Assembly: GCF_003334765.1 (NCBI RefSeq)
Contig: NZ_QOWT01000001.1
Strand: one strand, 5' to 3'
DNA from: Escherichia coli
GTDB taxonomy: Bacteria > Pseudomonadota > Gammaproteobacteria > Enterobacterales > Enterobacteriaceae
Length of the DNA: 64,000 nucleotides
Made by a program: the position numbers and the translations under genes
Part shown: piece by piece, positions 1-64,000 of the stretch
Position numbering within the stretch: the first letter of the stretch is position 1
Layout: each line of letters begins with the position of its first letter
The notes under the pieces: model-generated
What the model saw: the letters and a program-made list of their open reading frames with translations, nothing else
The model's database searches: none
What the model was told of the DNA's origin: nothing

Positions 1-1
1 G

Positions 2-43
2 CGTCGCGGTAAAAAGAATTACTGTCTGATTTGCTGGAAATAA
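2..43 (+). CDS. tyrS: tyrosyl-tRNA synthetase, 3' end only (partial at window edge)
   Basis: nt 2-43 translate to RRGKKNYCLICWK then TAA, matching the TyrS C-terminus as recalled; pdxY follows as in K-12. Confidence 0.7.
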   Translation, partial: RRGKKNYCLICWK

Positions 44-58
44 TGCATTAAGTGGAAA

Positions 59-90
59 GGGGGAGTGAGAAATCACTCCCCCTGGTTTTT
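59..90 (+). terminator. hairpin plus T-run between tyrS and pdxY (terminator or attenuator)
   Basis: perfect 10-bp inverted repeat gggggagtga/tcactccccc with gaaa loop, followed by tggttttt. Confidence 0.5.
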
Positions 91-101
91 ATACAGGGAA
101 C

Positions 102-965
102 ATGATGAAAAATATTCTCGCTATCCAGTCTCACGTTGTTTATGGTCATGCGGGTAACAGTGCGGCAGAGTTTCCGATGCGCCGCCTGGGCGCGAACGTC
201 TGGCCGCTGAACACCGTTCAATTTTCTAATCACACCCAATACGGCAAATGGACTGGCTGCGTGATGCCGCCCAGCCATTTAACCGAAATTGTGCAAGGCA
301 TTGCCGCCATTGATAAATTACACACCTGTGATGCCGTATTAAGTGGCTATCTGGGATCGGCGGAGCAGGGTGAACATATCCTCGGTATCGTCCGTCAGGT
401 GAAAGCCGCGAATCCGCAGGCGAAATATTTTTGCGATCCGGTAATGGGTCATCCGGAAAAAGGCTGTATCGTTGCACCGGGTGTCGCAGAGTTTCATGTG
501 CGGCACGGTTTGCCTGCCAGCGATATCATTGCGCCAAATCTGGTTGAGCTGGAAATACTCTGTGAGCATGCGGTAAATAACGTCGAAGAAGCGGTTCTGG
601 CAGCGCGCGAACTCATTGCGCAAGGGCCACAAATTGTGTTGGTTAAACACCTGGCGCGAGCTGGCTACAGCCGTGACCGTTTTGAAATGCTGCTGGTCAC
701 CGCCGATGAAGCCTGGCATATCAGCCGTCCGCTGGTGGATTTTGGTATGCGCCAGCCGGTAGGTGTTGGTGATGTGACGAGCGGTTTACTGCTGGTGAAA
801 CTGCTTCAGGGGGCAACGCTGCAGGAGGCGCTGGAACATGTGACCGCTGCAGTCTACGAAATCATGGTGACCACCAAAGCAATGCAGGAATATGAGCTGC
901 AAGTGGTGGCTGCTCAGGATCGTATTGCCAAACCAGAACATTACTTCAGCGCAACAAAGCTCTGA
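102..965 (+). CDS. pdxY: pyridoxal kinase 2
   Basis: 287-aa [22 protein letters not shown]..., PfkB-type kinase; position between tyrS and gstA. Confidence 0.93.
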
Positions 966-1008
966 AATATCTCATTTCGGCCCACAACGACCTGTGGGCC
1001 GATGGCTA

Positions 1009-1614
1009 TTACTTTAAGCCTTCCGCTGACAGCGCGTCTTGTACTTCCGGACGTTCAGCCATACGTTGCATAAATGCTGCAATGTGCTCTAACCCTTCCA
1101 GATTCAGTTTCACCGCGTATGCCCAGCGCAGAACCGTAAACAGATAGGCATCAGCAATTGTAAATCTTTGCCCGCAGATCCAGTGCTCATCCTTCAGTGC
1201 CTCGTTCACATATTGCAGCTTCTTCTCCAGCTGCGCGCGAACTGTCGGTTTGTACTCTTCCGGTGTATCAGGGCGAAACAGAGGTGTGAAACCTTTATGC
1301 AGCTCGGTGGCGATGTAATTCAGCCATTCGATGGTTTTATAGCGGGAAATACTGTTTACCGGTGCCAGCAACTGGCGGTCGGGGACGCTGTCGGCAAGAT
1401 ACTGCATAATCGCTACGCCTTCCGTCAGCAAAGTACCGTCATCCAGCAGCAATGCAGGCACCTGCCCCTTAGGGTTAACGGCAAAGTAATCGTCACCGTT
1501 TTCGAGACGTTTTTTCATTAAATCCACGCTGACGAGGGTAAAATCCTTTCCGCTCTCACGCAGGGTGATATGGGAAGCGAGAGAGCAGGCACCCGGTTTG
1601 TAGAACAATTTCAT
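1009..1614 (-). CDS. gstA: glutathione S-transferase
   Basis: 201-aa [28 protein letters not shown]...; GST fold. Confidence 0.93.
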
Positions 1615-1664
1615 CGGTAACTCCTTTTGTCTGTGGTTTAAAGTATGGTAGTGCGTTGCTGAAC

Positions 1665-1697
1665 AAAAAAAAAGCCGCTAACGAAAAGTTAGCGGCT
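1665..1697 (-). terminator. rho-independent terminator downstream of dtpA
   Basis: hairpin agccgctaac/gttagcggct followed on the minus strand by a 9-nt U-run, just after the dtpA stop. Confidence 0.6.
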
Positions 1698-1719
1698 TGT
1701 AAAAGAGTTTCCCTGAATT

Positions 1720-3222
1720 TTACGCTACGGCTGCTTTCGCCGCTTTGTCTGCAGCGTCATCCTGCGTCATGCGGTGCAGTTTCGGCGCGGTCAGCAGCAT
1801 CAGTACTGCAATAACGGCAGTAGCGACACCAATCTGCAAGAATACGCGACCATAGACTTCCAGTGACATCAGCGGATCGGTAACGTTATCCGGCACAGCC
1901 ATCATACCCGCAACATAACCACCAATCAGGTTTGCACCGGCAGTGGTCAGGAACCAGCTACCCATAATGAAGCCCATCAGACGCTGCGGAACGAGTTGAG
2001 CAACCATTGCCAGACCCAGACCAGAGATCATCAGTTCCCCGATGCTCTGCAGGCCATAGCTTGCGACCAGCCAGCTTACAGACACGATACCAGCGTCAGA
2101 CGCGAATTTCGCACCCAGCGGCAGAATCAGGAACGCACCAGAACACATCACCATGCCGATTGCAAACTTGGTTGGCATCGGCAGGGTATCGCCCATCTTG
2201 TTATAGATAGCGGCCAGAATCGGACTACCGATGATGATCCAGAACGGGTTCAGTGCCTGATACTGCTCAGGTTCTACGGCCAGACCCAGAATGGAGTGCT
2301 CAACGTTACGAATCGCAAAGAAGTTCAGTGACGTTGGCATCTGGCTGTACAGCACGAAGAAGATAATGGCTTCGAGCATCAGGATGAAGGCAACGATCAT
2401 TTTACGACGCGCAGCACCTTTCATCGCGAAGGCTTCTTTACCGAAGATAACCACGATACCGAAGGCAACAACGCCCAGCGCCATACGCGCAACTTCCTGA
2501 TTGTGCAGCAGCCAGGTGGCGATAGCGATCAGTGCCACAACACCAATAATGGTCAGCAGCAGGTTACGGTAGTTGATAGGCTCGAAGTCTGGTTTTGAAC
2601 CGTACTGTTTAACCCAGCGTTGGCAGAAGGCGAAGTTAACGATAGTGATCAGCAGGCCTACAACGCTCAACGCAAACGCAACACTCCAGCCGTATTTCGC
2701 GGCCAGCCACGGCGTAGCAATCATAGAGAAGAAAGAGCCGATGTTGACGGACATGTAGTACATGGTGAATGCACCGTCCAGACGCGGGTCGTTTTTCTCA
2801 TAGCATGTAGAAAGCAGAGAAGACGGGTTAGCTTTAAACAGGCCGTTACCGACCGCAATAGCCGCCATACCCATATAAACGATACCGGCGTCGTGACCAG
2901 ACCAGGCAACCAGAGCATAACCAATCGCCAGCACAATAGCGCCGAGCATAATTACGCGTTTAGTACCCAGTACCTTGTCACCTAACCAGCCGCCGATAGC
3001 GACCAGACCATAAACCAGGGCACTAAAGGAAGAGAAAAGGGTGATTGAATCCGCTTCAGACATACCCAGTTGTTTAACCAGGTAAACAGCCATAATTCCT
3101 TGTAGGCCGTAATAACCAAAACGTTCCCATAACTCAATCGAGAAGATGAGATAGAACGCCTTCGGTTGTTTGAAAGCGTTCAAACTGACGCTTTCAGTTG
3201 GTTTTTGGTTTGCAGTGGACAC
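1720..3222 (-). CDS. dtpA: proton-dependent di/tripeptide permease (POT family)
   Basis: 500-aa [30 protein letters not shown]..., multi-TM POT transporter. Confidence 0.93.
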
Positions 3223-3806
3223 TTTTACCTCTTTTTTTACATCCCATATTAACGGGGGTGCTTTCTCGCGTTATGTATAAAAAACATACGCGCAATTGTT
3301 ATAGTGGGAGGGGAAACGGCAGGTAATGTTCACTATCTTGCACTTTCAGACAAGTCCTTTGTAATAATCTGTTACATATAACTGAGGCGGGGAATTCAAC
3401 CATTCCGGGAAATGTTATCCAGCGTTAAATTTTTCAAAAAACGTAACGGCAGATTTTTTCACTGCACTGAGAGGGGGGTGATGGCTTAACGGCGATATGT
3501 TCTGCTATTTAGCGTTTTTACTAGTGAGATAGTCCAGTTTCTGAAAAATAGCCAGTGTAATGTTTTGTAGGTCAATATTTGTTGCGTGTGTAAATTTAAA
3601 TGATTTTAACCTGATTCTTGCAATGTTTTTACATTGCGACAGCATCGTGATCTTGATCACGAATGAATAGAAAATTTCGCTATTAAAAAAACAATTAACC
3701 TGCATTTTTGGTTATCCGCAAACGGATTACCTGATGATAACGCTAAGCAATGGCATCATTGACGTTAAAAAGATGTTTTAAAAGAGGATAAAGAAAGGTT
3801 ATCAAT

Positions 3807-3834
3807 GGGGTAATCGGTGTTACCCCTTTTCTTC
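3807..3834 (+). terminator. hairpin plus T-run abutting the nth stop (bidirectional terminator candidate)
   Basis: ggggtaa/ttacccc stem with tcggtg loop followed by ttttcttc on the plus strand; overlaps the nth stop codon. Confidence 0.4.
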
Positions 3835-4468
3835 AGATGTCAACTTTCTCTTTGTATTCACAAAGATCTTCAATAATACAAGAGCCACAGCGGGGCTTGC
3901 GGGCAATGCAGGTATAACGCCCGTGCAGGATCAACCAATGGTGGCAGTCGACTTTAAACTCTGCTGGAACCACTTTCAGTAGCTTTTCTTCTACCTGTTC
4001 GACGTTTTTCCCCGGCGCAAATTGAGTACGATTACAAACGCGGAAAATGTGCGTGTCGACAGCAATAGTCGGCCAGCCGAATGCAGTGTTTAATACGACG
4101 TTGGCTGTTTTACGACCTACGCCGGGCAGGGCTTCAAGCGCAGCACGATCTTCCGGAACCTCGCCATTATGCTGCTCCAGCAAGATACGGCAGGTTTTGA
4201 TGATATTTTCTGCTTTGCTGTTATAAAGCCCAATCGTTTTGATATAGGTTTTCACCCCTTCAACGCCCAGTTCAAGCATCGCTGCAGGCGTATTCGCCAC
4301 CGGGTAGAGTTTCGCCGTCGCCTTATTAACACTGACATCGGTCGCCTGAGCGGAAAGCAGTACGGCAATCAGCAATTCAAAAGGCGAACTGAAATTAAGC
4401 TCGGTGGTGGGATGAGGATTGTTCTCACGCAGGCGAGTGAGGATCTCCAGGCGTTTTGCTTTATTCAT
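3833..4468 (-). CDS. nth: endonuclease III
   Basis: 211-aa [27 protein letters not shown]..., C-terminal 4Fe-4S Cys cluster; last gene of rsx-nth cluster. Confidence 0.93.
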   Translation of the reverse strand: MNKAKRLEILTRLRENNPHPTTELNFSSPFELLIAVLLSAQATDVSVNKATAKLYPVANTPAAMLELGVEGVKTYIKTIGLYNSKAENIIKTCRILLEQHNGEVPEDRAALEALPGVGRKTANVVLNTAFGWPTIAVDTHIFRVCNRTQFAPGKNVEQVEEKLLKVVPAEFKVDCHHWLILHGRYTCIARKPRCGSCIIEDLCEYKEKVDI

Positions 4469-5163
4469 CAGACATTCCCTGTTTCACCGTTTGGCAATGC
4501 ACGTTCTGCAGCTGCTTCAGCACGGCGCTTTTTCATTCTTTCATCAATCAGGTATTTTCCTGCCAGCATCAGTCCCAGGCCAATAAATGCACCTGGTGGC
4601 AGCATCGCCAGCAGGAAAGGGGAGTCGGTGTGGAAAATCTCCACGCGTAATACTTTTGCCCAGCTACCTAACAGCGCATCTGCACCGTCAAACAATGTGC
4701 CATTGCCGATAATTTCGCGTAGTGAACCCAGCACGAACATGGCGCAGGTTGCGCCCATACCAATTGAAAAGCCGTCCAGTGCCGAAAGCGCCGGACCTTT
4801 TTTGGCGGCGAAGGCTTCAGCGCGGCCCACAACGATACAGTTAGTGACAATCAGCGGAATAAAAATCCCTAATGATTGATACAGGCCAAAGGCGTAGGCG
4901 TTGATCAGCATCTGTACAGCGCTGACCACCGAGGCGATGATCATCACGTAAATGGGAATGCGGATCTCGGCTGGCGTCCAGTGACGCAGCGTCGAAATGG
5001 TCAGGTTGGTCAGCGTCAGTACCAGCGTAGTCGCAAGTCCTAAACCCAGAGCGTTAGTGGCAGTGGACGTGACCGCCAACAGAGGACAAAGGCCGAGCAA
5101 CTGGACCAGCGCAGAGTTGTTTTTCCACAACCCCTGAACAATAACGTCTTTAATTTCGCTCAC
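4468..5163 (-). CDS. rsxE: Rsx/Rnf electron transport complex subunit E
   Basis: 231-aa membrane ORF; rsxABCDGE order. Confidence 0.9.
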
Positions 5164-5166
5164 GCT

Positions 5167-5787
5167 TTATTCTCCACAGGCAGGAAGTTGAGAAAGTTGT
5201 GCCGGTAACGTCTGAGCGTACAATCCGGCGCGTTTTACCGCATTAACCACCGCGCGGGGAGTAATCGTCGCGCCGGTGAACTGGTCGAAATCACCACCAT
5301 CTTTCTTCACCGCCCAGTGCGCATCATCTGCACCACTGATTTTTTTACCCGCAAAATGGGTGATCCAGTCAGAAAGGCGCAGTTCGATTTTATCGCCAAG
5401 CCCTGGCGTTTCGTGGTGCTCTGTCACGCGCGTGCCAAGTACCGTGCCGTTAAAATCGGCTCCCACCAGCAGCTGAATCGCACCGGAATAGCCATCTGGC
5501 GCGGTTGCTTCCAGAACGGCGGCTACCGGTTTGTCATCCTGTTTGGCGATGTAAACCCGATGCTCACCTTTACCTAACTCTGGCGCAGTTACCAGATAGC
5601 AACTCTGTGCCAGCGCATTGTTATAGCGTTCGGCTGGCAGCACCTGATCAAATAACGCCTTTTGTTGCAGACTGGCCTGTTCAGCAATCGTCGTTTTGGT
5701 CATCTGGTTGATGGCCGCAGTTAACCCTGTTGAACCCGCTGCAAATAGCGCCAACGTAATGCCGTGTTTTCGGATAGTTTTCAGCAT
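5167..5787 (-). CDS. rsxG: Rsx/Rnf electron transport complex subunit G
   Basis: 206-aa ORF, position in rsx cluster. Confidence 0.9.
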
Positions 5788-5790
5788 GGT

Positions 5791-6849
5791 TTACCCTTTG
5801 CGATGGCCGTAGACGCGCGGACGCGTGTAGTAATCGATCAGAGGAACCGTGATGTTCGCCAGCAGGACGGCAAAAGCCACGCCGTCAGGATAGCCGCCGA
5901 AACTGCGGATCAACCAGACTAATAAGCCCGCAAGCGCGCCGAAAATAAGACGACCACGATTGGTCGTAGAAGCGGTAACCGGGTCAGTCAAAATAAAGAA
6001 TGCGCCGAGCATGGTCGCTCCAGACAGCAGATGAATTTGCGGTGCTGCCAGTGTTTCTGGTGAGAACAACCAGCCCAACATTGCGCATAACGCCAGCGTT
6101 ACTAAGAAGCTGAGGGGAATATGCCAGCGAATCGCTTTCTGCCATAGCAACCATACGCCGCCAGCCAGCCAGGCGAGATTTACCCATTGCCAACCAGCGC
6201 CCGCCAGAATACCGCTGTAGATCGGATATTGCATAATCTGTTCAACCGAATGACCGGCACGGACAGAGGTTTTAAATGTATCCAGCGGTGTCGCCTGACT
6301 AATGCCATCAATACCTAAGCGTAGTGTGTTCATATCACCACCACTGGCGGTATGACCGCTAAAAATAACCTGGATGGCGTCGATAAAACCAGGGATGTTG
6401 ACCGCAATTTCATGTGGCGGTAACCAGCTGGTCATCTGCACGGGGAAGGAGATCAGTAAGACCACATAACCAATCATTGCCGGATTAAACGGGTTTTGTC
6501 CCAGACCGCCATACAACTGTTTAGCGATGATCACCGCAAACACCGTACCCAGCACGACCATCCACCATGGCGCGAGGGGGGGAATACTTACCGCCAGCAA
6601 TAAGCCTGTCAGCAATGCTGAGTTATCTTTCAACGTTGCGGCTACCGACTGCTTGCGTAGTTTGAGTACGAGAGCTTCGGCTAACAGAGCACTAACCGAT
6701 GCCAACAGGATCTGAACGAGAGTACCCCAACCAAAAAACCACAGTTGCGCTGCGATTCCTGGCACGGCTGCGAGCAACACCAACAGCATAATGCGCGATG
6801 TCTGGCGCTGGTTATGGGTATAAGGGGAGCTAGCTATTCTGAATACCAT
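5791..6849 (-). CDS. rsxD: Rsx/Rnf electron transport complex subunit D
   Basis: 352-aa polytopic membrane ORF, position in rsx cluster. Confidence 0.9.
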
Positions 6850-9642
<2,793 letters not shown>

Positions 9643-9643
<1 letters not shown>

Positions 9644-10224
9644 TACAACTTCACCAAACCACTAAAGCCCATAAAGGCCAGAGACATAAGACCTGCGGTA
9701 ATTAACGCAATGGCATTACCGCGAAAAGGTGCCGGGACATCAGCCACAGCAAGGCGTTCGCGGATGGCGGCGAAGAGCACCATCACCAGCGAGAAACCGA
9801 CAGCGGCGGAAAAACCGTACAGCGCCGACTGCAAGAAATTGTGCCCGAGATTGATATTCAGCAACGCCACGCCGAGCACTGCACAGTTGGTGGTGATAAG
9901 CGGCAAAAAAATCCCCAGCAGACGGTAAAGCACCGGGCTGGTTTTGCGCACCACCATCTCGGTGAACTGCACGACCACAGCAATCACCAGAATAAATGCC
10001 AGGGTGCGCAGGTAAATCAGATTAAGTGGGATCAAAATCCACGTATCGATAAGCCAGGCGCAAATAGACGCCAGCGTCATCACAAACGTTGTTGCCAGCC
10101 CCATGCCCATCGCGGTTTCCAGTTTTTTGGAAACCCCCATAAACGGACAGAGACCGAGAAACTTGACCAGTACAAAGTTATTGACCAGTACAGTTCCGAC
10201 AAACAGTAACAGGTAGTCAGTCAT
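9643..10224 (-). CDS. rsxA: Rsx/Rnf electron transport complex subunit A
   Basis: 193-aa hydrophobic ORF, first gene of rsx cluster. Confidence 0.9.
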
Positions 10225-10300
10225 TTTTCGGCCTGAAATAAAAAAGCCGCCTATTATCCGTTAATCCAGAGCAGGCGACAACAGGTTAACTGTAAGGTTA

Positions 10301-10741
10301 TTACGGATTCACAAACGTCGCTTTTACCCGCGACGAGCGTTTGAAATAGGGGACGATCAATGCGGTTGCCAACAAAGTAAACAGCAACTGGCGAACGGCT
10401 ATGCCATCTTCCACGGGTGAAAAAGCGAATGCTTTTACTGCCAGCAATACGGAAATAAGCAGCCAGATAATATAGTGTTTAGGAACACAACGCCGACGTT
10501 TAAAGAAAGCGATGGTCAACCACAGTGTGTAATACCACAAGGCGATAGCGGTAATAAAAGAAACGCCCCATAAGATTTGTGTCGTCAGTGCTTGTCCGCC
10601 GAGCGTTTGAAATGTTTGCGGAGAAGATAACGCAGCGGTATACAGCAACAACGCCAGCGTCGTACTCAACAGAGCGACTAAAAGCCAGGCCAACGGGCCA
10701 AGCAACCAGCCTCCAATACGTTGTGGCGTTGTGGTGGTCAT
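10301..10741 (-). CDS. ydgK: inner membrane protein YdgK
   Basis: ORF-track ORF of 154 aa; start placed at internal Met (MTTTTPQRIGGWLLGPLAW...) to give 146 aa. Confidence 0.8.
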   Translation of the reverse strand: MTTTTPQRIGGWLLGPLAWLLVALLSTTLALLLYTAALSSPQTFQTLGGQALTTQILWGVSFITAIALWYYTLWLTIAFFKRRRCVPKHYIIWLLISVLLAVKAFAFSPVEDGIAVRQLLFTLLATALIVPYFKRSSRVKATFVNP

Positions 10742-10826
10742 AGGTTCTCCAGAATAGCGACGCAAACAGGCAAATCTAATTTTAGGGGCGTTATTATAAG
10801 GCTTTTATAACCGATCGCTACTTTCT

Positions 10827-11042
10827 TTATTGGACATAGTGCCAGACGGACTTCGGTACCTGGCCGAGGTCAAACAAACGCCCGCCAGAAACCAGCTCTG
10901 CGCGACGGTGATCGGCAGCACGATACATATTGATCAGTTCCTGATCGTCCGTCAGGGTGTAATTAAGATGGTCGTAGAGTTTTTCCAGACTTTCGAGTGA
11001 ACTGATTTTGCGAAATTTTAATAAGTAGTCCTGAACAGTCAT
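10827..11042 (-). CDS. cnu: Hha-family regulator Cnu (YdgT)
   Basis: 71-aa [53 protein letters not shown], Hha/YmoA family. Confidence 0.9.
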
Positions 11043-11314
11043 AAAAGGTCCATAAAATAATTAATACCAAAGGGGTAGGTATTATTAGTGATGATAAAAT
11101 TTCACCAAAAGTGAACGCTTGTGTTATTACAATAATAAGAATGCGCTGATGGCAAATATTCAGGGATGAAAAACTGCTCTGAAAAGAGTAACGCGCTTTA
11201 CTATCCCTGACAATCACCAACAACATCGAACAAGATAATAAATTCCTGGTTTAATATCCGACAAGTGAAAACATGCACCCGGACGGGCAGCATGTCGCTC
11301 CACAAGTGCAGAGC

Positions 11315-11440
11315 TTACTTGTGTTGTACCGAAGCACTCTGTTCAGGTGGCTGATAGTTGTCAATGTGACTCGCCACGCCAAGAAGAATGACTGAAACGA
11401 CAAGAACGATCCAACCTGTTAATTCAATAAGACGATTCAT
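11315..11440 (-). CDS. blr: small membrane protein Blr (41 aa)
   Basis: internal Met of the 66-aa ORF gives MNRLIELTGWIVLVVSVILLGVASHIDNYQPPEQSASVQHK, single TM helix; position between cnu and ydgJ. Confidence 0.7.
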   Translation of the reverse strand: MNRLIELTGWIVLVVSVILLGVASHIDNYQPPEQSASVQHK

Positions 11441-11682
11441 TACAGCCCACATCTCTCTTGATTGATCCATTAACTTCAGGGGGTAAATGTTACTTAGCAA
11501 TAATAGCTCCAGCAAGATTTTTACTGAGGTTTTTGCGATATTTAGCTTTTGTCGTTGGAAAATTCGCTATTTTTTTGACTTAAGTTAAACAACATCCCTT
11601 ATTGCTGGCAGGTTATTAAACTGTTGAGCGTGGGTAAAGGATAGTGTCAAATAGCCATCATACTTCAATGAGAGGCAATGAC

Positions 11683-12723
11683 ATGAGCGACAACATCCGT
11701 GTTGGGTTGATTGGGTATGGTTATGCGAGCAAAACCTTCCATGCGCCCCTGATTGCGGGCACGCCCGGGCTGGAACTGGCGGTAATCTCCAGCAGTGATG
11801 AAACAAAAGTAAAAGCCGACTGGCCAACGGTTACGGTTGTCTCTGAGCCGAAGCATCTGTTTAACGATCCCAACATAGACCTGATTGTCATTCCTACACC
11901 CAACGATACCCATTTACCGTTAGCCAAAGCGGCGCTTGAGGCGGGTAAACATGTGGTCGTTGATAAACCCTTTACCGTGACACTGTCACAAGCGCGAGAG
12001 CTGGATGCGCTGGCAAAAAGCCTGGGGCGTGTGCTGTCTGTATTCCATAACCGTCGCTGGGATAGCGATTTCTTGACGCTAAAAGGTTTACTCGCGGAAG
12101 GCGTGCTGGGTGAAGTTGCTTACTTTGAGTCTCATTTTGACCGCTTCCGTCCGCAGGTGCGCGATCGTTGGCGTGAACAGGGCGGCCCAGGCAGCGGTAT
12201 CTGGTACGATTTAGCACCACATCTTCTTGATCAGGCCATTACGCTTTTTGGTTTACCGGTCAGCATGACGGTAGATTTGGCACAGTTACGGCCCGGAGCG
12301 CAGTCGACCGATTATTTCCACGCCATCTTGTCCTATCCACAGCGGCGAGTCATTTTACACGGTACCATGCTGGCAGCCGCTGAGTCAGCACGGTATATCG
12401 TGCATGGATCCCGAGGCAGTTATGTGAAATATGGCCTCGATCCACAGGAAGAACGTCTGAAAAATGGCGAGCGTCTACCGCAGGAAGACTGGGGCTACGA
12501 TATGCGTGATGGCGTACTTACCCGCGTGGAAGGTGAGGAACGTGTCGAAGAAACGCTGTTGACGGTGCCTGGGAATTATCCGGCTTACTATGCGGCTATT
12601 CGTGATGCGTTAAATGGCGATGGTGAAAATCCGGTTCCGGCAAGCCAGGCAATCCAGGTAATGGAGTTGATTGAGCTGGGCATCGAATCCGCCAAACATC
12701 GCGCGACTTTGTGCCTTGCATGA
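11683..12723 (+). CDS. ydgJ: Gfo/Idh/MocA-family oxidoreductase
   Basis: start placed at MSDNIRVGLIGYGYASKTFHAPLI (Rossmann GxGxxG) within the 359-aa ORF, giving 346 aa. Confidence 0.88.
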   Translation: MSDNIRVGLIGYGYASKTFHAPLIAGTPGLELAVISSSDETKVKADWPTVTVVSEPKHLFNDPNIDLIVIPTPNDTHLPLAKAALEAGKHVVVDKPFTVTLSQARELDALAKSLGRVLSVFHNRRWDSDFLTLKGLLAEGVLGEVAYFESHFDRFRPQVRDRWREQGGPGSGIWYDLAPHLLDQAITLFGLPVSMTVDLAQLRPGAQSTDYFHAILSYPQRRVILHGTMLAAAESARYIVHGSRGSYVKYGLDPQEERLKNGERLPQEDWGYDMRDGVLTRVEGEERVEETLLTVPGNYPAYYAAIRDALNGDGENPVPASQAIQVMELIELGIESAKHRATLCLA

Positions 12724-12756
12724 AAAATGGATGGTGCATTTGCACCATCCATTTTG

Positions 12757-13758
12757 TTACTTCGCGGCGACTTTTTCTCGCAGTGCGCGTTTTTCCTCAG
12801 CGCTGAGGAAAGCCATTTCCAGACCATTAATCTGTGCCTGGCGGATTTGCTCGCGGGATAACCCAGCAGCTGGCGCGGCAACGGTATATTCGTGAATGAT
12901 ATCCACTCCCTGTACGCCGGGATCGTCAGTGTTAATGCTGGCACGAATGCCATGCTCAAGGAACGTTTTCAGCGGATGTGCAGCCAGCTCTGCTACGGTG
13001 CTGGTCTGAATATTGGAGGTCAGACAGGATTCAATACCAATTTGTTGCTCGGCGAGAAAATCCATCAGCGCCCGATCTTCAATGGCTTTTACGCCATGTC
13101 CAATACGCTCCGCACCCAGTTCACGAATCGCCTGCCAGATGCTTTCCGGCCCGGCAGCTTCGCCTGCATGGACGGTAATATGCCAGCCCGCATCACGCGC
13201 GCGGTTGAAGTGAGAAAGGAACAGACTTCCCGGGAAACCAAGTTCATCACCGGCTAAATCAAGTGCGGTAATCTGGTCACGGTGGGCTAAAAAGGCCTCC
13301 AGCTCTTGCTGACAGGCGGCTTCGCCGAAGGTCCGGCTCATAATGCCGATAAGCTTCGCCTGCACACCAAAGGTGCGGCAACCTTCACGTACGCCATCGA
13401 TCACCGCTTCGACAACACCCGCTACAGGCAGCTGATGTGCCATTGCCATGTAGCCTGGTGAAAAACGCAGCTCGACATAGTGCAGGCCGTGACGGGCTGC
13501 ATCTTCAATGTTTTCAAATGCCACGCGGCGACAGGCATCAAGAGAGGCGAGAACTTTAACGCCCCAGTCAAGTTTGGTCAGAAAGCTCACCAGATCGGGT
13601 TCGTTGGCAATGACCTGAACGTGGGGAATCAGTGTTTCCAGGGATTGTGCAGGAAGCGAGATATTATACTGGCGGCCAAGTTCAAGAATGGTCTGGGGAC
13701 GAATGTTGCCATCAAGGTGGCGATGGATATCAGTTAATGGCAGGGTGGTATCAATCAT
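12757..13758 (-). CDS. add: adenosine deaminase
   Basis: 333-aa [31 protein letters not shown]..., metal-dependent hydrolase motifs. Confidence 0.93.
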
Positions 13759-13861
13759 GGTCGCACTCTTTTTCTGGATATAAAAGTGCGCACCATTATA
13801 AAAACAAAGCAGGGTAAAAATCCACGATTGCGCAACGATTTTTTACGTTGCGCAATTGGGG

Positions 13862-15034
13862 TTAACGAACAGCGCGGATGGCGTTAATTAATCCAGCCAC
13901 ACCTTTTTCCAGTTTCGAACGTGGGCAGCCGGCATTGAGACGGACAAAACCACGACCTTCTTCACCGTAGGTATACCCCGGCATGATCGCGACTTTTTCT
14001 TGTTCGATAAGTGCTTTTTGCAACGCGTTGTCGTCAATATTCAACGGACGTAAATCAAGCCATGCCAGATAAGTGGATTGTGGGATCTGCCAGTTGAGTT
14101 CAGGAAACGCGGCGTTCATTTTATCTGCGATATACGTCAGGTTATCTTTCAGATAGATGCGTAAGGCATCCAGCCACGGCGCGCCTTGCTGATAGGCGGC
14201 GATATGGGCAGTTAACGCCAGTACCGAAGGGGAAGAAAGCCCATCACGGCCTTTCAGTGCCGATAAATAGGCATCGCGGCTACTGCTATTTTCTATAATC
14301 CCGTAAGCACCGGTCAGGGCGGGAATATTGAAACTTTTCGAGCCCGACGTTAGCAACGCCCAGTCTCCGCGAGCCACATTACTCCAGGGAATATGCGGCT
14401 GCTCGCCCCAAACCATATCCATATGGATTTCATCGGAAATAACCCGCACACCATGACGCTCGCACAGGTCAGCCATGATCTCCAGCTCATCGCACGTCCA
14501 CACTTTCCCGGTAGGATTCTGTGGGCTACACAGGAGCATAATTTTACATTCTGGTTTCGCCAACACGGCTTCCAACTTGCCCATATCGCAAAACCAACCA
14601 TCAGCCTGCTTCTCTAAAGCAACGGGCATTACTGTGCGCTGGTTACCTTCAATGGCCTTGTAAAATGCGTCATAGGCGGGTGTGTGGATCACCACGCCTT
14701 CACCTGTTTCAGACCACTGACGAATCAGTTCTGAAACCATATAGATGACAGAAGGGCCATACACCACCGTCTGAGAATCGATGGCGGTGTAATGCTGGGT
14801 GGAAAACCAGTGGGCAATAGCCGCGAGAAACTCATCGTTTTTCCAGCGGCTGTAGCCAAATACGCCGTGCATCAGGCGCTGATTCAGCGCCTCGATAATG
14901 CAGGGGGCAGTGGCAAAATCCATGTCTGAAATCGTGAACGGTAACAGGTCAGCAGTGCCGAAACGGTCAGCGACATAATCCCACTGTGTACACCATGTGC
15001 CATGACGATCCACGACCTTTGAAAAATCGAACAT
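13862..15034 (-). CDS. malY: PLP-dependent cystathionine beta-lyase / Mal regulon modulator
   Basis: 390-aa ORF MFDFSKVVDRHGTWCTQWDY..., aminotransferase class I/II fold. Confidence 0.93.
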   Translation of the reverse strand: MFDFSKVVDRHGTWCTQWDYVADRFGTADLLPFTISDMDFATAPCIIEALNQRLMHGVFGYSRWKNDEFLAAIAHWFSTQHYTAIDSQTVVYGPSVIYMVSELIRQWSETGEGVVIHTPAYDAFYKAIEGNQRTVMPVALEKQADGWFCDMGKLEAVLAKPECKIMLLCSPQNPTGKVWTCDELEIMADLCERHGVRVISDEIHMDMVWGEQPHIPWSNVARGDWALLTSGSKSFNIPALTGAYGIIENSSSRDAYLSALKGRDGLSSPSVLALTAHIAAYQQGAPWLDALRIYLKDNLTYIADKMNAAFPELNWQIPQSTYLAWLDLRPLNIDDNALQKALIEQEKVAIMPGYTYGEEGRGFVRLNAGCPRSKLEKGVAGLINAIRAVR

Positions 15035-15043
15035 ATCTTATCC

Positions 15044-16636
15044 TTATGCCTGGACAGTATGCATCAGACCGGCCATTTCATCTTTTACTGACTGAACTTG
15101 TGGCCCGATAACAACCTGCAGGTTATGTTGATTAAGTTGTACTACGCCAATTGCCCGATTGTCCTTCAGTGCCTGCACATTAACAAGCGACATATCTTTC
15201 ACAGACAAACGCAGACGGGTAATGCAGTTATCGAGGCTGACAATATTGTCGGCACCGCCTAATGCTTCGAGGATTGCAGGAACGTTGTAACCTGATTTAC
15301 CCGGCGCACCGGCAACGGCTTTTTCGATTGAGCTGGCAACTTCGCTATCGCGCCCCGGGGTTTTCAGATTGAAGCGGGTGATAGCGAAACGGAAGATGAC
15401 GTAGTAAACGACAAACCAGATTGCCGCCACCACTGGCACCATGTACCACTTGGTTGACAGACCATGCAAAATACCGAACACCACGAAGTCGATGATATTG
15501 CCGTCGGTATTACCGATGGTGACGCCGAGCACAGACATGACGGTGAAGCCGAGGCCGGTTAACAGCGCGTGGATGACATACAGAACTGGCGCTACGAACA
15601 GGAACAGGAATTCCAGCGGTTCGGTAGTGCCGCCAACGACGCAGGCGATCAGGCCAGAAATCAGCAGACCTTTAATTTTATGGCGATTTTCCGGGCGCGC
15701 GCAGTGATACATAGCTAACGCTGCACCTGGCAGACCGCCGAGAAACGCAGGCATTTTACCTTGCGAAAGGAAACGCGTGGCGCTTTCAGAAAAACCGTGA
15801 GTGGTCGGGCAACTCAATTGCGCCTGGAAGATGGTCAGTGCGCCGCTGACGGTTTGACCGCAGACTTCCTGCGTGCCGCCTGCGTCGGTAAAGCGAATTA
15901 ATGCCACCAGAATGTGATGCAGACCAAACGGCAACAGCAGACGTTCACCGGTACCAAACAGCATCGGTCCGAAATCACCCGCGCTGTTTATCATATGGCC
16001 CAAGCCGCTAATACCCATGGCGAAAATCGGCCAGACTAATGGAATCACCAGGCCGACAAGGCCCATCACCAGCGAGGAGATAATTGGTACGAAGCGCGTA
16101 CCGCCGAAGAATGCCAGCGCATCCGGCAGGCGGATATTATGGAAACGCTCATGCAGCATCCAGACGATAATACCGGCGATCACCGCACCGAGGATCCCGG
16201 TATCGATCGACTGGATCCCAAGAATGCTCTGGATGTTATTGGCTTTCAGAACCGCGGCATCCGTGGTTGGCAGAATGCCTTTATTGGTCAACCAGAAGTT
16301 TACCGCGAGGTTCATTACCGCATAACCGATGAAGCCAGCGAATGCCGCTACGCCTTTATTTTCGCGTGCCAGGCCCAGCGGGATGGCGATACAGAACATG
16401 ACAGGCAGGAAACTAAAAGCAAACGAGCCAATCTTACTCATCCAGGTAAAGATAGCCTGCAACACGGGGTTGCCCAGGACCGGGATCAGGGTTATGACAT
16501 CATGGCTGCTAAGAGAACTACCAATGCCGAGCATAATGCCGCAGAACGACAATAATGCCACGGGTAACATGAAGGTTTTGCCTAACTGCTGGAAGAACTC
16601 CCACAGCGTGACTTTCGGTGCTGTTTTCGCCGTCAT
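15044..16636 (-). CDS. malX: PTS EIICB component, maltose/glucose-like
   Basis: the 651-aa ORF-track ORF is an upstream extension; start placed at MTAKTAPKVTLWEFFQQLGKTFMLPV giving 530 aa. Confidence 0.9.
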   Translation of the reverse strand: MTAKTAPKVTLWEFFQQLGKTFMLPVALLSFCGIMLGIGSSLSSHDVITLIPVLGNPVLQAIFTWMSKIGSFAFSFLPVMFCIAIPLGLARENKGVAAFAGFIGYAVMNLAVNFWLTNKGILPTTDAAVLKANNIQSILGIQSIDTGILGAVIAGIIVWMLHERFHNIRLPDALAFFGGTRFVPIISSLVMGLVGLVIPLVWPIFAMGISGLGHMINSAGDFGPMLFGTGERLLLPFGLHHILVALIRFTDAGGTQEVCGQTVSGALTIFQAQLSCPTTHGFSESATRFLSQGKMPAFLGGLPGAALAMYHCARPENRHKIKGLLISGLIACVVGGTTEPLEFLFLFVAPVLYVIHALLTGLGFTVMSVLGVTIGNTDGNIIDFVVFGILHGLSTKWYMVPVVAAIWFVVYYVIFRFAITRFNLKTPGRDSEVASSIEKAVAGAPGKSGYNVPAILEALGGADNIVSLDNCITRLRLSVKDMSLVNVQALKDNRAIGVVQLNQHNLQVVIGPQVQSVKDEMAGLMHTVQA

Positions 16637-16655
16637 AAAACGACTCCTCGTAGAT

Positions 16656-17839
<1,184 letters not shown>

Positions 17840-17950
17840 TCCTCTCTTTATCTGCTATACCTGGTAGTGTCCTTTCCTCAAGGTTAATGATAAAAAATGT
17901 GGCACACAGGCGGTGCCTTTTATTTTTACTGAAGTTCACAGGAGGTTTAT

Positions 17951-18718
17951 GTGTTTAATTCTGACAACCTGAGACTCGACGGAAAATGCGCCATCATCAC
18001 AGGTGCGGGTGCAGGTATTGGTAAAGAAATCGCCATTACATTCGCGACAGCTGGCGCATCTGTGGTGGTCAGTGATATTAACGCCGACGCAGCTAACCAT
18101 GTTGTAGACGAAATTCAACAACTGGGTGGTCAGGCATTTGCCTGCCGTTGTGATATTACTTCCGAACAGGAACTCTCTGCACTGGCAGACTTTGCTATCA
18201 GTAAGCTGGGTAAAGTTGATATTCTGGTTAACAACGCCGGTGGCGGTGGACCTAAACCGTTTGATATGCCAATGGCGGATTTTCGCCGTGCTTATGAACT
18301 GAATGTGTTTTCTTTTTTCCATCTGTCACAACTTGTTGCGCCAGAAATGGAAAAAAATGGCGGTGGCGTTATTCTGACCATCACTTCTATGGCGGCAGAA
18401 AATAAAAATATAAACATGACTTCCTATGCATCATCTAAAGCTGCGGCCAGTCATCTGGTCAGAAATATGGCGTTTGACCTGGGTGAAAAAAATATTCGGG
18501 TAAATGGCATTGCGCCGGGGGCAATATTAACCGATGCCCTGAAATCCGTTATTACACCAGAAATTGAACAAAAAATGTTACAGCACACGCCGATCAGACG
18601 TCTGGGCCAACCGCAAGATATTGCTAACGCAGCGCTGTTCCTTTGCTCGCCTGCTGCGAGCTGGGTAAGCGGACAAATTCTCACCGTCTCCGGTGGTGGG
18701 GTACAGGAGCTCAATTAA
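17951..18718 (+). CDS. hdhA: 7-alpha-hydroxysteroid dehydrogenase (SDR family)
   Basis: 255-aa ORF with GTG start preceded by ggagg; TGAGAGIG cofactor motif and YxxxK. Confidence 0.92.
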   Translation: MFNSDNLRLDGKCAIITGAGAGIGKEIAITFATAGASVVVSDINADAANHVVDEIQQLGGQAFACRCDITSEQELSALADFAISKLGKVDILVNNAGGGGPKPFDMPMADFRRAYELNVFSFFHLSQLVAPEMEKNGGGVILTITSMAAENKNINMTSYASSKAAASHLVRNMAFDLGEKNIRVNGIAPGAILTDALKSVITPEIEQKMLQHTPIRRLGQPQDIANAALFLCSPAASWVSGQILTVSGGGVQELN

Positions 18719-18938
18719 TACACTAACGGACCGGTAAACAACCGTGCGTGTTGTTTACCGGGATAAACTCATCAACGTCTCTGCTAAATAACTGGCAGCC
18801 AAATCACGGCTATTGGTTAACCAATTTCAGAGTGAAAAGTATACGAATAGAGTGTGCCTTCGCACTATTCAACAGCAATGATAGGCGCTCACCTGACAAC
18901 GCGGTAAACTAGTTATTCACGCTAACTATAATGGTTTA

Positions 18939-19529
18939 ATGATGGATAACATGCAGACTGAAGCACAACCGACACGGACCCGGATCCTCAATGCTGCCAG
19001 AGAGATTTTTTCAGAAAATGGATTTCACAGTGCCTCGATGAAAGCCATCTGTAAATCTTGCGCCATTAGTCCCGGGACGCTCTATCACCATTTCATCTCC
19101 AAAGAAGCCTTGATTCAGGCGATTATCTTACAGGACCAGGAGAGGGCGCTGGCCCGTTTCCGGGAACCGATTGAAGGGATTCATTTCGTTGACTATATGG
19201 TCGAGTCCATTGTCTCTCTCACCCATGAAGCCTTTGGACAACGGGCGCTGGTGGTTGAAATTATGGCGGAAGGGATGCGTAACCCACAGGTCGCCGCCAT
19301 GCTTAAAAATAAGCATATGACGATCACGGAATTTGTTGCCCAGCGGATGCGTGATGCCCAGCAAAAAGGCGAGATAAGCCCAGACATCAACACGGCAATG
19401 ACTTCACGTTTACTGCTGGATCTGACCTACGGTGTACTGGCCGATATCGAAGCGGAAGACCTGGCGCGTGAAGCGTCGTTTGCTCAGGGATTACGCGCGA
19501 TGATTGGCGGTATCTTAACCGCATCCTGA
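18939..19529 (+). CDS. uidR: TetR-family repressor of the uid operon
   Basis: 196-aa ORF MMDNMQTEAQPTRTRILNAAREIFSENGFHSASMKAICKSCAISPGTLYHHF (TetR HTH). Confidence 0.92.
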   Translation: MMDNMQTEAQPTRTRILNAAREIFSENGFHSASMKAICKSCAISPGTLYHHFISKEALIQAIILQDQERALARFREPIEGIHFVDYMVESIVSLTHEAFGQRALVVEIMAEGMRNPQVAAMLKNKHMTITEFVAQRMRDAQQKGEISPDINTAMTSRLLLDLTYGVLADIEAEDLAREASFAQGLRAMIGGILTAS

Positions 19530-19919
19530 TTCTCTCTCTTTTTCGGCGGGCTGGTGATAACTGTGCCCGCGTTTCATATCGTAATTTCTCTGTGCAAAAA
19601 TTATCCTTCCCGGCTTCGGAGAATTCCCCCCAAAATATTCACTGTAGCCATATGTCATGAGAGTTTATCGTTCCCAATACGCTCGAACGAACGTTCGGTT
19701 GCTTATTTTATGGCTTCTGTCAACGCTGTTTTAAAGATTAATGCGATCTATATCACGCTGTGGGTATTGCAGTTTTTGGTTTTTTGATCGCGGTGTCAGT
19801 TCTTTTTATTTCCATTTCTCTTCCATGGGTTTCTCACAGATAACTGTGTGCAACACAGAATTGGTTAACTAATCAGATTAAAGGTTGACCAGTATTATTA
19901 TCTTAATGAGGAGTCCCTT

Positions 19920-21200
19920 ATGTTACGTCCTGTAGAAACCCCAACCCGTGAAATCAAAAAACTCGACGGCCTGTGGGCATTCAGTCTGAATCGCGAAAAC
20001 TGTGGAATTGATCAGCGTTGGTGGGAAAGCGCGTTACAAGAAAGCCGGGCAATTGCTGTGCCAGGCAGTTTTAACGATCAGTTCGCCGATGCAGATATTC
20101 GTAATTATGCGGGCAACGTCTGGTATCAGCGCGAAGTCTTTATACCGAAAGGTTGGGCAGGCCAGCGTATCGTGCTGCGTTTCGATGCGGTCACTCATTA
20201 CGGCAAAGTGTGGGTCAATAATCAGGAAGTGATGGAGCATCAGGGCGGCTATACGCCATTTGAAGCCGATGTCACGCCGTATGTTATTGCCGGGAAAAGT
20301 GTACGTATCACCGTTTGTGTGAACAACGAACTGAACTGGCAGACTATCCCGCCGGGAATGGTGATTACCGACGAAAACGGCAAGAAAAAGCAGTCTTACT
20401 TCCATGATTTCTTTAACTATGCCGGGATCCATCGCAGCGTAATGCTCTACACCACGCCGAACACCTGGGTGGACGATATCACCGTGGTGACGCATGTCGC
20501 GCAAGACTGTAACCACGCGTCTGTTGACTGGCAGGTGGTGGCCAATGGTGATGTCAGCGTTGAACTGCGTGATGCGGATCAACAGGTGGTTGCAACTGGA
20601 CAAGGCACTAGCGGGACTTTGCAAGTGGTGAATCCGCACCTCTGGCAACCGGGTGAAGGTTATCTCTATGAACTGTGCGTCACAGCCAAAAGCCAGACAG
20701 AGTGTGATATCTACCCGCTTCGCGTCGGCATCCGGTCAGTGGCAGTGAAGGGCGAACAGTTCCTGATTAACCACAAACCGTTCTACTTTACTGGCTTTGG
20801 TCGTCATGAAGATGCGGACTTGCGTGGCAAAGGATTCGATAACGTGCTGATGGTGCACGACCACGCATTAATGGACTGGATTGGGGCCAACTCCTACCGT
20901 ACCTCGCATTACCCTTACGCTGAAGAGATGCTCGACTGGGCAGATGAACATGGCATCGTGGTGATTGATGAAACTGCTGCTGTCGGCTTTAACCTCTCTT
21001 TAGGCATTGGTTTCGAAGCGGGCAACAAGCCGAAAGAACTGTACAGCGAAGAGGCAGTCAACGGGGAAACTCAGCAAGCGCACTCTTGCTACCGCGATGA
21101 CCCAACAACCACAATCCCGCGCCCGTCTGGGCGCGGCTCGTGGGATTGCCACTTCATTGACCTTTGTCTGCCTGGCATTTCTGATAGGACCGAGCATTAA
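19920..21200 (+). pseudogene. uidA: beta-glucuronidase, 3'-truncated (about residues 1-388 then out-of-frame tail)
   Basis: 426-aa ORF matches GUS through ...[12 protein letters not shown], then 38 unrelated residues and a stop; expected about 603 aa. Confidence 0.8.
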
Positions 21201-22062
21201 GAACTCCAGCCCGGAAGAGATGGTGTCGGTATACCATTTCTGGACAATTGTGCTGGCGATTGCCGGAATGGTGCTTTACTTCATCTGCTTCAAATCGACG
21301 CGTGAGAATGTGGTACGTATCGTTGCGCAGCCGTCATTGAATATCAGTCTGCAAACCCTGAAACGGAATCGCCCGCTGTTTATGTTGTGCATCGGTGCGC
21401 TGTGTGTGCTGATTTCGACCTTTGCGGTCAGCGCCTCGTCGTTGTTCTACGTGCGCTATGTGTTAAATGATACCGGGCTGTTCACTGTGCTGGTACTGGT
21501 GCAAAACCTGGTTGGTACTGTGGCATCGGCACCGCTGGTGCCGGGGATGGTCGCGAGGATCGGTAAAAAGAATACCTTCCTGATTGGCGCTTTGCTGGGA
21601 ACCTGCGGTTATCTGCTGTTCTTCTGGGTTTCCGTCTGGTCACTGCCGGTGGCGTTGGTTGCGTTGGCCATCGCTTCAATTGGTCAGGGCGTTACCATGA
21701 CCGTGATGTGGGCGCTGGAAGCTGATACCGTAGAATACGGTGAATACCTGACCGGCGTGCGAATTGAAGGGCTCACCTATTCACTATTCTCATTTACCCG
21801 TAAATGCGGTCAGGCAATCGGAGGTTCAATTCCTGCCTTTATTTTGGGGTTAAGCGGATATATCGCCAATCAGGTGCAAACGCCGGAAGTTATTATGGGC
21901 ATCCGCACATCAATTGCCTTAGTACCTTGCGGATTTATGCTACTGGCATTCGTTATTATCTGGTTTTATCCGCTCACGGATAAAAAATTCAAAGAAATCG
22001 TGGTTGAAATTGATAATCGTAAAAAAGTGCAGCAGCAATTAATCAGCGATATCACTAATTAA
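21084..22062 (+). pseudogene. uidB: glucuronide permease (GPH family), 5'-truncated (about residue 130 to C-terminus)
   Basis: UidB-like sequence begins at ...[22 protein letters not shown]... with no native start; the first ~25 codons of the 351-aa ORF are out-of-frame uidA sequence. Confidence 0.8.
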
Positions 22063-22100
22063 TATTCAATAAAAATAATCAGAACATCAAAGGTGCAACT

Positions 22101-23366
22101 ATGAGAAAAATAGTGGCCATGGCCGTTATTTGCCTGACGGCTGCCTCTGGCCTTACCTCTGCTTATGCGGCGCAACTGGCTGACGATGAAGCGGGACTAC
22201 GCATCAGACTGAAAAACGAATTGCGCAGGGCGGATAAGCCCAGTGCTGGCGCGGGAAGAGATATTTACGCATGGGTACAGGGAGGATTGCTCGATTTCAA
22301 TAGTGGTTATTATTCCAATATTATTGGCGTTGAAGGCGGGGCGTATTATGTTTATAAATTAGGTGCTCGTGCTGATATGAGTACCCGGTGGTATCTTGAT
22401 GGTGATAAAAGTTTTGGCTTTGCCCTGGGGGCAGTAAAAATAAAACCCAGTGAAAATAGCCTGCTTAAATTAGGTCGCTTCGGGACGGATTATAGTTATG
22501 GTAGCTTACCTTATCGTATTCCGTTAATGGCTGGCAGTTCGCAACGTACATTACCGACAGTTTCTGAAGGAGCATTAGGTTATTGGGCTTTAACACCAAA
22601 TATTGATCTGTGGGGAATGTGGCGTTCACGAGTATTTTTATGGACTGATTCAACAACCGGTATTCGTGATGAAGGGGTGTATAACAGCCAGACGGGAAAA
22701 TACGATAAACATCGCGCACGTTCTTTTTTAGCCGCCAGTTGGCATGATGATACCAGTCGCTATTCTCTGGGGGCATCGGTACAGAAAGATGTTTCCAATC
22801 AGATACAAAGTATTCTCGAGAAAAGCATACCGCTCGACCCGAATTATACGTTGAAAGGGGAGTTGCTCGGCTTTTACGCGCAGCTCGAAGGTTTAAGTCG
22901 TAATACCAGCCAGCCCAATGAAACGGCGTTGGTTAGTGGACAATTGACCTGGAATGCGCCGTGGGGAAGTGTATTTGGCAGTGGTGGTTATTTGCGCCAT
23001 GCAATGAATGGTGCCGTGGTGGATACCGACATTGGCTATCCCTTTTCATTAAGTCTTGATCGTAACCGTGAAGGAATGCAGTCCTGGCAATTGGGCGTCA
23101 ACTATCGTTTAACGCCGCAATTTACGCTGACATTTGCACCGATTGTGACTCGCGGCTATGAATCCAGTAAACGAGATGTGCGGATTGAAGGCACGGGTAT
23201 CTTAGGTGGTATGAACTATCGGGTCAGCGAAGGGCCGTTACAAGGGATGAATTTCTTTCTTGCTGCCGATAAAGGGCGGGAAAAGCGCGATGGCAGTACG
23301 CTGGGCGATCGCCTGAATTACTGGGATGTGAAAATGAGTATTCAGTATGACTTTATGCTGAAGTAA
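22101..23366 (+). CDS. uidC: outer membrane glucuronide porin
   Basis: 421-aa ORF with signal peptide MRKIVAMAVICLTAASGLTSAYAAQ, beta-barrel-like, C-terminal aromatic residue. Confidence 0.9.
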   Translation: MRKIVAMAVICLTAASGLTSAYAAQLADDEAGLRIRLKNELRRADKPSAGAGRDIYAWVQGGLLDFNSGYYSNIIGVEGGAYYVYKLGARADMSTRWYLDGDKSFGFALGAVKIKPSENSLLKLGRFGTDYSYGSLPYRIPLMAGSSQRTLPTVSEGALGYWALTPNIDLWGMWRSRVFLWTDSTTGIRDEGVYNSQTGKYDKHRARSFLAASWHDDTSRYSLGASVQKDVSNQIQSILEKSIPLDPNYTLKGELLGFYAQLEGLSRNTSQPNETALVSGQLTWNAPWGSVFGSGGYLRHAMNGAVVDTDIGYPFSLSLDRNREGMQSWQLGVNYRLTPQFTLTFAPIVTRGYESSKRDVRIEGTGILGGMNYRVSEGPLQGMNFFLAADKGREKRDGSTLGDRLNYWDVKMSIQYDFMLK

Positions 23367-23374
23367 AAAATAAC

Positions 23375-23398
23375 GCCGGAGAGAAAAATCTCCGGCGT
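23375..23398 (+). terminator. hairpin downstream of uidC
   Basis: cgccggaga/tctccggcg stem followed by ttt. Confidence 0.45.
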
Positions 23399-23430
23399 TT
23401 CAGATTGTTGACAAAGTGCGCGTTTTTTAT

Positions 23431-23527
23431 GCCGGATGCGGCGTAAACGCCTTATCCAGCCTACAAAAACTCATAAATTCAAAGTGTTGCAGGAAAAGGT
23501 AGGCCTGATAAGCGTAGCGCATCAGGC
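23431..23527. repeat. REP pair (BIME-like) between uidC and ydgA
   Basis: gccggatgcggcgtaaacgccttatccagcctac and inverted copy gtaggcctgataagcgtagcgcatcaggc. Confidence 0.6.
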
Positions 23528-23553
23528 AATCTCTGGTTTGTTTTCAGATGAAA

Positions 23554-23582
23554 ACGCCGGAGTGAAAATTCTCCGGCGTTTT
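23554..23582 (-). terminator. hairpin downstream of ydgA
   Basis: acgccggag/ctccggcgt stem; on the minus strand followed by tttt. Confidence 0.45.
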
Positions 23583-23591
23583 GGCCGTGAA

Positions 23592-25100
23592 TTACTGCTG
23601 CGGAATTGCCGGTACAGCCGGAACGTTAAGAGCTGGCATCGCAAACATGCCAACAAAATCTTCTAACGACATTTTCTGCCCATTTAACGTTATCTGACCG
23701 TTAGCATATTGCAGGCTGGTGGTGATGGTATTGTCCTGCAAGGTGGTCAGACGGAACATCTGCCCCATTGCTGATGCACCTTCAACTTGCTGTTTCGCCA
23801 GTTTTTTCGCTTGATCTTCCTGATAACCTTCCAGCTTCGCTACCTGAGTCATAAACTCAGTTGCCATATCCACCGGAATGGTCAGTTTCGCATCCAGAGA
23901 TTTAACCGAACGATCTACTTCCTGCGCCAGCGTTTGCGGCGCTTCTTTAGTCGTTGCCGGATCTTTCAGGAACAGCGACAGATTCAGGGCACTTTCACCC
24001 TGACTGTTTTTCCAGCTTAGCGGCGCGATAGTAATCACCGGATCGCCTTTCAGCATCAGCGGCAGGGCGCTAAAGAAGGCTTCCGTCACTTTCTCCTGAT
24101 AAAGTTCGGGGTTGTTGGCAATTTCTGGCTGTGCCAGCAGCGCCTGAGTTTGCGCGTTATATTGCTGGCTAAACTGATGCCAGGCTTCACCATCAATCTG
24201 GCCGACTTTTAAAGTCAGCTTGCCGCTGCCCAGATCCTGATTCTGTACCTTCAGGCTGTTTAGCGAGTAATCCAGTTGGCTATTGATCGTTTTACCGTCA
24301 TTGACCAGATCCGATTTACAGCTGATCTCCATGCCTTCCAGCAGTGCCAGTTCTTTGCCTTCCACTGAAATGGTCATTTTTTCCAGTGACAGTTTTTGAT
24401 TTCCTACACGCTCACCAAAACTTGCCAGCGTGCTGGAACCGTCGGTTTTCAGATTATTAAAGGTCAACTGCACTTTCTGGTTGTATTCGTTAACTGCGTC
24501 TATCCGACCACTTTGCGCCTCCCCGGAAAGGGAGATGGCTTTGCCGTCTCTGTCAGCATTTAACTGGAACTCGCCGCCGCTAAAGGCGACTTTTTCATCC
24601 TTTTGCTCGTAATTCAGTGGCTTGAGCGAAATATCGGAACTGGAATCACCGCTGTAACCAATGCGCGAGTTAATCTCAAAAGGCGTTTCACCTTTTGCCA
24701 TATCAAACAGTGGTTTGCTTACTTCGTTATTAACCAGCGTGGTTTGAATTGATGCCATCGACGGGATCAGGTTCAGTTTTTTAAGCTGGGCAAGCGGGAA
24801 GGGACCATGATCAACCGATTCGTTGAAGATGACGCTCTGACCGCTTTTAATCCACGGATTTTCTTTCCCGGCAATGGGTTTCACCAACAGTTGCAACTGG
24901 CTGCTGAATACGCCGCGATGATAGTTTTGATAACTCACTTCCAGGTTGGATTCAGGAGCTGTCAGTTTGAGTTGCGCGTTCGCCTGCGCGACCATGTCTT
25001 CGAGATGGGTTTCAATCTTCTTGCCTGTATACCATGCGCCGCCTGTCCAGACTACGCCTAGCGCAACAATGACGCCTACCGCTACCAGCGATTTATTCAT
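23592..25100 (-). CDS. ydgA: DUF945-family periplasmic/membrane-anchored protein
   Basis: 502-aa ORF MNKSLVAVGVIVALGVVWTGGAWYTGKKIE... Confidence 0.9.
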   Translation of the reverse strand: MNKSLVAVGVIVALGVVWTGGAWYTGKKIETHLEDMVAQANAQLKLTAPESNLEVSYQNYHRGVFSSQLQLLVKPIAGKENPWIKSGQSVIFNESVDHGPFPLAQLKKLNLIPSMASIQTTLVNNEVSKPLFDMAKGETPFEINSRIGYSGDSSSDISLKPLNYEQKDEKVAFSGGEFQLNADRDGKAISLSGEAQSGRIDAVNEYNQKVQLTFNNLKTDGSSTLASFGERVGNQKLSLEKMTISVEGKELALLEGMEISCKSDLVNDGKTINSQLDYSLNSLKVQNQDLGSGKLTLKVGQIDGEAWHQFSQQYNAQTQALLAQPEIANNPELYQEKVTEAFFSALPLMLKGDPVITIAPLSWKNSQGESALNLSLFLKDPATTKEAPQTLAQEVDRSVKSLDAKLTIPVDMATEFMTQVAKLEGYQEDQAKKLAKQQVEGASAMGQMFRLTTLQDNTITTSLQYANGQITLNGQKMSLEDFVGMFAMPALNVPAVPAIPQQ

Positions 25101-25200
25101 AATGATTATCCATAAAATGAAATCAGGCGGACTGGCCGCCTGAAGGTGTTATAAGCCTTTAATAAGCTTAGCAAGAGATGTTAATTTTTTCAGTAAGCTC

Positions 25201-26376
25201 TTACAGCTTGTTGTAAACACGCGCTAAACGGCCGTGGCCTTTGACAGTCACCGGTGATTCGTTGGCGGCAATAAACGCTGATTCACCCGGTTTAAGCTGT
25301 AACTGCTGAGAACCTTTCCACAACGTTGCATCGCCTTCGACGCAGAACAAAATGGCGGCACTCTGCTGGCTAATGGTGGTTTCTTTATCACTAAGGTCAT
25401 GCAGCGAGAAGGCAAAATCATCCACTGGAATCGGGAAGTCCAGTTCTGCACCTTGTTTCACCGGCTGGGTCAACAACTGGTTAGCCGGTTTGGCTTCGAA
25501 TTTCACATTGGCAACCAGTTCCGGAATATCAATGTATTTAGGCGTCAGACCCGCACGCAGCACGTTATCGGAGTTTGCCATCACTTCCAGCGCCACGCCT
25601 TGCAGGTAAGCGTGCGGTGTTTCAGCGAACAGGAACATCGCTTCGCCAGGGTTCAATTTCACCACATTCAGCAATAGCGGGGAGAACAGACCGCTGTCTT
25701 CCGGGTAAAATTCAGAAATTAAACGAATCGTTTGCCACGGTTCACCCTGCTGGCTATCGAGGGCCGATTTTAAAATCGCCAGCGCGCGGGATTTTTCTTC
25801 ACCCTGCATATTCAACAGGCTGGCGAACAGTTCGCTTAAACGTTCGGCATCAGGCTGTTGTAAAAAGTGAGCAATCGCCGGATGTGCACCTGCGACCGGC
25901 TGGAGTAGGGAGACAATCTCGGAAAATTCACGAAACGCGTTCATCGCAAGGAAAGGCGTCAGCGCAAAAACCAGCTCCGGCTTGTGGTTAGGATCTTTAT
26001 AGTTACGCTCGGCGGCATCCATCGGGATACCTGCGGCATTTTCTTTGGCAAAACCGATTTCAGAATTGTGTTTGTTTGGATGAACCTGAATGGAGAGTGG
26101 CTGTGCTGCGCATAATACTTTGAACAGGAAAGGCAGTTCGCCAAAGCGTTTGGCAACGGCCTCTCCGAGCAGAGTCGATTTATCACTCTCAATCACATCA
26201 CGCAGTGAAACGATATCTCCGGCGGCATTCTGCACTCGTGAACTGCTTTTCGGATGTGCGCCCATCCACAGCTCGGCCATCGGCTGGCTGGACGGATTTT
26301 CCATACCATAAAGTTCAGTCAACGCCGTTTTGCTGCCCCAGGCATAGTTTTGCACTGAGTTAATGAGTTTTTGCAT
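25201..26376 (-). CDS. manA: mannose-6-phosphate isomerase
   Basis: start placed at MQKLINSVQNYAWGSKTALTELYG within the 417-aa ORF, giving 391 aa. Confidence 0.92.
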   Translation of the reverse strand: MQKLINSVQNYAWGSKTALTELYGMENPSSQPMAELWMGAHPKSSSRVQNAAGDIVSLRDVIESDKSTLLGEAVAKRFGELPFLFKVLCAAQPLSIQVHPNKHNSEIGFAKENAAGIPMDAAERNYKDPNHKPELVFALTPFLAMNAFREFSEIVSLLQPVAGAHPAIAHFLQQPDAERLSELFASLLNMQGEEKSRALAILKSALDSQQGEPWQTIRLISEFYPEDSGLFSPLLLNVVKLNPGEAMFLFAETPHAYLQGVALEVMANSDNVLRAGLTPKYIDIPELVANVKFEAKPANQLLTQPVKQGAELDFPIPVDDFAFSLHDLSDKETTISQQSAAILFCVEGDATLWKGSQQLQLKPGESAFIAANESPVTVKGHGRLARVYNKL

Positions 26377-26574
26377 GATCAATCCCTGTTTTAATGTGGA
26401 AATTAATCCCACTATTAAAGCAAGAATCCTACGGGAAGTAACCTGGAGCCGCAAAAAGTCGTACTAGTCTCAGTTTTTGTTAAAAAAGTGTGTAGGATAT
26501 TGTTACTCGCTTTTAACAGGGCAACGGAACACCCGCCCAGAGCATAACCAAACCAGGCAGTAAGTGAGAGAACA

Positions 26575-28221
26575 ATGTCAAACAAACCCTTTCATTATCA
26601 GGCTCCTTTTCCACTCAAAAAAGATGATACTGAGTATTACCTGCTAACCAGCGAACACGTTAGCGTATCTGAATTTGAAGGGCAGGAGATTTTGAAAGTC
26701 GCACTCGAAGCGTTAACTCTGTTGGCGCGCCAGGCGTTTCATGATGCGTCGTTCATGCTGCGTCCGGCGCACCAACAACAGGTGGCCGACATTCTGCGTG
26801 ACCCGGAGGCCAGCGAAAATGATAAATATGTGGCGCTGCAATTCCTGCGTAACTCCGACATCGCGGCGAAAGGCGTTCTGCCAACCTGTCAGGATACCGG
26901 CACCGCGATTATTGTTGGTAAAAAAGGGCAGCGTGTATGGACCGGTGGTGGTGATGAAGCGGCGCTGGCGCGCGGTGTCTATAACACTTATATCGAAGAT
27001 AATCTGCGCTACTCGCAAAACGCGCCGCTGGATATGTATAAAGAAGTGAATACCGGCACCAATCTGCCAGCGCAGATCGATCTTTATGCCGTTGATGGCG
27101 ACGAATACAAATTCCTCTGTATCGCCAAAGGTGGTGGTTCGGCAAACAAGACGTATCTCTATCAGGAAACCAAAGCGTTACTGACGCCGGGGAAACTGAA
27201 AAATTACCTGGTTGAGAAGATGCGCACGCTGGGTACGGCGGCCTGTCCTCCGTATCATATTGCGTTCGTTATTGGTGGAACTTCTGCAGAAACGAACCTT
27301 AAAACGGTGAAACTGGCTTCCGCGAAATACTATGATGAACTGCCAACGGAAGGGAATGAGCACGGTCAGGCGTTCCGCGATGTGGAACTGGAAAAAGAAT
27401 TGCTGATCGAAGCGCAAAATCTTGGTCTGGGTGCGCAGTTTGGTGGTAAATACTTCGCTCACGACATCCGCGTGATTCGCCTGCCACGTCACGGCGCATC
27501 CTGCCCGGTCGGTATGGGCGTCTCCTGCTCTGCTGACCGTAATATCAAAGCGAAGATCAACCGTCAGGGGATCTGGATCGAAAAACTGGAACATAATCCA
27601 GGCAAATATATCCCGGAAGAGCTGCGCAAAGCGGGAGAAGGCGAAGCGGTGCGCGTTGACCTTAACCGTCCGATGAAAGAGATCCTCGCACAGTTGTCGC
27701 AGTATCCCGTTTCTACACGCTTATCGCTTAACGGCACGATTATCGTCGGTCGTGATATTGCTCACGCCAAACTGAAAGAGCGGATGGATAACGGTGAAGG
27801 GCTGCCGCAGTACATCAAAGATCATCCGATTTACTACGCGGGTCCGGCCAAAACGCCGGAAGGTTATGCCTCCGGTTCTCTTGGCCCAACGACCGCCGGA
27901 CGGATGGATTCTTATGTCGATCAACTGCAAGCGCAGGGCGGAAGTATGATCATGCTGGCGAAAGGCAACCGCAGCCAGCAGGTGACGGATGCCTGTAAAA
28001 AACACGGCGGCTTCTACCTTGGCAGTATCGGTGGTCCGGCCGCTGTATTGGCGCAGGGAAGTATTAAGAGCCTGGAATGTGTTGAATATCCGGAACTGGG
28101 AATGGAAGCCATCTGGAAAATTGAAGTGGAAGATTTCCCGGCGTTTATCCTTGTGGATGATAAAGGAAATGACTTCTTCCAGCAGATACAACTCACACAA
28201 TGCACCCGCTGTGTGAAATAA
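26575..28221 (+). CDS. fumA: class I fumarate hydratase (Fe-S)
   Basis: 548-aa [33 protein letters not shown]... Confidence 0.93.
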
Positions 28222-28226
28222 ACAGA

Positions 28227-28250
28227 GCCGCCCTTCGGGGCGGTTTTTTT
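28227..28250 (+). terminator. rho-independent terminator after fumA
   Basis: gccgccc ttcg gggcgg hairpin followed by a 7-nt T-run. Confidence 0.65.
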
Positions 28251-28363
28251 ACATGGCACGAAAGACCAAACATTTGTTATCAAATGGTAAATAATAAGTG
28301 AGCTAAAAGTTGCTTAACGAAAGCAAAACAGAAAGAAAAAATTAATCAGGTGAGGAGCAGGTC

Positions 28364-30726
<2,363 letters not shown>

Positions 30727-30768
30727 TTATAGCACAGTCGTGGTGACTTGACCATCGTGCGCGTAGTG

Positions 30769-32070
30769 TCAGGCAGAGGTAAATTGCGGGATGTTATGCC
30801 ATAACGGCCAGCTAAACGAGAAGCGGGCACCACCCAGTTCGCTGGTGTCACAATTAACCGTACCGCCCATTGCCAGTGCTATAGAGTGGACAATTGCCAG
30901 CCCCAGCCCGCAGCCGCCGGTTGAGCGATCCCGGCTGGGATCGAGGCGAACAAAAGGTTCAAAGATATGTTCGCGGTTTTCTGGGGCAATCCCTGGGCCA
31001 TCATCCTCAACAATTAATGTCGCTCTATTCCCCGACAGTAGCAGGCTGGTTTCAACCGTTGAATGGCAGTACCGCAGGGCGTTATTGAGCAAATTATCCA
31101 GCACGCGCTCCATTAAGCGCATATCCAACGCCGCATAATGGCCTTGCACGAGCGTTTTTATCCGTACCGTTTTATCGGGCGTTACTGCCTGAATATCTGC
31201 CAGATGCGTTGACAGCCACAACGGCAGGTCTGGTTCGCTAAGATGAAGCTCGTTTTGTGGGCGATCGAGTCGGGCATAAGTCAGCAGCTCTTCAATTAAA
31301 GCTTCAAGTTGACTGATATCACGATTCAACGCCTGGGATTCGGCGGCGCTCAGGTTATCGCTCATCTCCAGTCGATAACGCAGGCGCACTAACGGTGTTC
31401 GCAGTTCGTGAGCGATACCGTCAATAAGCTGTTTTTTGCTGGCAATTAAGGCGTTGATATTGTCCGCCATCTGGTTAAATGCGACGCCAAGTCGTTCAAA
31501 GCTCGAACCCTCATCAAAGTGGATACGTTCATTGAGATGCCCATCGCCAAATCGTTGCGCCGCTGCTTCCAGTTTTAACATATCCTGCCAGTGCGGACGC
31601 ATCCAGATAAACACCGGAAAGGCGAGGGAAATAGCAATAAAAGCGATCAGGGCGATATCCAGCAATCGCATCTGATGGAGATAATAAAGATAAGGAACAG
31701 GACCAACTGCCAGCACGTAGTGGCTGCGCGGGATACGCTGCAAAAACGTGTACTGATCGTCCAGGGCGACAATTTCGCCGCCACGCAGTCGGTGCATGGA
31801 AATATCATCAAGATGGTATTTACTCAGTGGCTCGACACGCAGATCGAAAGAGAGATTTAAATCCATCTCTTTCAGAGTTTTACCCCAGTCGTGTGGGGGG
31901 ATCTCACGCAATTCGCTGCGCATCAGATACAGCGAACTGTTCATCAAATCATCCAGCGACTGTTTGCCCGCGCGTTCGGCGGTAAATTTGTACACCAGCC
32001 CAACCAGCAGAGACATCACAAGGAAGCAGACAAACAATAACAGGTAAAACTGGATAAACAGTTTTTTCAT
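30769..32070 (-). CDS. rstB: two-component sensor histidine kinase
   Basis: 433-aa ORF with two TM segments, H-box HELRTPL, and G-box motifs. Confidence 0.92.
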   Translation of the reverse strand: MKKLFIQFYLLLFVCFLVMSLLVGLVYKFTAERAGKQSLDDLMNSSLYLMRSELREIPPHDWGKTLKEMDLNLSFDLRVEPLSKYHLDDISMHRLRGGEIVALDDQYTFLQRIPRSHYVLAVGPVPYLYYLHQMRLLDIALIAFIAISLAFPVFIWMRPHWQDMLKLEAAAQRFGDGHLNERIHFDEGSSFERLGVAFNQMADNINALIASKKQLIDGIAHELRTPLVRLRYRLEMSDNLSAAESQALNRDISQLEALIEELLTYARLDRPQNELHLSEPDLPLWLSTHLADIQAVTPDKTVRIKTLVQGHYAALDMRLMERVLDNLLNNALRYCHSTVETSLLLSGNRATLIVEDDGPGIAPENREHIFEPFVRLDPSRDRSTGGCGLGLAIVHSIALAMGGTVNCDTSELGGARFSFSWPLWHNIPQFTSA

Positions 32071-32073
32071 CGC

Positions 32074-32793
32074 TTATTCCCATGCATGAGGCGCAAAAAG
32101 ATAGCCTTTGTTACGCACAGTTTTAATGCGATAAGGTTCTGCGGCGTTATCGAGCAGTTTTTTTCTTAACCGCGAAATAGCCACGTCCACGCTACGATCC
32201 AGTCCGTCATAACTGACGCCGCGTAAATTTTTCAGCAATGCATCGCGGTCCATGATTTGCCCGGCATGGGTAGCTAATTCCCACAATAATTCGAAATCAG
32301 CTGTCGAGAGCGAGATTTCAGTGTTAGCCAGGGTGACTACGCGGTTGATGGGATCGATGGTCAACGTGCCGAAATGCAGGGCTTTGTAGGGAGTCAGAGA
32401 CGTTTCCTGAAGACCTTTGGTCAGTGTGGCTTGCTCATTCTGACGCAAATGCAAACGTAAACGCGCTAGCAAAACAGCAGGGGGCGTCGTTTTGAGAATA
32501 TAGTCGCAGGCACCCATTTCCAGTGCCAGGATGTGGTTCATATCGCTATCGAGAGAGGTTAGAAGAACAATCGGTCCAGACCACTTTGCGCGTAAATCAC
32601 GACAAATGGTCATGCCGTCCTTGCCTGGTAGCATGATGTCGAGTAACACCAAATCCGGATTTTCTCGCAAAATGGTTTCTTCGGCCTGGTCGCCGCGCGG
32701 CTCTACGGTAACCTGCATATCATGTTTTGCCAGGTACGCGGCAATCAGTGAACCGACTTCCGCATCATCTTCCACAAATACGATAGTGTTCAT
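32074..32793 (-). CDS. rstA: OmpR-family response regulator
   Basis: start placed at MNTIVFVEDDAEVGSLIAAYL within the 259-aa ORF, giving 239 aa. Confidence 0.9.
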   Translation of the reverse strand: MNTIVFVEDDAEVGSLIAAYLAKHDMQVTVEPRGDQAEETILRENPDLVLLDIMLPGKDGMTICRDLRAKWSGPIVLLTSLDSDMNHILALEMGACDYILKTTPPAVLLARLRLHLRQNEQATLTKGLQETSLTPYKALHFGTLTIDPINRVVTLANTEISLSTADFELLWELATHAGQIMDRDALLKNLRGVSYDGLDRSVDVAISRLRKKLLDNAAEPYRIKTVRNKGYLFAPHAWE

Positions 32794-32921
32794 AACATTC
32801 ACGGTAGATATAAAAACGTCACAATACACCGCGCTGTTTTTACTTACTATCAATCGTTTCTAAACAAGTTTTCATCAGGTATTCTACTGATGACTTGTTA
32901 TGGAAGTGTTAAGGTAAAAAG

Positions 32922-33257
32922 ATGGGGCTGGTAATCAAAGCCGCGCTCGGTGCGCTGATAGTGCTGTTGATTGGTGTTTTAGCAAAAACGAAAAATTATT
33001 ATATCGCCGGGCTGATTCCACTTTTCCCGACCTTTGCGCTTATCGCGCATTATATTGTTGCCAGCGAACGCGGCATTGAAGCCTTACGCGCAACCATCAT
33101 TTTTAGTATGTGGTCGATTATTCCCTATTTTGTTTACCTGGTGTCGCTGTGGTATTTCACCGGAATGATGCGCTTGCCCGCCGCTTTTGTTGGTTCTGTT
33201 GCGTGTTGGGGGATAAGCGCATGGGTGTTGATTATATGCTGGATAAAGCTGCATTAA
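32922..33257 (+). CDS. ydgC: GlpM-family inner membrane protein
   Basis: 111-aa hydrophobic ORF. Confidence 0.85.
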   Translation: MGLVIKAALGALIVLLIGVLAKTKNYYIAGLIPLFPTFALIAHYIVASERGIEALRATIIFSMWSIIPYFVYLVSLWYFTGMMRLPAAFVGSVACWGISAWVLIICWIKLH

Positions 33258-33976
33258 CGCAGATGACGACCGCCATCAAGTGGGAAACTGCGTCCGGTGA
33301 CAAAGCAACTGGTAAGTAAGTAATCGACCAGGTCGATCACTTCTTTCTCGCCAGGCGCGGTTTTCATCAGTGATTTATTCAGCGCCTGTTGTCGATATTC
33401 GGCATCATCATGTTCATTAAACAGGATCAGCGATGGCGCAATAGAATTCACTTTCACTTCCGGTGCCAGCTTGCGGGCAAACGAGCGGGTCATATTATCC
33501 AGTGCCGCTTTGCTTGCAGCATACGCAATATGTTTGTCGCTACCGCGCTCCACCACATAATCGGTAAAGTGAATGATATCGCTGGCGGCGTGTCCGTGCC
33601 CACGCAGTAATCTTTCCAGCGCATGGTTGAGCAGGTATGGGGTATTAACGTGGATCTGCATCATGCAAGCCAGTACGTCGGCCAGTGGCGCACCCGGTTT
33701 TTCCGCCATCCACGCACTGGCGTTATGCAAAATAGCACGCAGACCATGGGTGCTTTTTAGTACTTCATCGGCAAACGCCATCACACCGTCGTTGGTCGAA
33801 AAATCAGCCTGAATACACTGCGCACCTGCATTAATCAGTCCATCAATGGCTGGATAGTGTGTCCGATAGCTGACAATCACCGGTTGCTTTTGATTAATGA
33901 AATGCCATGCGAGGGCGAGGCCGATGCGACGACCTCCGCCAGTAATTAATATTGGCAAGGGCTGGGTTTTACCCAT
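33254..33976 (-). CDS. folM: dihydromonapterin/dihydrofolate reductase (SDR)
   Basis: 240-aa ORF MGKTQPLPILITGGGRRIGLALAWHF (Rossmann motif). Confidence 0.9.
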   Translation of the reverse strand: MGKTQPLPILITGGGRRIGLALAWHFINQKQPVIVSYRTHYPAIDGLINAGAQCIQADFSTNDGVMAFADEVLKSTHGLRAILHNASAWMAEKPGAPLADVLACMMQIHVNTPYLLNHALERLLRGHGHAASDIIHFTDYVVERGSDKHIAYAASKAALDNMTRSFARKLAPEVKVNSIAPSLILFNEHDDAEYRQQALNKSLMKTAPGEKEVIDLVDYLLTSCFVTGRSFPLDGGRHLR

Positions 33977-34012
33977 CGTTATCTCCTTTGCTATCCAACG
34001 ATGGGATGAACG

Positions 34013-35395
34013 TTATCCCACCAGCATCCAGGTCGCCGGAACTGAGGCAATTAACAGCATGCCAATCAGCACCATTTCCTGACGGTTCAGTACATTATCA
34101 TGGGTATGCGTTTTGCGCGCGTACAGGAAAACCAGCAGCCCCGGTGCATACAGAACAACGGATAACAGCAAGTGCATTGGACCAGAGGCGTACAATAACC
34201 ATAAGCCATAAATGCAGGCACCGACACCTACCGCTTTATGCAGTGGACGGGTTGCGATTTTCAGCAAGAACGCGCCGACCAGGAAATAGGGCACCAGAAT
34301 CATTTCTGAGGCGATGGTCAGCAACGTGTTGTAATCGGAACCGGTCAGCCAGATGAGTACCAGACAAATTTGCACGCAGATGTTGGTCAACCACAGTGAG
34401 GCGGATGGCGCAGCTTGTGCGTTCTGGCGCGCAAAAATGCGCGGGAATGCTTTATGAGTGGCGGCCAGGAACGGTACTTCTGCTGCCATGATGGTCCAGC
34501 TTAAGTACGCGCCGCAAACGGAAACGATCAAACCGGCAGCGATGATGATTTCGCCCCATGGTCCCATCATTTCCACCATCAGACCGGCCATTGACGGGTT
34601 ACGAATTTCAGCCAGTTCAGGACGTGCCACCACACCCAGCGAAAGCAGCGTTACCAGCAAGTAAACGCCCAGAGCGGAGAGAACCGCCAGCAGTGTCGCT
34701 TTGCCAACATCACGTTTATTACGCGCACGCGCAGAAACAACCACGGCACCTTCCACACCAATGAAAACCCACAGGGTGATCAGCATGGTGTTTTTCACCT
34801 GTTCCCAAACGGGTACGCCAAGTGCAAGTCCGGTGAAGTCGAGCTTGAAGGTATCCAGTTTGAACATCATCATCGCCAGCACAACAAACAGACCCAGCGG
34901 CAACAATTTTGCCAGTGTCGCCACCAGGTTAATGCTGGCAGCGGTTTGCACCCCGCGCAGGATCAAAAAGTGAACAATCCACAATAAAGCCGATGCACCG
35001 ACTATCGATTGCCAGGTATTACCATCGCCAAACAGGCGCAATTCCGGCGTGTCCGTAAAAAAGCTTAACGCGGAAAAAACGATCACCAGATAGGAGACGT
35101 TGGCGATGACTGCGCACAGCCAGTATCCCCATGCGGAACAAAAGCCGATTAGCTCGCCAAACCCTTCGCGGGCATAGGTAAAGATACCGCCGTCAAGTTC
35201 GGGACGAATGCGCGTGAGGATCAGCATGGCAAAGGCCAGCAATAAAATGCCAGCGCCAGTAATACCCCAGCCGATGAGCAGTGCTGCCGGGCTGGCAACT
35301 GCCGCCATATTTTGCGGCAGACTGAAAACACCCGCGCCCAGCATTGAGCTTAATACCAGCGCGGTGAGTGCGCTCAGTCCCAGTTTCTTTTCCAT
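34013..35395 (-). CDS. ydgI: APC-family amino acid transporter (putative arginine:ornithine antiporter)
   Basis: 460-aa ORF, about 12 TM segments. Confidence 0.88.
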   Translation of the reverse strand: MEKKLGLSALTALVLSSMLGAGVFSLPQNMAAVASPAALLIGWGITGAGILLLAFAMLILTRIRPELDGGIFTYAREGFGELIGFCSAWGYWLCAVIANVSYLVIVFSALSFFTDTPELRLFGDGNTWQSIVGASALLWIVHFLILRGVQTAASINLVATLAKLLPLGLFVVLAMMMFKLDTFKLDFTGLALGVPVWEQVKNTMLITLWVFIGVEGAVVVSARARNKRDVGKATLLAVLSALGVYLLVTLLSLGVVARPELAEIRNPSMAGLMVEMMGPWGEIIIAAGLIVSVCGAYLSWTIMAAEVPFLAATHKAFPRIFARQNAQAAPSASLWLTNICVQICLVLIWLTGSDYNTLLTIASEMILVPYFLVGAFLLKIATRPLHKAVGVGACIYGLWLLYASGPMHLLLSVVLYAPGLLVFLYARKTHTHDNVLNRQEMVLIGMLLIASVPATWMLVG

Positions 35396-35580
35396 CGATA
35401 TCCAGTGATTAAAACGTGATAAGAAGAATAAATATTAGGGCAAAACGCATAAAAATGGAGTTTGCCACTGAAGCGCGGGATTTTACGAAGAGATGTGTCT
35501 GCATGCAATGGTCGCGGGGAAATTTGTGACTAAAAATGCGAAAGGCGGCATCAAGCCGCCTTATAGGAGTAACTGAATAG

Positions 35581-36525
35581 TTATTTATACAGATCTGCGC
35601 TGACGGTCAGGTTATTACCACGTTCCTGCCACTGGCGGGTGATGTGGTAATACTTAGCACCTTTCTTCGCGGCACGTTTCGCAACCTGATAGGAGACTTC
35701 GGTCATGTTGCCGTAGTTGCCAGAGAATTTGATGCTGTCGAACGGGACCATCATCGCTGCGGTCGCTTTGTTCAGTTCTTCGACTTTAGTGCCATCCGGG
35801 AGCGTGACGGTGTAACGCCCGCCTTTTGATGACTGGGTTTCAAAGAAGCGACCGACTTCAGAACTTGGTGATGCGGTAGTCGCAACACCCGGGATCTCAA
35901 CTTTCTTCGCGGCTTCGCCACCGGCAGCCAGAGCTGCACGTCCTGCTTCGGAATCTGCCGGGATCACATCCGGGCTCTGGACGATACGTTTCTTAGCATC
36001 TTTTTTATAGATGAATGCAGTAATACGCTGGTTGCCGCCCTGGTTGGCATCGATTTGACGAACGATGTAGAAAGAGTAGGCACCTTTCGCTTTTGCCGCT
36101 TTGGTGATGGCATCATTGACTTCTGGCTGGCTACGATAGAAGCCCTGGACGGTGACCGTGTCAAACGGTTCAATCAGAACAGCCTGATCTTTCGGCAGTT
36201 CGACAACACCGTTAATTACGCGATTACTTGTTTCTTCTGCTTTTTCAGCATCGGCTTTATAGAGGTCAGCGACCACACGCCAGTTACCGCTGTTACCAAA
36301 ATCAGAAGTGTCGACAACATAAAAAGAGGCGGCACCTTCTTTATCTGCGCGACGAGAAACGGCTTTCACCGCTTCGCCAATAGCATTAAAACGACCGGTA
36401 ACCACTACACGGTCAAAAGGTTTAACCGCTGCCGCTTGCTCCGGTGTCAGTTCTGTTGCTGCGTTAACGGAGAATGCCGTAGCAGAAAGCAGTGCCGACG
36501 CCAGGAGGGTGTTCTTAAGCTTCAT
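35581..36525 (-). CDS. ydgH: DUF1471 repeat periplasmic protein
   Basis: 314-aa ORF with signal peptide and three repeated YdgH/BhsA-like domains. Confidence 0.88.
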   Translation of the reverse strand: MKLKNTLLASALLSATAFSVNAATELTPEQAAAVKPFDRVVVTGRFNAIGEAVKAVSRRADKEGAASFYVVDTSDFGNSGNWRVVADLYKADAEKAEETSNRVINGVVELPKDQAVLIEPFDTVTVQGFYRSQPEVNDAITKAAKAKGAYSFYIVRQIDANQGGNQRITAFIYKKDAKKRIVQSPDVIPADSEAGRAALAAGGEAAKKVEIPGVATTASPSSEVGRFFETQSSKGGRYTVTLPDGTKVEELNKATAAMMVPFDSIKFSGNYGNMTEVSYQVAKRAAKKGAKYYHITRQWQERGNNLTVSADLYK

Positions 36526-36985
36526 AAAAATAATCCTTCGCCTTGCGCAAACCAGGTACTGGTATTGTTATTAACGAGAAACGTGGCTGATTATTGCATT
36601 TAAACGGTGTAACTGTCTGCGTCATTTTTCATATCACATTCCTTAAGCCAATTTTAATCCTGCTCAAATGACCGTCTATGCTTAAAAAACAGCCGTATCA
36701 GCATCATTACTACTGAAGCAACTGAATTGTATAAGTTAATTTAATGTTAAGTAGTGATTCGTGCCGGGGCGATGTCTCGTTTTACCCGACCGTCGAAGAC
36801 AATTATCAGTCTTTATCCGGCGTTCTAAGGTGTTTATCCCACTATCACGGCTGAATCGTTAATATTTTGCGAGTTCACGCCGAAATACTGATTTTTGGCG
36901 CTAGATCACAGGCATAATTTTCAGTACGTTATAGGGCGTTTGTTACTAATTTATTTTAACGGAGTAACATTTAGCTCGTACATGA

Positions 36986-38581
<1,596 letters not shown>

Positions 38582-38588
38582 GGGGTAA

Positions 38589-39980
<1,392 letters not shown>

Positions 39981-39983
39981 CCC

Positions 39984-40016
39984 TGACGGCCTCTGCTGAG
40001 GCCGTCACTCTTTATT
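39984..40016. terminator. bidirectional terminator between convergent pntB and tqsA
   Basis: tgacggcctc/gaggccgtca hairpin followed by ctctttatt; overlaps the tqsA stop. Confidence 0.55.
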
Positions 40017-41039
40017 GAGATCGCTTAACAGAACGGCGATGCTTTGACCTCCCGCTGTTTGTTCAAGCGCAATTTTGACAATAATTGTCAACGGCACGGA
40101 AAGCAGCATACCCACCGGTCCTAACAACCATCCCCAAAAAATCAACGACAAAAATACCACCAATGTGGAAAGCCCCAGCCCACGCCCCATGATACGCGGC
40201 TCCAGAATATTGCCGAAGACCAGATTAATCAGCAGATATCCCGCCAGCACCAGCAACGCTTCGTAGAAGCCATTAAACACCAGTACCTGAGCGATAGGGG
40301 GGATTGCCGCGAGGACTGAACCAATATTCGGGATGTAATTAAGCGCAAAGGCCAGCAATCCCCAGACAAAAACGAAGCGAACATCGAGTGCGGCGAGCAT
40401 CGCCCAGGCGACCAGGCCGGTGATGATGCTGATGGCTGTTTTCAGCACCAGATAATGAGAAACACTGTCAATCGCACGTTGAATCGCCGCCATCCCTTCA
40501 ACCGGACGCGCCATCATTTGCTGAAATTTTCCGGGCAATTGTGGCACTTCGAGCAGCATAAACAGCACCGTCAGCAGCAATAAAAATATTGATGACATGG
40601 CATTAGATAACTGCGTCAATAAGTTGGTGAGCAACGTCATCGCCGCGTTCGGATCAATATAATGCGCCAGCTGGTCAACTGAGACGTCAATCCCTACGCG
40701 TTGCAACAACGGTTCAAGCGCTTGCAGCGGCGTCATAATAGAGTTGCGATATTGCGGTAACGTCCGCGTCAACTCGTTGAGCGCGGAACCCAGATAAGCT
40801 AATAGCAACACCATCGCCATCACGATGATGGTCATCAAAATCGACACCGCCAGTACACGCGGCACACGCCAGCGGACCATGTGTTGCACCAGCGGGTTAA
40901 GAATAACAGCAATAAATAATGCGAGAATAAACGGCACGATGATCTCGGCGGCAAAACGGATACCGCAGAGAATAATGACCAGCATTCCCAACATAATGAC
41001 GATTTTTAGGCCATTGAGCGTGATGATCGGCTTTGCCAT
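40005..41039 (-). CDS. tqsA: AI-2E family transporter (autoinducer-2 exporter)
   Basis: 344-aa polytopic membrane ORF. Confidence 0.9.
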
Positions 41040-41450
41040 GCTTGTCCCCGTTTTTTCTTCCTTTGCTAATAATAATGTCTTTTTCGCTCCGTCATCATAA
41101 CGAAAATCAAACCGCTCAGGTAAAGAAGTGAAAATATTTTGAGTTAATTCTTAAGCTATGATACAAATCAGGCGTGTTCAACTACCGAGGACAATTATCA
41201 TCCGCGATGACGAGAAGCAACACTGCGGATAATTGTAATATTATGGACAATTTGTTCAGGACGTTATTTTCTACATTTACCCATCTTCGTACCTCATCCA
41301 CTATCTTGCTCGTAGGTGAGCAGCACTGGCGCAACGCGCTTTAGTCCTTTCTTCTGCCAAAGCTTGCGCTATGCGCGGGGCTTGACCACTTTACTTTGGT
41401 TTCGCTGAATTAAGCGAAAATTAAAATAATTCTCTTGCAGGAGAAGGACA

Positions 41451-41816
41451 ATGTATATTTATTGGATTTTATTAGGTCTGGCTATTGCTACAGAAATTAC
41501 CGGTACGCTGTCAATGAAATGGGCGAGCGTCAGTGAGGGAAATGGCGGCTTTATTTTAATGCTGGTGATGATTTCTCTGTCGTATATATTTCTCTCTTTC
41601 GCCGTTAAAAAAATCGCCTTAGGCGTAGCTTATGCGCTGTGGGAAGGTATCGGTATTTTATTTATTACCTTGTTTAGCGTTTTGTTATTCGACGAAAGTT
41701 TATCGCTGATGAAAATTGCCGGGTTAACCACCCTGGTCGCCGGGATTGTGTTGATAAAATCAGGTACCCGTAAAGCGCGTAAACCTGAACTGGAGGTGAA
41801 CCATGGCGCAGTTTGA
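41451..41816 (+). CDS. mdtJ: SMR-family spermidine export protein MdtJ
   Basis: 121-aa ORF with four TM helices; overlaps mdtI start. Confidence 0.9.
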
Positions 41817-42132
41817 ATGGGTTCACGCCGCCTGGCTGGCATTGGCAATCGTGCTGGAAATCGTTGCTAACGTCTTTTTGAAATTTTCTGACGGCTTTCG
41901 TCGCAAAATATTTGGCTTGCTCTCCCTGGCGGCGGTGCTGGCTGCCTTTAGTGCGCTTTCTCAAGCCGTTAAAGGGATCGACTTGTCTGTCGCTTATGCA
42001 TTGTGGGGCGGGTTTGGTATTGCCGCCACGTTAGCCGCAGGTTGGATCTTGTTTGGTCAACGGTTAAATCGTAAAGGCTGGATTGGCCTGGTCTTGCTGT
42101 TGGCTGGAATGATCATGGTGAAACTTGCCTGA
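41803..42132 (+). CDS. mdtI: SMR-family spermidine export protein MdtI
   Basis: 109-aa ORF with four TM helices. Confidence 0.9.
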
Positions 42133-42137
42133 TGAAG

Positions 42138-42180
42138 ACGCTGCCCGCGCTGTCGGGCAGCGTTTGAACATTATTTTTGC
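42138..42180 (+). terminator. hairpin plus T-rich tract after mdtI, between convergent mdtI and ydgD
   Basis: acgctgcccg/cgggcagcgt stem followed by ttgaacattattttt. Confidence 0.5.
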
Positions 42181-42992
42181 GACAGTTGATCCAGCTTGTC
42201 GCGAAAACCGGTAACAGAAATGGCCCGGTTATCGGCGCGCCAGCGATCTTTCGCGGCAGGAGCCGAACTTTGCACCCCAATTAATTGCCAGCCGTCATCG
42301 GTATGCAACATCAGAGGCGAACCGCTGTCACCCGGCAAGGTATCGCACTGATGTGACATCACCGACGTTTGCGCCCAGCCAGTCACTTCACAGTTTTGAT
42401 GACTGTACAACGTATCGAGATGATCTTCAGGGTAGCCTGCCTGAGTCACTTTACGACCTGCCGCTTTTAATGCGGCGGTAAGCGCGGCTTTATCTCCCTC
42501 AAATAACGGCAACGGCGTAATGCCAGAAGGGGGATTACGTAGCACAATCAATCCGAAGTCCCACGGCGCGGCTGCGGGAGGTACAATCCAACCATCCCCA
42601 TCTGCTTTTAACCGCTTTCCCAGTGTCGGATCAACGCGGCCTTCTATGTCGTGGATCTCATAGCGCCAAAGACCTTTATTTGACACAAAACGCAGCGCCA
42701 CTGCTTTATCGGCTTTACCCTTTGGAGGTGTCAATAAACAGTGTCCTGCCGTTAATGCCAGATTGGGTGCAATCAGCGTCGCCGTACATAAATTGCCGCT
42801 GGCCGTTTCCAGTTGCCCAACCGCATCCCACGGTGATTGGGTCGTGTCATTCACTGGCACACGATCATCATGACCAAAAAACAGGGTGCTGACCTCATCG
42901 TTTGCCGATCTGGCAACGTCTGGTTTATCTGCAAACACAAAAGCAGACGTCAAACTAATTGCACCCAACACTACAGCAATGGTTGTACGCAT
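42171..42992 (-). CDS. ydgD: trypsin-like serine protease (secreted)
   Basis: 273-aa ORF with signal peptide; TAGHC and GDSGSP catalytic motifs. Confidence 0.9.
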
Positions 42993-43091
42993 ATCACACT
43001 CTGGTGGGTAATTATGATTATTAAAAGCAAACCCTCATAAATACTATAGACGGGACGGGATGAAAGTGGGAGTAAAATCAGATAACTACAA

Positions 43092-43175
43092 TCAGGAAAG
43101 ATAAAAACGGGCGGCAATCAGTGCGCATAAAATAAGGATGATCAGAATGAACTCAAAGCGATAACGGCCCACCAT
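43092..43175 (-). CDS. ydgU: small hydrophobic protein YdgU (27 aa)
   Basis: manual translation of the minus strand gives MVGRYRFEFILIILILCALIAARFYLS then stop; below the ORF-track length cutoff. Confidence 0.6.
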   Translation of the reverse strand: MVGRYRFEFILIILILCALIAARFYLS

Positions 43176-43267
43176 ACTACCCTCCGCTAAAGGCGGTGCT
43201 AAACGTTACCCGCTTAGCACCGTAATTTTCAGGCGCGAGGGGGCGCGCCAGCATTACTGTTGAAAAC

Positions 43268-43576
43268 TTACGCTGCGGGTTGTGCAGCAGGTTTTGCCGG
43301 TTGCTGATGGCTGTGTTTCTTGGCGTGTTTCTTCGCTGCCTGCGCTTTTTGTTCAGGGGCTTTCTGTTCAGCTTTCGTATTTTTATGATGCTTTTTAGCC
43401 GCCTGCGCTTTCTGGGCAGGTGCTGCTTTATGCTGTTTTTTATGATGTGTAGTTTTCGCCGGCGCTGCTTTGGTGGTCGTCGCAGTCGGAGCAGGTGTGG
43501 TCGTAGTCTCTGCAGCAAAGGCGGCAGAAGACAGACCCATAGCAGCGGCAACAACCAGAGCTAATACTTTTTTCAT
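43268..43576 (-). CDS. asr: acid shock protein
   Basis: start placed at [21 protein letters not shown] (signal peptide) giving 102 aa; Lys/Ala/His-rich repeats. Confidence 0.9.
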
Positions 43577-43961
43577 TGTCATACCCTCAATTTGTTTTTT
43601 CATTTAACCCCACTGCGGGGCCGTTGAAATAACTATATCCCTGGGAATGGCAGACTTCCGTGAGTGGTTGGTTTCAGCGTGTAACGATATGTACAAACGC
43701 TGAATAAATTACAGCGTTGATAATAACGTATTGTGACTTAAGGGAAATTTAGCTACCAATAATAGTAGTCTTGATCGGGTTAACTATTTTACTACTTACA
43801 AAGCAGTAGAATAACTGCGCATCAGTAATAAATGACACACAGCAAAATGAATCCGTTTATTTGGGTACTTATAATCCTGATGACGCTAGACGCGCTGCGG
43901 GAATTGGCTGGCGCTTCGTCTATTTTAGGATGGCTATTAACGTTGGTTTGAGCTGGCAATA

Positions 43962-43999
43962 AGTCCGGACGGGTATTTACCGCAGTCCGGACTTATTTT
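43962..43999. terminator. hairpin immediately downstream of ynfM stop, with T-run on the plus strand
   Basis: aagtccggac/gtccggactt stem followed by attttt on the plus strand. Confidence 0.5.
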
Positions 44000-45253
44000 T
44001 CAGGCGTGCAGACGACGATGCAAACGCGTCCCGACCAGCAGAGCAATGACCAGCATCAGAGCAATAAATGCGCCGACGCCGTTCCAGCCATAGTTATGCC
44101 AGAAAACACCACCCAGCGTCCCGGCAATACTCGACCCCAGATAGTAACTGAACAGATACAGCGAGGAGGCCTGGCCTTTAGCGCGTTTTGCGCGGGGGCC
44201 GATCCAGCTGCTGGCTACTGAGTGGGCTGCGAAGAATCCTGCTGAGAAGAGTAACATTCCGGCAAAGATCAGCCACAGCGAGCTGAATAAGGTCATCAGT
44301 AAACCAAACAGCATAACCCCCGTCGAAAACAACATCACTGGACCACGCCCATAGCGGGTGGTCATGGTTCCGGCTTTGGGTGAGCTCCATGTACCGGTCA
44401 AATAAGCCAGCGATAATAAGCCAACCACGGCCTGACTGACATGCCAGGGGGAGAGCATCAACCGATAGCCGATGTAATTAAACAGCGTGACGAACGACCC
44501 CATCAGCAAAAAGCCTTCTGCGAACAATAACGGTAATCCCCGGTCACGCCAGTGCAGACGAAAGTTGATAAACAACGTCTTAGGGCGCAGCGAAGTCGGG
44601 CGAAAATGGCGTGATTCAGGGAGGATTTTCCAGAACATCAACGCCGAGGCCAGCGCGAAACAACCGATTGCCGCCAGAGCAATTCGCCAGTTGAAAAAGT
44701 CCGTGAAGACACCGCTAATTAAGCGTCCGCTCATGCCGCCAATTGAGTTGCCGCTGATATACAACCCCATTGAAAAGGCCACGAAACTGGGATGGATTTC
44801 CTCGCTAAGATAAGTCATGCCAACAGCTGCCACGCCACTTAACGAAAGCCCAATCAAGGCGCGCATAATCAAAATGCCGTGCCAGCTGGTCATCATTGTC
44901 GAAAGTAACGTACAAATGGAGGCCAACAGTAGCGCCGTGACCATCACTGGTTTGCGACCAATGGCATCGGATAGCGGGCCAGTAAACAGCAAACCAATAG
45001 CCAACATCGCCGTGGAAATGGACAGTGAAATACTACTGTTCGCGGGGGTTAAGCCAAACTCCTGCGAAAGCACCGGAAGGATAGGCTGCACACAATAGAG
45101 AAGTGCAAATGTTGCCAGTCCGGCAGAGAACAGCGCCAGGGTGACGCGCATAAATTGCGGCGTACCGCGTTTAATAAATTGATTTGGCTGAGAAATGCTT
45201 TGCTTGTCAGTGTCGCTTGCCGGAGCGCCATCAACAGTTGTAGTACGGCTCAC
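44000..45253 (-). CDS. ynfM: MFS transporter
   Basis: 417-aa ORF, 12-TM MFS topology. Confidence 0.9.
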   Translation of the reverse strand: MSRTTTVDGAPASDTDKQSISQPNQFIKRGTPQFMRVTLALFSAGLATFALLYCVQPILPVLSQEFGLTPANSSISLSISTAMLAIGLLFTGPLSDAIGRKPVMVTALLLASICTLLSTMMTSWHGILIMRALIGLSLSGVAAVGMTYLSEEIHPSFVAFSMGLYISGNSIGGMSGRLISGVFTDFFNWRIALAAIGCFALASALMFWKILPESRHFRPTSLRPKTLFINFRLHWRDRGLPLLFAEGFLLMGSFVTLFNYIGYRLMLSPWHVSQAVVGLLSLAYLTGTWSSPKAGTMTTRYGRGPVMLFSTGVMLFGLLMTLFSSLWLIFAGMLLFSAGFFAAHSVASSWIGPRAKRAKGQASSLYLFSYYLGSSIAGTLGGVFWHNYGWNGVGAFIALMLVIALLVGTRLHRRLHA

Positions 45254-45359
45254 TTGAAATCCTTGCTAAATATGCCTGTAGATCAGGCTTATACATAGGG
45301 TAGGAAAATCGAATTGTTCTGTCTAATATATTAATAATCTCAAATAAGATGTTTTAAAT

Positions 45360-46253
45360 ATGAATATTGAACTTCGTCATCTGCGTTACTTTGTTGCTGT
45401 TGCGGAAGAGCTGCATTTCGGGCGCGCCGCTGCCCGCCTGAATATTTCGCAACCGCCGCTAAGTCAGCAGATTCAGGCGCTGGAGCAACAAATTGGTGCC
45501 CGACTGCTGGCACGAACCAATCGCAGTGTATTGCTGACGGCAGCAGGAAAACAGTTTCTTGCAGATAGTCGGCAAATCCTGTCTATGGTGGATGACGCTG
45601 CCGCTCGCGCTGAAAGGCTGCATCAGGGTGAAGCGGGGGAGTTGCGCATTGGTTTTACTTCGTCGGCTCCTTTTATTCGGGCGGTGTCCGATACGTTATC
45701 GCTGTTTCGCCGTGATTATCCTGATGTCCATTTACAAACCCGCGAAATGAACACTCGCGAGCAAATCGCTCCGCTCATTGAAGGAACGCTGGATATGGGA
45801 TTGCTGCGTAACACAGCGTTACCGGAGTCGCTTGAACACGCAGTCATCGTCCATGAACCGCTTATGGCGATGATCCCGCACGATCATCCCCTGGCAAATA
45901 ACCCGAATGTAACGCTGGCTGAACTGGCGAAAGAACCCTTTGTCTTTTTTGATCCGCACGTCGGGACAGGGCTGTATGACGATATTCTCGGGCTGATGCG
46001 ACGTTACCATTTGACGCCCGTCATCACTCAGGAGGTGGGCGAGGCAATGACCATCATCGGTCTGGTTTCCGCCGGTCTGGGTGTTTCAATTTTGCCTGCG
46101 TCATTTAAACGTGTTCAGCTCAACGAAATGCGCTGGGTGCCGATTGCTGAAGAGGATGCGGTTTCTGAAATGTGGTTGGTCTGGCCGAAACATCATGAAC
46201 AAAGTCCGGCTGCGCGTAACTTTCGTATTCATCTGCTGAATGCTCTCAGGTGA
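45360..46253 (+). CDS. ynfL: LysR-family transcriptional regulator
   Basis: 297-aa ORF MNIELRHLRYFVAVAEELHFGRAAARLNISQPPLSQQIQALE (LysR HTH); divergent from ynfM. Confidence 0.9.
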   Translation: MNIELRHLRYFVAVAEELHFGRAAARLNISQPPLSQQIQALEQQIGARLLARTNRSVLLTAAGKQFLADSRQILSMVDDAAARAERLHQGEAGELRIGFTSSAPFIRAVSDTLSLFRRDYPDVHLQTREMNTREQIAPLIEGTLDMGLLRNTALPESLEHAVIVHEPLMAMIPHDHPLANNPNVTLAELAKEPFVFFDPHVGTGLYDDILGLMRRYHLTPVITQEVGEAMTIIGLVSAGLGVSILPASFKRVQLNEMRWVPIAEEDAVSEMWLVWPKHHEQSPAARNFRIHLLNALR

Positions 46254-46387
46254 GGGAAATTTCAGCGAAAAAGCCCGAAAAATGTGCTGTTAATCACATG
46301 CCTAAGTAAAAATTTGACGACACGTATTGAAGTGCTTCACCATAGCCTACAGATTATTTCGGAGCGCGAAAATATAGGGAGTATGCG

Positions 46388-47608
46388 GTGGTTGCTGAAA
46401 ACCAGCCTGGGCACATTGATCAAATAAAGCAGACCAACGCGGGCGCGGTTTATCGCCTGATTGATCAGCTTGGTCCAGTCTCGCGTATCGATCTTTCCCG
46501 TCTGGCGCAACTGGCTCCTGCCAGTATCACTAAAATTGTCCGTGAGATGCTCGAAGCACACCTGGTGCAAGAGCTGGAAATCAAAGAAGCGGGGAACCGT
46601 GGCCGTCCGGCGGTGGGGCTGGTGGTTGAAACTGAAGCCTGGCACTATCTTTCTCTGCGCATTAGTCGCGGGGAGATTTTCCTTGCTCTGCGCGATCTGA
46701 GCAGCAAACTGGTGGTGGAAGAGTCGCAGGAACTGGCGTTAAAAGATGACTTGCCATTGCTGGATCGTATTATTTCCCATATCGATCAGTTTTTTATCCG
46801 CCACCAGAAAAAACTTGAGCGTCTAACTTCGATTGCCATAACCTTGCCGGGAATTATTGATACGGAAAATGGTATTGTACATCGCATGCCGTTCTACGAG
46901 GATGTAAAAGAGATGCCGCTCGGCGAGGCGCTGGAGCAGCATACCGGCGTTCCGGTTTATATTCAGCATGATATCAGCGCATGGACGATGGCAGAGGCCT
47001 TGTTTGGTGCCTCACGCGGGGCGCGCGATGTGATTCAGGTGGTTATCGATCACAACGTGGGGGCGGGCGTCATTACCGATGGTCATCTGCTACACGCAGG
47101 CAGCAGTAGTCTCGTGGAAATAGGCCACACACAGGTCGACCCGTATGGGAAACGCTGTTATTGCGGGAATCACGGCTGCCTCGAAACCATCGCCAGCGTG
47201 GACAGTATTCTTGAGCTGGCACAGCTGCGTCTTAATCAATCCATGAGCTCGATGTTACATGGACAACCGTTAACCGTGGACTCATTGTGTCAGGCGGCAT
47301 TGCGCGGCGATCTACTGGCAAAAGACATCATTACCGGGGTGGGCGCGCATGTCGGGCGCATTCTTGCCATCATGGTGAATTTATTTAACCCACAAAAAAT
47401 ACTGATTGGCTCACCGTTAAGTAAAGCGGCAGATATCCTCTTCCCGGTCATCTCAGACAGCATCCGTCAGCAGGCCCTTCCTGCGTATAGTCAGCACATC
47501 AGCGTTGAGAGTACTCAGTTTTCTAACCAGGGCACGATGGCAGGCGCTGCACTGGTAAAAGACGCGATGTATAACGGTTCTTTGTTGATTCGTCTGTTGC
47601 AGGGTTAA
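46388..47608 (+). CDS. mlc: ROK-family global repressor Mlc (DgsA)
   Basis: 406-aa ORF with GTG start, MVAENQPGHIDQIKQTNAGAVYRLIDQLGPVSRIDL. Confidence 0.92.
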   Translation: MVAENQPGHIDQIKQTNAGAVYRLIDQLGPVSRIDLSRLAQLAPASITKIVREMLEAHLVQELEIKEAGNRGRPAVGLVVETEAWHYLSLRISRGEIFLALRDLSSKLVVEESQELALKDDLPLLDRIISHIDQFFIRHQKKLERLTSIAITLPGIIDTENGIVHRMPFYEDVKEMPLGEALEQHTGVPVYIQHDISAWTMAEALFGASRGARDVIQVVIDHNVGAGVITDGHLLHAGSSSLVEIGHTQVDPYGKRCYCGNHGCLETIASVDSILELAQLRLNQSMSSMLHGQPLTVDSLCQAALRGDLLAKDIITGVGAHVGRILAIMVNLFNPQKILIGSPLSKAADILFPVISDSIRQQALPAYSQHISVESTQFSNQGTMAGAALVKDAMYNGSLLIRLLQG

Positions 47609-47732
47609 CATTTTTTAACTGTTCTACCAAAATTTGCGCTATCTCAATTTGGGCCAGGAAAGCATAACTTAGACTTTCAAGGTTAATTATTTTCCTGGTT
47701 TATATTTGTGAAGCATAACGGTGGAGTTAGTG

Positions 47733-48428
47733 ATGCTGAAGCGTTTCTTTATTACCGGTACAGACACTTCTGTAGGGAAAACGGTGGTTTCCCGCGCATT
47801 GCTACAAGCGTTAGCCTCCCAGGGAAAAACGGTTGCGGGATATAAACCCGTAGCGAAGGGGAGCAAAGAGACACCCGAAGGGCTGCGTAATAAAGATGCC
47901 CTGGTGTTGCAGAGTGTTTCAACCATCGAACTGCCTTATGAAGCAGTTAATCCTATCGCGTTAAGCGAAGAAGAAAGTAGCGTGGCGCACAGTTGCCCAA
48001 TCAATTACACCCTCATTTCAAACGGCCTGGCAAACCTGACCGAAAAAGTCGATCATGTCGTGGTAGAAGGGACTGGCGGCTGGCGCAGTCTGATGAATGA
48101 TTTGCGTCCACTCTCTGAATGGGTAGTGCAGGAACAACTGCCGGTGTTGATGGTTGTCGGTATTCAGGAAGGTTGCATTAACCATGCACTGCTAACAGCT
48201 CAGGCGATCGCCAACGACGGGCTGCCGCTCATTGGCTGGGTGGCTAACCGAATCAACCCAGGACTGGCGCATTATGCGGAAATCATTGATGTGCTGGGTA
48301 AAAAACTTCCGGCACCGCTCATTGGTGAACTGCCTTATCTGCCGCGCGCCGAACAGCGTGAACTGGGGCAATACATCCGCTTAGCTATGCTGCGCAGTGT
48401 GCTGGCGGTAGATAGAGTCACGGTGTAA
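47733..48428 (+). CDS. ynfK: dethiobiotin synthetase paralog (BioD-like)
   Basis: start placed at [17 protein letters not shown] (P-loop) within the 235-aa ORF; exact start uncertain. Confidence 0.85.
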
Positions 48429-49637
48429 CGTCCGCGAAATTACCGACGCAATTACGCAGGCAATCAATAAACCGGGGAGTAGCTGATACTCCCCGGTCAT
48501 TTCACATATCATCAACGTCGACATAATCGGCGCGTGCGTGGTCGCCGCCAACAGTGTCGCCATCCCGGTCAATCCGAGTAAAAGTGTAATTTCTTCGCCA
48601 TCAGGGAACCATAATCCCAGGCTACGACCATACAACATGCCAATGGCAAGACCGATAAATAGCGTCGGTGTAAAGACCCCACCGGGTGCGCCGGAACCGC
48701 TACTCGCCAGCACGGCACACAGTTTACAAAGGAAGATCCCGGCAATGATCATTAACAGTGGTGGGGCGGTTAAAAAGGATTGTACGGTGCTATAGCCGTT
48801 GCCCCACACTGCAGGTGTGAACAGGGAAAGCAGACCCACGATCAACCCGCCTAGTGCCAGTTGCCAGGGCGGCGCAAGTTTGAGACTCACAAATCCACGA
48901 TGACAGGCGTTCATTAACGTTAACAACAGTGGTCCGCACAGACCTGCCAGCACACCTGTACTGATAATCAGCGCATAGTCACGAGCCTGAACCGTCACTG
49001 AGAGTTGTACGTTGTAGAGTAACGCGTCGCTATGATTAATCAGATTGCTAACCAGCAATGCCACGACGGCGGAAATAATCACCGGGCCGAGAGAGGCCAA
49101 CATCATAGTGCCAAACAGCACTTCGGCTATAAATAAACTGCCAGCAAGCGGGGCACGATAGGCCGCAGCCATTCCCGCCGCGGCCCCACAGGCGATCCAT
49201 AATTTCCACTCCTGGCGTGGCGTAAAACGTTGGGCAAAACAGGAGGCGGCAAGGGCAGCTAAAAGAATCATCGCACCTTCGCGACCAATTGCACTGCCGC
49301 TGGTTACTACCAGCAGAGAGGCAAGCGATTTAACCAGGCTTGCTGCGTAATCGAACTGTCCATCGGTTTGCAACGCTTCCATATAATCGGTCGGCGCATG
49401 AGGGCGTTGTTGGGTAAATTTCTGCCAGCCCATCAGCAACAAACCCGCCGCCAGTCCGCCGAGCGCCGGAGTTAGCAACCGTCGCCAGGGGGAAAGGTTT
49501 GTCGCTGCATTGACCAGACTGCCGGAGTCATTATTGAGGAACAACCACTCCAGTAGCAGCATCGCATGACGAAACCCGGCAACGGCAAAGGCCGCGAGAA
49601 TACCGACGACTGTTGCGATAAGCAGACGGCGGAACAT
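48381..49637 (-). CDS. clcB: ClC-family voltage-gated chloride channel
   Basis: start placed at [19 protein letters not shown] within the 438-aa ORF, giving 418 aa; GxGIP-type motifs. Confidence 0.88.
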
Positions 49638-49831
49638 AGTGCGCAGATCCGGATAGATGTGTAGATGATGCATGAGCAGAAATGGGCAATGAAACACGGG
49701 CGACTATTTTGCGGCAAAAGAGGCCAGCCGCAAAAGCAGTGCGTGCTTTAAGAGATAAAAAAACGTGACACTGTAACCTATTATTGCCGGATTGCGCGTA
49801 ATCGTCACCATCCGGCAATATTACGGTGATC

Positions 49832-50446
49832 CTATCGAAACAGCGGTTTAACCGCGACAGGAATTAACAGTTGTGATTGCCATTGCGCCAGCGTTAAGCG
49901 AGCCAGTTCACCCAGTGCACGGTAGAAAGGGTGTTCTGCTTTTTCGATAAAAACATCAAGAAAACGTGTTGACCACGGAAAAAGGTGCCATGCCAGCAAT
50001 TCTTCGCATTCTGTCTGGCGACCATTCTCCGCCAACCACGCAGCCATCAACAGCAGTGAACCAAAATGATCTTCCGGTTCGTTTTGCTTCATTTCAAACT
50101 GAATGCCTTTCTCGCGCATCCACTGACGAAGTGCCAATGTTGAATCGCCAAACAGCACAGATTCGCGATCCAGCCAGACCGACCCCCACGGCGGAGACGG
50201 CAGTGCCCACGGGCCGACAAACAAACGCTGCCAGGCCTGGGCGTGAGTCTCTTCACACTGTGTCTGAAAAGCCGTCACCAGCGGCGCTAATGACGCTTCT
50301 GGTAGAGGCCACTGAGTTTCCCAGCCGTCACTGGTGAGTACCGCAACCAGAGGTGCGGCTTCCGCACTCTCTGGAGCGTAATAAAACAGCGCGCCCAACA
50401 CGCGCGCCGCGACAGAAAAATTATCTTGCTGTGAAAAATGGGTCAT
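49832..50446 (-). CDS. dmsD: Tat proofreading chaperone DmsD
   Basis: start placed at MTHFSQQDNFSVAARVLGALFYY giving 204 aa. Confidence 0.9.
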   Translation of the reverse strand: MTHFSQQDNFSVAARVLGALFYYAPESAEAAPLVAVLTSDGWETQWPLPEASLAPLVTAFQTQCEETHAQAWQRLFVGPWALPSPPWGSVWLDRESVLFGDSTLALRQWMREKGIQFEMKQNEPEDHFGSLLLMAAWLAENGRQTECEELLAWHLFPWSTRFLDVFIEKAEHPFYRALGELARLTLAQWQSQLLIPVAVKPLFR

Positions 50447-50488
50447 TCCTAACATCCTGAAATGTGCGGGTTGCCCCGCACCAATTTG

Positions 50489-51343
50489 TTAACCTGCAAT
50501 AGCCATTCCTACTGTCATGTGCAGGCCATAAAAGAGCACACGCCCGATCATCTCACCGCCAAGTATGAGGATTAGCCCCAGAATAAGTCCGGCAACGTGA
50601 GGTTCACGGCGACGAATGAGCGGGCAAAGCCAGCATCCAAGACCTGCGCATAACAATACCACACGCCAGACCTGTAAGGAGGCGTAATCTGGTACCAGTG
50701 CGCTGGCTTGTTGCACGGATGAGTGAATAGACGCCAGAGACAAACCTTGCAGCACAATCACCCCGGCACAAGCGATCAGCGCCAGAACGCTAATGATGGC
50801 AAATGGTGTGGTATTAAATGTAACGCGAGCTGCCCGCAGAATTGCGGCAGCAAGTATTGGACCGCTCAACAATACCGTCAGGAAGAAAGCCAGCGTAGTG
50901 TAACCGTTATGCCAGGTTGGCACGGTGTCGATTTGATACACGCAGGTCATCATCCAGACGAAAATGACGCCGAGCGCCATGCTGAAAAGTAACCAGAGTT
51001 TCCCCAACGCTTGCGGCATTTTACCGATGACTGCCACCAGCCACCATAATCCGCCAACGGCAAAAAATATGGAACCGGCAGCAATCTCGTTACTCAGACC
51101 AGAAGCTCCGATTCGATTCAGCGAGTTAAACGCCCGCAGTGGCGATCCCAGGTGCATGACAGAGGCAATAAACCCGACGCCCATCAACAGCCAGAGGAAA
51201 AACATGCCACGGACAATACGCTGACGGTCTGCGTCATTTTTGGCGGCGAACCAGCCAATTCCGCTAACAATCAGCGCGCCTACTACGCATTGACCCAATA
51301 CGGTAAAGATAACCAGTGGCCACTCATGCCATCCATTTCCCAT
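50489..51343 (-). CDS. ynfH: DMSO-reductase-type membrane anchor subunit (DmsC paralog)
   Basis: start placed at MGNGWHEWPLVIFTVLGQC within the 364-aa ORF, giving 284 aa. Confidence 0.88.
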   Translation of the reverse strand: MGNGWHEWPLVIFTVLGQCVVGALIVSGIGWFAAKNDADRQRIVRGMFFLWLLMGVGFIASVMHLGSPLRAFNSLNRIGASGLSNEIAAGSIFFAVGGLWWLVAVIGKMPQALGKLWLLFSMALGVIFVWMMTCVYQIDTVPTWHNGYTTLAFFLTVLLSGPILAAAILRAARVTFNTTPFAIISVLALIACAGVIVLQGLSLASIHSSVQQASALVPDYASLQVWRVVLLCAGLGCWLCPLIRRREPHVAGLILGLILILGGEMIGRVLFYGLHMTVGMAIAG

Positions 51344-51344
51344 T

Positions 51345-51962
51345 TTACACTTCCTCCGGATTAGCCAGATAACCAGTGGTATCGCCGGTCGGGCGGCTGT
51401 TGGCGTTAGGTTTGATAACGATATTGGGTTTTGTGAAATGCGCGCGCGGCAGTGGCGCGACGGCAGCAAGAGTGCCGTGCTTCTGGCGCAGCTCTTCAAT
51501 TGGACCGAACTCAAGTGCACGCAGCGGGCAGGATTCGACACATATGGGTTGTTTCCCCTCGGCGACGCGCGAATAACAACCATCGCACTTCGTCATGTGC
51601 CCTTTTTCAGCATTGTACTGTGGCGCGCCGTACGGACAAGCCATGTGGCAGTAGCGGCAGCCGATACAAACATCTTCATCAACCACCACAAAGCCATCTT
51701 CACGCTTATGCATTGCGCCGCTGGGGCAGACTTTTGTACATGCGGGGTCATCGCAATGGTTACAGGAGATGGAGAGATAATAAGCGAACACGTTCTGGTG
51801 CCAGACGCCATTATCTTCCTGCCAGTCGCCGCCAGCGTATTCATAAATACGGCGGAAACTGACTTCCGGGCCAAGATCTTTAAAATCTTTGCACGCCAGT
51901 TCGCAGGTTTTACAGCCAGTACAGCGGCTGGAATCGATAAAAAATCCATATTGTGTGGTCAT
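51345..51962 (-). CDS. ynfG: DMSO-reductase-type 4Fe-4S subunit (DmsB paralog)
   Basis: 205-aa ORF with four Cys clusters. Confidence 0.9.
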   Translation of the reverse strand: MTTQYGFFIDSSRCTGCKTCELACKDFKDLGPEVSFRRIYEYAGGDWQEDNGVWHQNVFAYYLSISCNHCDDPACTKVCPSGAMHKREDGFVVVDEDVCIGCRYCHMACPYGAPQYNAEKGHMTKCDGCYSRVAEGKQPICVESCPLRALEFGPIEELRQKHGTLAAVAPLPRAHFTKPNIVIKPNANSRPTGDTTGYLANPEEV

Positions 51963-51972
51963 GGGCTACTCC

Positions 51973-54396
51973 TTAAACCTTTTCGATCTGGACAAGATTG
52001 CTGTGCGACGGGTTTCCCTTTGCCAGCGGTGAAGGGCGGTGAGAGGTCAGAATATTGATACTGCCGCCGTGATCGACCCGGTCACCAAACATATCCGCTT
52101 TAAGCCACGCACCTTGCCCGATGGCGGTAACGCCAGGCAGAATACGCGGAGTCACTTTTGCGGCAATCAGCATTTCTCCATTATTGTTAAATACCCGCAC
52201 GGTATCGCCATGACGGATACCGCGTGCCTGAGCATCAATGGGGTTGATCCACACCTCTTGTGGGCAGGCCTGCTGTAACACATCAATATTGCCGTAGCTG
52301 GAGTGGGTACGCGCTTTGTAATGGAAGCCCGTTAACTGCAGTGGATAGGTTTTCCGCAGGGGATCGTCCCAGCCATCAAAACCTGGGGTATACGCAGGAA
52401 GGGGATGAATAATTTCATCTTTTTTCAATTCCCAGGTATCTGCAATCTTCGCCAGTCGTTCAGAATAAATTTCGATTTTCCCCGAAGGTGTTTTCAACGG
52501 GTTTGCCTGTGGATCTTCACGGAATGCGCGGAAAGCGACGTAGTGTTCTTCCGGGCATTTTTTCTTAAAGATCCCGGTCGTTTTCATCTCCTCGTAGTCG
52601 GGCATCTCAGGGTTACGTTCCTTCGTTTTCGCATGGAGATATTTGATCCATTCATGCTGACTGCGACCTTCAGTAAAGGTTTGATAAACGTCTGGTCCTA
52701 AGCGTTTGGCGACTTCACTCAGCATCCAGTAGATGGGTTTGCGTTCAAATTTTGCTGAGGTTGCGGGTTGGGCGAGGATCACATAGCCCATATTCCCTGC
52801 AGATTCATGAGAGATAAGGTCTTCTTGCTCTGTTGGCATCAGGTCGGGCAACAGGATATCGCAATACTTAGCCGAGGCCGTCATGAAGTGGTCAATGCCA
52901 ACAATCATCTCGCACTTGCTGTCATCCTGAAGCACCTCATGGGTGTGATTGATGTCGCCATGTTGATTGATCAATGTGTTACTGGCGTAGCACCATAAAA
53001 ACTTGATGGGGACATCCAGTTTTTCTTTTCCACGAACACCATCACGGGTCGCGGTCATTTCCGTACCATGGTCGATGGCATCTGTCCATGTAAAGACGGA
53101 AATCTGCGTTTTAACAGGATTCTCGAGCATCGGGAACCATTCTACCCCCAGATCCCAGCTACCTTCGCGTACGCCTGAGTTGCCGCCGTTTATGCCGACG
53201 TTGCCGGTGAGAACGGAAAGCATGGCAATAGCGCGGGATGTTTGCTCGCCGTTGGAATGTCGTTGTGGCCCCCAACCCTGACAAATATAAGCAGGTTTTG
53301 CTGAACCGATCTCTCGTGCCAACTGGATAATTTTTTCTGCCGGGATGCTGGTGATTTTTGCTGCCCATTCCGGCGTTTTAGCTATGCCGTCAGGCCCTTC
53401 GCCCAGAATATAGGCTTTATAATGCGCGTTACGTGGTGCGTTGGCGGGCAGCGTTTTTTCATCGTAACCAACACAATATTTGTCGAGAAATGGCTGATCG
53501 ACCATGTTTTCAGTAATCAGTACCCAGGCAATCGCACAGGCCAGTGCGCCATCGGTGCCAGGGCGAATGGGCAGCCATTCATCTTCACGCCCGGCAGCAG
53601 TGTCGTTATAACGTGGATCGATGACGATCATGCGTGCGTTTGAACGTTCGCGGGCTTGCTCGACGTAGTAAGTGACACCACCGCCGCTCATCCGCGTTTC
53701 TGCCGGGTTATTTCCGAACATAACGACCAGTTTCGTATTGGCGATATCATCCGGGCTGTTGCCATCATTGGCACCGAACATATAACTCATTGCGGCACTG
53801 ATCTGTGCGGTACTGTAGCTGCCATAGCGACTGAGAAAACCACCGCAAGAGTTCATCAGACGGTACGGGACGTTTGAGTTGGTGATGTTTCCGCCATCTA
53901 CGCCTGTTCCGTACAGGACATGTACAGCCTCATTGCCGTAATCTTTCAGGATCCGCCGAAGATTATCACTGATGGTATCCAGGGCTTCGTCCCAACTTAT
54001 CCGTTCAAATTTACCTTCACCGCGCTTGCCGACGCGCTTCATGGGATATTTCAACCTATCAGGATGATTCATCCGTCGGCGGATAGAGCGCCCGCGTAAA
54101 CACGCTCGAACCTGATGATTACCGTAGACGTCGTCACCTGTCGTATCAGACTCCACCCAGTACACGGTGTCATCTTTCACATGCAAACGTAACAGACAGC
54201 GGCTCCCGCAGTTAACGGTGCAGGAACTCCAGACCGCTTTCTCTTCTACCGGAGCCTCTGCCGCCCGGACCATTTGGGAAAATGGCAGAGTGAAAGCACT
54301 GCTTGCCAGCGCAAGACTGCCAAGTGCGGAGGTTTTCATCAGACTTCTACGGCTGATTTCAGCCTTCATGAGCGCCTCTGTGGTATGGATTTTCAT
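51973..54396 (-). CDS. ynfF: Tat-exported molybdopterin oxidoreductase catalytic subunit (DmsA paralog)
   Basis: about 807 aa; twin-arginine signal ISRRSLMKTSALGSLALA; paralog of ynfE. Confidence 0.9.
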   Translation of the reverse strand: MKIHTTEALMKAEISRRSLMKTSALGSLALASSAFTLPFSQMVRAAEAPVEEKAVWSSCTVNCGSRCLLRLHVKDDTVYWVESDTTGDDVYGNHQVRACLRGRSIRRRMNHPDRLKYPMKRVGKRGEGKFERISWDEALDTISDNLRRILKDYGNEAVHVLYGTGVDGGNITNSNVPYRLMNSCGGFLSRYGSYSTAQISAAMSYMFGANDGNSPDDIANTKLVVMFGNNPAETRMSGGGVTYYVEQARERSNARMIVIDPRYNDTAAGREDEWLPIRPGTDGALACAIAWVLITENMVDQPFLDKYCVGYDEKTLPANAPRNAHYKAYILGEGPDGIAKTPEWAAKITSIPAEKIIQLAREIGSAKPAYICQGWGPQRHSNGEQTSRAIAMLSVLTGNVGINGGNSGVREGSWDLGVEWFPMLENPVKTQISVFTWTDAIDHGTEMTATRDGVRGKEKLDVPIKFLWCYASNTLINQHGDINHTHEVLQDDSKCEMIVGIDHFMTASAKYCDILLPDLMPTEQEDLISHESAGNMGYVILAQPATSAKFERKPIYWMLSEVAKRLGPDVYQTFTEGRSQHEWIKYLHAKTKERNPEMPDYEEMKTTGIFKKKCPEEHYVAFRAFREDPQANPLKTPSGKIEIYSERLAKIADTWELKKDEIIHPLPAYTPGFDGWDDPLRKTYPLQLTGFHYKARTHSSYGNIDVLQQACPQEVWINPIDAQARGIRHGDTVRVFNNNGEMLIAAKVTPRILPGVTAIGQGAWLKADMFGDRVDHGGSINILTSHRPSPLAKGNPSHSNLVQIEKV

Positions 54397-54456
54397 CATT
54401 ACTCACTTATTGCTTTTCAAACAAAATGTCATGCCAGAATTTATGGTTGTCGTGGG

Positions 54457-56883
54457 TTATATTTTTTCGATCTCGACCAGATTAGTGTGCTGCGGGTTTC
54501 CCTTCGCCAGTGGTGAAGGGCGCAGAGTGGTTAGCGTATTCACACAGCCGCCATGGTCGATTTTATCGCCAGACATATTGGCCTCGTGCCAGGCTCCCTG
54601 GCCCATAGCGCTAACTCCAGGGAGAATACGTGGTGTTACTTTGGCTGGTAGCCGAACTTCGCCACGATGGTTAAACACCCGCACCATATCGCCGTTGGCA
54701 ATCCCACGTTTCTGCGCATCTATAGGGTTGATCCACACCTCCTGACGGCAGGCAGCCTTCAGGAGATCAATATTGCCGTAGGTCGAGTGAGTACGGGATT
54801 TGTAATGGAAACCAAACAGTTGCAGTGGGAAGGTTCTACGTTCAGGGGAGTTCCAGCCTTCAAAGGTTGAGGCATAAACTGGCAATGGGCTTATCACTTC
54901 ATCTTTTTCCAGTTCCCAGGTACGGGCAATTTCCGCCAGCCTGCTGGAATAAATTTCAATCTTACCGGAAGGCGTTTTAAGTGGATTTGCCTCGGGGTCG
55001 TCACGAAATGCTTTGTAGGCGACAAAATGGCCATTGGGATCTTTACGCTTATAGATACCCATTTTTTTCAGTTCGTCGTAAGACGGTAACGCCGGATCTT
55101 TGGCAAGCATTTTGGCGTACAGATGTTGTAACCATTGTTCCTGCGTGCGACCTTCTGTGAACTTTTGATAGACGTCAGGTCCAAGACGTTTCGCGACTTC
55201 ACTCAGGATCCAGTAAATCGGTTTGCGTTCGAATTTTTCGCTGGTGACAGGCTGGAGGAAAATGAGATATCCCATGTTACCGGCGTAGTCGTTAGGAATA
55301 ATATCTTCCTGCTCAACGGTCATCAGGTCTGGCAGCAGAATGTCGGCATATTTTGCCGATGAGGTCATAAAGTTTTCGATGACCACAATCATTTCGCATT
55401 TCGATTCGTCCTGCAGAATTTCATGCGTTTTGTTGATGTCAGAATGCTGATTAACGAGGGTATTTCCCGCGTAGTTCCAGATGAACTTAATGGGCACATC
55501 CAGTTTATCTTTGCCGCGGACGCCGTCGCGGATTGCCGTCATTTGCGGACCATGATCGATAGCATCTGTCCAGCTGAAGCAGGAGATTGACGTTTTGACC
55601 GGATTATCCAGCACCGGCAGGCGTTCTATGGTAATGGTATAGGTCGATTCACGCGCGCCACTATTTCCGCCGCTGATGCCGACATTGCCCGTCAAAATAG
55701 GTAACATAGCAATAGCGCGTGCAGTCAGTTCGCCGTTTGCCTGGCGTTGTGGCCCCCAGCCCTGGCAGATATAAGCGGGTTTTGCTGTGCCAATTTCACG
55801 CGCCAGTTTGATGATACGGTCCTCCGGGATACCGGTAATTTGCGAAGCCCACTGCGGCGTTTTCGCTGTTTTATCGTCACCTTCACCAAGAATATAGGCT
55901 TTATAGTGACCATTTTTGGGTGCATCTGCGGGTAAGGTTTTTTCGTCATAGCCGACGCAGTATTTATCGAGAAAAGGTTGATCAACGAGATTTTCGTTAA
56001 TCAATACCCAGGCAATACCCGCAACCAGCGCGGCATCGGTGCCCGGGCGAATAGGGAGCCATTCGTCTTCACGACCGGCAGCCGTATCGGTATATCGCGG
56101 ATCGATAACAATCATTTTGGCGTTCGATTTCTCGCGCGCTTTTTCAAGAAGATAAGTGATGCCACCACCGCTCATGCGGGTTTCTGCCGGGTTGTTACCA
56201 AACATCACGACCAGCTTGCTGTTTTCAATATCCGTGGTGCTGTTGCCATCATTACTGCCGTAGGTGTAGGGCATGGCACAGGAAATTTGCGCAGTGCTGT
56301 AGGAGCCATACTGGTTGAGTGAACCGCCGTAGCAGTTCATCAGGCGTTTGACCGCCGAGGCTGATGGCGAAGAGCGGGTCATATTGCCGCCAACGATCCC
56401 CGAAGAGTACTGAATATATACAGCCTCATTGCCATATTGTTCGACGGTTTTCTTCAGGCTACTGGCGATAGTATCCAGGGCTTCATCCCAGCTAATCCGT
56501 TCGAATTTGCCTTCGCCGCGTTTGCCCACGCGTTTCATTGGGTAATTCAAGCGATCGGGATGATTAATACGCCGGCGGATGGAGCGACCGCGCAAACAGG
56601 CGCGTACCTGATGGTTGCCGTACTCATCGCTGCCGGTATTGTCAGTTTCCACCCAGGTCACTTCATTATCTTTAACATGTAGACGAAGTGCACAGCGGCT
56701 ACCACAGTTGACGGAACAGGCACCCCAGACCACTTTTTCGCGGGCCTGTTGTACCGCTGCTGCTGCATTGCGCAGGGTAAACGGCAAAGAAAAACCGCCT
56801 GCAGCCAGCGCCAGAGAACCTATCGCGGTAGATTTAACGAGTGTTCTGCGGCTGATGCCCACCATTCGTTCATTTTTGGACAT
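54457..56883 (-). CDS. ynfE: Tat-exported molybdopterin oxidoreductase catalytic subunit (DmsA paralog; selenate reductase-type)
   Basis: 808-aa ORF with twin-arginine signal GISRRTLVKSTAIGSLALAA. Confidence 0.9.
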   Translation of the reverse strand: MSKNERMVGISRRTLVKSTAIGSLALAAGGFSLPFTLRNAAAAVQQAREKVVWGACSVNCGSRCALRLHVKDNEVTWVETDNTGSDEYGNHQVRACLRGRSIRRRINHPDRLNYPMKRVGKRGEGKFERISWDEALDTIASSLKKTVEQYGNEAVYIQYSSGIVGGNMTRSSPSASAVKRLMNCYGGSLNQYGSYSTAQISCAMPYTYGSNDGNSTTDIENSKLVVMFGNNPAETRMSGGGITYLLEKAREKSNAKMIVIDPRYTDTAAGREDEWLPIRPGTDAALVAGIAWVLINENLVDQPFLDKYCVGYDEKTLPADAPKNGHYKAYILGEGDDKTAKTPQWASQITGIPEDRIIKLAREIGTAKPAYICQGWGPQRQANGELTARAIAMLPILTGNVGISGGNSGARESTYTITIERLPVLDNPVKTSISCFSWTDAIDHGPQMTAIRDGVRGKDKLDVPIKFIWNYAGNTLVNQHSDINKTHEILQDESKCEMIVVIENFMTSSAKYADILLPDLMTVEQEDIIPNDYAGNMGYLIFLQPVTSEKFERKPIYWILSEVAKRLGPDVYQKFTEGRTQEQWLQHLYAKMLAKDPALPSYDELKKMGIYKRKDPNGHFVAYKAFRDDPEANPLKTPSGKIEIYSSRLAEIARTWELEKDEVISPLPVYASTFEGWNSPERRTFPLQLFGFHYKSRTHSTYGNIDLLKAACRQEVWINPIDAQKRGIANGDMVRVFNHRGEVRLPAKVTPRILPGVSAMGQGAWHEANMSGDKIDHGGCVNTLTTLRPSPLAKGNPQHTNLVEIEKI

Positions 56884-57081
56884 AACTCACTCCCTGTTCT
56901 TTATCGTTATATAAAAGTTTATATATTGAATATTTAGCGCGCTAACAATAGAGGGAGTCTACCCATTTTGGGTTAAGAATTATTAATCCATATCAATAGA
57001 AGGGTATGAGTAATAAGGTGGGATTATGTTGTATGTTCAAATCGCCGGATTTGTCATATCCGGCGTTCAGTCGATAATGTG

Positions 57082-57387
57082 TTACTGCGGTTCGGCAGGC
57101 GCGCCATCCTGGCTAGACTGCGCGGGAGCAGAGACGTTACCGCTGGTGGTGCGGGTATAGAGAATTTTATGCGTATCATTAGCGCAATGGCCGACGACCT
57201 GGGAATCAGGCTGATCAACCTGGTCATTGGGTACAATACTTAACGTGAAGCTGCTTTCGGGTACGCCATTATTGATAATGCGCTGTGATATATCGCTCTG
57301 TATGCGCTCACAGGATCCCGGCGCGGCGAGTACCGCGGGTGAGGCGAGGGCGAGCAGAAGCGCGGCACAGCAGGTTGAGAGTTTCAT
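57082..57387 (-). CDS. ynfD: DUF1161 periplasmic protein
   Basis: start placed at MKLSTCCAALLLALASPAVLAA (signal peptide) giving 101 aa. Confidence 0.85.
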   Translation of the reverse strand: MKLSTCCAALLLALASPAVLAAPGSCERIQSDISQRIINNGVPESSFTLSIVPNDQVDQPDSQVVGHCANDTHKILYTRTTSGNVSAPAQSSQDGAPAEPQ

Positions 57388-57494
57388 CATAAGCTCCTTA
57401 CGCGAAGATAACTTCTTTAAGCATAGCATTTAACGTGTAAAGTACTGTATTTGCTACTATGATTGAGAATCATCTCTACTCTCTGGTGACTGTT

Positions 57495-58205
57495 GTGAAA
57501 TACAAATTACTACCATGCTTACTCGCGATATTCCTCACAGGATGTGACCGCACAGAGGTAACACTTTCATTTACCCCTGAGATGGCCAGTTTCTCTAATG
57601 AATTCGATTTTGATCCGCTGCGTGGTCCGGTAAAAGATTTCACTCAGACATTAATGGATGAGCAAGGTGAAGTGACGAAACGTGTTTCTGGGACTTTGTC
57701 GGAAGAAGGCTGTTTTGATTCACTCGAATTACTGGATCTGGAAAATAATACCGTGGTCGCTCTGGTACTGGACGCCAATTATTACCGTGATGCCGAGACG
57801 CTGGAGAAGAGAGTACGTTTACAGGGAAAATGCCAGCTAGCAGAATTACCTTCTGCCGGGGTGAGTTGGGAAACCGATGATAATGGCTTCGTGATTAAAG
57901 CCAGCAGCAAACAAATGCAGATGGAATATCGCTATGATGATCAGGGTTATCCGCTGGGTAAAACCACGAAAAGTAACGACAAAACATTATCTGTCAGCGC
58001 CACGCCATCAACGGATCCGATCAAAAAATTAGATTACACAGCGGTTACTTTACTGAATAATCAACGGGTTGGTAATGTAAAACAGAGCTGTGAATATGAC
58101 AGTCACGCTAATCCGGTGGACTGTCAGCTAATCATTGTTGATGAAGGAGTAAAACCCGCCGTCGAACGGGTTTACACCATCAAAAATACGATCGATTATT
58201 ATTAA
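57495..58205 (+). CDS. ynfC: UPF0257 lipoprotein
   Basis: GTG start giving (M)KYKLLPCLLAIFLTGCDR lipobox, 236 aa; the ORF-track ATG 36 nt upstream is probably not the start. Confidence 0.82.
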   Translation: MKYKLLPCLLAIFLTGCDRTEVTLSFTPEMASFSNEFDFDPLRGPVKDFTQTLMDEQGEVTKRVSGTLSEEGCFDSLELLDLENNTVVALVLDANYYRDAETLEKRVRLQGKCQLAELPSAGVSWETDDNGFVIKASSKQMQMEYRYDDQGYPLGKTTKSNDKTLSVSATPSTDPIKKLDYTAVTLLNNQRVGNVKQSCEYDSHANPVDCQLIIVDEGVKPAVERVYTIKNTIDYY

Positions 58206-58207
58206 TG

Positions 58208-58768
58208 CTATTGTGCGGTCGGCTTCAGGAGAGTCTGACCCGGTGTTTTGTGCTCTGCCAGATACTGATGCTGGAATATACACATGCGAATGGCATTACG
58301 ATATTGACCATTAATAAAGAACTCGTGCATCAATTCACCTTCAACCGAAAAGCCAAGCTTGCGGTAAATGTGAATCGCTTTTTCATTCTCTTTATCAACG
58401 ATCAGATACAGCTTATAGAGATTGAGAACGGTAAAGCCATAGTCCATTGCTAATTTGGCGGCACGGGTTGCCAGACCTTTCCCCTGATACTCCGGGGAGA
58501 TAATTATCTGAAATTCTGCGCGGCGATGAACATGGTTAATTTCCACCAGCTCCACCAGACCGGCTTTTTCGCCGTCACATTCCACCACAAAGCGCCGTTC
58601 GCTCTGATCGTGAATATGCTTATCATACAGATCAGAGAGTTCAACAAAGGCTTCGTAGGGTTCCTCAAACCAGTAACGCATCACACTGGCGTTATTGTCG
58701 AGTTGATGTACATAGCGTAAATCTTCACGCTCCAGCGGGCGTAGCTTAACACTGTGGGCGCTTGGCAT
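58208..58768 (-). CDS. speG: spermidine N1-acetyltransferase (GNAT)
   Basis: 186-aa [42 protein letters not shown]. Confidence 0.93.
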
Positions 58769-58802
58769 AACGTGTCCTTACATTCCTTAAATCAATAACA
58801 GG

Positions 58803-59144
58803 TTAGGGGGTAATAACGCGGCCAGTTCGACGGTCCAGGCAGCGCAAAGTATTGGGCTCCCAGTAGGCATTGATGTTGGCGCTTTGCTCACATTTATCGC
58901 GGTTATCAAAAGCGGCGTCGGCTTTATCCCACTCTTTTTCAGTGCGTTTATTCACTTTCTGGCGCAGATTGCGCGTGTCATTCCATTGCTCTTTTTCCAT
59001 AGCGGCGTGCTGGCGGCTTTGTGCACTGTCGCCAGACTCAATCACCAGTTTGTTAGTTTCGGCATGAACAGTTGTGCTCAATGCCAGTGCGCAAGGCAGC
59101 AGAATAGCGAGCAGGCCGATTCGTTTGCTGAGAGTGATTTTCAT
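58803..59144 (-). CDS. ynfB: UPF0482 secreted protein
   Basis: 113-aa ORF with signal peptide. Confidence 0.88.
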
Positions 59145-59278
59145 AATTCATTCCCTGTATGAATGATTAAAGGTGATTCTACACCATCCACTGCGGACGC
59201 AAAACGTACCAGGAGGGTGTTTATATTGATGATATTATGTCGCCCTATAACTATACATGATGTCAATAAGAGACAAAG

Positions 59279-59605
59279 ATGATTAAAACAACGTTACTAT
59301 TTTTTGCTACTGCGCTGTGTGAAATTATTGGATGCTTTCTGCCCTGGTTGTGGTTAAAACGAAACGCCAGTATCTGGCTGTTGCTTCCGGCGGGGATTTC
59401 ACTGGCGCTGTTTGTCTGGTTGTTAACGTTGCATCCAGCGGCGAGTGGGCGTGTTTACGCGGCTTATGGTGGCGTTTATGTCTGCACGGCGTTGATGTGG
59501 CTGCGCGTTGTGGATGGCGTGAAACTGACTCTTTATGACTGGACGGGTGCGTTGATTGCGCTTTGCGGCATGTTGATCATTGTTGCGGGCTGGGGGCGCA
59601 CGTAG
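59279..59605 (+). CDS. ynfA: UPF0060 inner membrane protein
   Basis: 108-aa ORF with four TM helices. Confidence 0.88.
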
Positions 59606-59810
59606 GAACATAAATCCATTTTATCAATAAGATAAGAGGAAGTGTCAGCTGACAAAAGGTATTCTATTTCATCTTTTGTCAACCATTCACAGCGCAAATA
59701 TACGCCTTTTTTTGTGATCACTCCGGCTTTTTTCGATCTTTATACTTGTATGGTAGTAGCTCAGTTGCGTAGATTTCATGCATCACGACAAGCGATGCAA
59801 GGAATCGAAC

Positions 59811-61025
59811 ATGAAGATCGTAAAGGCTGAAGTTTTTGTTACCTGTCCGGGGCGTAATTTCGTCACATTAAAAATCACCACTGAGGACGGTATTACGGGC
59901 CTTGGGGATGCCACCCTCAATGGACGTGAGCTTTCCGTGGCCTCTTATTTGCAGGATCACCTTTGTCCGCAGCTTATTGGTCGCGATGCGCACCGTATCG
60001 AAGATATCTGGCAGTTTTTCTATAAAGGTGCTTACTGGCGTCGCGGTCCGGTTACGATGTCGGCCATTTCAGCGGTTGATATGGCGCTGTGGGATATTAA
60101 AGCCAAAGCTGCCAACATGCCGCTTTACCAGTTACTCGGCGGCGCGTCTCGTGAAGGGGTGATGGTTTATTGCCATACCACCGGTCACAGTATTGATGAA
60201 GCTCTGGATGATTATGCCCGTCATCAAGAGCTTGGATTCAAAGCCATCCGCGTGCAGTGCGGAATCCCTGGTATGAAAACCACCTACGGCATGTCGAAAG
60301 GTAAAGGTCTGGCTTATGAACCCGCAACCAAAGGACAGTGGCCGGAAGAGCAGCTGTGGTCGACGGAGAAATACCTCGATTTCATGCCGAAATTGTTTGA
60401 CGCGGTACGTAACAAGTTTGGTTTTAATGAACATTTGCTGCATGACATGCACCATCGCTTAACGCCTATTGAAGCGGCGCGCTTTGGTAAAAGCATTGAA
60501 GATTATCGCATGTTCTGGATGGAAGACCCGACGCCTGCGGAAAACCAGGAATGCTTCCGTCTCATTCGCCAACATACCGTCACACCCATCGCAGTGGGTG
60601 AAGTCTTCAACAGCATCTGGGACTGCAAACAACTGATTGAAGAGCAACTCATCGATTATATCCGCACCACGCTGACCCATGCAGGCGGAATTACCGGTAT
60701 GCGCCGGATTGCCGATTTTGCTTCGCTGTATCAGGTACGTACTGGCTCACACGGTCCTTCCGATTTGTCACCAGTCTGCATGGCTGCGGCGCTGCACTTT
60801 GATCTGTGGGTCCCCAATTTCGGTGTCCAGGAATACATGGGTTATTCCGAACAAATGCTCGAAGTCTTCCCGCACAACTGGACTTTCGATAACGGCTATA
60901 TGCATCCGGGAGACAAACCGGGTCTTGGTATCGAATTCGATGAAAAGCTGGCGGCGAAATATCCCTATGAACCTGCTTATCTACCATTCGCACGTCTGGA
61001 AGATGGCACGCTGTGGAACTGGTAA
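59811..61025 (+). CDS. rspA: enolase-superfamily starvation-sensing protein (mannonate dehydratase-like)
   Basis: start placed at [40 protein letters not shown] within the 415-aa ORF, giving 404 aa. Confidence 0.92.
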
Positions 61026-61036
61026 GGAGTAAGATA

Positions 61037-62056
61037 ATGAAAAGCATATTAATTGAAAAACCGAATCAACTGGCGATTGTCGAACGTGAAATACCCACCC
61101 CGTCAGCGGGTGAAGTACGAGTAAAAGTGAAACTTGCCGGAATTTGTGGTTCAGATAGCCATATTTATCGTGGGCATAATCCTTTTGCGAAATATCCGCG
61201 CGTCATTGGTCATGAATTCTTTGGCGTCATTGATGCAGTGGGTGAAGGCGTGGAAAGCGCCAGAGTCGGTGAACGTGTTGCTGTCGATCCGGTGGTCAGC
61301 TGTGGGCATTGCTATCCGTGCTCTATAGGTAAACCGAACGTTTGTACGACACTGGCTGTATTAGGTGTGCACGCTGACGGTGGTTTCAGTGAATATGCCG
61401 TGGTTCCGGCAAAAAATGCGTGGAAAATTCCTGAAGCAGTGGCCGATCAATATGCGGTAATGATCGAACCTTTTACCATTGCGGCTAACGTAACCGGACA
61501 TGGTCAACCGACTGAAAATGATACCGTTCTGGTTTATGGTGCCGGTCCAATCGGCCTGACGATCGTTCAGGTATTAAAAGGCGTCTATAACGTTAAAAAT
61601 GTGATTGTTGCCGATCGCATTGATGAACGACTGGAAAAAGCGAAAGAGAGCGGGGCTGACTGGGCGATTAATAACAGCCAGACACCGCTTGGCGAGATTT
61701 TCACTGAAAAAGGCATCAAGCCGACATTAATTATCGATGCGGCTTGTCATCCTTCTATCCTGAAAGAGGCCGTAACGCTGGCTTCTCCAGCGGCACGTAT
61801 TGTATTGATGGGGTTCTCCAGTGAACCGTCTGAAGTGATTCAGCAAGGAATTACCGGAAAAGAACTCTCTATTTTCTCTTCACGCTTAAATGCAAATAAA
61901 TTCCCGATCGTTATCGACTGGTTAAGTAAAGGGTTAATTAAACCAGAAAAATTAATTACCCATACGTTTGATTTCCAGCATGTTGCTGATGCCATTAGTT
62001 TATTTGAACAGGATCAAAAACATTGCTGCAAAGTCTTACTCACTTTTTCTGAATAA
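61037..62056 (+). CDS. rspB: zinc-dependent alcohol dehydrogenase-family starvation-sensing protein
   Basis: start placed at MKSILIEKPNQLAIVEREIPTP giving 339 aa; GHE..G...C.CG zinc ADH motifs. Confidence 0.92.
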   Translation: MKSILIEKPNQLAIVEREIPTPSAGEVRVKVKLAGICGSDSHIYRGHNPFAKYPRVIGHEFFGVIDAVGEGVESARVGERVAVDPVVSCGHCYPCSIGKPNVCTTLAVLGVHADGGFSEYAVVPAKNAWKIPEAVADQYAVMIEPFTIAANVTGHGQPTENDTVLVYGAGPIGLTIVQVLKGVYNVKNVIVADRIDERLEKAKESGADWAINNSQTPLGEIFTEKGIKPTLIIDAACHPSILKEAVTLASPAARIVLMGFSSEPSEVIQQGITGKELSIFSSRLNANKFPIVIDWLSKGLIKPEKLITHTFDFQHVADAISLFEQDQKHCCKVLLTFSE

Positions 62057-62113
62057 TACCAATAACGGCGAGTAAGTAGTACGCATCTTACCTCTTTTTT
62101 AGAGATAACCATT

Positions 62114-62224
62114 ATGACAATAGAAAAACACGAAAGAAGCACTAAGGATTTGGTGAAAGCAGCAGTATCGGGATGGCTGGGCACTGCGCTTGAATTTATG
62201 GATTTCAAGAGTCATGCGTGTTAA
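62114..62224 (+). pseudogene. ydfJ: 5' stub of MFS transporter gene interrupted by prophage (36 codons)
   Basis: ATG at 62114 encodes MTIEKHERSTKDLVKAAVSGWLGTALEFMDF then diverges and stops; recalled as the ydfJ N-terminus; integrase stop 20 bp downstream. Confidence 0.6.
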
Positions 62225-62243
62225 CTATTTGATAAATATTAAA

Positions 62244-63539
62244 TTAATTTTTCATTGCTTCGTTATGGGGCATGGTTGGGGCAAACTCGCTTAACTGTGT
62301 ATTTAACAAAGCTACCTGTGCATTATTGTTTTCAGACATCCATTTTCCGTATACCTGAAATACCATTTGCGCATCTGCATGGCCCATCTGGTTTGCTATA
62401 AATGCCGGGTTAGCACCAGCTGTCAGCGACCAGCAGGCATAAGTATGTCTCGACTGATATGATTTTCGATGGCGGAGTCCGGCACGTTTTATCGCTGCGT
62501 CCCACATCTGCCTTATTGAGTCAACGGTAAAATGGTCACCATAATTTTTTACTCTCGCTGACACTTCAGGTTGAAAAACAAAGGTGCATTTTTGTTTTTC
62601 TGTTCTGCCATACTCTCTGAGGTGAACATCAATGATATGCTCTTTGCTCAGTCTCGTTAATGTCATCTGACTCCGGAGAGCGTCGATTGCTGGCTTAATA
62701 AGATGAATGACCCGATTGGTTCCCGCCTGTGTTTTTGGTACCGTGAAACGGTCTTTTGCTAAATTTCTCCTGATCATCATTGTTCCATTTTTCAGATCTA
62801 TGTCCTCCCATCCAAGTGCACACAGCTCACCAGGGCGAACTCCAGTATAAACAGAAACACACCATAAATTTTTTGCTTGCTGATTTCTGCACGCATCGAT
62901 AAGACGGATAAATTCTTCCCGCGAAAGAGGATCCGGAATGGTTCTTGATTCCTTTAATGGCGAGATCCCCTTAAACGGATTATCTGCCAGGTAACCGTTA
63001 TCAACACCAAACTGGAACACGGCGTTAAGATTTGTCATGTAATTATTTACAGTTACAGCCGATCTCCCTGGTTGTGTAACAATATAGTTACTTTTGGGGA
63101 TCTGGTATCCAGTCAGTAACTCTTTACGAACCTCCAGTAATTTTTCTTTATTAATCGATGAGGCAAGATTTTTTTCACCGATTATGCTCAGGATATTTTT
63201 GATGACGGCACGGTATGTGTTGAGTGATGTTTTGGCGACTTCAGTTTCTTTCAGTGCCAGAAATTTTTCAGCCAGTTCTTTTATGGTTAAATCTTGTCGG
63301 GCCTCACCAAATTTTTCCAGATTGCGTGAGGAGGGAAACTGTTTTGCATAGTCGAAAACACCAGTTTTTATTGCGTAACAAACAGAGGAGCGTAGTTCAC
63401 CTGCAACGCGCCTGTTTTTTGCTGTGTCAGGAACCCCCAGATTTTCCCTGACTCTTACGTCTTTATAAACAAACCAGATACGTAATTTCCCTCCATGGTT
63501 TTCCACGCCTGTCGGATATTTCATTTCAACTTCTCTCAT
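62244..63539 (-). CDS. intQ: phage tyrosine integrase
   Basis: 431-aa ORF (true start may be the internal MKYPTGVENHGG); C-terminal catalytic region with R...HxxR...Y-type motifs (HRKSYQSRHTYA...HADAQMVFQVYGKW). Confidence 0.8.
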   Translation of the reverse strand: MREVEMKYPTGVENHGGKLRIWFVYKDVRVRENLGVPDTAKNRRVAGELRSSVCYAIKTGVFDYAKQFPSSRNLEKFGEARQDLTIKELAEKFLALKETEVAKTSLNTYRAVIKNILSIIGEKNLASSINKEKLLEVRKELLTGYQIPKSNYIVTQPGRSAVTVNNYMTNLNAVFQFGVDNGYLADNPFKGISPLKESRTIPDPLSREEFIRLIDACRNQQAKNLWCVSVYTGVRPGELCALGWEDIDLKNGTMMIRRNLAKDRFTVPKTQAGTNRVIHLIKPAIDALRSQMTLTRLSKEHIIDVHLREYGRTEKQKCTFVFQPEVSARVKNYGDHFTVDSIRQMWDAAIKRAGLRHRKSYQSRHTYACWSLTAGANPAFIANQMGHADAQMVFQVYGKWMSENNNAQVALLNTQLSEFAPTMPHNEAMKN

Positions 63540-63558
63540 TAGTTAGTGTGGCTTTTAG

Positions 63559-63810
63559 TCAAGTAAGATGACGTCTTGGTCTCGCTGATGCCTGGCGCTC
63601 AATCCAGCGATCAATTTCTTCCAGGTTGTAAAAGCATGGACTGTTATCCCATGGCATACCGTCATGAGCGACATGCTTATATTCCCTTCCTTCCATAAAC
63701 GATTTTTCCCGGGCCTTTTTTAACGTACCTTTTTTTATTCCTTTCAGCGCAATTAACTGCTCTTCGGATACCCATTTGCCGGGAGAGACAATCATGATTA
63801 CTTCGCTCAT
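63559..63810 (-). CDS. excisionase-like protein (DUF1233-type)
   Basis: 83-aa ORF ...VSPGKWVSEEQLIALKGIKKGTL... immediately upstream of int; family assignment from memory. Confidence 0.55.
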   Translation of the reverse strand: MSEVIMIVSPGKWVSEEQLIALKGIKKGTLKKAREKSFMEGREYKHVAHDGMPWDNSPCFYNLEEIDRWIERQASARPRRHLT

Positions 63811-63882
63811 CGATTTCTTTATCTCTTACATCAGACGAGCGCCGGTTGCAGAATACCAGTCACAACCGGCGACAGTTGAACA

Positions 63883-63999
63883 TTAAGAATCAGCCTGACT
63901 CGGGATCAGTTTTTGCCAGATAACTGAAACGTATTTTGCCTGGTAACGGGCGTCATCAAGTGCATTATGGCGCTCACCTTCGAATGGAATAGCCGTTCT
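63883..63999 (-). CDS. 3' end of a DEDDh-type (DnaQ-like) exonuclease gene, partial at window edge
   Basis: minus strand translates to RTAIPFEGERHNALDDARYQAKYVSVIWQKLIPSQADS then stop; HNALDDA resembles Exo III motif. Confidence 0.4.
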   Translation of the reverse strand, partial: RTAIPFEGERHNALDDARYQAKYVSVIWQKLIPSQADS

Positions 64000-64000
64000 G

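Follow-up and report, generated by a model that had tools for sequence, protein, structure and literature searches.

The 58-nt spacer that separates tyrS from pdxY in Escherichia coli carries a stable hairpin which in all probability (about 0.9 in our estimate) is a leaky intrinsic terminator, placed inside the pdxH-tyrS-pdxY operon and lowering pdxY relative to tyrS. The locus lies at the beginning of the stretch of 64,000 nucleotides that was analyzed, hereafter the window. RNA polymerase coming from either the pdxH or the tyrS promoter would transcribe a G/C-rich hairpin that begins 14 nt past the tyrS stop codon. Some polymerases would release the RNA in the adjacent U-tract, giving rise to 3' ends at window positions 87–92, and the remaining ones would read through into pdxY and stop at a second hairpin, located between pdxY and gstA, near 1006–1009. 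As release at the first hairpin is partial, and no promoter was detected for pdxY, the level of the pdxY mRNA should be set at a fixed fraction of that of the tyrS mRNA. Rho is probably not needed in the process, and the read-through fraction is best viewed as constitutive. A terminator/attenuator has already been described for this operon, and the hairpin is a standard member of the class of intrinsic terminators. We take it to be the "Rho-factor-independent attenuator between tyrS and pdxY" (Lam & Winkler 1992; Yang et al. 1998). No difference from the published attenuator was noticed, locus and organism being the same and the window being here 100% identical to K-12 strains. The name pdxH-tyrS-pdxY operon is used in PMC10933106, which cites both the 1992 and the 1998 paper.

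The elements of the region, in window positions, are the following.

1–43, plus strand: 3' end of tyrS (tyrosine--tRNA ligase); the TAA stop codon is at 41–43, and the translation ends with ...RRGKKNYCLICWK before the stop.
58–83, plus strand: terminator hairpin, made by a 5' arm (58–68), a GAAA tetraloop (69–72) and a 3' arm (73–83).
84–92, plus strand: U-tract region GGUUUUUAU, with five U residues at 86–90 and a GG interruption beside the stem (U-G-G-U5).
87–92, plus strand: published RNA 3' ends from three data sets, inside or just past the U-tract.
93–101, plus strand: ribosome-binding region of pdxY, CAGGGAAC, located outside the hairpin and unpaired with it in the folds.
102–965, plus strand: pdxY (pyridoxal kinase 2; b1636), an ORF of 287 aa probably reached only by read-through.
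977–1009, no strand assigned: region of the hairpin TCGGCCCACA-ACGACC-TGTGGGCCGA (977–1002), between the convergent genes pdxY and gstA, where read-through RNAs end.

Window positions are converted into MG1655 coordinates by subtracting them from 1715991. The spacer (44–101) corresponds to residues 1715890–1715947 of the MG1655 minus strand, and abuts tyrS, which is b1637 in the RefSeq annotation (1715948–1717222, minus strand). The genes gstA, dtpA and nth follow, in this order, on the opposite strand beyond pdxY. Many E. coli genomes, K-12 derivatives included, match nucleotides 1–1100 of the window at 100% identity, and have the genes annotated as tyrS, pdxY and gstA; the names tyrS and pdxY, given to the upstream and the downstream gene in a previous reading made from the sequence only, were right. 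Of 5426 complete genomes of E. coli, 5421 carry the segment of 106 nt surrounding the hairpin at an identity of at least 99%. Two ATG codons stand in tandem at the beginning of pdxY, one at 102 and the other at 105 (window 102–107). In most other genera the alignment of the orthologues begins at the second methionine, so that translation may really start at 105. The CAGGGAAC region at 93–101 is the likely Shine-Dalgarno sequence of the gene.

One of the 5426 complete genomes, that of E. coli strain PRO_A-1028-6W-A_ESBL (NZ_CM136177.1), hosts an IS200C element directly after the T-tract of the terminator (...CCCCCTGGTTTTT-IS200C-ATACAGGGAACATG). The element spans residues 1560–2295 of the extracted locus (L082), with tnpA at 1715–2173, and is inserted at the point corresponding to window 90/91, leaving pdxY separated from the promoters of both pdxH and tyrS.

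The modules of the spacer are arranged in the order A58, GGGGGAGTGA (59–68), GAAA (69–72), TCACTCCCCC (73–82), T83, GGTTTTT (84–90), ATACAGGGAAC, and the ATG at 102. The perfect 10-bp stem and the GAAA loop described in the sequence-only reading are both there, residues 59–68 pairing with 73–82; addition of the A58-U83 pair gives a stem of 11 bp, 7 of which are G-C. The tail that had been written as tggttttt is found at 83–90. Counting from its last base, the A of the pdxY start codon is 12 positions further on, with 11 nt in between. Residues 44–101 fold at –23.5 kcal/mol, whereas dinucleotide shuffles average –12.9 (sd 2.5; z = –4.18), and none of 200 shuffles was as stable as the spacer. 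The hairpin is kept in a context of 201 nt, in both minimum-energy and centroid folds, and is the best match of a terminator scan across window 1–4000; the GGTTTTT stretch (84–90) satisfies the threshold of the scan, at least 5 T residues in 8. No antiterminator, or other competing fold, was found in the 201-nt context, in which the upstream sequence is tyrS coding sequence. An Rfam scan of residues 1–2000 (E ≤ 1), T-box, leader and riboswitch families included, gave no match overlapping 44–101.

The same scan yielded a spurious lncRNA match, and a sub-threshold match to sroB at 1665–1749 on the minus strand (31.8 bits vs a gathering score of 44; E = 0.093). The latter overlaps a strong terminator hairpin located past dtpA (1698–1672, followed by T9), and probably denotes a mere resemblance to a terminator.

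Three other identities of the tyrS-pdxY hairpin were considered and rejected. Membership in a repeat family is at odds with the presence of a single copy: a 24-mer spanning the hairpin is found a single time in the window of 64 kb (chance expectation, 0). A chance hairpin is incompatible with the shuffles, the conservation and the 3' ends observed in vivo. A bidirectional terminator is rejected as well, since the complementary strand lacks a T-run after the stem, and there is no convergent gene.

Conservation was analyzed in the Enterobacteriaceae, taking one genome per species in which PdxY was found. Among the 80 loci obtained, tyrS lies directly upstream of pdxY in 79; these and the window make a set of 80 spacers, mostly 52–90 nt in length. 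A hairpin is present at the same position in all 80 spacers. An automatic test, looking for a hairpin followed by at least 5 T residues in the next 8 nt, was passed by 78 of them, while the two others (L004 and L026) have a single mismatch in the stem. The stem comes in several versions. One, GGGAGTGA-GAAA-TCACTCCC, is found in Escherichia, Salmonella, some Citrobacter and Kosakonia; another, GGGGCGTGG-GAAA-CCACGCCCC, is that of most Citrobacter, Enterobacter, Klebsiella, Raoultella and Kluyvera. Compensatory variants restricted to a single lineage have been identified in Leclercia (CATGG/CCATG), Pseudenterobacter (GCGCGG/CCGCGC) and Enterobacter sp. Bisph1 (GAGCGA/TCGCTC). In a Cedecea-like clade an unrelated hairpin, AGCACGGC-TTAT-GCCGTGCT, followed by T8, resides at the same place.

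In a loop-anchored gapless alignment of the 46 distinct sequences, two-sided changes were observed in 7 of 11 pairs. Paired cells amount to 91.5%, and drop to 40–68% when the 3' partner is slid by 1–3 columns; the observed covariation score was reached by no shuffle. As a loop-anchored alignment leans towards the hairpin, the test was repeated on whole spacers with unanchored MAFFT/RNAalifold. The same helix was the only consensus structure obtained, with compensatory changes in 6 of 10 pairs. Structure, rather than sequence, thus appears to be kept among the relatives.

Compared with the 75 loci from other genera, the E. coli element combines a poor U-tract (weighted T score 2.2 vs a median of 3.9) with a stem that ranks among the more stable (–20.0 vs a median of –18.8 kcal/mol). 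The U-tract is weakened in Escherichia species, where it reads TGGTTTTT or TGATTTTT, and is of the TTTATTTTTT type in most other Enterobacteriaceae. The leak may hence be set differently in different genera. An imperfect U-tract next to the stem fits incomplete termination. Sites at which read-through is low have a better-defined poly-U (PMC6131387). The spacer of Enterobacter sp. BIGb0383 (L056, 1796–1950) is peculiar in length, 208 nt vs the usual ~60, as an insert of ~150 nt, with inverted ends (AGCCTGTCCCATTAGGC ... GCCTAATGGGGCAGTC), is found upstream of the conserved hairpin; the insert may be a small mobile repeat.

RNA 3' ends have been mapped at the hairpin in three independent published data sets. 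In the Term-seq analysis of MG1655 (Adams et al. 2021, PMC7815308, supplementary file 1) a "primary" 3' end, its read score being 41,205, is assigned to tyrS at 1715904 on the minus strand (window 87). This end makes one entry only in a curated list spanning three growth conditions, so that efficiency or detectability at the site may be condition-dependent; judging from its position in the file, the entry probably belongs to the LB OD 0.4 sheet. The bicyclomycin data of the same work list no Rho-termination region at 17159xx. SMRT-Cappable-seq of cells grown in M9 medium (Yan et al. 2018, PMC6131387) places the termination site at 1715903 (window 88) for RNAs from two start sites, and labels it "novelTTS", the reference set of the study giving no known terminator as the nearest one. 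The TRS analysis of RNAtag-seq/term-seq data (PMC10687069) reports one terminus at 1715901 (window 90) and another at 1715899 (window 92), with corrected p values down to 1e-204 and site class "alternative primary in TU"; the R statistic (1 minus local read-through) is 0.89–0.97 at the tyrS site. The tyrS-pdxY site is absent from the TERMITe supplements. The mapped ends lie 5–10 nt past the last G-C pair, a spread that fits intrinsic termination plus some trimming. That 3' ends should occur near position 90 had been anticipated from the sequence, and ends at 87, 88, 90 and 92 bear this out.

Yang, Tsui, Man and Winkler are said to have stated in a 1998 abstract that pdxY is completely cotranscribed with tyrS. 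Reportedly, the same authors found that ~92% of the tyrS transcripts stop at a putative Rho-independent tyrS/pdxY attenuator. Long reads allow stopped and read-through RNAs to be assigned to their start sites. The two start sites lie on the minus strand of MG1655, outside the window. Of the reads that begin at 1717286, the tyrS promoter, 66 stop at 1715903, 10 more stop no further than 50 bp beyond it and 181 pass; for 1718034, the pdxH promoter, the corresponding figures are 139, 18 and 166 (PMC6131387). Full tyrS-pdxY and pdxH-tyrS-pdxY molecules end at 1714985, i.e., window 1006 (PMC6131387). According to these SMRT-Cappable-seq rows, molecules sharing one start site either stop at the hairpin or run through pdxY, and the attenuation of tyrS read-through, suggested at first from the hairpin, is in this sense observed. 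Within the M9 sample the apparent read-through at the tyrS terminator varies with the promoter of origin. In our own assessment, the long-read method may over-count long molecules. Termination amounts to ~26–43% in the M9 long reads (PMC6131387), vs ~90% according to the TRS statistic and to the reported RNase mapping, figures that are not directly comparable given the possible bias towards long molecules and because R is not a true efficiency.

Read-through appears as the route to pdxY. A scan of the tyrS coding strand, suited to sigma-70 consensus promoters and not to weak or non-sigma-70 ones, found no promoter-like site, and no long-read start site falls at 17160xx–17165xx in the tables examined; the conclusion agrees with both results. 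The 58-nt spacer itself is occupied by the terminator. Downstream, the primary 3' terminus of pdxY has been mapped at 1714982 on the minus strand (window 1009), and the gstA termini at 1715016–1715019 on the plus strand (PMC10687069). Since termini on both strands fall in the 977–1009 region, the hairpin located there appears to be a bidirectional terminator, albeit one that lacks a clear T-run.

The sequence-only reading had proposed that the hairpin modulates pdxY expression. This holds for the partial block. Modulation in a regulated, condition-dependent sense is a candidate only, and we consider it unlikely that the efficiency of the element is actively tuned by the growth medium, the promoter of origin (pdxH or tyrS), the ribosome that terminates on tyrS 14 nt before the hairpin, or the B6 status of the cell. 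The figures that invite such a view are the read-through of ~54–73% in M9 long reads, to be set against TRS values of 0.89–0.97 in other libraries, but method biases could account for differences between data sets. The two start sites, moreover, differ within one sample in the proportion of reads passing and ending, the site is found in only one of three condition lists (PMC7815308), and read-through dependent on conditions and start sites is known at other E. coli terminators (PMC6131387). In 72 of the 80 spacers the first G-C pair lies 12–17 nt past the end of tyrS, counted from its stop codon, so that a terminating ribosome would adjoin the hairpin; the kept spacing, however, may merely reflect close relatedness. 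Against active tuning stand the lack of an antiterminator pairing that competes with the hairpin in the 201-nt context, and the lack of a match to riboswitch or leader families. If efficiency were regulated, one and the same transcription unit could supply PdxY in amounts uncoupled from those of the essential TyrS.

The mapping of 3' ends cannot separate termination from exonucleolytic trimming to a stable hairpin, which limits the reading of the above data as termination. It could be argued that polymerase does not stop at the hairpin at all, and that the latter is a processing or stability element which blocks 3' to 5' exonucleases and protects the tyrS mRNA. Methods of the Term-seq type register all 3' ends that are stable, the hairpin has a very high stability, and the spread of the ends over 87–92 indicates that some trimming occurs. 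A U-tract, needless for a pure exonuclease block, nevertheless follows the stem in 78 of 80 spacers, also when the stem sequence is a replacement, the ends at 90–92 are 8–10 nt past the stem, the canonical distance of release, and intact read-through molecules reach the pdxY terminator. The conserved U-tract and the position of these ends argue for true termination. We regard a pure stability role as very improbable, and the 3' ends as most likely generated by termination rather than by trimming.

That the main role of the hairpin is played on the read-through mRNA, by shaping how ribosomes reach the binding site of pdxY located 10 nt downstream, is hardly credible: the end of the hairpin precedes the Shine-Dalgarno sequence and the start codon by 10–18 nt, and CCCUG (80–84) is complementary to CAGGG (93–97), but the C-rich arm is in every fold engaged with the G-rich 5' arm, a much stronger partner, CAGGGAAC is free of the hairpin, and the hairpin lies at a distance from the pdxY start which, depending on the genus, ranges between 16 and 46 nt.

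The preferred reading, a leaky intrinsic terminator, is in line with the features of known systems. As canonical intrinsic terminators, the element has a G/C-rich stem of 10–11 bp, a GNRA-type tetraloop (GAAA) and a U run, is located just past a stop codon, and gives 3' ends in the U-tract. It differs from them in that the U-tract is interrupted (U-G-G-U5), and in that a co-transcribed gene follows, rather than the end of the operon. Partial terminators which set gene ratios inside operons are exemplified by the rplL-rpoB attenuator and by the terminator found before dnaG in rpsU-dnaG-rpoD. As in these operons, the tyrS-pdxY element is flanked by genes of the same orientation, no promoter was detected for the second of them, and stopped and read-through RNAs share start sites; unlike the case in these comparisons, no modulator of read-through, be it a factor or a signal, is known or was detected. 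In Bacillus and other Firmicutes tyrS is controlled by a T-box leader. The only trait shared with T-box, leader-peptide or riboswitch attenuators is the association of a terminator hairpin with tyrS. The tyrS-pdxY hairpin is located downstream of tyrS and not in a leader, and features neither a T-box or riboswitch match in Rfam nor an antiterminator fold. The element is unrelated to the tyrS T-box leaders of Firmicutes.

A leaky terminator at this place would account for the production, in E. coli and its relatives and from one transcription unit, of much less PdxY, a kinase of B6 salvage, than of the essential tyrosyl-tRNA synthetase. The element adds nothing new to biology, and makes a clean, conserved textbook case of a leaky terminator residing within an operon.

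Follow-up and report, generated by a model that had tools for sequence, protein, structure and literature searches.

Operon-end intrinsic terminators are G+C-rich stem-loops that lie a few nt past the last stop codon of a transcription unit and carry a U-rich tail on the operon strand; between related genomes their position is kept while the sequence of the stem turns over. Bidirectional intrinsic terminators, reportedly found by SEnd-seq between convergent genes genome-wide in E. coli, are A-rich on one side and U-rich on the other, so that a stem with U residues after it can form on either strand. Stem-loops at RNA ends can also act without a U-tract, and Dar and Sorek are said to have described, in 2018, protective 3' stem-loops on Rho-terminated transcripts. 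Finally, control regions of the ompF type combine an OmpR-activated promoter, repressed at high OmpR, with conserved elements that reach several hundred bp upstream at fixed spacing. The gap between nth and dtpA in E. coli can be compared with each of these systems. Our analysis indicates that the hairpin at positions 3807-3826, at the nth end of this gap, is probably the 3'-end stem-loop of the rsxABCDGE-nth operon, ending nth-sense transcription and/or shielding the 3' end of the mRNA.

The window, by which we mean the whole 64,000-nucleotide stretch of E. coli DNA that was analyzed, runs in reverse complement to MG1655 (positions convert as K-12 coordinate = 1715991 - window position). Over the 851 bases that surround the hairpin and the gap, it matches E. 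coli K-12 with 100% identity, and these bases are found in 5,424 of 5,426 complete E. coli genomes. An earlier note on this DNA had described a long, AT-rich dtpA-nth gap, and the gap does span 610 bp (3223-3832) with a GC content of 36.9%, compared to 50.0% for the window as a whole. The RefSeq K-12 annotation contains no feature between nth and dtpA. The genes and segments referred to below are as follows.

1009-1614, minus strand: gstA
1720-3222, minus strand: dtpA
3223-3318, minus strand: structured dtpA leader, 96 nt
3319-3707: dtpA control region with fixed spacing, 389 bp
3708-3832: variable spacer, 125 bp, including the nth hairpin at its end
3708-3806, no strand: stretch separating the nth hairpin from the dtpA control region, of low conservation in the 45-species alignment
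3807-3826, no strand: G+C-rich hairpin GGGGTAA-tcggtg-TTACCCC with a 7-8 bp stem, from sequence and folding
3827-3833, plus strand: TTTTCTT run directly 3' of the hairpin, from sequence and the consensus scan
3833-4468, minus strand: nth (endonuclease III), the last gene of the rsx-nth operon
Upstream of nth, minus strand: rsxE, rsxG, rsxD and rsxC

The hairpin begins 6 nt past the nth stop codon. Sequence, folding and the consensus scan agree with the earlier description of a plus-strand T-run that overlaps this stop, in that the run and the nth stop codon (TCA at 3833-3835 on the plus strand) share one base, the last of the run and the first of the codon. When read on the nth strand, the same run is an A-rich hexamer (AGAAAA) that separates the stop codon from the stem. 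The plus strand of the hairpin folds at -11.3 kcal/mol (z -3.0), which was equaled by 2 of 200 dinucleotide shuffles, and the minus strand at -10.5 kcal/mol (z -3.4), equaled by 1 of 200. The plus-strand fold consists of an 8-bp stem (one G-U pair included) followed by UUUUCUUC, and thus has the direct U-run of an intrinsic terminator; the consensus scan scored the hairpin as terminator-like on this strand and not on the minus strand. In the nth sense, a stable G+C-rich stem-loop (7-bp stem) is present just past the last gene of the unit. The sequence 3' of this stem in K-12 is AUUGAUAA (AUUGAUAACCUUUCUUU), with 3 U in 8 nt, so there is no adjoining U-run on the nth strand, and a U-rich stretch starts only 10 nt farther on. 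In a 71-nt fold, the upstream A-tract and this distal downstream U-rich stretch can pair, lengthening the stem. Judged by sequence alone, the K-12 hairpin would be a better terminator for the plus strand than for nth. An origin of the hairpin as a repeated element was ruled out, as its sequence occurs once per genome.

We scanned for the Nth protein in one genome per species, which gave 80 loci, including 45 species in which dtpA follows nth with a gap of 522-718 bp. Across these 45 species, the first 40 nt past the nth stop have a mean MFE of -11.9 kcal/mol, compared to -4.1 kcal/mol for the other 40-nt bins of the gap, and this first bin is the most stable of the gap in 71% of the species (Mann-Whitney p ~1e-14). 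Across Enterobacterales, the hairpin thus keeps its position but not its sequence: the stems are unrelated between species yet are still paired, as the following examples illustrate.

E. coli: GGGGTAA/TTACCCC
E. albertii: TGGGTAA/TTACCCA
Citrobacter: GGGGCA/TGCCCC and GGAGGA/TCCTCC
Cedecea: GCCCGG/CCGGGC
Leclercia: ACCGTCG/CGACGGT

Paired stems with differing sequences are the usual pattern for terminators, and in this respect, as well as in the placement of the stem-loop a few nt past the last stop, the locus behaves as an operon-end intrinsic terminator does. The polarity of the flanks was assessed in the 37 species that have a clear core hairpin. On average, the 8 nt downstream of the hairpin in the nth sense contain 3.7 U, whereas the 8 nt upstream contain 1.8 A (Wilcoxon p = 2.6e-5 for this contrast across the 37 species). 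At least 5 U among the 8 downstream nt were found in 10 of the 37 species, and at least 5 A among the 8 nt upstream of the stem in just the two Escherichia representatives. Thus, most related genera have the U-rich tail on the operon strand that is expected of an operon-end terminator, with the U-rich flank of the hairpin pointing in the nth direction, while a plus-strand T-run was not found in any non-Escherichia genus examined (37 species with a clear hairpin). Since the position is conserved and the U-rich flank faces nth in other genera, the ancestral and general role of the hairpin is that of an nth-sense operon-end hairpin. The plus-facing T-run is a peculiarity of Escherichia, stemming from the A-rich hexamer between stop codon and stem.

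Variation within Escherichia leads in the same direction. The K-12 65-mer around the hairpin is unchanged in 4,006 of 5,426 E. coli genomes. A second E. coli allele has the same stem with the flank CCCC-TGATCTTTAG; here TGATCTTT replaces TTTTCTTC and the T-run is broken. The exact 65-mer of this TGATCTTT allele is present in 946 of the 5,426 genomes (~17%). In E. albertii the flank reads CCCA-TTTGCGTT, and the plus-strand T-run is weak or disrupted. Within E. coli, therefore, the stem is invariant and both flanks vary, and a stem that stays constant while the T-run changes freely argues against selection for plus-strand termination. Selection on the T-run is thus not visible, given that it is missing outside Escherichia, weak in E. 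albertii and disrupted in 946 of the E. coli genomes.

These comparisons also bear on whether the hairpin is simply a chance inverted repeat without function on either strand. The repeat is short (20 nt), and the tables of Adams et al. 2021 contain no experimental 3' end for it, as a chance repeat would predict. However, shuffled sequences seldom fold as well on either strand, the hairpin recurs at the exact position with unrelated sequences in most of the 45 species, and the E. coli stem stays invariant between flanks that vary. With these observations in hand, an origin by chance is hardly credible.

A functional bidirectional terminator, or insulator, would assign more weight to the plus-strand T-run. 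In this scenario, the hairpin would also halt antisense or spurious plus-strand transcription arising from the AT-rich dtpA control region, protecting rsx-nth from head-on polymerases. AT-rich DNA is commonly a place of spurious transcription initiation, and the adjoining 600 bp are AT-rich. The hairpin also makes a good plus-strand terminator by its stem (8 bp, -11.3 kcal/mol) and by the UUUUCUUC that follows, and its A-tract and distal U-rich stretch pair to lengthen the stem, as in bidirectional terminators, with which it shares an A-rich and a U-rich side and the capacity of both strands to form a stem and then U residues. On the other hand, the nth strand has its U-run ~10 nt away from the stem, and the plus-strand T-run is unconserved: it is absent from all non-Escherichia genera examined, weak in E. 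albertii, and broken in the 946 E. coli genomes that keep the stem. Moreover, nth and dtpA are co-directional (both on the minus strand), so the hairpin has no convergent gene as a partner, unlike bidirectional terminators in their usual place. Shuffled sequences contain more promoter-like sites than the gap does, and the tables of Adams et al. 2021 list no plus-strand 3' end. We therefore regard such an insulating role as unlikely. The earlier note had suggested a bidirectional terminator for the rsx-nth operon; taken as an operon-end hairpin that only looks bidirectional, this suggestion is essentially correct, as it fits the conserved position and the U-rich flank that faces nth in other genera.

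The preferred reading, a 3'-end stem-loop of the rsx-nth operon, can be set out as follows. The hairpin would terminate nth-sense transcription and/or protect the 3' end of the rsx-nth mRNA. In Escherichia, the AGAAAA between the nth stop and the stem yields, when read on the other strand, a T-run that mimics a plus-strand terminator. A polymerase that reached the hairpin on the plus strand would probably be stopped, as a by-product and not as a conserved function. In the nth sense of K-12, the hairpin may instead block exonucleases after Rho-dependent termination, a possibility that fits the data equally well. This latter possibility recalls the protective stem-loops of Rho-terminated transcripts, since a stable hairpin at the mRNA end without an adjacent U-tract would fit the nth strand of K-12; unlike those transcripts, the gap has no Rho-termination region according to the tables of Adams et al. 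2021. K-12 also departs from the typical operon-end intrinsic terminator in that its adjacent U-run is on the opposite strand, the operon strand having AUUGAUAA and the distal U-rich stretch. As K-12 is without an adjacent U-run on the nth strand, we infer efficient intrinsic termination there from the hairpin, and with such a poor sense-strand U-tract the ending of nth transcripts by the hairpin in K-12 stays presumptive. Overall, we take the hairpin to be an ordinary operon-end stem-loop, and the seemingly reversed T-run to be an accident of six bases peculiar to this lineage.

The earlier note had further raised the possibility that the hairpin marks an unannotated plus-strand transcript, and had pointed to promoter prediction and to Term-seq as ways of checking for it. 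Neither of these approaches, nor searches for conserved ORFs and RNA families, lent support to such a transcript, and the lack of conservation of the T-run also speaks against it. A consensus scan of both strands of 3000-4100 recovered 0 sigma-70-like sites, compared to 2.5 expected from shuffles. With a position weight matrix (PWM), the best plus-strand promoter score was 7.0, which is below the mean shuffle maximum of 8.8; the same PWM scan does recover the known activator-dependent dtpA promoter, with a modest score. A search of 3000-4000 against Rfam at E-values up to 10 returned only noise matches, far under the gathering scores. Every ORF of 15 codons or more, on either strand, gains stop codons or loses its start or stop in the Escherichia and Citrobacter orthologues, and some of the ORFs of the gap are already disrupted within Escherichia. 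Candidates rejected because they are not conserved as ORFs include a 66-codon ORF at 3505-3705 on the minus strand, a 36-codon ORF at 3560-3670 on the plus strand, and a 15-codon ORF at 3734-3781 on the plus strand, 25 nt ahead of the hairpin. Thus no small protein gene with start, frame and stop conserved in orthologues was found, and conservation shows no 3-nt periodicity.

Published 3'-end and operon tables are in keeping with these predictions. The curated E. coli Term-seq tables of Adams et al. 2021 list neither 3' ends nor Rho-termination regions at 1711xxx-1712xxx, and hence no 3' end in the gap, on either strand; the same tables have no dtpA or nth entry, and the SMRT-Cappable-seq tables (Yan 2018) have no entry at the nth-dtpA gap. 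It may be that nth-sense and plus-strand transcripts are both too rare under the conditions used by Adams et al. 2021. Promoter scans, ORFs and annotation revealed no upstream transcription unit on the plus strand that the hairpin could terminate. Similarly, a small RNA gene with its own promoter and terminator, and with conservation or a family match, was not recognized, and 3705-3806 is unconserved between genera. From these results, we infer that plus-strand RNA is probably absent from the gap, and a hidden plus-strand gene that would use the hairpin is unsupported by any signal sought.

The remainder of the gap is best understood from the side of dtpA, for which the following features are relevant.

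3223-3317, minus strand: dtpA 5' leader, ~96 nt from a start near 3318, with two conserved hairpins at 3291-3268 and 3256-3243
3318-3353, minus strand: dtpA core promoter, with -35 TTGTCT at 3353-3348, -10 AACATT at 3330-3325 and start at ~3318
3335-3394, minus strand: OmpR-bound, dtpA-activating region (TGTAACAGATTATTACAAAG), the ChIP-exo peak converted to window coordinates
Within 3408-3565, minus strand: conserved blocks with invariant spacing, at ~3565-3522, 3506-3491 (AGCAGAACATATCGCC), 3464-3455 (AGTGAAAAAA) and 3433-3410 (AAAATTTAACGCTGGATAACATTT)
3646-3661, no strand: candidate CRP-type palindrome CGTGATCTTGATCACG, a match to TGTGA-N6-TCACA
3662-3701, minus strand: conserved distal block containing AGGTTAAT, a T-run and AAATTTTCTAT, located where the dtpA control region has its upstream edge

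The gap had been said to hold the dtpA promoter, and three independent lines of evidence, namely ChIP-exo, PWM prediction and mutation, fix this promoter at the dtpA-proximal end of the gap, with a start at ~3318. The OmpR ChIP-exo peak at dtpA spans 1710621-1710680 (NC_000913.2), where OmpR is an activator centered at -46.5 (PMC5438342 supplement). The PWM identifies TTGTCT-17-AACATT with a predicted start at 3318, in agreement with the start derived from OmpR ChIP-exo. In long-term stationary-phase cultures, a recurrent A>T mutation, 503 nt from nth and 108 nt ahead of dtpA, reportedly raises dtpA mRNA ~23-fold (PMC7858067). This mutation corresponds to window position 3330, the first base of the dtpA -10, and it turns the weak -10 AACATT into TACATT, which accounts for the reported 23-fold rise. 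The OmpR region at 3335-3394 is ~90-100% conserved in the 45-species alignment, and dtpA is reported to be activated at low OmpR and repressed at high OmpR (Brosse et al. 2016, PMC5175337).

Between this promoter and the dtpA start codon, the two leader hairpins sit upstream of the dtpA Shine-Dalgarno sequence (GAGG at 3231-3228), and both carry compensatory changes across genera. The two-hairpin structure, which was drawn by hand (automatic RNAalifold on the leader gave no structure), passed the pair-count controls, with 79.5% of alignment cells paired versus 34-51% in slid controls. Its covariation score is 0.312, compared to at most 0.12 in the controls, and 0 of 500 shuffles reach 0.312.

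The dtpA promoter alone does not account for the 610 bp of the gap; the conserved upstream control region does, the gap being this long because dtpA has both this large region and the structured leader. In an alignment of 30 species from many enterobacterial genera (27 of the species non-redundant), window 3707-3319 yields 388 aligned columns with a gap fraction of 0.0001 and a mean identity of 61%. In the 45-species alignment, blocks that are 80-100% conserved are separated by freely diverged DNA, and the anchor motifs of the region keep invariant mutual distances across species. For example, the motif search matched the anchor CAGGTTAAT in 34 species, and in 32 of these it is located 476-480 bp from the dtpA start; the two remaining matches, 179-180 bp from the dtpA start, are unrelated. 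By comparison, the nth-proximal 125 bp of the gap differ in length by tens of bp between species and are unconserved between genera. Conservation of the control region has neither a 3-nt (coding) nor a 10-11 nt (one DNA face) periodicity, and RNAalifold, applied to both strands of the upstream region in the 27 non-redundant species, detected only the CRP palindrome and the OmpR-site repeat. Given the lack of periodicity and of conserved RNA structure beyond palindromic protein sites, the region therefore behaves as a DNA-level control region of fixed geometry. Within it, the blocks at 3410-3433, 3628-3634 and 3693-3701 contain GTTAA or TAACAT motifs, which resemble putative OmpR/ArcA-family half-sites. 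The documented OmpR site at 3335-3394 contains TGTAAC and TTACAA.

The candidate CRP box in this region has perfect GTGA and TCAC cores, and GTGATCNNGATCAC occurs once in the 64-kb window versus 0 expected. In 31 of 45 species, a box that matches at least 8 of 10 consensus positions lies 428-431 bp away from the start codon of dtpA; measured from the nth stop, the distance varies between species from 138 to 209 bp. Only one dtpA start site is documented, and the candidate box is centered 335.5 bp upstream of it. This is outside the range of -41.5 to ~-93 and too distant for classical class I or class II activation from that start. A genomic SELEX study lists tppB (dtpA) as a new CRP target (PMC3105977). 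The region thus resembles an ompF-type OmpR control region in its OmpR-activated promoter, repressed at high OmpR, and in its conserved elements several hundred bp upstream at fixed spacing; it differs in that the only recognizable distal site of dtpA is the putative CRP box at -335.5.

The same box could be taken to serve an unannotated plus-strand sRNA of ~140 nt, for instance a CRP-dependent one that starts near 3695, with the CRP box at -41.5, and ends at the hairpin. The conserved palindrome at 3646-3661 would be at class-II distance from such a start, a weak -10-like TATTAA lies at 3682-3687, the 40 bp that follow the box on the plus strand are strongly conserved, and a terminator-like hairpin follows ~140 nt farther along. 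In addition, folding of the 146-nt stretch is somewhat more stable than that of shuffled sequences (z -2.2). Nevertheless, the key final T is missing from TATTAA, other genera do not conserve a -10 at this position, and the PWM leaves TATTAA unranked; the part that would be transcribed, 3705-3806, is unconserved between genera, and other genera are without the plus-strand T-run that would end the transcript. Nor does the stretch have an Rfam match, an annotation or a Term-seq 3' end in Adams et al. 2021. Importantly, the distance of the CRP box is fixed relative to dtpA and not to the hairpin. We thus consider such an sRNA very improbable, and retain the operon-end stem-loop as the explanation for the hairpin.

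For the CRP box itself, one possible though tentative interpretation is a nucleoprotein switch of fixed geometry, in which CRP, together with proteins of the OmpR or ArcA type at GTTAA-like motifs, would bring the DNA onto the OmpR-dependent promoter by wrapping or looping it; looping at the dtpA control region is presumed in this proposal. If true, such a switch would account for the activation of dtpA at low OmpR and its repression at high OmpR. In a weaker variant, the CRP box would drive an unmapped upstream promoter, and if this promoter faced the plus strand, its transcripts would terminate at the hairpin in E. coli. As seen from comparative sequence analysis, the indel-free, block-conserved region with a CRP box at -335 appears to be the only mildly surprising feature of this locus.

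Two local complementarities in the spacer were noted. The segment 3772-3792, which reads UUUAUCCUCUUUUAAAACAUC in the nth/dtpA sense and follows closely after the nth hairpin, shows 76% complementarity, over 21 nt, with the ribosome-binding region of dtpA at 3223-3243, and in a read-through transcript UUUAUCCUCUUUUAAAACAUC could mask the dtpA Shine-Dalgarno sequence. As its core ATCCTCTT is conserved only within Escherichia, this complementarity is probably due to chance. A 10-nt complement between 3722-3731 and a hairpin arm was likewise judged to be chance or Escherichia-only, since neither partner structure is conserved.

These results have some practical consequences. The candidacy of the hairpin and gap for a hidden gene can be closed. 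The nth-ydgR gap (3223-3832) is widely chosen as a chromosomal landing pad for reporters and promoter libraries, on the assumption that it is neutral (PMC2847246; bioRxiv 10.1101/2020.01.04.894907), and our analysis indicates that this landing pad is mostly constrained dtpA control DNA and not empty. The hairpin would also stop transcription that exits a landing-pad insert toward nth. Furthermore, the 389-bp indel-free region and its conserved putative CRP box at -335 provide a handle on how dtpA may integrate carbon (CRP) and envelope (OmpR) signals. One natural insertion into this region was observed: in one E. coli genome (NZ_CM172481.1), an IS66-family element lies in the gap at approximately window position 3620, with the CRP box on one side and the proximal dtpA promoter on the other.

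Follow-up and report, generated by a model that had tools for sequence, protein, structure and literature searches.

The minus-strand locus at positions 11315 to 11440 of the window (the whole 64,000-nucleotide stretch of E. coli DNA analyzed here) is the already known E. coli gene blr, and our analysis adds a small annotation point to it: the start codon conserved across the family is found four codons upstream of the curated one. Taken together, the data support, with a probability of roughly 0.85, the reading that the gene is blr as known, that the 66-codon frame surrounding it is an artifact, that the ATG at position -4 (counting the annotated ATG as position 0) is the ancestral start, and that the annotated 41-aa start is usable in E. 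coli or at least tolerated.

The list of open reading frames (ORFs) for the window contains a minus-strand frame of 66 aa at 11515..11315, which opens with a TTG at 11515-11513 and translates as MLELLLLSNIYPLKLMDQSREMWAVMNRLIELTGWIVLVVSVILLGVASHIDNYQPPEQSASVQHK. Within it, reading of the sequence placed the ATG of MNRL at 11440-11438 and a TAA stop at 11317-11315. These bound the curated blr CDS, 41 codons plus the stop (MNRLIELTGWIVLVVSVILLGVASHIDNYQPPEQSASVQHK; 11315..11440, minus strand), which is the same as the RefSeq blr CDS in K-12 and in strain E2865. RefSeq annotates this 126-nt CDS in K-12 ER3413, E2865, and MG1655, where it maps to 11440..11315 of the window, under the product names "division septum protein Blr" and "beta-lactam resistance protein." In MG1655 the gene is b4409 (1704551-1704676; protein YP_025303.1/WP_001300888.1). 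An 801-nt stretch around blr was matched in 5,425 of 5,426 complete E. coli genomes, some of them at 100%, and the E. coli genomes with blr annotated at the same coordinates were 100% or 99.9% identical to the window at the DNA level. E2865 was identical to the window over the 801 nt, and MG1655 differed at one base (11771), which lies outside blr. The 41-aa sequence, its coordinates, and the ydgJ-blr-cnu-ydgK-rsxA neighborhood are the same in the window as in K-12.

Both family models agree with this assignment. The NCBIfam equivalog model NF033231 (small_Blr) scored 90 to 91.8 bits, above its cut-off of 40 bits, on residues 27-66 of the 66-aa frame, equivalent to residues 2-41 in the 41-aa form. 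Pfam PF24673 (Blr_divisome) scored 87.1, with model positions 1-41 falling on residues 26-66. Each model thus covers only the last 40 or 41 residues of the longer frame. In the RefSeq tables for ER3413, E2865, and MG1655, blr has the divergent ydgJ on one side and the co-oriented cnu (ydgT) on the other, with ydgK and rsxA beyond cnu; in the window, ydgJ begins at 11683 and cnu (71 aa) occupies 11042..10827, which is the position expected of a Blr family member in Enterobacteriaceae. The product also has the size (about 40 to 55 aa) and the layout of the family, with one hydrophobic transmembrane (TM) segment followed by HIDNYQPPE. The best 15-residue Kyte-Doolittle window (mean of 2.71) placed the hydrophobic core of the TM segment, GWIVLVVSVILLGVA, at 11372..11416 on the minus strand. 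In the tail that follows, H25, I26, D27, N28, Y29, Q30, P31, and P32 were invariant in alignment A1 and E33 was nearly so; over 67 sequences, all of these residues were nearly invariant. The initial annotation had placed a 41-codon blr at 11440..11315 inside a 66-aa ORF and proposed a comparison with the curated K-12 annotation. The RefSeq CDS and the two models bear out that placement, and the 41-aa blr of MG1655 is identical.

Blr was described as a 41-residue inner membrane protein that alters susceptibility to inhibitors of peptidoglycan synthesis (Wong 2000, as summarized in a paper citing it) and is associated with the divisome (Karimova 2012, as cited in passages of PMC10470546, PMC10723866, and PMC7648144); its septal localization is likewise known from this literature. 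A passage of PMC10470546 reports cleavage of Blr by RseP, and one in PMC7648144 cautions that many of the two-hybrid partners of Blr may be false positives. Based on the literature on RseP substrates, Blr would be a single-pass inner membrane protein with a short cytoplasmic N terminus, one TM helix, and the conserved HIDNYQPPE tail. YmgF (72 aa) and DrpB/YedR are described in part of PMC7648144 as being, like Blr, small non-essential inner membrane proteins with two-hybrid interactions with division proteins; no sequence relationship between them and Blr was found or is claimed. Among data sets on small proteins and translation starts, the TetRP supplements (PMC4909307) did not list blr or b4409, the supplements of a Salmonella N-terminal proteoform study contained no blr entry, and in the part of the PIRT-Seq supplement that names it, blr appears only within a gene list.

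To compare start sites, blr loci from 66 species-level genomes were retrieved, giving 67 sequences from Escherichia, Salmonella, Citrobacter, Enterobacter, Lelliottia, Leclercia, Phytobacter, Kosakonia, Pseudescherichia, and other genera. Three in-frame ATGs lie within the 66-aa ORF of the window: 11470-11468 (51 aa, beginning MDQSRE), 11452-11450 (45 aa, MWAVMNRL), and 11440-11438 (41 aa, MNRL). The second of these, position -4 (11450..11452, minus strand), was an ATG in 66 of the 67 species, compared with only 29 of 67 for position 0 (11438..11440). Codon counts at position 0 were ATG 29, ATT 22, ATC 12, ATA 1, TTT 2, and TTC 1. With these codons, position 0 behaves like an internal hydrophobic residue (I, M, or F), and the codon counts mark the annotated K-12 start as a derived Ile-to-Met position. 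All but one of the 29 species with ATG at position 0 kept the -4 ATG as well. We considered ATT, ATC, or ATA at position 0 as noncanonical starts and rejected the idea, since three species have TTT or TTC there, distant relatives have L or F, and the ATG at -4 is served by a well-placed Shine-Dalgarno (SD) element.

The pattern of substitution tells the same story. Second-position entropies for codons -1, -2, and -3 were 0.00, 0.33, and 0.73, and third-position entropies were 1.64, 0.55, and 1.39, so that a coding-type periodicity runs through codons -3 to -1 and ends at the invariant -4 ATG. Eight different codons occur at -1, all of them for I, V, or L. Among species with ATG at position 0, haplotype changes at -3 to -1 were mostly synonymous. 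At codon -2, the Escherichia species differ by a synonymous GCT/GCA change, and all six of their species-level sequences have the -4 ATG. Farther upstream, at codons -5 to -9, entropy was equally high at all three codon positions and stops were scattered through the 67 sequences, whereas the core of the gene showed the classic coding pattern. A profile search of 1.84 billion representative proteins returned only 34 relatives, and the more distant of them (MNSVLTRIVELIGW..., MENVFNRIVELIGW..., MTTVFTRIVELIGW..., and MSSSFSRILQMAGW...) have the -4 Met as their first residue, with L or F at position 0. Conservation, periodicity, SD placement, and these distant relatives argue that the -4 ATG, which gives 45 aa in most genera, is the ancestral start of the family. 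The ATG of the 41-aa form would then have arisen by an Ile-to-Met change in the lineage of Escherichia, Salmonella, and Citrobacter.

The SD placement was examined by alignment and by duplex energies. An SD-like element (ATGGAT here; AAGGAT, GGGAG, or AGGAG elsewhere) has an invariant GGA core at 11466..11468 (minus strand). Counting from the final T of GGAT, the distance from this core to the -4 ATG downstream is 12 nt, compared with 24 nt for the annotated ATG; the core overlaps the ATG of the 51-aa frame (11470-11468). The block A.GGA (ATGGAT, AAGGAT, AGGGAG, or AAGGAG) was the sole invariant block of the leader in alignment A3, and in most genera it precedes the -4 ATG by 10 to 12 nt. Where a species has a full SD at this block, pairing with the anti-SD reached -6.9 to -8.4 kcal/mol, and the spacing is right for the -4 ATG but wrong for position 0. 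For position 0, SD pairing in Salmonella and Citrobacter was about 0 kcal/mol.

In Escherichia the picture is less clear-cut. The K-12 haplotype, shared by the window, carries a purine run, AAGAGAG (11453..11459, minus strand), that forms the best anti-SD duplex of the leader (-4.6 kcal/mol). It is adjacent to the -4 ATG and at a distance of 12 nt from the annotated ATG, for which it may serve as a weak SD. A G/C polymorphism at 11457 turns the run into AACAGAG in other E. coli haplotypes, and sister Escherichia species have CATAG. Over Escherichia as a whole, both candidate starts have weak SD pairing only (-3.1 versus -2.4 to -2.9 kcal/mol), and the sequence therefore does not decide between them. 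The initial annotation had pointed to the ribosome binding site spacing of the ATG at 11440 as a check: the AAGAGAG run does lie 12 nt before it, but the conserved GGA core is 24 nt away.

Around the GGA core, a longer leader element at about 11462-11479 (minus strand), CTGT(G/A)TTTATGGATAAA (CTGAAGTTAATGGATCAA in E. coli), is conserved and was seen in sequences L008-L068 as well. In the Enterobacter, Lelliottia, and Leclercia group, a 6-nt insertion puts GGA 18 nt from the -4 ATG, which is too far for a normal SD. In these genera, the element could be a standby site or a site for a regulator or small RNA.

Upstream of the leader, phylogenetic footprinting predicted a -35 hexamer, TTGCTG (11510..11515, minus strand), the first three bases of which are the TTG "start" of the 66-aa ORF, and a -10 hexamer, TAACAT (11487..11492, minus strand). 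The arrangement TTGnnn, exactly 17 nt, TAnnnT was found in 65 of 67 sequences, with a spacer of fixed length and divergent sequence. The -10 hexamer was TAACAT in 52 of those 65 and TAAAAT, TACTAT, TACCAT, or TAATAT in the remainder, and CTTG and TA..AT were invariant in an alignment of 13 species (A3). A consensus promoter scan did not report this promoter, which has 7 of 12 consensus matches and fell below the threshold. Thus, blr appears to have its own sigma-70-type promoter, TTGCTG-17 nt-TAACAT at 11515-11487. The implied transcription start would be near 11480 (+/-3), downstream of the TTG at 11515, and the predicted leader of about 28 nt would contain a weak SD core (GGA, 11468-11466). 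The fold of the first 82 nt gave no significant structure (z = -0.81), and the idea that RNA structure masks one of the two ATGs was dropped.

At the other end of the gene, after the blr stop and before the promoter region of cnu, a consensus scan and an RNA fold identified a terminator-like hairpin followed by a short T run (11268..11296, minus strand). The terminator consensus match was at 11289..11276, and the fold of 11320-11255 had an energy of -25.5 kcal/mol (z = -3.0). Because the predicted promoter and this hairpin flank the gene, blr looks like a self-contained, monocistronic small transcription unit. Just 3' of the hairpin and about 190 nt upstream of cnu (11042..10827) is a promoter-like site at 11235-11264 (minus strand; TTGTCG, 18 nt, TATTAT; 9 of 12 matches), consistent with cnu having its own promoter.

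To characterize start choice within E. coli, divergent genomes of the species were compared and exact 90-nt haplotypes spanning -60 to +30 were counted; 5,401 complete E. coli genomes matched. Three haplotypes jointly account for 5,285 of these: AAGAGAG ATG TGG GCT GTA ATG, the type of K-12 and the window (3,034 genomes); AACAGAG ATG TGG GCT GTA ATG (1,854 genomes); and AACAGAG ATG TGA GTT GTA ATG, which includes O157:H7 and O145 strains (397 genomes). In the third, the codon after the -4 ATG is a stop, which leaves the annotated ATG as the only one able to give Blr; the 41-aa product is intact there and identical to that of the 1,854-genome haplotype. On the strength of these 397 genomes, the 41-aa start can probably be used in E. 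coli, or the species at least tolerates having no other, and a 41-aa call for the species is defensible. Blr is non-essential, so the TGA lineage could instead tolerate reduced or absent Blr, with a 41-aa start that is perhaps inefficient. The ATG TGA of these genomes, at the equivalent of 11447-11452 (L070:349-354; L071:349-354), forms a start-stop of one codon, with six bases between it and the annotated ATG downstream. This arrangement may reflect inactivation of the old start or termination coupled to re-initiation at the annotated ATG. Outside E. coli, one Citrobacter amalonaticus genome (L063) has AAG at -4 and has kept ATG at position 0.

The K-12-type haplotype of the window leaves both starts open, and it may well make both forms, an outcome to which we give somewhat less than even odds. 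A further tentative proposal, also short of an even bet, is that the -4 ATG is the main start of Blr, giving 45 aa, both in most E. coli (K-12 and the window haplotype included) and in every other genus.

Somewhat doubtful is exclusive use of the annotated ATG at 11440 by E. coli, with the -4 ATG as a relic, for example a start-stop or standby element. The curated annotation is in line with this, the TGA haplotype indicates that the upstream start is dispensable, and the E. coli-specific purine run plus TGGG provides weak SD-like pairing for the annotated ATG. However, with an accessible ATG just 12 nt farther upstream on the shared leader, we see no mechanism that would keep 30S subunits away from it, and the 5' region has no significant structure (z = -0.81). 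The synonymous nature of the GCT/GCA difference at codon -2 between Escherichia species, and retention of the -4 ATG in all six of their species-level sequences, likewise fit poorly with a relic.

The opposite extreme, that the K-12-type haplotype makes only the 45-aa protein from 11452 and that the curated 41 aa are four residues short, is unlikely. Its appeal lies in the conservation of the -4 ATG (66 of 67 species, and 28 of the 29 with ATG at position 0), the periodicity that reaches it, and the distance of the GGA core (12 nt, compared with 24 nt from the annotated ATG); ribosomes that initiate at the first ATG would also be expected to read through and occlude the second. On the other hand, the 41-aa frame is intact in the 397 E. 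coli genomes with TGA after the -4 ATG, and the AAGAGAG run, directly adjacent to the -4 ATG and 12 nt from the annotated one, would if anything favor the latter. Also against this reading are the curated annotation and the original description of 41 residues (Wong 2000, via the citing paper).

The two longer forms fare much worse; jointly, the chance that either the 51-aa or the 66-aa form is made in the window haplotype is slim at best. Relatives of Blr are recorded in databases as 41, 45, 51, or 53 aa. Salmonella and Citrobacter orthologues are annotated as 51 aa, those of Enterobacter and Lelliottia as 53, 45, or 41 aa, and that of Intestinirhabdus as 41 aa. All are like E. coli Blr in family membership (PF24673/NF033231) and in the architecture of promoter, leader, and -4 ATG. 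Their 51- and 53-aa forms, however, use a nonconserved ATG that overlaps the SD core, and some of their 41-aa forms need an ATT or ATA start despite the ATG four codons upstream. For example, PGAP gives 41-aa MNR... proteins where the DNA has ATA or ATT in Intestinirhabdus alba (L032, 1489-1503) and in Enterobacter (L033-L051; proteins P0085 and P0075). NF033231 and PF24673 were both built on the 41-aa form, beginning with the Met of MNRL, and the annotated starts of the family appear to be drawn toward this E. coli reference model. Placing every start at the -4 Met suits 66 of the 67 sequences and gives 45 aa in most genera, with longer products where the C terminus is extended. Such extension was seen in Leclercia (L035, L053, and L055) and Silvania (L062), in which the periplasmic C-terminal tail is 7 to 11 residues longer than in the other genera, from core codon 40 onward (…KPHALLKNSDI and …HTPPNNHS).

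Translation from the ATG at 11470 (MDQSREMWAVMNRL..., 51 aa), as in the PGAP calls of 51 and 53 aa in Salmonella, Citrobacter, and Enterobacter, is highly improbable. This ATG is found in many genera, the 6-nt insertion of the Enterobacter group keeps the frame, and both PGAP and sPepFinder call it. Against these points, the codon is AAG in nine species, in-frame stops or frameshifts separate it from the -4 ATG in at least 10 species, five Escherichia have TAG at -5, and the stretch lacks codon periodicity. The leader would be only about 9 nt and without an SD, and overlap with the invariant GGA better explains why the ATG is conserved. The Salmonella call is computational only: in the Venturini 2020 entry for it, the 51-aa Blr is a prediction by sPepFinder only and the Ribo-seq column is empty, and in the portion of Baek 2017 that deals with it, the 51-aa annotation is flagged as mis-annotated. 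We also considered the conserved ATGGAT(A/C)AA as a real start or an upstream mini-ORF and rejected both, as the ATG is AAG in nine species and the downstream frame is inconsistent.

As for the 66-codon frame, codon -5, directly before MWAV, is TAG in the five Escherichia representatives that are not E. coli, and many sequences from other genera have stops or frameshifts farther upstream. A stop-free run of 25 upstream codons has a probability of about 0.30 for random codons, so the open frame is no evidence by itself. Judging from stops, periodicity, and promoter overlap, only the last four of these 25 codons (11441..11515, minus strand) are possibly coding (11452-11441), and the rest would be promoter and 5' leader. 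Although no stop interrupts the frame in E. coli and proteins of 66 to 93 aa are reported by some gene callers, there is next to no chance that the whole TTG-initiated ORF is translated, given a TTG that lies within the conserved -35 box and so is probably upstream of the transcription start, the TAG at -5 in sister species, an extension with neither amino acid conservation nor periodicity and about 0.3 likely by chance, and family models that match only the final 40 or 41 residues. On the sequence evidence, then, the 66-codon frame is a mechanical artifact, its TTG being a predicted -35 box and its extension mostly promoter and leader, and the real alternative to the annotated start is the ATG four codons upstream (45 aa).

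These results clarify the earlier treatment of the locus. The initial annotation was correct in calling the 66-codon frame spurious, for which the TTG in the predicted -35 box, the TAG at -5 in sister species, and the lack of periodicity now give reasons. It took the start of that frame to be an upstream ATG, but the actual start is the TTG at 11515-11513. Its point that start choice matters holds; the choice was posed as 66 versus 41 codons, however, and missed the in-frame ATGs at 11470 and 11452. It also named translation from an upstream ATG as the observation that would count against a 41-codon blr. Comparative evidence now points to such a start at -4 for the family; in E. coli itself the -4 ATG is a candidate start.

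The correction has little importance beyond annotation hygiene, where a single conserved ATG would fix at least four public start choices. It could matter for tagged, synthetic, or structural Blr constructs, from which four N-terminal cytoplasmic residues could be missing. If Blr is indeed made largely from the -4 ATG, the textbook 41-residue Blr is four residues short and its "start" is an internal Ile-to-Met substitution; the O157:H7/O145 lineage would have finished a shift of start through a TGG-to-TGA change that left ATG-TGA before the new start; and the 51- and 53-aa annotations in Enterobacteriaceae, together with the 41-aa annotations that begin at ATT or ATA, would all be wrong in the same correctable way. 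The blr locus also offers a natural example of a start codon migrating downstream with all stages visible, from Ile at the new site, to both ATGs, to an old start closed by a stop codon or lost.

Several minor observations were made along the way. In about 24 genomes the 801-nt region is matched and the 90-nt start region is not, a sign that blr may now and then be disrupted or deleted. A laboratory K-12 record, NZ_CM170063.1, matched the 801-nt region over just 52%, split into two pieces, and lacks a blr feature; among the 5,439 matches to this region, one is on a record labeled as a plasmid. An Rfam scan of 9000-14000 returned two subthreshold matches, neither at blr: STnc390 at 12703-12761 (plus strand; the 3' end of ydgJ), with 23.3 bits against a gathering score of 50 (E = 0.1), and COG3860 RNA at 9935-9977 (minus strand), with 20.3 bits against 42.5. 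Both are probably chance matches. Finally, the mechanical ORF for ydgJ (11644-12723, plus strand) is 359 aa with a GTG start at 11644, compared with 346 aa from an ATG at 11683 in RefSeq (MSDNIRVGL...), and is thus over-extended upstream in the same manner as that of blr.

What the first reader, a model, noticed from the sequence alone, without database searches (positions are those of the whole stretch)
43092..43175. 27-codon hydrophobic ORF (ydgU-like) between ydgD and asr, missing from the ORF track
Manual translation of the minus strand gives MVGRYRFEFILIILILCALIAARFYLS. It is below the six-frame track cutoff and matches my recollection of the K-12 small protein YdgU. Such genes are routinely missed by automated annotation.
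Basis: partly seen in the sequence, partly recalled or inferred. Interest (0 to 1): 0.25.

Follow-up and report, generated by a model that had tools for sequence, protein, structure and literature searches.

The report
Known small membrane gene ydgU (samT)
The 27-codon ORF is real but already known: it is E. coli ydgU, renamed samT in 2026, a tiny inner-membrane peptide made together with the acid-shock protein Asr that dampens the RstB-RstA acid-sensing system which switches it on.

Summary
It is ydgU (b4601), which is annotated in K-12 with the same spacing to asr and ydgD. It scores above the curated cutoffs of two NCBIfam equivalog models, and the locus is present in 5423 of 5426 complete E. 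coli genomes. The window allele differs from K-12 at one residue (A21 versus T21).

An ORF of this length is not remarkable by itself (728 ORFs of at least 27 codons in the window). The frame-conservation test is passed clearly. In 80 loci from other species, anchored on ydgD and not on the peptide, 78 keep an intact 25-29 codon ORF. Of these, 77 start with ATG, and a GGAG-type SD precedes nearly all. Codon-position variability runs 3rd > 1st > 2nd, median dN/dS is about 0.22, and no other frame stays open.

Published work shows translation, membrane localisation, co-transcription from the RstA-dependent asr promoter, and direct binding to RstB with negative feedback at pH 5.

My additions are minor. 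An exact RstA box lies upstream in 76 of 78 loci, even where asr was lost. An intrinsic terminator sits directly against the ydgU SD in most genera.

Verdict: already known, low interest.

The parts
43092..43175 (-). ydgU / samT coding sequence: 27 codons plus TGA; peptide MVGRYRFEFILIILILCALIAARFYLS
   Evidence: Conserved frame in 78/80 syntenic loci.
43180..43185 (-). Shine-Dalgarno GGAGGG, 4 nt upstream of the ATG
   Evidence: Sequence. A GGAG-type motif sits at the same place in nearly all 78 orthologous loci. PMC13425233 notes a canonical SD.
43194..43222 (-). 12-bp hairpin CGGUGCUAAGCG-GGUAA-CGUUUAGCACCG (about -20 kcal/mol) at the position that holds the asr intrinsic terminator in other genera. 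Here the U-tract is degenerate (CCUUUAGCG).
   Evidence: A terminator-like hairpin plus U-run ends 17-23 nt before the ydgU ATG in 56/75 unique spacers, against 1/71 and 1-3/79 in controls.
43228..43249 (-). GC-rich segment GGCGCGCCCCCUCGCGCCUGAA. In the predicted fold its CGCCCCCUC pairs with the ydgU SD and with the G of the start codon.
   Evidence: MFE -48.7 kcal/mol, z = -3.4. SD pairing probability about 1.0 in Escherichia and one Citrobacter only. This is a prediction, is not conserved elsewhere, and was not tested.
43268..43576 (-). asr, acid-shock periplasmic protein; first gene of the asr-ydgU operon
   Evidence: NF033636, 102 bits, cutoff 50. An asr-like gene lies upstream of ydgU in 75/78 loci.
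43680..43693 (-). RstA box TACATATCGTTACA, 117 nt upstream of the asr ATG and 518 nt upstream of the ydgU ATG
   Evidence: Only exact match to TACA-N4-GTTACA in the 64-kb window. An exact box is present upstream of ydgU in 76/78 loci, with 0 matches in 1.05 Mb of background. The box consensus itself comes from my own knowledge (Ogasawara et al. 2007).
42171..42992 (-). ydgD, trypsin-like serine peptidase; conserved downstream neighbour, 96-122 nt after ydgU in most loci
30769..32793 (-). rstA (32074..32793) and rstB (30769..32070): the two-component system that activates the asr promoter. Its kinase RstB is the published target of the peptide.
   Evidence: RstB NF007898, 833 bits, cutoff 478; RstA NF007977, 485 bits, cutoff 330; PMC13425233.

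Best explanation
This is the protein-coding gene ydgU (samT). It encodes a 27-residue peptide with a single transmembrane helix in the inner membrane: a short basic N-terminus (R4, R6) predicted and tagged as cytoplasmic, a hydrophobic core from F9 to A22, and 4-5 residues beyond that. It has no promoter of its own. It is transcribed from the RstA-dependent asr promoter by polymerases that pass the hairpin at the end of asr, and it is translated from its own SD. Acid, or low Mg2+ acting through PhoQP on rstAB, induces Asr and the peptide together. The peptide then binds the sensor kinase RstB in the membrane and limits phosphotransfer to RstA, closing a negative feedback loop. Shown here: the ORF, its SD, the synteny, purifying selection on the amino-acid sequence, a conserved RstA box, and rstAB in the same window. 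Shown in the literature for the K-12 allele: translation, membrane localisation, operon structure, complementation in trans, dependence on RstB phosphotransfer, and a two-hybrid interaction. Inferred: that the window's A21 allele behaves the same way, that the contact is helix-to-helix within the membrane, and that terminator read-through sets the peptide:Asr ratio.
For: Identity: (both alleles pass NF052476 and NF011341). Population: locus in 5423/5426 complete E. coli genomes. Coding selection: 78/80 ydgD-anchored loci keep a 25-29 codon ORF, 77 with ATG, nearly all with a GGAG-type SD. R4, Y5, F7, L11 and F24 are near-invariant (71-73 of 74 sequences), I15 is conserved (70/74), and E8 and C17 are invariant. 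Entropy by codon position is 0.85/0.33/1.31 and median dN/dS is 0.22. Only this frame is always open. Hydropathy: GRAVY 1.6, 14-residue uncharged core F9-A22. Regulation: RstA box in the window and in 76/78 loci with zero background matches. In two Franconibacter species that lost asr, the box lies 114-131 nt from the ydgU ATG. Literature: PMC13425233 (asr-samT operon, RstA-dependent northern signal, samT alone complements the negative feedback at pH 5, feedback lost in four rstA/rstB phosphotransfer mutants, strong SamT-RstB two-hybrid signal). PMC11429745 (GFP-YdgU at the membrane, PhoQP-dependent, negligible promoter activity directly upstream, no overexpression toxicity). PMC10746267 (Ribo-seq log2FC 9.22 and RNA log2FC 12.39 at pH 4.4).
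Against: The functional evidence rests mainly on one 2026 study, and the direct interaction is a two-hybrid result with overproduced fusions that also gave weaker signals with PhoQ and EnvZ. A ydgU deletion had no growth phenotype under Mg2+ stress. The window allele (A21) was not the one tested. The gene has been lost at least twice without loss of ydgD (L010 remnant, L062 deletion), once by IS2 insertion in an E. coli strain, and appears to be decaying in a fourth lineage (L042), so it is dispensable in some lineages. Synonymous sites are near saturation across the sampled genera (pooled pS 0.69), so the dN/dS value is approximate.
Confidence: 0.88

Rival explanations
1. It is a chance ORF in the asr 3' UTR / ydgD upstream region, and its conservation reflects RNA or DNA elements (terminator, promoter), not a protein.
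For: ORFs of this length are abundant (728 in the window). The region carries a conserved hairpin just upstream and a strongly conserved non-coding block just downstream.
Against: Variation is concentrated at third codon positions, dN/dS is about 0.22, and specific residues are near-invariant. Only this frame is open in all 73 unique sequences. ATG and SD are conserved. It matches curated equivalog models. Ribo-seq, GFP-fusion membrane localisation and (as cited there) epitope tagging are published.
Confidence: 0.01
2. It acts mainly in cis as an upstream or leader ORF: the act of translating it, not the peptide, controls expression of the downstream protease gene ydgD.
For: ydgU sits at a nearly fixed 96-122 nt from ydgD in most loci. 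There is no terminator-like site between them (1/71). ydgD translation efficiency rises at pH 4.4 (log2 2.16).
Against: The amino-acid sequence, not just the frame, is under selection. samT alone, expressed from another chromosomal locus, restores the feedback. Where the adjacency is broken (Mangrovibacter, asr-ydgU-asr'-ydgD), ydgU stays with asr. The spacer holds its own conserved block with a -10-like TATAGT, which suggests a separate ydgD promoter. A cis role in addition to the trans role is not excluded.
Confidence: 0.06
3. It is a type I toxin-like hydrophobic peptide that damages the membrane when expressed.
For: It is short and very hydrophobic (GRAVY 1.6), like Ibs, Ldr or DinQ-type peptides.
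Against: Overexpression had negligible effect on growth, unlike DinQ in the same study. No Rfam RNA family (including antitoxin sRNAs) matches the region on either strand, even at E up to 1. It is massively induced at pH 4.4 in cells that survive.
Confidence: 0.01

Closest known systems
YdgU / SamT of E. coli K-12 (b4601; NCBIfam NF052476, NF011341)
   Same: Same locus, same length, same neighbours and spacing; 26/27 residues identical; passes both curated models.
   Different: One substitution, A21 in place of T21. Both residues are common at this column across the family (A 51, T 23 of 74). The A21 allele itself has not been tested experimentally.
MgrB, the 47-aa inner-membrane inhibitor of the PhoQ kinase
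   Same: Same logic: a small single-pass membrane peptide whose gene is activated by a two-component system and which binds that system's kinase to give negative feedback (PMC13425233).
   Different: No detectable sequence similarity (BLASTP finds no alignment at E <= 100). MgrB is longer and, after its hydrophobic segment, has a ~25-residue C-terminal tail with two cysteines (sequence; that this tail is periplasmic is from my own knowledge). YdgU has only 4-5 residues beyond its hydrophobic core, so any contact must be within or next to the membrane (inference). MgrB has its own promoter; ydgU is the distal gene of an operon.
UgtS-UgtL of Salmonella (operon encoding a small-protein antagonist and an activator of PhoQ)
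   Same: One operon, controlled by the two-component system, encodes both a positive and a negative modulator of that system.
   Different: UgtS works by antagonising UgtL, whereas Asr and SamT act independently of each other. No homology was tested here.

Membership tests
YdgU/SamT small membrane protein family | Scores above the curated cutoff of the NCBIfam equivalog models | tested here: met
   NF052476: 70.3 bits (cutoff 24). NF011341: 74.5 bits (cutoff 66). Full-length 1-27/27.
YdgU/SamT small membrane protein family | 25-29 residues with one hydrophobic helix and a basic N-terminus | tested here: met
   27 aa, uncharged core F9-A22, R4 and R6 at the N-terminus, GRAVY 1.6. Orthologues are 25-29 aa.
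YdgU/SamT small membrane protein family | Conserved residues R4, Y5, F7, E8, L11, I15, C17, F24 | tested here: met
   All are present in the window peptide. Each is invariant or near-invariant in 74 unique orthologues.
YdgU/SamT small membrane protein family | Genomic position: directly downstream of asr, same strand, under an RstA-box promoter | tested here: met
   92 nt after asr. RstA box at 43680..43693. asr upstream in 75/78 loci and the box in 76/78.
YdgU/SamT small membrane protein family | The peptide is made and sits in the inner membrane | not testable with these tools
   Literature only, K-12 allele: Ribo-seq; GFP-YdgU at the cell periphery.
YdgU/SamT small membrane protein family | Binds RstB and lowers RstA-dependent transcription at acid pH | not testable with these tools
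   Literature only. The window does encode RstB and RstA.
MgrB family (PhoQ inhibitor) | Sequence homology to MgrB | tested here: not met
   BLASTP of the peptide against K-12 MgrB: no alignment at E <= 100.
MgrB family (PhoQ inhibitor) | C-terminal tail beyond the membrane helix carrying conserved cysteines | tested here: not met
   Only R23-S27 follow the hydrophobic core. The single Cys (C17) lies inside the core.
Type I toxin peptides | Toxic on overexpression and paired with an antisense or antitoxin RNA | tested here: not met
   No Rfam family in 42000..44200 at E <= 1. Negligible growth effect on overexpression according to PMC11429745.

The most novel reading that the evidence does not exclude
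The intrinsic terminator that sits directly against the ydgU ribosome-binding site in most genera acts as a fixed valve. [quoted passage not shown] In Escherichia the U-tract has decayed, and a fold that pairs the SD and start codon with an upstream CCCCCUC may have taken over as a translational valve. Because no terminator follows ydgU, the same read-through would reach ydgD. That would make the trypsin-like periplasmic peptidase a third member of the RstA acid module, and a candidate for the protease that processes the lysine-rich Asr.
Probability: 0.3. Interest if true: 0.3.

Novelty: already known. Interest (0 to 1): 0.1.

Why it matters
For the scan, this is a correct call of a real gene that falls below a length cutoff, so it is a useful positive control for spotting small proteins by eye. 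It is not a discovery. The gene has been in the K-12 annotation for years (b4601; the NAR paper credits Hemm et al. 2008), and its function was published in 2026. The biology matters in its own right, because small membrane peptides that tune sensor kinases are an emerging regulatory class. The comparative data here (RstA box retained in 76/78 species, and the asr promoter fused directly to ydgU where asr was lost) support the published suggestion that the RstA -> SamT -| RstB loop is conserved well beyond E. coli.

Tried and rejected
- Rfam scan of 42000..44200 at E <= 1: no RNA family, so no known sRNA, riboswitch or antitoxin RNA explains the region.
- Sigma-70 promoter scan of 42900..43900: 0 sites, so no sign of an own promoter for ydgU. 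This agrees with the reporter data in PMC11429745.
- The generic terminator scan flagged only a weak hairpin at the asr stop codon (43271..43289) and missed the 12-bp hairpin at 43194..43222, because the U-tract there is degenerate.
- My first terminator count (27/75) was too low, because A/U runs flanking the stems were absorbed into the hairpin. I recounted with trimmed stems and controls and got 56/75.
- SD sequestration as a conserved feature was rejected. The pairing probability is about 1.0 only in Escherichia and one Citrobacter, and it varies elsewhere.
- PDB sequence search: no hit.
- MgrB homology: none.
- Hemm et al. 2008 (PMC2614699) is not held, and no supplement of the NAR paper is held. 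The original identification and the transcript sizes could therefore not be read directly.
- I did not run the large protein-database searches, because taxonomic breadth would not change the verdict.

Full report
**Observation.** The minus strand of window 43092..43175 translates to MVGRYRFEFILIILILCALIAARFYLS followed by TGA. The ORF has an ATG start and appears in the ORF list once the cutoff is lowered to 20 aa, so it was missing from the first-stage track only because of the length cutoff. A GGAGGG Shine-Dalgarno lies 4 nt upstream of the ATG. The ORF sits 92 nt after the stop of asr (43268..43576, -) and 99 nt before the start of ydgD (42171..42992, -). mdtI/mdtJ lie on one side of this cluster and ynfM on the other. 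As a bare ORF it is unremarkable: the window contains 728 ORFs of at least 27 codons, and 20 of them have an ATG plus an SD-like motif.

**Identity.**
- The K-12 reference annotates ydgU (b4601, 84 nt) at the homologous place with identical spacing.
- The peptide scores 70.3 bits against NCBIfam NF052476 'small membrane protein YdgU' (cutoff 24) and 74.5 bits against NF011341 (cutoff 66), matching full length in both.
- The K-12 peptide differs at one residue, T21 against A21 in the window. The window allele also occurs in other E. coli, for example O103 RM8385, and both alleles pass the models.
- The locus is present in 5423 of 5426 complete E. coli genomes. In the sampled rows RefSeq places a CDS under it, named YdgU, 'hypothetical protein' or 'stationary phase-induced protein'.
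- The one sampled exception is strain ESBL_DR28, where an IS2 element has inserted into the gene.

To avoid circularity I anchored on the neighbouring gene ydgD, not on the peptide. I fetched 80 loci from one-genome-per-species contigs covering Escherichia, Citrobacter, Kosakonia, Kluyvera, Buttiauxella, Cedecea, Franconibacter, Siccibacter, Erwinia, Pantoea, Mixta and others.
- 78 of the 80 loci encode a YdgU-like peptide on the same strand, in most cases 96-122 nt upstream of ydgD.
- All 78 ORFs are intact and 25-29 codons long. 77 start with ATG, and nearly all are preceded by a GGAG-type SD.
- Across 74 unique coding sequences, mean column entropy is 0.85, 0.33 and 1.31 for codon positions 1, 2 and 3. 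Pooled pN/pS is 0.34 and median pairwise dN/dS is 0.22.
- E8 and C17 are invariant. R4, Y5, F7, L11 and F24 are near-invariant (71-73 of 74), and I15 is conserved in 70 of 74.
- Only the YdgU frame is free of stops in all 73 unique sequences. The other five frames are open in 0 to 36 of them.
- Caveats: synonymous sites are close to saturation (pS 0.69), and a transmembrane segment constrains composition, so the dN/dS value is approximate. The qualitative pattern is unambiguous.

**Losses.**
- Intestinirhabdus (L010) keeps asr and the SD, but the ATG is gone and the frame is broken.
- Tenebrionibacter (L062) has lost asr and ydgU together.
- Buttiauxella warmboldiae (L042) lacks asr and the RstA box, and its ydgU has lost the ATG, so it is probably decaying.

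**Context and regulation.**
- An asr-like gene lies directly upstream of ydgU in 75 of the 78 loci.
- The only exact match in the 64-kb window to the RstA box core TACA-N4-GTTACA (consensus from my own knowledge of Ogasawara et al. 2007) is TACATATCGTTACA at 43680..43693 (-), 117 nt upstream of the asr ATG.
- The same exact motif occurs once, on the same strand, within 1 kb upstream of ydgU in 76 of 78 loci. It has no match at all in 1.05 Mb of the remaining sequence of those loci. One of the two misses is a truncated flank.
- In two Franconibacter species the asr coding sequence is absent, and the box lies 131 and 114 nt from the ydgU ATG. That is about the distance it normally keeps from the asr ATG, so the asr promoter drives ydgU directly there.
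- In Mangrovibacter asr is duplicated (asr-ydgU-asr'-ydgD), and ydgU stays behind the first copy.
- The window also encodes RstB (30769..32070) and RstA (32074..32793), about 10 kb away.

**What the literature shows.**
- PMC13425233 (NAR 2026) credits Hemm et al. 2008 with identifying the ORF.
- PMC10746267 lists ydgU among 'previously known sORFs'. It reports the strongest sORF induction at pH 4.4, with Ribo-seq log2FC 9.22 and RNA log2FC 12.39.
- PMC11429745 shows GFP-YdgU at the cell periphery and PhoQP-dependent induction from the region upstream of asr. Promoter activity immediately upstream of ydgU was negligible, and neither deletion nor overexpression affected growth.
- PMC13425233 renames the gene samT. 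asr and samT are both RstA-dependent at pH 5. samT alone, expressed from another locus, restores negative feedback on the asr promoter, whereas asr alone does not.
- In the same paper the feedback disappears in four mutants that abolish RstB-RstA phosphotransfer. T18-SamT gives a strong two-hybrid signal with T25-RstB, comparable to MgrB-PhoQ, and weaker signals with PhoQ and EnvZ.

**Mechanism.** The best-supported account is this. Acid, or low Mg2+ acting through PhoQP on rstAB, activates RstA. RstA activates the asr promoter. Polymerases that continue past the end of asr transcribe ydgU. The peptide inserts in the inner membrane with its basic N-terminus inside, and it binds RstB and limits phosphotransfer, so the system is damped.
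- Shown here: gene structure, selection on the peptide, and the conserved promoter wiring.
- Shown in the literature: translation, localisation, trans action and the RstB interaction, all for the K-12 allele.
- Inferred: equivalence of the A21 allele, and a contact within the membrane. The peptide has only 4-5 residues beyond its hydrophobic core, unlike MgrB with its longer C-terminal tail.

**Comparison with known systems.** It is a member of the YdgU/SamT family on every feature I could test. It works like MgrB but is not a homologue: BLASTP finds no alignment, and it lacks the C-terminal tail beyond the membrane helix. No solved structure matches, and no Rfam family covers the region.

**Extra observations, not in the main text of the 2026 paper.** Its text contains no discussion of a terminator or of ydgD.
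- In most genera a canonical intrinsic terminator ends 17-23 nt before the ydgU ATG, so its U-tract runs into the SD. A typical example is CACCCGG-loop-CCGGGUG followed by UUUCUUU.
- A strict perfect-stem test finds this in 56 of 75 unique spacers, against 1 of 71 in the ydgU-ydgD spacer and 1-3 of 79 in controls inside ydgD. Several of the misses have bulged stems followed by U-runs (listing).
- The stem sequences differ between clades while the position is kept. ydgU expression must therefore depend on read-through.
- In Escherichia the hairpin is retained (43194..43222, about -20 kcal/mol) but the U-tract is degenerate.
- The Escherichia spacer folds well beyond shuffled controls (-48.7 kcal/mol, z = -3.4). 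The predicted structure pairs the SD and the G of the start codon with CGCCCCCUC at 43237..43245.
- That SD pairing is confined to Escherichia and one Citrobacter and has no covariation support, so it remains a hypothesis.
- The ydgU-ydgD spacer contains a block conserved at 80-99% out to the Erwiniaceae, including a -10-like TATAGT at 43043..43048. ydgD translation efficiency rises at pH 4.4.

**Verdict.** The feature is already known and now functionally characterised, so interest is low. It is a good example of a correct by-eye call of a small gene.

Noticed in passing
window 43194..43222 (-); orthologous spacers in L007-L081: A canonical intrinsic terminator (GC hairpin plus U-run) ends 17-23 nt before the ydgU ATG in 56/75 unique spacers, so its U-tract runs into the SD. 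Controls give 1/71 and 1-3/79. In Escherichia the hairpin is kept but the U-tract is degenerate. This implies ydgU is expressed by read-through. It is not discussed in the main text of the 2026 paper.
   Followed up: partly
window 43170..43249 (-): The predicted fold of the asr-ydgU spacer (-48.7 kcal/mol, z = -3.4) pairs the ydgU SD and the G of the start codon with CGCCCCCUC at 43237..43245. The pairing probability is about 1.0, but only in Escherichia and one Citrobacter. It may be a lineage-specific translational control.
   Followed up: partly
window 43040..43088 (-): A block in the ydgU-ydgD spacer (CTGATTTTACTCCC ... CCGTCTATAGTA, with a -10-like TATAGT at 43043..43048) is 80-99% conserved across 77 unique sequences out to Erwinia and Pantoea, more than the flanking coding DNA. 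It is probably ydgD's own promoter or operator. No sigma-70 -35 element is at the right spacing, and no regulator was identified.
   Followed up: partly
window 42171..42992 (-), ydgD: The trypsin-like peptidase gene ydgD is almost always directly downstream of asr-ydgU, with no terminator between ydgU and ydgD. Its translation efficiency rises at pH 4.4 (log2 2.16, PMC10746267 Table S4), and a 2026 study lists it as contributing to acid resistance. Asr is lysine-rich and, from memory, is processed by an unidentified periplasmic protease, so YdgD is an untested candidate.
   Followed up: partly
window 43832..43951 (+): A second small hydrophobic ORF (39 aa, MTHSKMNPFIWVLIILMTLDALRELAGASSILGWLLTLV) lies between ynfM and asr. 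It matches NCBIfam NF033695 'KPN_01571 family protein' (63.3 bits, cutoff 35). It is annotated in some RefSeq E. coli genomes but not in the K-12 reference record.
   Followed up: partly
L021 3700..3900 and L022 (Franconibacter pulveris, F. helveticus): The asr coding sequence is absent, but the RstA box and promoter region remain 131 and 114 nt upstream of ydgU. This is a natural asr deletion that keeps ydgU under the RstA-dependent promoter.
   Followed up: yes
L066 2700..3980 and L069 (Mangrovibacter): asr is tandemly duplicated with ydgU between the copies (asr-ydgU-asr'-ydgD).
   Followed up: partly
L083 2576..3900 (E. coli ESBL_DR28, NZ_CP067250.1): An IS2 element is inserted inside ydgU, a natural knockout. 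It was the only genome in the sampled rows where the locus is split.
   Followed up: partly
window 30769..32793 (-): rstB and rstA, which encode the published target of the peptide and the activator of its promoter, lie in the same window about 10 kb from ydgU.
   Followed up: yes
ydgU residues 21-23 and 27 in Escherichia loci L003, L005, L006, L047 and K-12 (L001): Within Escherichia the otherwise conserved peptide varies at its C-terminal membrane edge: AAR (window), TAR (K-12), ATH, ATC, ATR, and S27F. Outside the Escherichia-Citrobacter-Kosakonia group, position 23 is mostly Ser and not Arg.
   Followed up: no

Follow-up and report, generated by a model that had tools for sequence, protein, structure and literature searches.

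The DNA analysed here, a stretch of 64,000 nucleotides of Escherichia coli that we call the window, contains a 423-bp spacer (43577-43999) between asr (43268-43576, minus strand) and the MFS efflux transporter gene ynfM (44000-45253, minus strand). The spacer is identical to its counterpart in E. coli K-12 MG1655. On its plus strand lies a small open reading frame, 43847-43951, which runs from an ATG at 43847 through 33 further sense codons to a TGA at 43949-43951 and specifies a 34-aa product of the KPN_01571 family, MNPFIWVLIILMTLDALRELAGASSILGWLLTLV; in MG1655 coordinates, the gene occupies the minus strand from 1671105 (the first base of the ATG) to 1671001. It is divergent from asr, which adjoins it only in Escherichia, and convergent with ynfM, whose stop codon is 48 bp away and which provided the synteny anchor for the comparisons below. 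Between the two convergent stop codons stands a GC-rich hairpin (43958-44000). All coordinates that the original prediction gave for the spacer, the reading frame and the hairpin hold on recheck.

Two smaller features of the neighborhood deserve mention. Just downstream of asr lies ydgU (b4601; 43092-43175, minus strand), an annotated hydrophobic small protein of 27 aa; less than 1 kb of DNA here thus carries two small hydrophobic reading frames, of which K-12 annotation has only ydgU. In addition, asr has an in-frame ATG nine codons upstream of its annotated start (43577-43603, minus strand). As this upstream stretch includes the GAGGG ribosome-binding site of the annotated asr start, the additional ATG is probably unused.

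Family membership and annotation

Compared with known proteins, as the original prediction had proposed, the 34-aa peptide matches the NCBIfam model NF033695 (“trnsprt_adja_30”, KPN_01571 family protein) with 64.0 bits (curated cut-off, 35), the alignment covering profile positions 1-29 of 30. It has the length (about 30 aa) and the motifs of the family, with the same N-terminal MNPF-W and with D15, R18 and G22 at the same positions, and the transporter adjacency in the model's name (“trnsprt_adja”) is found here in the form of the MFS gene ynfM as convergent neighbor. Alternative products score as well: a 39-aa form with its start at 43832 reaches 63.3 bits, and a 22-aa deletion variant still reaches 45. 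The gene is single-copy and, judged by sequence and position, the positional orthologue in E. coli of KPN_01571 from Klebsiella, each being the third gene in an arrangement ynfL-ynfM-X. Escherichia members differ from the rest of the family by a 4-residue C-terminal extension, which accounts for the 34 rather than 30 residues of the E. coli protein.

The gene is not new, as RefSeq already annotates it as a KPN_01571 family protein, with CDS WP_001351109.1 at the identical coordinates 43847-43951. The original prediction named no annotated gene at this spot, which is correct for the curated K-12 record NC_000913.3, where no gene is listed between ynfM and asr, but not for RefSeq/PGAP annotation. 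The spacer is present in 5,423 of 5,426 complete E. coli genomes, and the listed RefSeq/PGAP records place a CDS there; these listed records differ among themselves, some having the 34-aa WP_001351109.1 and others a 23-aa “hypothetical protein” that begins at an internal ATG. We rejected this 23-aa form (WP_211114082.1, starting at M12), since it would lack residues 1-11, where conservation within the family is highest. The 34-aa sequence is found unchanged on at least 1,000 contigs. Searches of Pfam, PDB sequences, PHROGs and PADLOC gave no match to the peptide, and our literature search found no paper naming KPN_01571, NF033695, the peptide, or ynfM and asr together with a small protein; the family owes its name solely to automated and curated NCBI modelling.

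Research on small bacterial proteins takes E. coli K-12 as its reference organism, and the K-12 genome has been screened for them repeatedly. The 34-codon gene, missing from the curated K-12 gene list, is a good candidate addition to that record, with a dN/dS of about 0.14 within Escherichia and, in some 98% of the complete E. coli genomes, a nearly identical sequence. Small hydrophobic proteins beside transporters form a well-known category, and the find is in kind unsurprising.

Expression signals and variation within E. coli

The start codon chosen in the original prediction, 43847, proved to be the conserved one. A second in-frame ATG at 43832 would add MTHSK and yield a protein of 39 aa; this extension (43832-43846, plus strand) is probably 5′ leader rather than coding sequence. 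The codon at 43832 is GTG in E. albertii, and the NF033695 profile begins at MNPF. The 39-aa form was rejected, as only Escherichia has the extension and a 1-nt deletion puts it out of frame in E. whittamii. Neither ATG is preceded by a Shine-Dalgarno sequence (acacacagcaaaATG), so the original remark that no strong one is evident holds for both.

A candidate −10 hexamer, TAGAAT, stands at 43807-43812 on the plus strand; it agrees with the consensus at five of six positions and would put the transcription start at about 43819-43821, leaving a leader of about 27 nt. The heptamer GTAGAAT does not vary among six Escherichia lineages and is also found in two Citrobacter species, with CATAAT or TAAACT at about the same distance in other genera. 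No acceptable −35 element was found for this hexamer, and a consensus promoter scan came back empty. The leader (...AATAAATGACACACAGCAAA-ATG) is almost invariant within Escherichia; in the centroid fold of the predicted 183-nt transcript, neither it nor the start codon is base-paired, a state that is compatible with Shine-Dalgarno-independent initiation, if no proof of it. Going by these sequence elements, the small gene appears to have its own promoter. It would then be transcribed from this promoter with its conserved −10 hexamer and translated from an unstructured, A/C-rich leader that dispenses with a Shine-Dalgarno sequence, and its transcript would end at the hairpin that presumably also closes the convergent ynfM transcript.

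The hairpin itself begins six bases past the stop codon of the small gene. Its arms (43958-43970 and 43985-43997) form a 13-bp stem that folds with −26.2 kcal/mol (z = −5.2 for the plus and −6.6 for the minus strand), and a plus-strand TTTTT run (43996-44000; tail UUAUUUUUC) overlaps the ynfM stop codon, so that the plus strand has the GC-rich stem-loop and U-tract of an intrinsic terminator. A terminator scan did not call it, because its loop exceeds 8 nt. Among Escherichia, three of the 13 stem pairs show compensatory double changes and the flanks CAATAAG and CTTATTTTT are invariant. The hairpin thus resembles the bidirectional terminators of convergent genes, with a GC-rich stem, an A-rich flank on one side, a T-run on the other and covariation in between; it is unlike them in that the ynfM strand, with the same stem, has only the weak tail UUAUUGCC, in that the strand bearing the T-run is inconsistent among genera, and in that Term-seq tables hold no matching 3′ end. 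In 24 of 25 orthologous loci a GC-rich hairpin stands between the two convergent stop codons, the T-run being on the ynfM strand in Kosakonia and on neither strand in Klebsiella. The original prediction allowed that the hairpin might simply be the bidirectional terminator of ynfM. It is indeed common to ynfM, but not that gene's alone: with the T-run on the strand of the reading frame, it is better read as a shared convergent terminator, and the fact that the stronger terminator faces the small gene argues for a plus-strand transcript.

Published expression tables were consulted for the same interval. In the Term-seq tables of Adams et al. (2021; PMC7815308), the interval 1670900-1671199 has no 3′ end on either strand; low expression of both genes in those media would lead one to expect as much, so that this result counts only weakly against transcription. 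The supplements to a ribosome-profiling study of acid stress (PMC10746267) contain neither the coordinates 1671001, 1671103, 1671105 and 1671120 nor any number containing “16711” nor the string MNPFIWV, and the Salmonella census and ROSE supplements gave no match.

Within the species, 5,352 of the 5,426 complete genomes match the region of the reading frame with at least 95% identity, and 73 further genomes fall in a band of 80-90% identity. The one genome of this band that was inspected, UPEC 26-1 (locus L087, 316-384), has a 13-bp deletion corresponding to window positions 43910-43922, which shifts the frame and leaves a product of 22 aa (MNPF...RELAF); an identically truncated protein is named in Nissle 1917, and protein clusters contain rare frameshifted or truncated variants from Shigella and elsewhere. 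Since the deletion truncates the product, the C-terminal third may be dispensable; the N-terminal two-thirds would thus be the constrained part of the protein.

Could the gene then be functional in other genera while being silent or decaying in E. coli, its sequence kept without useful expression? Several of the above observations would fit: the missing Shine-Dalgarno and −35 elements, the absence from curated K-12 annotation and of a 3′ end from the Term-seq tables, the spread of the frameshifting deletion in one lineage (about 73 of 5,426 genomes), and the many rare broken variants among E. coli and Shigella protein clusters. However, the near uniformity of the region across the species sits poorly with decay, as does a dN/dS of 0.14 across six Escherichia lineages, in which 12 of the 21 variable sites are at third codon positions. 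Furthermore, the −10 hexamer, the leader and the plus-strand T-run are invariant across Escherichia species, and intact members of Kosakonia, Citrobacter, Enterobacter and Huaxiibacter lack a Shine-Dalgarno sequence as well. We therefore regard silence in E. coli as improbable. The best overall explanation is, with a probability of roughly 0.8, that the reading frame is a genuine conserved gene encoding a very small membrane protein with one helix.

The predicted peptide

The original prediction of a single-helix small protein agrees with AlphaFold2, which, supplied with the family alignment, predicts one continuous helix over residues 3-33 with a mean pLDDT of 91.7. The peptide is strongly hydrophobic (GRAVY 1.48; best 19-residue Kyte-Doolittle mean 1.66), and its only charged residues, D15, R18 and E19, lie mid-helix and give a net charge of −1. 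In the family alignment M1, N2, P3, L11, A16 and G22 are invariant and W6, D15 and R18 are conserved at 90% or more; a small-residue stretch, G-A-S-S-x-x-G, follows. Such a hydrophobic helix of 31 residues, with an acid-base cluster spaced i/i+3/i+4 and a small-residue face, fits a helix-packing peptide with a single span. That the protein is a membrane helix is somewhat favored, and its topology is uncertain because the charges fall in mid-span. The peptide would insert in the inner membrane as a single span and, as other small bacterial membrane proteins do, probably act by packing its mid-helix D/R/E cluster and small-residue face against a larger membrane protein, a partner that may be an exporter.

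Alternatively, a short hydrophobic helix of this kind could be a membrane peptide resembling the type I toxins (TisB, DinQ, ZorO, Ibs, Ldr), poorly translated and with its mRNA neutralised by an antisense or nearby small RNA. In common with these toxins, the peptide has polar and charged residues along its helix and comes from a stand-alone gene that has poor signals for translation, no Shine-Dalgarno sequence and a terminator of its own, and its family is distributed patchily, at different loci in different genera. Yet the RNA partner on which such a system depends was not found: the comparison with known small RNAs, which the original prediction had suggested, ended without a family when 43500-44100 was searched against Rfam (E up to 10), no antisense element was found in the same interval, and no promoter-like site was found on the opposite strand. 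Type I toxin mRNAs have long, folded leaders, whereas the leader predicted here has only about 27 nt and lacks structure. The peptide carries a net negative charge and is missing the typical C-terminal basic residues; moreover, each genome has the gene once, at a fixed syntenic site, and the PADLOC and PHROG searches returned no match. Taken together, these differences make a toxin of this type very improbable.

Selection on the reading frame and history of the locus

The firmest support for a genuine gene comes from other genera. By itself, the presence of an open frame proves nothing, as frames of such length are common by chance: in 5,000 first-order Markov randomisations of the asr-ynfM spacer, 64% contained a closed ATG-initiated frame of at least 34 codons, and significance can come only from conservation across genomes. 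Syntenic regions were retrieved via YnfM from 80 species-representative genomes of Enterobacteriaceae. Of the 80 species, 25 have an orthologue that faces ynfM in convergent orientation at a distance of 97-210 bp from the ynfM stop codon, among them five Escherichia lineages, three Citrobacter species, Klebsiella, Raoultella, Kosakonia, Phytobacter, Pluralibacter and relatives. The other 55 species have ynfM with no gene at the site and no remnant detectable by HMM, from which it follows that YnfM does not need the small protein. Outside Escherichia the orthologues are exactly 30 codons long, save for 35 in Citrobacter amalonaticus, and follow the consensus MNPFxWVFIALLxLDAVRELxGASSILGxx. Their DNA is only 56-69% identical to that of E. 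coli (about 40% divergence), and the frame is still open.

The pattern of variation is that of coding sequence. Column entropy is 0.87, 0.31 and 1.31 at codon positions 1, 2 and 3, so that variation is greatest at the third and smallest at the second position, and the numbers of invariant columns are 7, 16 and 2, respectively. The pN/pS ratio is 0.33 in frame as compared to 0.55-2.3 in the five other frames, each of which is hit by stop codons in some of the sequences, so that none stays open. Within clades, where dS is unsaturated, dN/dS is 0.08 in Klebsiella/Raoultella, 0.11 in Kosakonia/Phytobacter and 0.20 in the Pluralibacter-like group, next to the 0.14 of Escherichia. Frame conservation, which the original prediction had named as a check, is thus borne out across genera, and 43847-43951 is very probably a real coding gene under selection.

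That prediction had also cautioned that the frame may be chance. A fortuitous frame in an AT-rich spacer, beside a hairpin that would be only the ynfM terminator, accords with the outcome of the randomisations and with the missing Shine-Dalgarno sequence, but it is refuted to the point of being hardly credible by amino acids conserved across genera despite the extent of DNA divergence, by a near-constant length of 30 codons outside Escherichia, by the codon periodicity and low dN/dS, by the existence of a curated NCBIfam model, and by an Escherichia T-run that lies on the strand of the frame and not on that of ynfM. Equally remote is the reading of the conserved element as a non-coding RNA or a regulatory DNA site with an incidental open frame, for although the predicted transcript folds slightly better than shuffled sequence (z = −2.1), Rfam holds no match to 43500-44100, members at unrelated loci keep the peptide and not the flanking DNA, and the concentration of variation at third codon positions points to selection on protein rather than on RNA or DNA.

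In K. pneumoniae the order is mlc-ynfL-ynfM, then the convergent KPN_01571-family gene, then a gene for an M32 carboxypeptidase, then asr. An M32 gene directly follows ynfM in most other genera, where the ynfM-M32 spacer measures about 250-340 bp in most genera that have the small gene and about 80-110 bp in those without it (Enterobacter, Leclercia, Trabulsiella, Buttiauxella). Escherichia differs in having lost the M32 gene, which in most other genera stands between the small gene and asr, and this loss left the small gene divergent from asr. The missing gene is about 1.5 kb long (K. pneumoniae locus L098, 797-2284), and window positions 43577-43846 are the spacer that remains in its place. 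A functional tie between the small gene and asr was considered and rejected, as the two are adjacent only in Escherichia and the M32 gene intervenes in Klebsiella.

Beyond this site, a profile search of 1.84 billion representative proteins yielded 48 clusters, in which all members tested pass the NF033695 cut-off. At another locus, past the yciY terminator, Enterobacter ludwigii, E. cancerogenus, Lelliottia amnigena and Huaxiibacter chinensis encode members of 42-44 aa, co-directional with and just upstream of a LeuE-like gene for a LysE-type exporter; in E. ludwigii an Exc2-family lipoprotein gene lies between the two. In E. ludwigii, L. amnigena and H. chinensis these LeuE-side members map to about 3001-3130 or 2501-2635 of the retrieved regions (loci L088-L092 and L096-L097). 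Enterobacter, Lelliottia and Huaxiibacter are missing the copy beside ynfM, and in H. chinensis both facts come from one and the same assembly (ynfM-side copy absent from L045, LeuE-side copy present in L096). Cronobacter sakazakii provides a third genomic context, a 30-aa copy (L093, 3001-3093) between copCD/yebY-side genes and a gene for a pphA-like phosphatase, which is not beside a transporter and is thus an exception to the adjacency that characterises the family. The LeuE-side and Cronobacter members likewise have no Shine-Dalgarno sequence. With members at differing loci, the gene behaves as a small, self-contained cassette with alternative sites. There seems to be one copy per genome, at alternative exporter loci according to genus, as checked directly in Huaxiibacter.

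What might such a cassette do? Exporter genes adjoin two of the three family sites: in Escherichia, Klebsiella and Kosakonia the small gene is found downstream of ynfM, an MFS gene, and in Enterobacter, Lelliottia and Huaxiibacter directly upstream of the LeuE-like gene. Several small inner-membrane proteins bind and modulate transporters, among them AcrZ with AcrB, MgtS with MgtA and PitA, KdpF with KdpABC, and MntS with MntP. Like these, the KPN_01571-family peptides fall near 30-50 aa, have a single predicted helix with polar and small-residue motifs in the span, and are encoded beside transporter genes, here those of exporters (the MFS gene ynfM, or the LeuE-like LysE gene in Enterobacter, Lelliottia and Huaxiibacter). 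Unlike these, they show no sequence similarity to the known modulators and no PDB or Pfam match, and the small gene is convergent with ynfM, not co-transcribed with it, and is missing from most genomes that have ynfM. That the small protein modulates a transporter is on balance a possible but unlikely reading, and a more doubtful one still is that the family forms a new class of exporter-associated small membrane proteins. If it were true, the peptide would bind and tune efflux proteins via its mid-helix D-x-x-R-E motif and small-residue face, and K-12 would possess an unstudied efflux modulator outside its curated small proteome. The repeated siting beside exporter genes is for the present a testable lead, not a result.

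Finally, some database records place the locus on plasmids or a phage. A mobile-element origin was rejected, as the “plasmid” records are chromosome-sized or chromosomal fragments and the one “phage” is a 1.7-kb fragment; PHROGs and PADLOC returned nothing that would point to such an origin. Several of the PLSDB records carrying the locus (4.8-5.4 Mb) appear to be mislabelled chromosomes. The phage record, OR851553.1 (“Salmonella phage S.Kent 1-2-1”; 1,688 bp, unannotated), is probably a chromosomal fragment as well; its minus strand encodes at 127-210 a peptide that is 57% identical over residues 1-28, which suggests that Salmonella also has a member of the family.

Follow-up and report, generated by a model that had tools for sequence, protein, structure and literature searches.

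Convergent genes ynfK and clcB of Enterobacteriaceae: a conserved dual-coding overlap and a probable ynfK 3'-end hairpin within clcB

The convergent genes ynfK and clcB of Escherichia coli share their last 48 bp. Comparison across the Enterobacteriaceae suggests, with a probability of roughly 0.7, that this is an old and selectively maintained overlap of two real genes, in which the 3' UTR of ynfK and a stem-loop at the 3' end of its mRNA are embedded in the final ~40 codons of clcB. The window, i.e., the whole stretch of 64,000 nucleotides that was analyzed, corresponds to a K-12-like chromosome read as its reverse complement and shows 99.97% identity with MG1655 across about 62 kb, with 16 mismatches. 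At 21084/21085, 1,039 bp (MG1655 1693868-1694906) reaching from the 5' end of uidB to the 3' end of uidA are absent; this junction has no contiguous match in 5,426 complete E. coli genomes, and the deletion may be strain-specific or engineered. The last ~600 bases (63404-64000) could not be aligned with their MG1655 counterpart (IS2E / Qin prophage edge), and rsxC contains tandem 96-bp repeats (6896-7416) that give self-offset BLAST matches at multiples of 96 bp with 88-91% identity. The features of the ynfK-clcB region are listed in Table 1.

Table 1. Features of the ynfK-clcB region, in window coordinates
Feature	Position	Strand	Description
Transcription start site of the monocistronic ynfK unit	47682 (MG1655 1667270, reverse strand)	+	SMRT-Cappable-seq (Yan et al. 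2018, PMC6131387)
ynfK (bidA, b1593)	47733..48428	+	231 aa; BioD paralogue (dethiobiotin synthetase); ORF and MG1655 annotation
clcB (b1592)	48381..49637	-	418 aa by the K-12 start; homologue of ClC-family Cl-/H+ transporters; ORF and annotation
Dual-coding overlap	48381..48428	both	48 bp, codons in register
Spacer of the putative ynfK 3' UTR	48429..48470	+	antisense to clcB codons 390-403
Highest Rho score, bicyclomycin-sensitive region	48438 (MG1655 1666514, - strand)	+	Adams et al. 2021 (eLife, PMC7815308)
Stem-loop ACCGGGGAGTA-GCTGA-TACTCCCCGGT	48471..48497	+	11-bp perfect inverted repeat, 5-nt loop; putative ynfK terminator or 3'-protective hairpin
Moderately C-rich, G-poor stretch	48498..48640	+	possible Rho loading region, weak; C/G ratio 1.3-1.85

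In the ORF list and the sequence, the TAA stop codon of ynfK lies at 48426-48428 and that of clcB, seen as TTA on the plus strand, at 48381-48383, which bears out the 48-bp overlap claimed in the original prediction. The two reading frames are in register, such that codon position 2 of each gene faces position 2 of its partner. YnfK L217-V231 plus stop faces ClcB L404-S418 plus stop, the TAA of each gene faces a TTA Leu codon in the other, and 15 sense codons per gene are thereby tied down. The stop positions agree with reference annotation: the MG1655 record (clcB 1665315..1666571, plus strand; bidA/b1593 1666524..1667219, minus strand) contains the identical overlap, and it is unchanged in the PGAP records of three further E. 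coli strains with identities down to 97.8%. Since the overlap is already present in the reference annotation, it is of limited interest alone. The start of clcB is ambiguous (49637-49697), with 418 aa in K-12 and 430 aa according to PGAP (12 codons upstream); the longest ORF, which starts with GTG at 49697, gives 438 aa. Of the eight convergent gene pairs in the window, three overlap. The 4-bp overlaps of ydgC/folM (33254-33257) and fumC/tus (29764-29767), to which the prediction had likened the larger one, are annotated as well, and each consists of a common TTAA that is a stop codon on both strands. It was further predicted that the transcripts of ynfK and clcB must be mutually antisense at their 3' ends. 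Full-length mRNAs are necessarily complementary over at least 48 nt, but the extent was understated, as the ynfK transcript probably contributes at least 117 nt (see below).

Of the 5,426 complete E. coli genomes, 5,416 contain the locus. In strain FDAARGOS_1337, clcB is interrupted by IS30, and in strain JNE070796 only the first 368 query bases are matched, the locus being truncated after the 5' part of ynfK. A scan with one genome per species yielded 80 ynfK loci from many genera of the Enterobacteriaceae. YnfK comprises 231 aa in all of them, and the position of its stop codon is constant. A clcB stop codon is found downstream of ynfK in 64 of the 80 loci (60 intact genes and 4 remnants), and in all 64 the two genes overlap in register. 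Twelve loci lack clcB, and the four with remnants retain a decayed 3' part alone. The overlap is thus conserved in other species and does not stem from a strain-specific stop loss. Its size is 39-66 bp in 63 loci: 48 bp in Escherichia, Klebsiella, Kluyvera, Raoultella and Buttiauxella, 45 bp in Salmonella and Citrobacter, 66 bp in Enterobacter and Leclercia, and 39 bp in R. terrigena. In the remaining locus, that of Superficieibacter electus, it amounts to 240 bp. There the usual clcB stop is lost, ynfK codon 217 reads CTT, and the clcB ORF extends 240 bp into ynfK antisense (L067:3457-3696); this is a natural case of overlap growth through stop loss. The sizes of 39, 45, 48, 66 and 240 bp indicate that the clcB stop hopped between in-register positions while the ynfK stop remained fixed.

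Both proteins are conserved along their full length in 61-80 species loci, and on this comparative evidence both tails are genuine coding sequence. The match of YnfK to E. coli BioD structures (E 3e-65, residues 3-220) reaches the very end of BioD, beyond which YnfK carries a tail of 11 aa (221-231). Variability in this tail exceeds that in the remainder of YnfK 3-4 times; its motif (V/A)DR(V/I)xA and the length of 231 aa are retained in species without clcB. An origin of the tail by stop loss relative to BioD was considered and is weakened by distant YnfK-like proteins, which bear unrelated tails of 9-13 aa. ClcB aligns with ClcA structures through residue 402 (E 1e-26). With 418 residues compared with 473 in ClcA, the ClcB C-terminus falls far short of the ClcA end, so that the ClcB tail lies within the ClC fold and is not an added extension. 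A search for homologous proteins with ClcB returned close Enterobacteriaceae alone. In an outgroup (GCA_001238615.1, L087:1-6699), YnfK has 65% identity, 232 aa and an unrelated 13-aa tail, EQNNLHAVSAKIA; the gene order is ynfM-ynfL-mlc-ynfK, followed by a co-directional xanthine/uracil permease gene in place of clcB. The linkage of mlc and ynfK therefore predates the adjacency of clcB. The outgroup has neither the hairpin nor the YnfK tail of the Enterobacteriaceae type. The Enterobacteriaceae-specific tail, with its V-D-R-V segment, could, with low probability, have been overprinted antisense on the helix end D-S-I-Y of ClcB and been retained after the loss of clcB; bearing on this reading is the outgroup, which has a different YnfK tail and no clcB.

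In this register a stop on one strand arises solely opposite TTA, CTA or TCA codons of the other gene, and these make up 3.0% of the codons of ynfK and 4.3% of those of clcB. About 0.5-0.6 of ORFs are expected to run on for 15 codons by chance. Given the scarcity of the three codons, a 15-codon run into the neighbor is unremarkable in itself. Unlike its bare existence, the conservation of the overlap exceeds chance. The YnfK segment V-D-R-V (GTA GAT AGA GTC) reads as ClcB D-S-I-Y on the opposite strand, and the rare AGA/CGA codon of YnfK Arg228 faces ClcB Ser408. Among the 64 loci where clcB or a remnant is present, 57 encode Arg228 by AGA or CGA; of the 12 loci without clcB, 9 use CGT, CGC or CGG. 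The ynfK stop codon is TAA or TAG in all 64 of the former and TGA in 8 of the 12 latter. When synonymous diversity was measured in 10-codon windows, the lowest values in ynfK were found at the start and in codons 218-231, with no other island of synonymous constraint within the gene, and in clcB some of the lowest values fall on codons 401-417. Apart from the hairpin described below and the ynfK start, the overlap has the lowest synonymous diversity in both genes. Sequence evolution in the overlap is constrained from both frames.

The hairpin begins after a 42-nt gap from the ynfK stop (43-69 nt past the stop) and lies within clcB codons 381-389 (T-G-E-Y-Q-L-L-P-G), in which Tyr384 aligns with the Tyr of the ClcA motif EMTDNYQL(ILP). 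Its stem contains 11 bp, or 12 with a terminal G.T pair, of which 7 are G-C pairs. The 92 nt that follow the ynfK stop (48429-48520) have a minimum free energy of -28.8 kcal/mol (z = -4.84). Across 68 loci with 64 distinct sequences, 92.8% of the stem cells are paired, compared with 19-43% in controls with slid arms. Pair 20-34 alternates between C-G (36) and G-C (19), although true double-sided covariation is confined to two pairs and probably reflects few evolutionary events. The hairpin resembles no known RNA family; the sole match in Rfam scored 23 bits against a gathering threshold of 55 (E = 0.52) and belongs to an unrelated Bacillus antitoxin model.

The three windows of lowest synonymous diversity in clcB (0.30-0.32, with a gene mean of 0.53 and about 409 windows) all fall on the hairpin. 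Across 61 species, Thr381 (ACC) and Pro388 (CCC) show no variation at their four-fold sites, CCC being rarely used in E. coli. Both arms of the stem code for conserved residues, and the amino acid sequence alone accounts for about -8.6 kcal/mol. This value was obtained by recoding clcB codons 379-392 synonymously with the codon usage of each species; on the ynfK strand the native hairpins have a mean of -17.5 kcal/mol and the recoded ones of -8.6 kcal/mol. In all 61 species the native stem is more stable than its synonymous recodings. The median fraction of recodings that are at least as stable is 0.008, with a maximum of 0.16 on the ynfK strand and values of up to 0.87 on the clcB strand. Mean hairpin stability is equal on both strands. 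G.U pairs on the ynfK strand, which are C.A mismatches on the clcB strand, occupy 49 cells; the opposite wobble, G.U on the clcB strand, occupies 31, of which 28 are at the apical pair. The wobble pairs thus favor the ynfK strand, as the recodings do. Together with the Rho data and the loci without clcB described below, these results make it most likely that the hairpin is a 3'-end element of ynfK. A ynfK transcript ending there would be antisense to 117 nt or more of clcB (48381-48497).

A canonical intrinsic terminator for ynfK was ruled out, since the stem is followed on the ynfK strand by CAUUUCACA and not by a U-tract. Published transcript data are consistent with an end that depends on Rho. 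The gene is directly activated by FNR (PMC3688515). The supplement of the SMRT-Cappable-seq study (Yan et al. 2018, PMC6131387) contains the ynfK start site and nothing more on the ends of ynfK or clcB. Supplementary file 2 of Adams et al. 2021 (PMC7815308) assigns a Rho-dependent 3' region seen by DirectRNA-seq to the class 'primary ynfK, antisense clcB', with a Rho score of 4.2 (p = 1.5e-6); read counts upstream and downstream are 85 and 11 without bicyclomycin and 292 and 159 with it. The coordinate of this region, which lies upstream of the hairpin, derives from 800-nt windows and is of low resolution. Neither ynfK nor clcB occurs in the curated Term-seq table of the same study, probably due to weak aerobic expression of both genes, and the published data searched contain no nucleotide-resolution 3' end for either. 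Downstream of the hairpin, a 78-nt segment starting at 48560 has the highest C/G ratio on the plus strand within 47700-49650, yet the ratio is modest. A weak genomic SELEX peak of HusR (YnfL) is located within ynfK (paper coordinate 1,664,668, intensity 72; PMC12844172). Rho-dependent transcripts of E. coli end right after stable stem-loops that lack a U-tract and guard against exonucleases (Dar and Sorek 2018, PMC6061677). Of the four features of this protective class, two were found at the hairpin.

Loci in which clcB decayed or vanished provide a further view of the hairpin. In the four remnants (L014, L024, L052 and L055) the reading frame is broken and the stems are intact. A stop codon interrupts the loop of L014, which also carries two deletions, L024 has lost bases from the stretch that separates the ynfK stop from the hairpin, and L052 and L055 are strongly diverged; some of the remnants may be too recent for decay. 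In two species of Trabulsiella and in Lelliottia the hairpin alone remains beside ynfK, with identical stems and diverged flanks; these loci probably share one deletion event. The counterpart of the spacer between the ynfK stop and the hairpin is shortened by deletions in lineages that lost clcB. In two Citrobacter amalonaticus-like loci (L016 and L019), the same GGGGAG/CTCCCC stem is followed by T7-8 and forms a canonical terminator. A U-tract 3' of the stem was found solely in these lineages, which lack clcB. It could not have arisen earlier because the sequence encoded C-E-M-T of ClcB. Kosakonia-like loci have an unrelated canonical terminator immediately 3' of ynfK.

Based on these observations, the following sequence of events is proposed. 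Transcription of ynfK would start at about 47682 at the FNR-activated promoter, and ribosomes would halt at 48428. The GC-rich hairpin would then fold in the untranslated RNA 43-69 nt past the stop, and transcription would terminate just beyond it, mainly in a Rho-dependent or Rho-assisted manner. Reliance on Rho would follow from the coding function of clcB, as the codons for C-E-M-T (...GGUCAUUUCACA) forbid a proper U-tract. The hairpin would set the mature 3' end of ynfK and shield it from 3'-5' exonucleases. We infer that RNA 3' ends form at the hairpin and that the ynfK-sense RNA, and not clcB RNA or DNA, is the form under selection.

The hairpin might instead have been selected for clcB or for both strands, as a pause site or attenuator, as a bidirectional, collision-type terminator that halts untranslated clcB transcription before it enters ynfK, or as a DNA palindrome bound by a protein. 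The clcB strand folds equally well (-21.7 kcal/mol), in E. coli it is followed by the tail UUUAUUGAUU, and in that species a pattern scan flagged the hairpin as terminator-like on this strand only. Read on the clcB strand, 28 sequences have G.U as their apical pair, and hairpin-centered bidirectional terminators are known between convergent E. coli genes (bioRxiv 10.1101/2022.10.23.513370). The U-rich tail is, however, not conserved, being CUGCUGAUA in Klebsiella, and for several species recoded sequences fold just as well on the clcB strand (fraction up to 0.87). The hairpin is retained where clcB is a pseudogene or absent, and stopping clcB transcription 30 codons before the clcB stop would cut a conserved helix. 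A clcB terminator inside ynfK was also looked for and rejected, since 48260-48400 on the minus strand has a z of +0.6 and contains no stable structure past the clcB stop. Selection of the hairpin on behalf of clcB or of both strands is unlikely on balance.

According to a second alternative, the overlap and the hairpin are functionless: the genes were pushed together, their in-register ORFs ran on to chance TTA, CTA or TCA codons, and the hairpin is a by-product of the self-complementary codons for TG(E/Q)Y..LLPG. This agrees with a run-on of 15 codons that is expected about half the time in this register, with the -8.6 kcal/mol or so that the peptide alone yields, with the drift of the clcB stop (39, 45, 48, 66 and 240 bp) and with the three- to four-fold greater variability of the YnfK tail. 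It leaves unexplained why the four-fold sites of the stem, including the rare CCC, are invariant in a gene with a mean synonymous diversity of 0.53, why native stems surpass recodings in 61 of 61 species, and why the ynfK stop is fixed in 80 of 80 loci. Moreover, the stems outlast clcB coding, and a T-tract was gained after the constraint had gone. We regard this neutral explanation as improbable.

Just as doubtful is a conserved cis-antisense switch in which ynfK, driven anaerobically by FNR, lowers the synthesis of ClcB, or the reverse, either by polymerase collision or through a duplex of at least 117 nt that is cut by RNase III. Transcription of both genes would necessarily create complementarity of this length, FNR activates ynfK, the arrangement is retained throughout the family, and Rho restricts ynfK-strand transcription into clcB. 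On the other hand, the one clcB site in the RNase III table (MG1655 1665488) lies a long way from the overlap and is backed by minimal reads, many lineages lost clcB with ynfK unchanged, and dual coding together with the need for a ynfK 3' end already explains the conservation. An antisense effect of ynfK RNA on clcB is possible but unsupported. If the switch were real, it would couple a biotin-pathway paralogue to a chloride/proton transporter. Finally, misplacement of one stop codon by an annotation error or by a sequencing error, the latter being what the original prediction had named as its refutation, can be dismissed, because stop codons do not depend on the choice of gene caller, thousands of genomes contain the locus, MG1655, the PGAP records and divergent E. 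coli strains have identical stops, the overlap recurs in 64 other species loci, and nothing in support of such an artifact was found.

Under the preferred reading, in which the overlap is maintained by selection and the hairpin serves the ynfK 3' end, ~120 bp hold three layers of information: two proteins and an RNA 3'-end structure built around a conserved ClC tyrosine. The lineages without clcB provide a built-in evolutionary control, since codon choice is relaxed in them and a U-tract emerges. Caution is needed when clcB is recoded synonymously or deleted, as a Keio-type clcB deletion may take away the ynfK 3' end. For the annotation of terminators it follows that 3'-end elements can sit within neighboring genes, and the locus offers a test case for the protection of Rho-dependent ends. 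The literature search yielded no publication naming bidA, and the papers searched do not appear to describe the conservation throughout the family, the codon signatures or the embedded 3'-end element.

Conserved convergent overlapping genes in prokaryotes were reportedly described by Rogozin and co-workers in 2002. The TTAA overlaps of folM/ydgC and tus/fumC have the same tail-to-tail geometry as ynfK/clcB, but in these pairs the stops alone are common and no sense codon is constrained. Convergent orientation is the only one that permits long real overlaps, and most of the putatively real long convergent overlaps are conserved in very close species only (Palleja, Harrington and Bork 2008, PMC2478687). 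As in that class, ynfK and clcB are genuine genes with a common 3' coding sequence whose length is a multiple of 3 nt and with stops opposite Leu/Ser codons. Unlike most of its members, their overlap (45-66 bp) is kept across many genera of the Enterobacteriaceae and bears dual-coding codon signatures. The hairpin shares with the stem-loops of Dar and Sorek (2018, PMC6061677) that it is stable, GC-rich and without a U-tract and that read-through is sensitive to bicyclomycin; it differs from them in being embedded in the coding sequence of the convergent neighbor, in a conserved ClC motif, where a 3' end probably forms. The bidirectional terminators of Ju et al. 2019, as summarized in bioRxiv 10.1101/2022.10.23.513370, likewise belong to convergent pairs, center on hairpins that can fold on both strands and are non-canonical. 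They are located between genes and are described as Rho-independent, in contrast to the ynfK hairpin, which lies inside clcB, within codons 381-389 and 30 codons before the stop, at an end that is sensitive to Rho.

Follow-up and report, generated by a model that had tools for sequence, protein, structure and literature searches.

A Qin-family prophage junction within ydfJ of Escherichia coli, with open integrase and excisionase genes

We analyzed the end of a 64,000-nucleotide stretch of Escherichia coli DNA (contig NZ_QOWT01000001.1 of assembly GCF_003334765.1), which we refer to as the window. We read positions 61000–64000 and listed the open reading frames (ORFs). Both rspA and rspB are on the plus strand, and rspB ends at 62056. 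The gene immediately downstream of rspAB is ydfJ, and in the window this location has the following features:

62114..62224, plus strand: hybrid junction ORF, corresponding to ynfP (b4534) of K-12; ydfJ codons 1–31 (62114–62206), then five phage codons (KSHAC) and a stop codon
62191..62206, no strand: attachment core of attL, TGAATTTATGGATTTC, from a three-way comparison of attL, attR, and attP
62207..64000, no strand: prophage DNA, the int-proximal arm; 98% identity to the attP right arm and int region of phage Tritos, and annotated in K-12 as prophage Qin
62244..63539, minus strand: tyrosine integrase; the longest ORF has 431 amino acids, and the RefSeq start is the ATG at 63524 (426 amino acids, WP_000876958.1)
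63559..63810, minus strand: excisionase, 83 amino acids (PF06806, PHROG 539); "excisionase family protein" in RefSeq (WP_000005552.1)
63883..64000, minus strand: 3' end of a RecE-like exonuclease gene (exodeoxyribonuclease VIII; in K-12 its counterpart is ydfE, here in the full-length form), interrupted by the end of the window

According to the ORF list, the 36-codon junction ORF encodes MTIEKHERSTKDLVKAAVSGWLGTALEFMDFKSHAC. The stop codon of int is 20 bp past the stop codon of this stub, on the opposite strand, just as a preliminary description of the sequence had it, and the att comparison indicates that 62207–62243 is already phage DNA. A gap of 19 bp separates the stop codon of xis from the longest int ORF. 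We transferred the coordinates of the exonuclease gene from the same locus in a near-identical genome, where the coding sequence (21984–24455) is annotated as "3'-5' exonuclease"; in the phages Tritos and PhiR42_1, the gene is annotated as exonuclease VIII. The window is cut within this gene, at 64000, and the element extends past it, so the window does end inside a prophage, as had been proposed. We found no structured RNA in 59000–64000 with Rfam, at E values up to 0.1, and promoter-like or terminator-like sites in 61900–64000 were at or below the shuffled expectation.

This arrangement is widespread. Using megablast, we compared 61900–64000 to 5,426 complete genomes of E. coli, and many of them match it at 100% identity. 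In the matching genomes, the annotation of this region lists rspB, site-specific integrase, excisionase family protein, and exonuclease. Because a 2.1 kb stretch is 100% identical in many complete genomes, this is not a chance pattern. In 2,295/5,426 genomes (~42%), the match within a single place spans 80% or more of the query. By this measure (at least 80% cover of the rspB-int-xis stretch), intact int and xis genes at ydfJ are ordinary, as they are found in about 40–42% of complete E. coli genomes.

In the annotation of K-12 MG1655, the same site contains rspB, ynfP (b4534, 36 amino acids), intQ (a pseudogene), IS2E, and ydfE (a pseudogene), inside the "cryptic prophage Qin". The preliminary description had suggested aligning the window to the rspB-intQ region of K-12. 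In a direct alignment, the two are identical over 62057–63403 (1347 bases) except for one base: position 62621 is in a codon that is CTC versus CTT, and both encode leucine, so the change is synonymous. K-12 Qin and the window share the insertion site, the core, and the flanking DNA. With its insertion in ydfJ at the shared core and its int end beside rspB, the element in the window belongs to the Qin/PPydfJ family.

Past window position 63403, K-12 enters the end of an IS2 element (TGGATTTGCCCC...). In K-12 Qin, the IS2E-associated deletion took about 45 N-terminal codons of Int, the portion with the arm-binding domain (PF12167), as well as the int start and promoter; xis is missing entirely, and so is most of ydfE, the exonuclease gene. 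In contrast, the window retains intact int and xis genes, together with at least the 3' end of the exonuclease gene. The statement in the preliminary description that the Qin integrase of K-12 is defective was correct: intQ is annotated as a pseudogene and is cut by IS2E at the equivalent of ~63403, a lesion that is absent from the copy in the window. Excision of Qin from K-12 was undetectable, which was attributed to the inactive intQ (PMC3105296), and according to one review, intQ is mutated in most matches to Qin (PMC6379469).

We compared three attachment sites: the junction in the window (attL), the far junction in near-identical genomes, among them CFSAN061772 (attR), and the attP site of Tritos. 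The attL junction (cores are given in upper case) is ...gcgctTGAATTTATGGATTTCaagagtcatgcg..., the attR junction at the far end is ...acacctgTGAATTATGGATTTCcagttatattcg..., and the attP junction of Tritos is ...acacctgTGAATTATGCATTTCaagagtcatacg.... The core is TGAATTTATGGATTTC in attL, TGAATT-ATGGATTTC in attR, and TGAATTATGCATTTC in Tritos attP. Thus, aligning the junction with the ydfJ fragment at the far end, as found in near-identical genomes, defined a core of TGAATT(T)ATGGATTTC, which is 15–16 bp and is common to the phage attP and the bacterial attB. An att core near 62200–62243 had been expected; there is a core at the junction, but it lies at 62191–62206 and ends at the break point. 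Tritos has a C in the core where the prophage cores have a G (ATGCATTTC versus ATGGATTTC), and the attP of Tritos matches both arms of the prophage at 98%. At this single-T difference, attL follows the bacterial arm and attR follows the phage arm, which places the crossover to the right of it, within ATGGATTTC (62198–62206). For the PPydfJ prophages, an att of 18–19 bp was defined by PCR of attP (PMC8112680, S7 Fig).

In the lambda nomenclature, the junction next to int is called attL; the previous label of "right end" fits only the map of K-12. For arm-type binding sites of Int, we searched Tritos attP for repeats and counted motifs and k-mers in a composite attP, and neither gave a convincing repeated family. 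As a side observation, (C/T)AACTAT(C/T)T occurs at about -67 and +23 from the core, and these are weak candidates for arm sites.

The ORF at 62114 had been described as the N-terminus of an MFS transporter that loses sense after ...EFMDF, at about 62206. Homology to ydfJ does stop exactly after ...EFMDF, at 62206. We built a 600-bp composite attB from the left arm in the window and the distal ydfJ arm of a near-identical genome. Many E. coli genomes that are annotated with an intact ydfJ beside rspB contain this composite in one unbroken piece, with 100% identity, and in 2,011 of the 5,426 complete genomes a single place spans 80% or more of it. The rejoined YdfJ has 455 amino acids and matches TIGR00883, the NCBIfam family of MHS metabolite/H+ symporters, with 462.9 bits, as compared to the curated cutoff of 443.45. 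The 36-amino-acid stub had no family match in NCBIfam by itself, as expected for such a short sequence. Because the composite attB is contiguous in genomes with an empty site and the 455-amino-acid ORF passes TIGR00883, the sequences identify the stub as the N-terminus of the MHS-family MFS transporter YdfJ, that is, codons 1–31 of ydfJ with five phage codons.

The remaining 424 codons of ydfJ are at the far end of the element, and their annotated start codon is the ATG inside the core. The prophage separates the promoter and N-terminus of ydfJ from the rest of the gene. A previous account also places Qin at the 5' end of ydfJ, with the loss of the promoter and 28 codons (PMC6379469). The identity to rspB-ynfP-intQ of K-12, together with the intact empty site in other genomes, bears out the proposal of a lambdoid prophage integrated within ydfJ.

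As judged by alignment to the integrases of sequenced phages, Int is full length. According to tblastn, it is 100% identical to Int of Escherichia phage PhiR42_1 (host ECOR13) over residues 1–431, and it is 99.1–99.5% identical to the integrases of Tritos, mEp460_ev081, and HannyBb over the same residues. So, the 431-codon frame without an internal stop, which had been noticed from the sequence, corresponds to a complete phage protein. In Pfam, Int has an arm-binding domain (PF12167, Arm-DNA-bind_2; residues 9–72, E = 8.7e-22, the full length of the model) and a catalytic domain (PF00589, Phage_integrase; residues 206–397, E = 8.7e-18, positions 4–165 of 172 in the model). It also matches PHROG 1, integrase (2.8e-75). 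In the NCBIfam search, Int had sub-threshold matches to Xer-type families only, and Xis had none. The second ATG of the int ORF, at 63524, is preceded by the purine-rich sequence AGAGAAG, and the first ATG is not preceded by such an element, so 63524 is the likely start of int.

We assigned the catalytic residues of Int using a HMMER alignment to the solved integrase of Tn1549. In the six-residue comparison that had been proposed, the catalytic residues include R235 (TGVRPGE), K269 (PKTQAG), R364 (YQSRHT), H387 (GHADAQ), and the nucleophile Y397 (FQVYGKW), so five of the six are canonical, but the position of the first His is Tyr361 (YQSRHT versus HAMRHT in Tn1549 Int). The integrase of VT1-Sakai, an Stx1 phage, is 61% identical and has the same KSYQSRHTYACWS box. 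Because VT1-Sakai Int shares Y361, the tyrosine at this position is probably a trait of this integrase lineage and not a lesion. A MAFFT alignment with lambda Int was dropped for the assignment of residues, as the H-x-x-R box was three residues out of register.

The gene directly upstream of int had been described as excisionase-like, and its matches in Pfam and PHROG agree with this. It matches PF06806 (DUF1233, putative excisionase; 1.9e-31, residues 5–73, positions 1–69 of 70 in the model) and PHROG 539, excisionase (1.4e-35).

The final 25 kb of the window is matched at 100% identity by several genomes, which give some indication of what lies beyond it. In two of these, FJ_Ec_21 and NCTC9100, int and xis are intact, and the exonuclease gene is truncated by IS elements. 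Their elements have K-12-like cargo (dicB/relBE/hokD/csp/lysis/pinQ/ydfK) and no head or tail genes, with the remainder of ydfJ at the far end. The gene order of dicB, relBE, hokD, cspB/F/I, pinQ, and ydfK downstream in K-12 Qin is found in the near-identical genomes as well. In FJ_Ec_21, both cores are intact and are 21.8 kb apart. In CFSAN061772, which is 99.97% identical over 22.1 kb, the element is about 23.5 kb and contains several pseudogenes. Because all three of the near-identical genomes that we inspected carry remnants of 22–24 kb, with pseudogenes and IS elements but intact int and xis, we think it most likely that the window's element is likewise a degraded remnant of the Qin type, of this size and with an intact recombination module. 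This assignment extrapolates from three genomes, and others that share the same 25 kb might carry a larger element; prophages in ydfJ have sizes of 11–97 kb, depending on the strain (PMC6379469).

Phages PhiR42_1, Tritos, HannyBb, and mEp460_ev081 have the same order of exonuclease, xis, int, and attP, with a RecE-like exonuclease upstream. These four are complete genomes of 45–49 kb, whereas the element in the genomes that match the window is a 22–24 kb remnant. The PPydfJ prophages of STEC and EPEC are lambda-like and are likewise integrated in ydfJ (Nakamura et al. 2021, PMC8112680). Type III effector loci and secondary attB sites within the prophage, both of which they carry (PMC8112680), are not visible in the window.

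The layout resembles that of lambda: the tyrosine recombinase, which is of the lambda-Int type, has an arm-binding domain at its N-terminus, the xis gene directly precedes int, attP is located just past the stop codon of int, and the core is short, with imperfect conservation. On the other hand, Int is only about 25% identical to lambda Int, and its arm domain (PF12167) and the excisionase (DUF1233) are from other families. The first catalytic His is replaced by Tyr here. Also, the target is the interior of a protein-coding gene, which is not repaired by the phage.

Together, these observations make us confident in identifying the region as attL of a lambdoid prophage of the Qin family, which integrated site-specifically into codons 26–31 of ydfJ. 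In the proposed mechanism, Int would bind the arm and core sites of attP and exchange strands within the ATGGATTTC of ydfJ. Integration left the promoter, the ribosome-binding site, and the first 31 codons of ydfJ on the rspB side, as the hybrid ORF ynfP. The far junction would have the core TGAATTATGGATTTC and then CAGTTATATTCGCTCGG, which is ydfJ from codon 32 onward. Int with Xis would carry out the reverse reaction, restoring ydfJ. Since sequenced phages carry an identical Int protein, we infer that Int and Xis may still be catalytically competent. Matching genomes also have both cores intact, so excision of the element, with restoration of ydfJ, could still take place.

We considered other explanations for parts of this picture. 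The 36-codon ORF could be an independent gene for a small protein, rather than a stub of a transporter: K-12 is annotated with "protein YnfP", which was detected as a tagged small protein (PMC6001520, Table 1). However, in genomes where this site is empty, the ORF that begins with this start codon and these 31 codons runs unbroken into the 455-amino-acid YdfJ, while the last 5 codons of ynfP and its stop codon are phage DNA that is common to attP. Expression of ynfP is what the retained promoter and ribosome-binding site of ydfJ would give, so we view an independent gene as extremely unlikely. Another question is whether a complete inducible lambdoid prophage of 45–49 kb, similar to PhiR42_1 or Tritos, or else a cluster of several prophages, lies past the end of the window. 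Viable-looking phage genomes do carry the same int-xis-exo module, the sizes of prophages at ydfJ vary as widely as noted above, and clusters of 2–4 prophages occur at ydfJ (PMC8112680). Yet the three inspected genomes, which match at 99.97–100%, all have remnants without head or tail genes; many more genomes match. A complete prophage or a cluster seems unlikely.

It is about equally improbable, in our view, that the integrase, despite its open reading frame, is non-functional or never expressed, so that the element is fixed like Qin of K-12 and the intact frame belongs to a young relic. In favor of a dead integrase, most tyrosine recombinases have the first catalytic His where this Int has Tyr361; the surrounding element is heavily degraded in the matching genomes; and a dead enzyme would fit with the review's finding that intQ is mutated in most Qin matches (PMC6379469). 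Against this, Int is 100% identical to that of PhiR42_1 and 99% identical to those of three other phage genomes, and its domain matches span nearly the full length of both Pfam models. The Y-x-x-R-H motif is also found in the VT1-Sakai integrase, and xis and both cores are intact. If the recombination module is functional, then int-xis and the attL and attR cores might have been kept in a decayed remnant because they act as a reversible switch for the host, as in regulatory prophages of the "active lysogeny" type. We consider such a switch to be very unlikely. If it does exist, then excision would rejoin the promoter and first 31 codons of ydfJ to the remainder of ydfJ-ydfI, next to rspAB on its downstream side, and would re-activate a cluster for the uptake and catabolism of sugar acids. 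Presumably, rspAB-ydfJ-ydfI is linked to the L-gulonate pathway; our search of the literature on rspAB-ydfJ-ydfI and L-gulonate returned nothing usable.

Earlier publications already cover the insertion site, the truncated ydfJ, the att sequence, and the intQ defect of K-12, and our preferred reading of the locus as the attL junction of a Qin-family prophage matters little beyond annotation. For annotation, it implies that the "gene" ynfP of K-12 is an artefact of a prophage junction in ydfJ, which is useful to know when reading catalogues of small proteins. Because this copy does not have the IS2 deletion that is seen in K-12, the element may still be excisable, unlike K-12 Qin (PMC3105296).

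The open reading frame at the integrase-proximal junction of the prophage and the truncated transporter gene at the far junction (attR) both arise from ydfJ. These features are located as follows (L003 and L006 are loci with attR, from genomes that match the window):

Window 62114-62224: hybrid junction ORF, 31 ydfJ codons plus 5 phage codons; ynfP (b4534) in K-12
L003 3395-3409 and L006 22246-22260: attR

The K-12 annotation names the hybrid ORF "protein YnfP", and YnfP is among the small proteins that were found by epitope tagging (PMC6001520, Table 1). Because the ORF is a junction hybrid, the protein that was detected as YnfP is the translated ydfJ stub, expressed from the promoter and ribosome-binding site of ydfJ that were kept there, and not the product of an independent gene.

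At attR, in both L003 and L006, the annotated start ATG of the truncated ydfJ (a 427-aa CDS in K-12) sits within the att core itself, and an in-frame TGA lies two codons upstream of this ATG. The phage arm 5' of the start has no obvious Shine-Dalgarno sequence in the matching genomes, which makes expression of the truncated YdfJ transporter doubtful.

Both prophage junctions and attB have the core ATGGATTTC, while the attP core of phage Tritos is ATGCATTTC. The one base that differs is within the presumed overlap region, and attP is otherwise 98% identical.

Beyond the junction, further features concern xis and the integrase:

Between 63810 and 63883: exonuclease-xis gap, 72 bp, from the exonuclease stop codon (63883) to the xis start (63810)
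63539, minus strand: first candidate integrase start; longest ORF (431 aa), used by the PhiR42_1 record
63524, minus strand: second candidate integrase start; 426 aa, chosen by RefSeq

The gap contains a perfect 9-bp inverted repeat at 63830-63861 (CGCCGGTTG ... CAACCGGCG, with a 14-nt loop), and no T-run follows this repeat on either strand. We ask if it may have a role in RNA processing or in attenuating xis-int read-through.

Both candidate integrase starts fall within 63524-63539. A purine-rich AGAGAAG precedes the start at 63524, and the Pfam arm-domain match begins downstream of both. Residue 361 is tyrosine (YQSRHT; 62457-62459, minus strand), at the position of the first catalytic histidine of tyrosine recombinases. 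Conservation of this tyrosine in the integrase of the Stx1 phage VT1-Sakai (61% identical) suggests that Tyr361 is a lineage-wide active-site variant.
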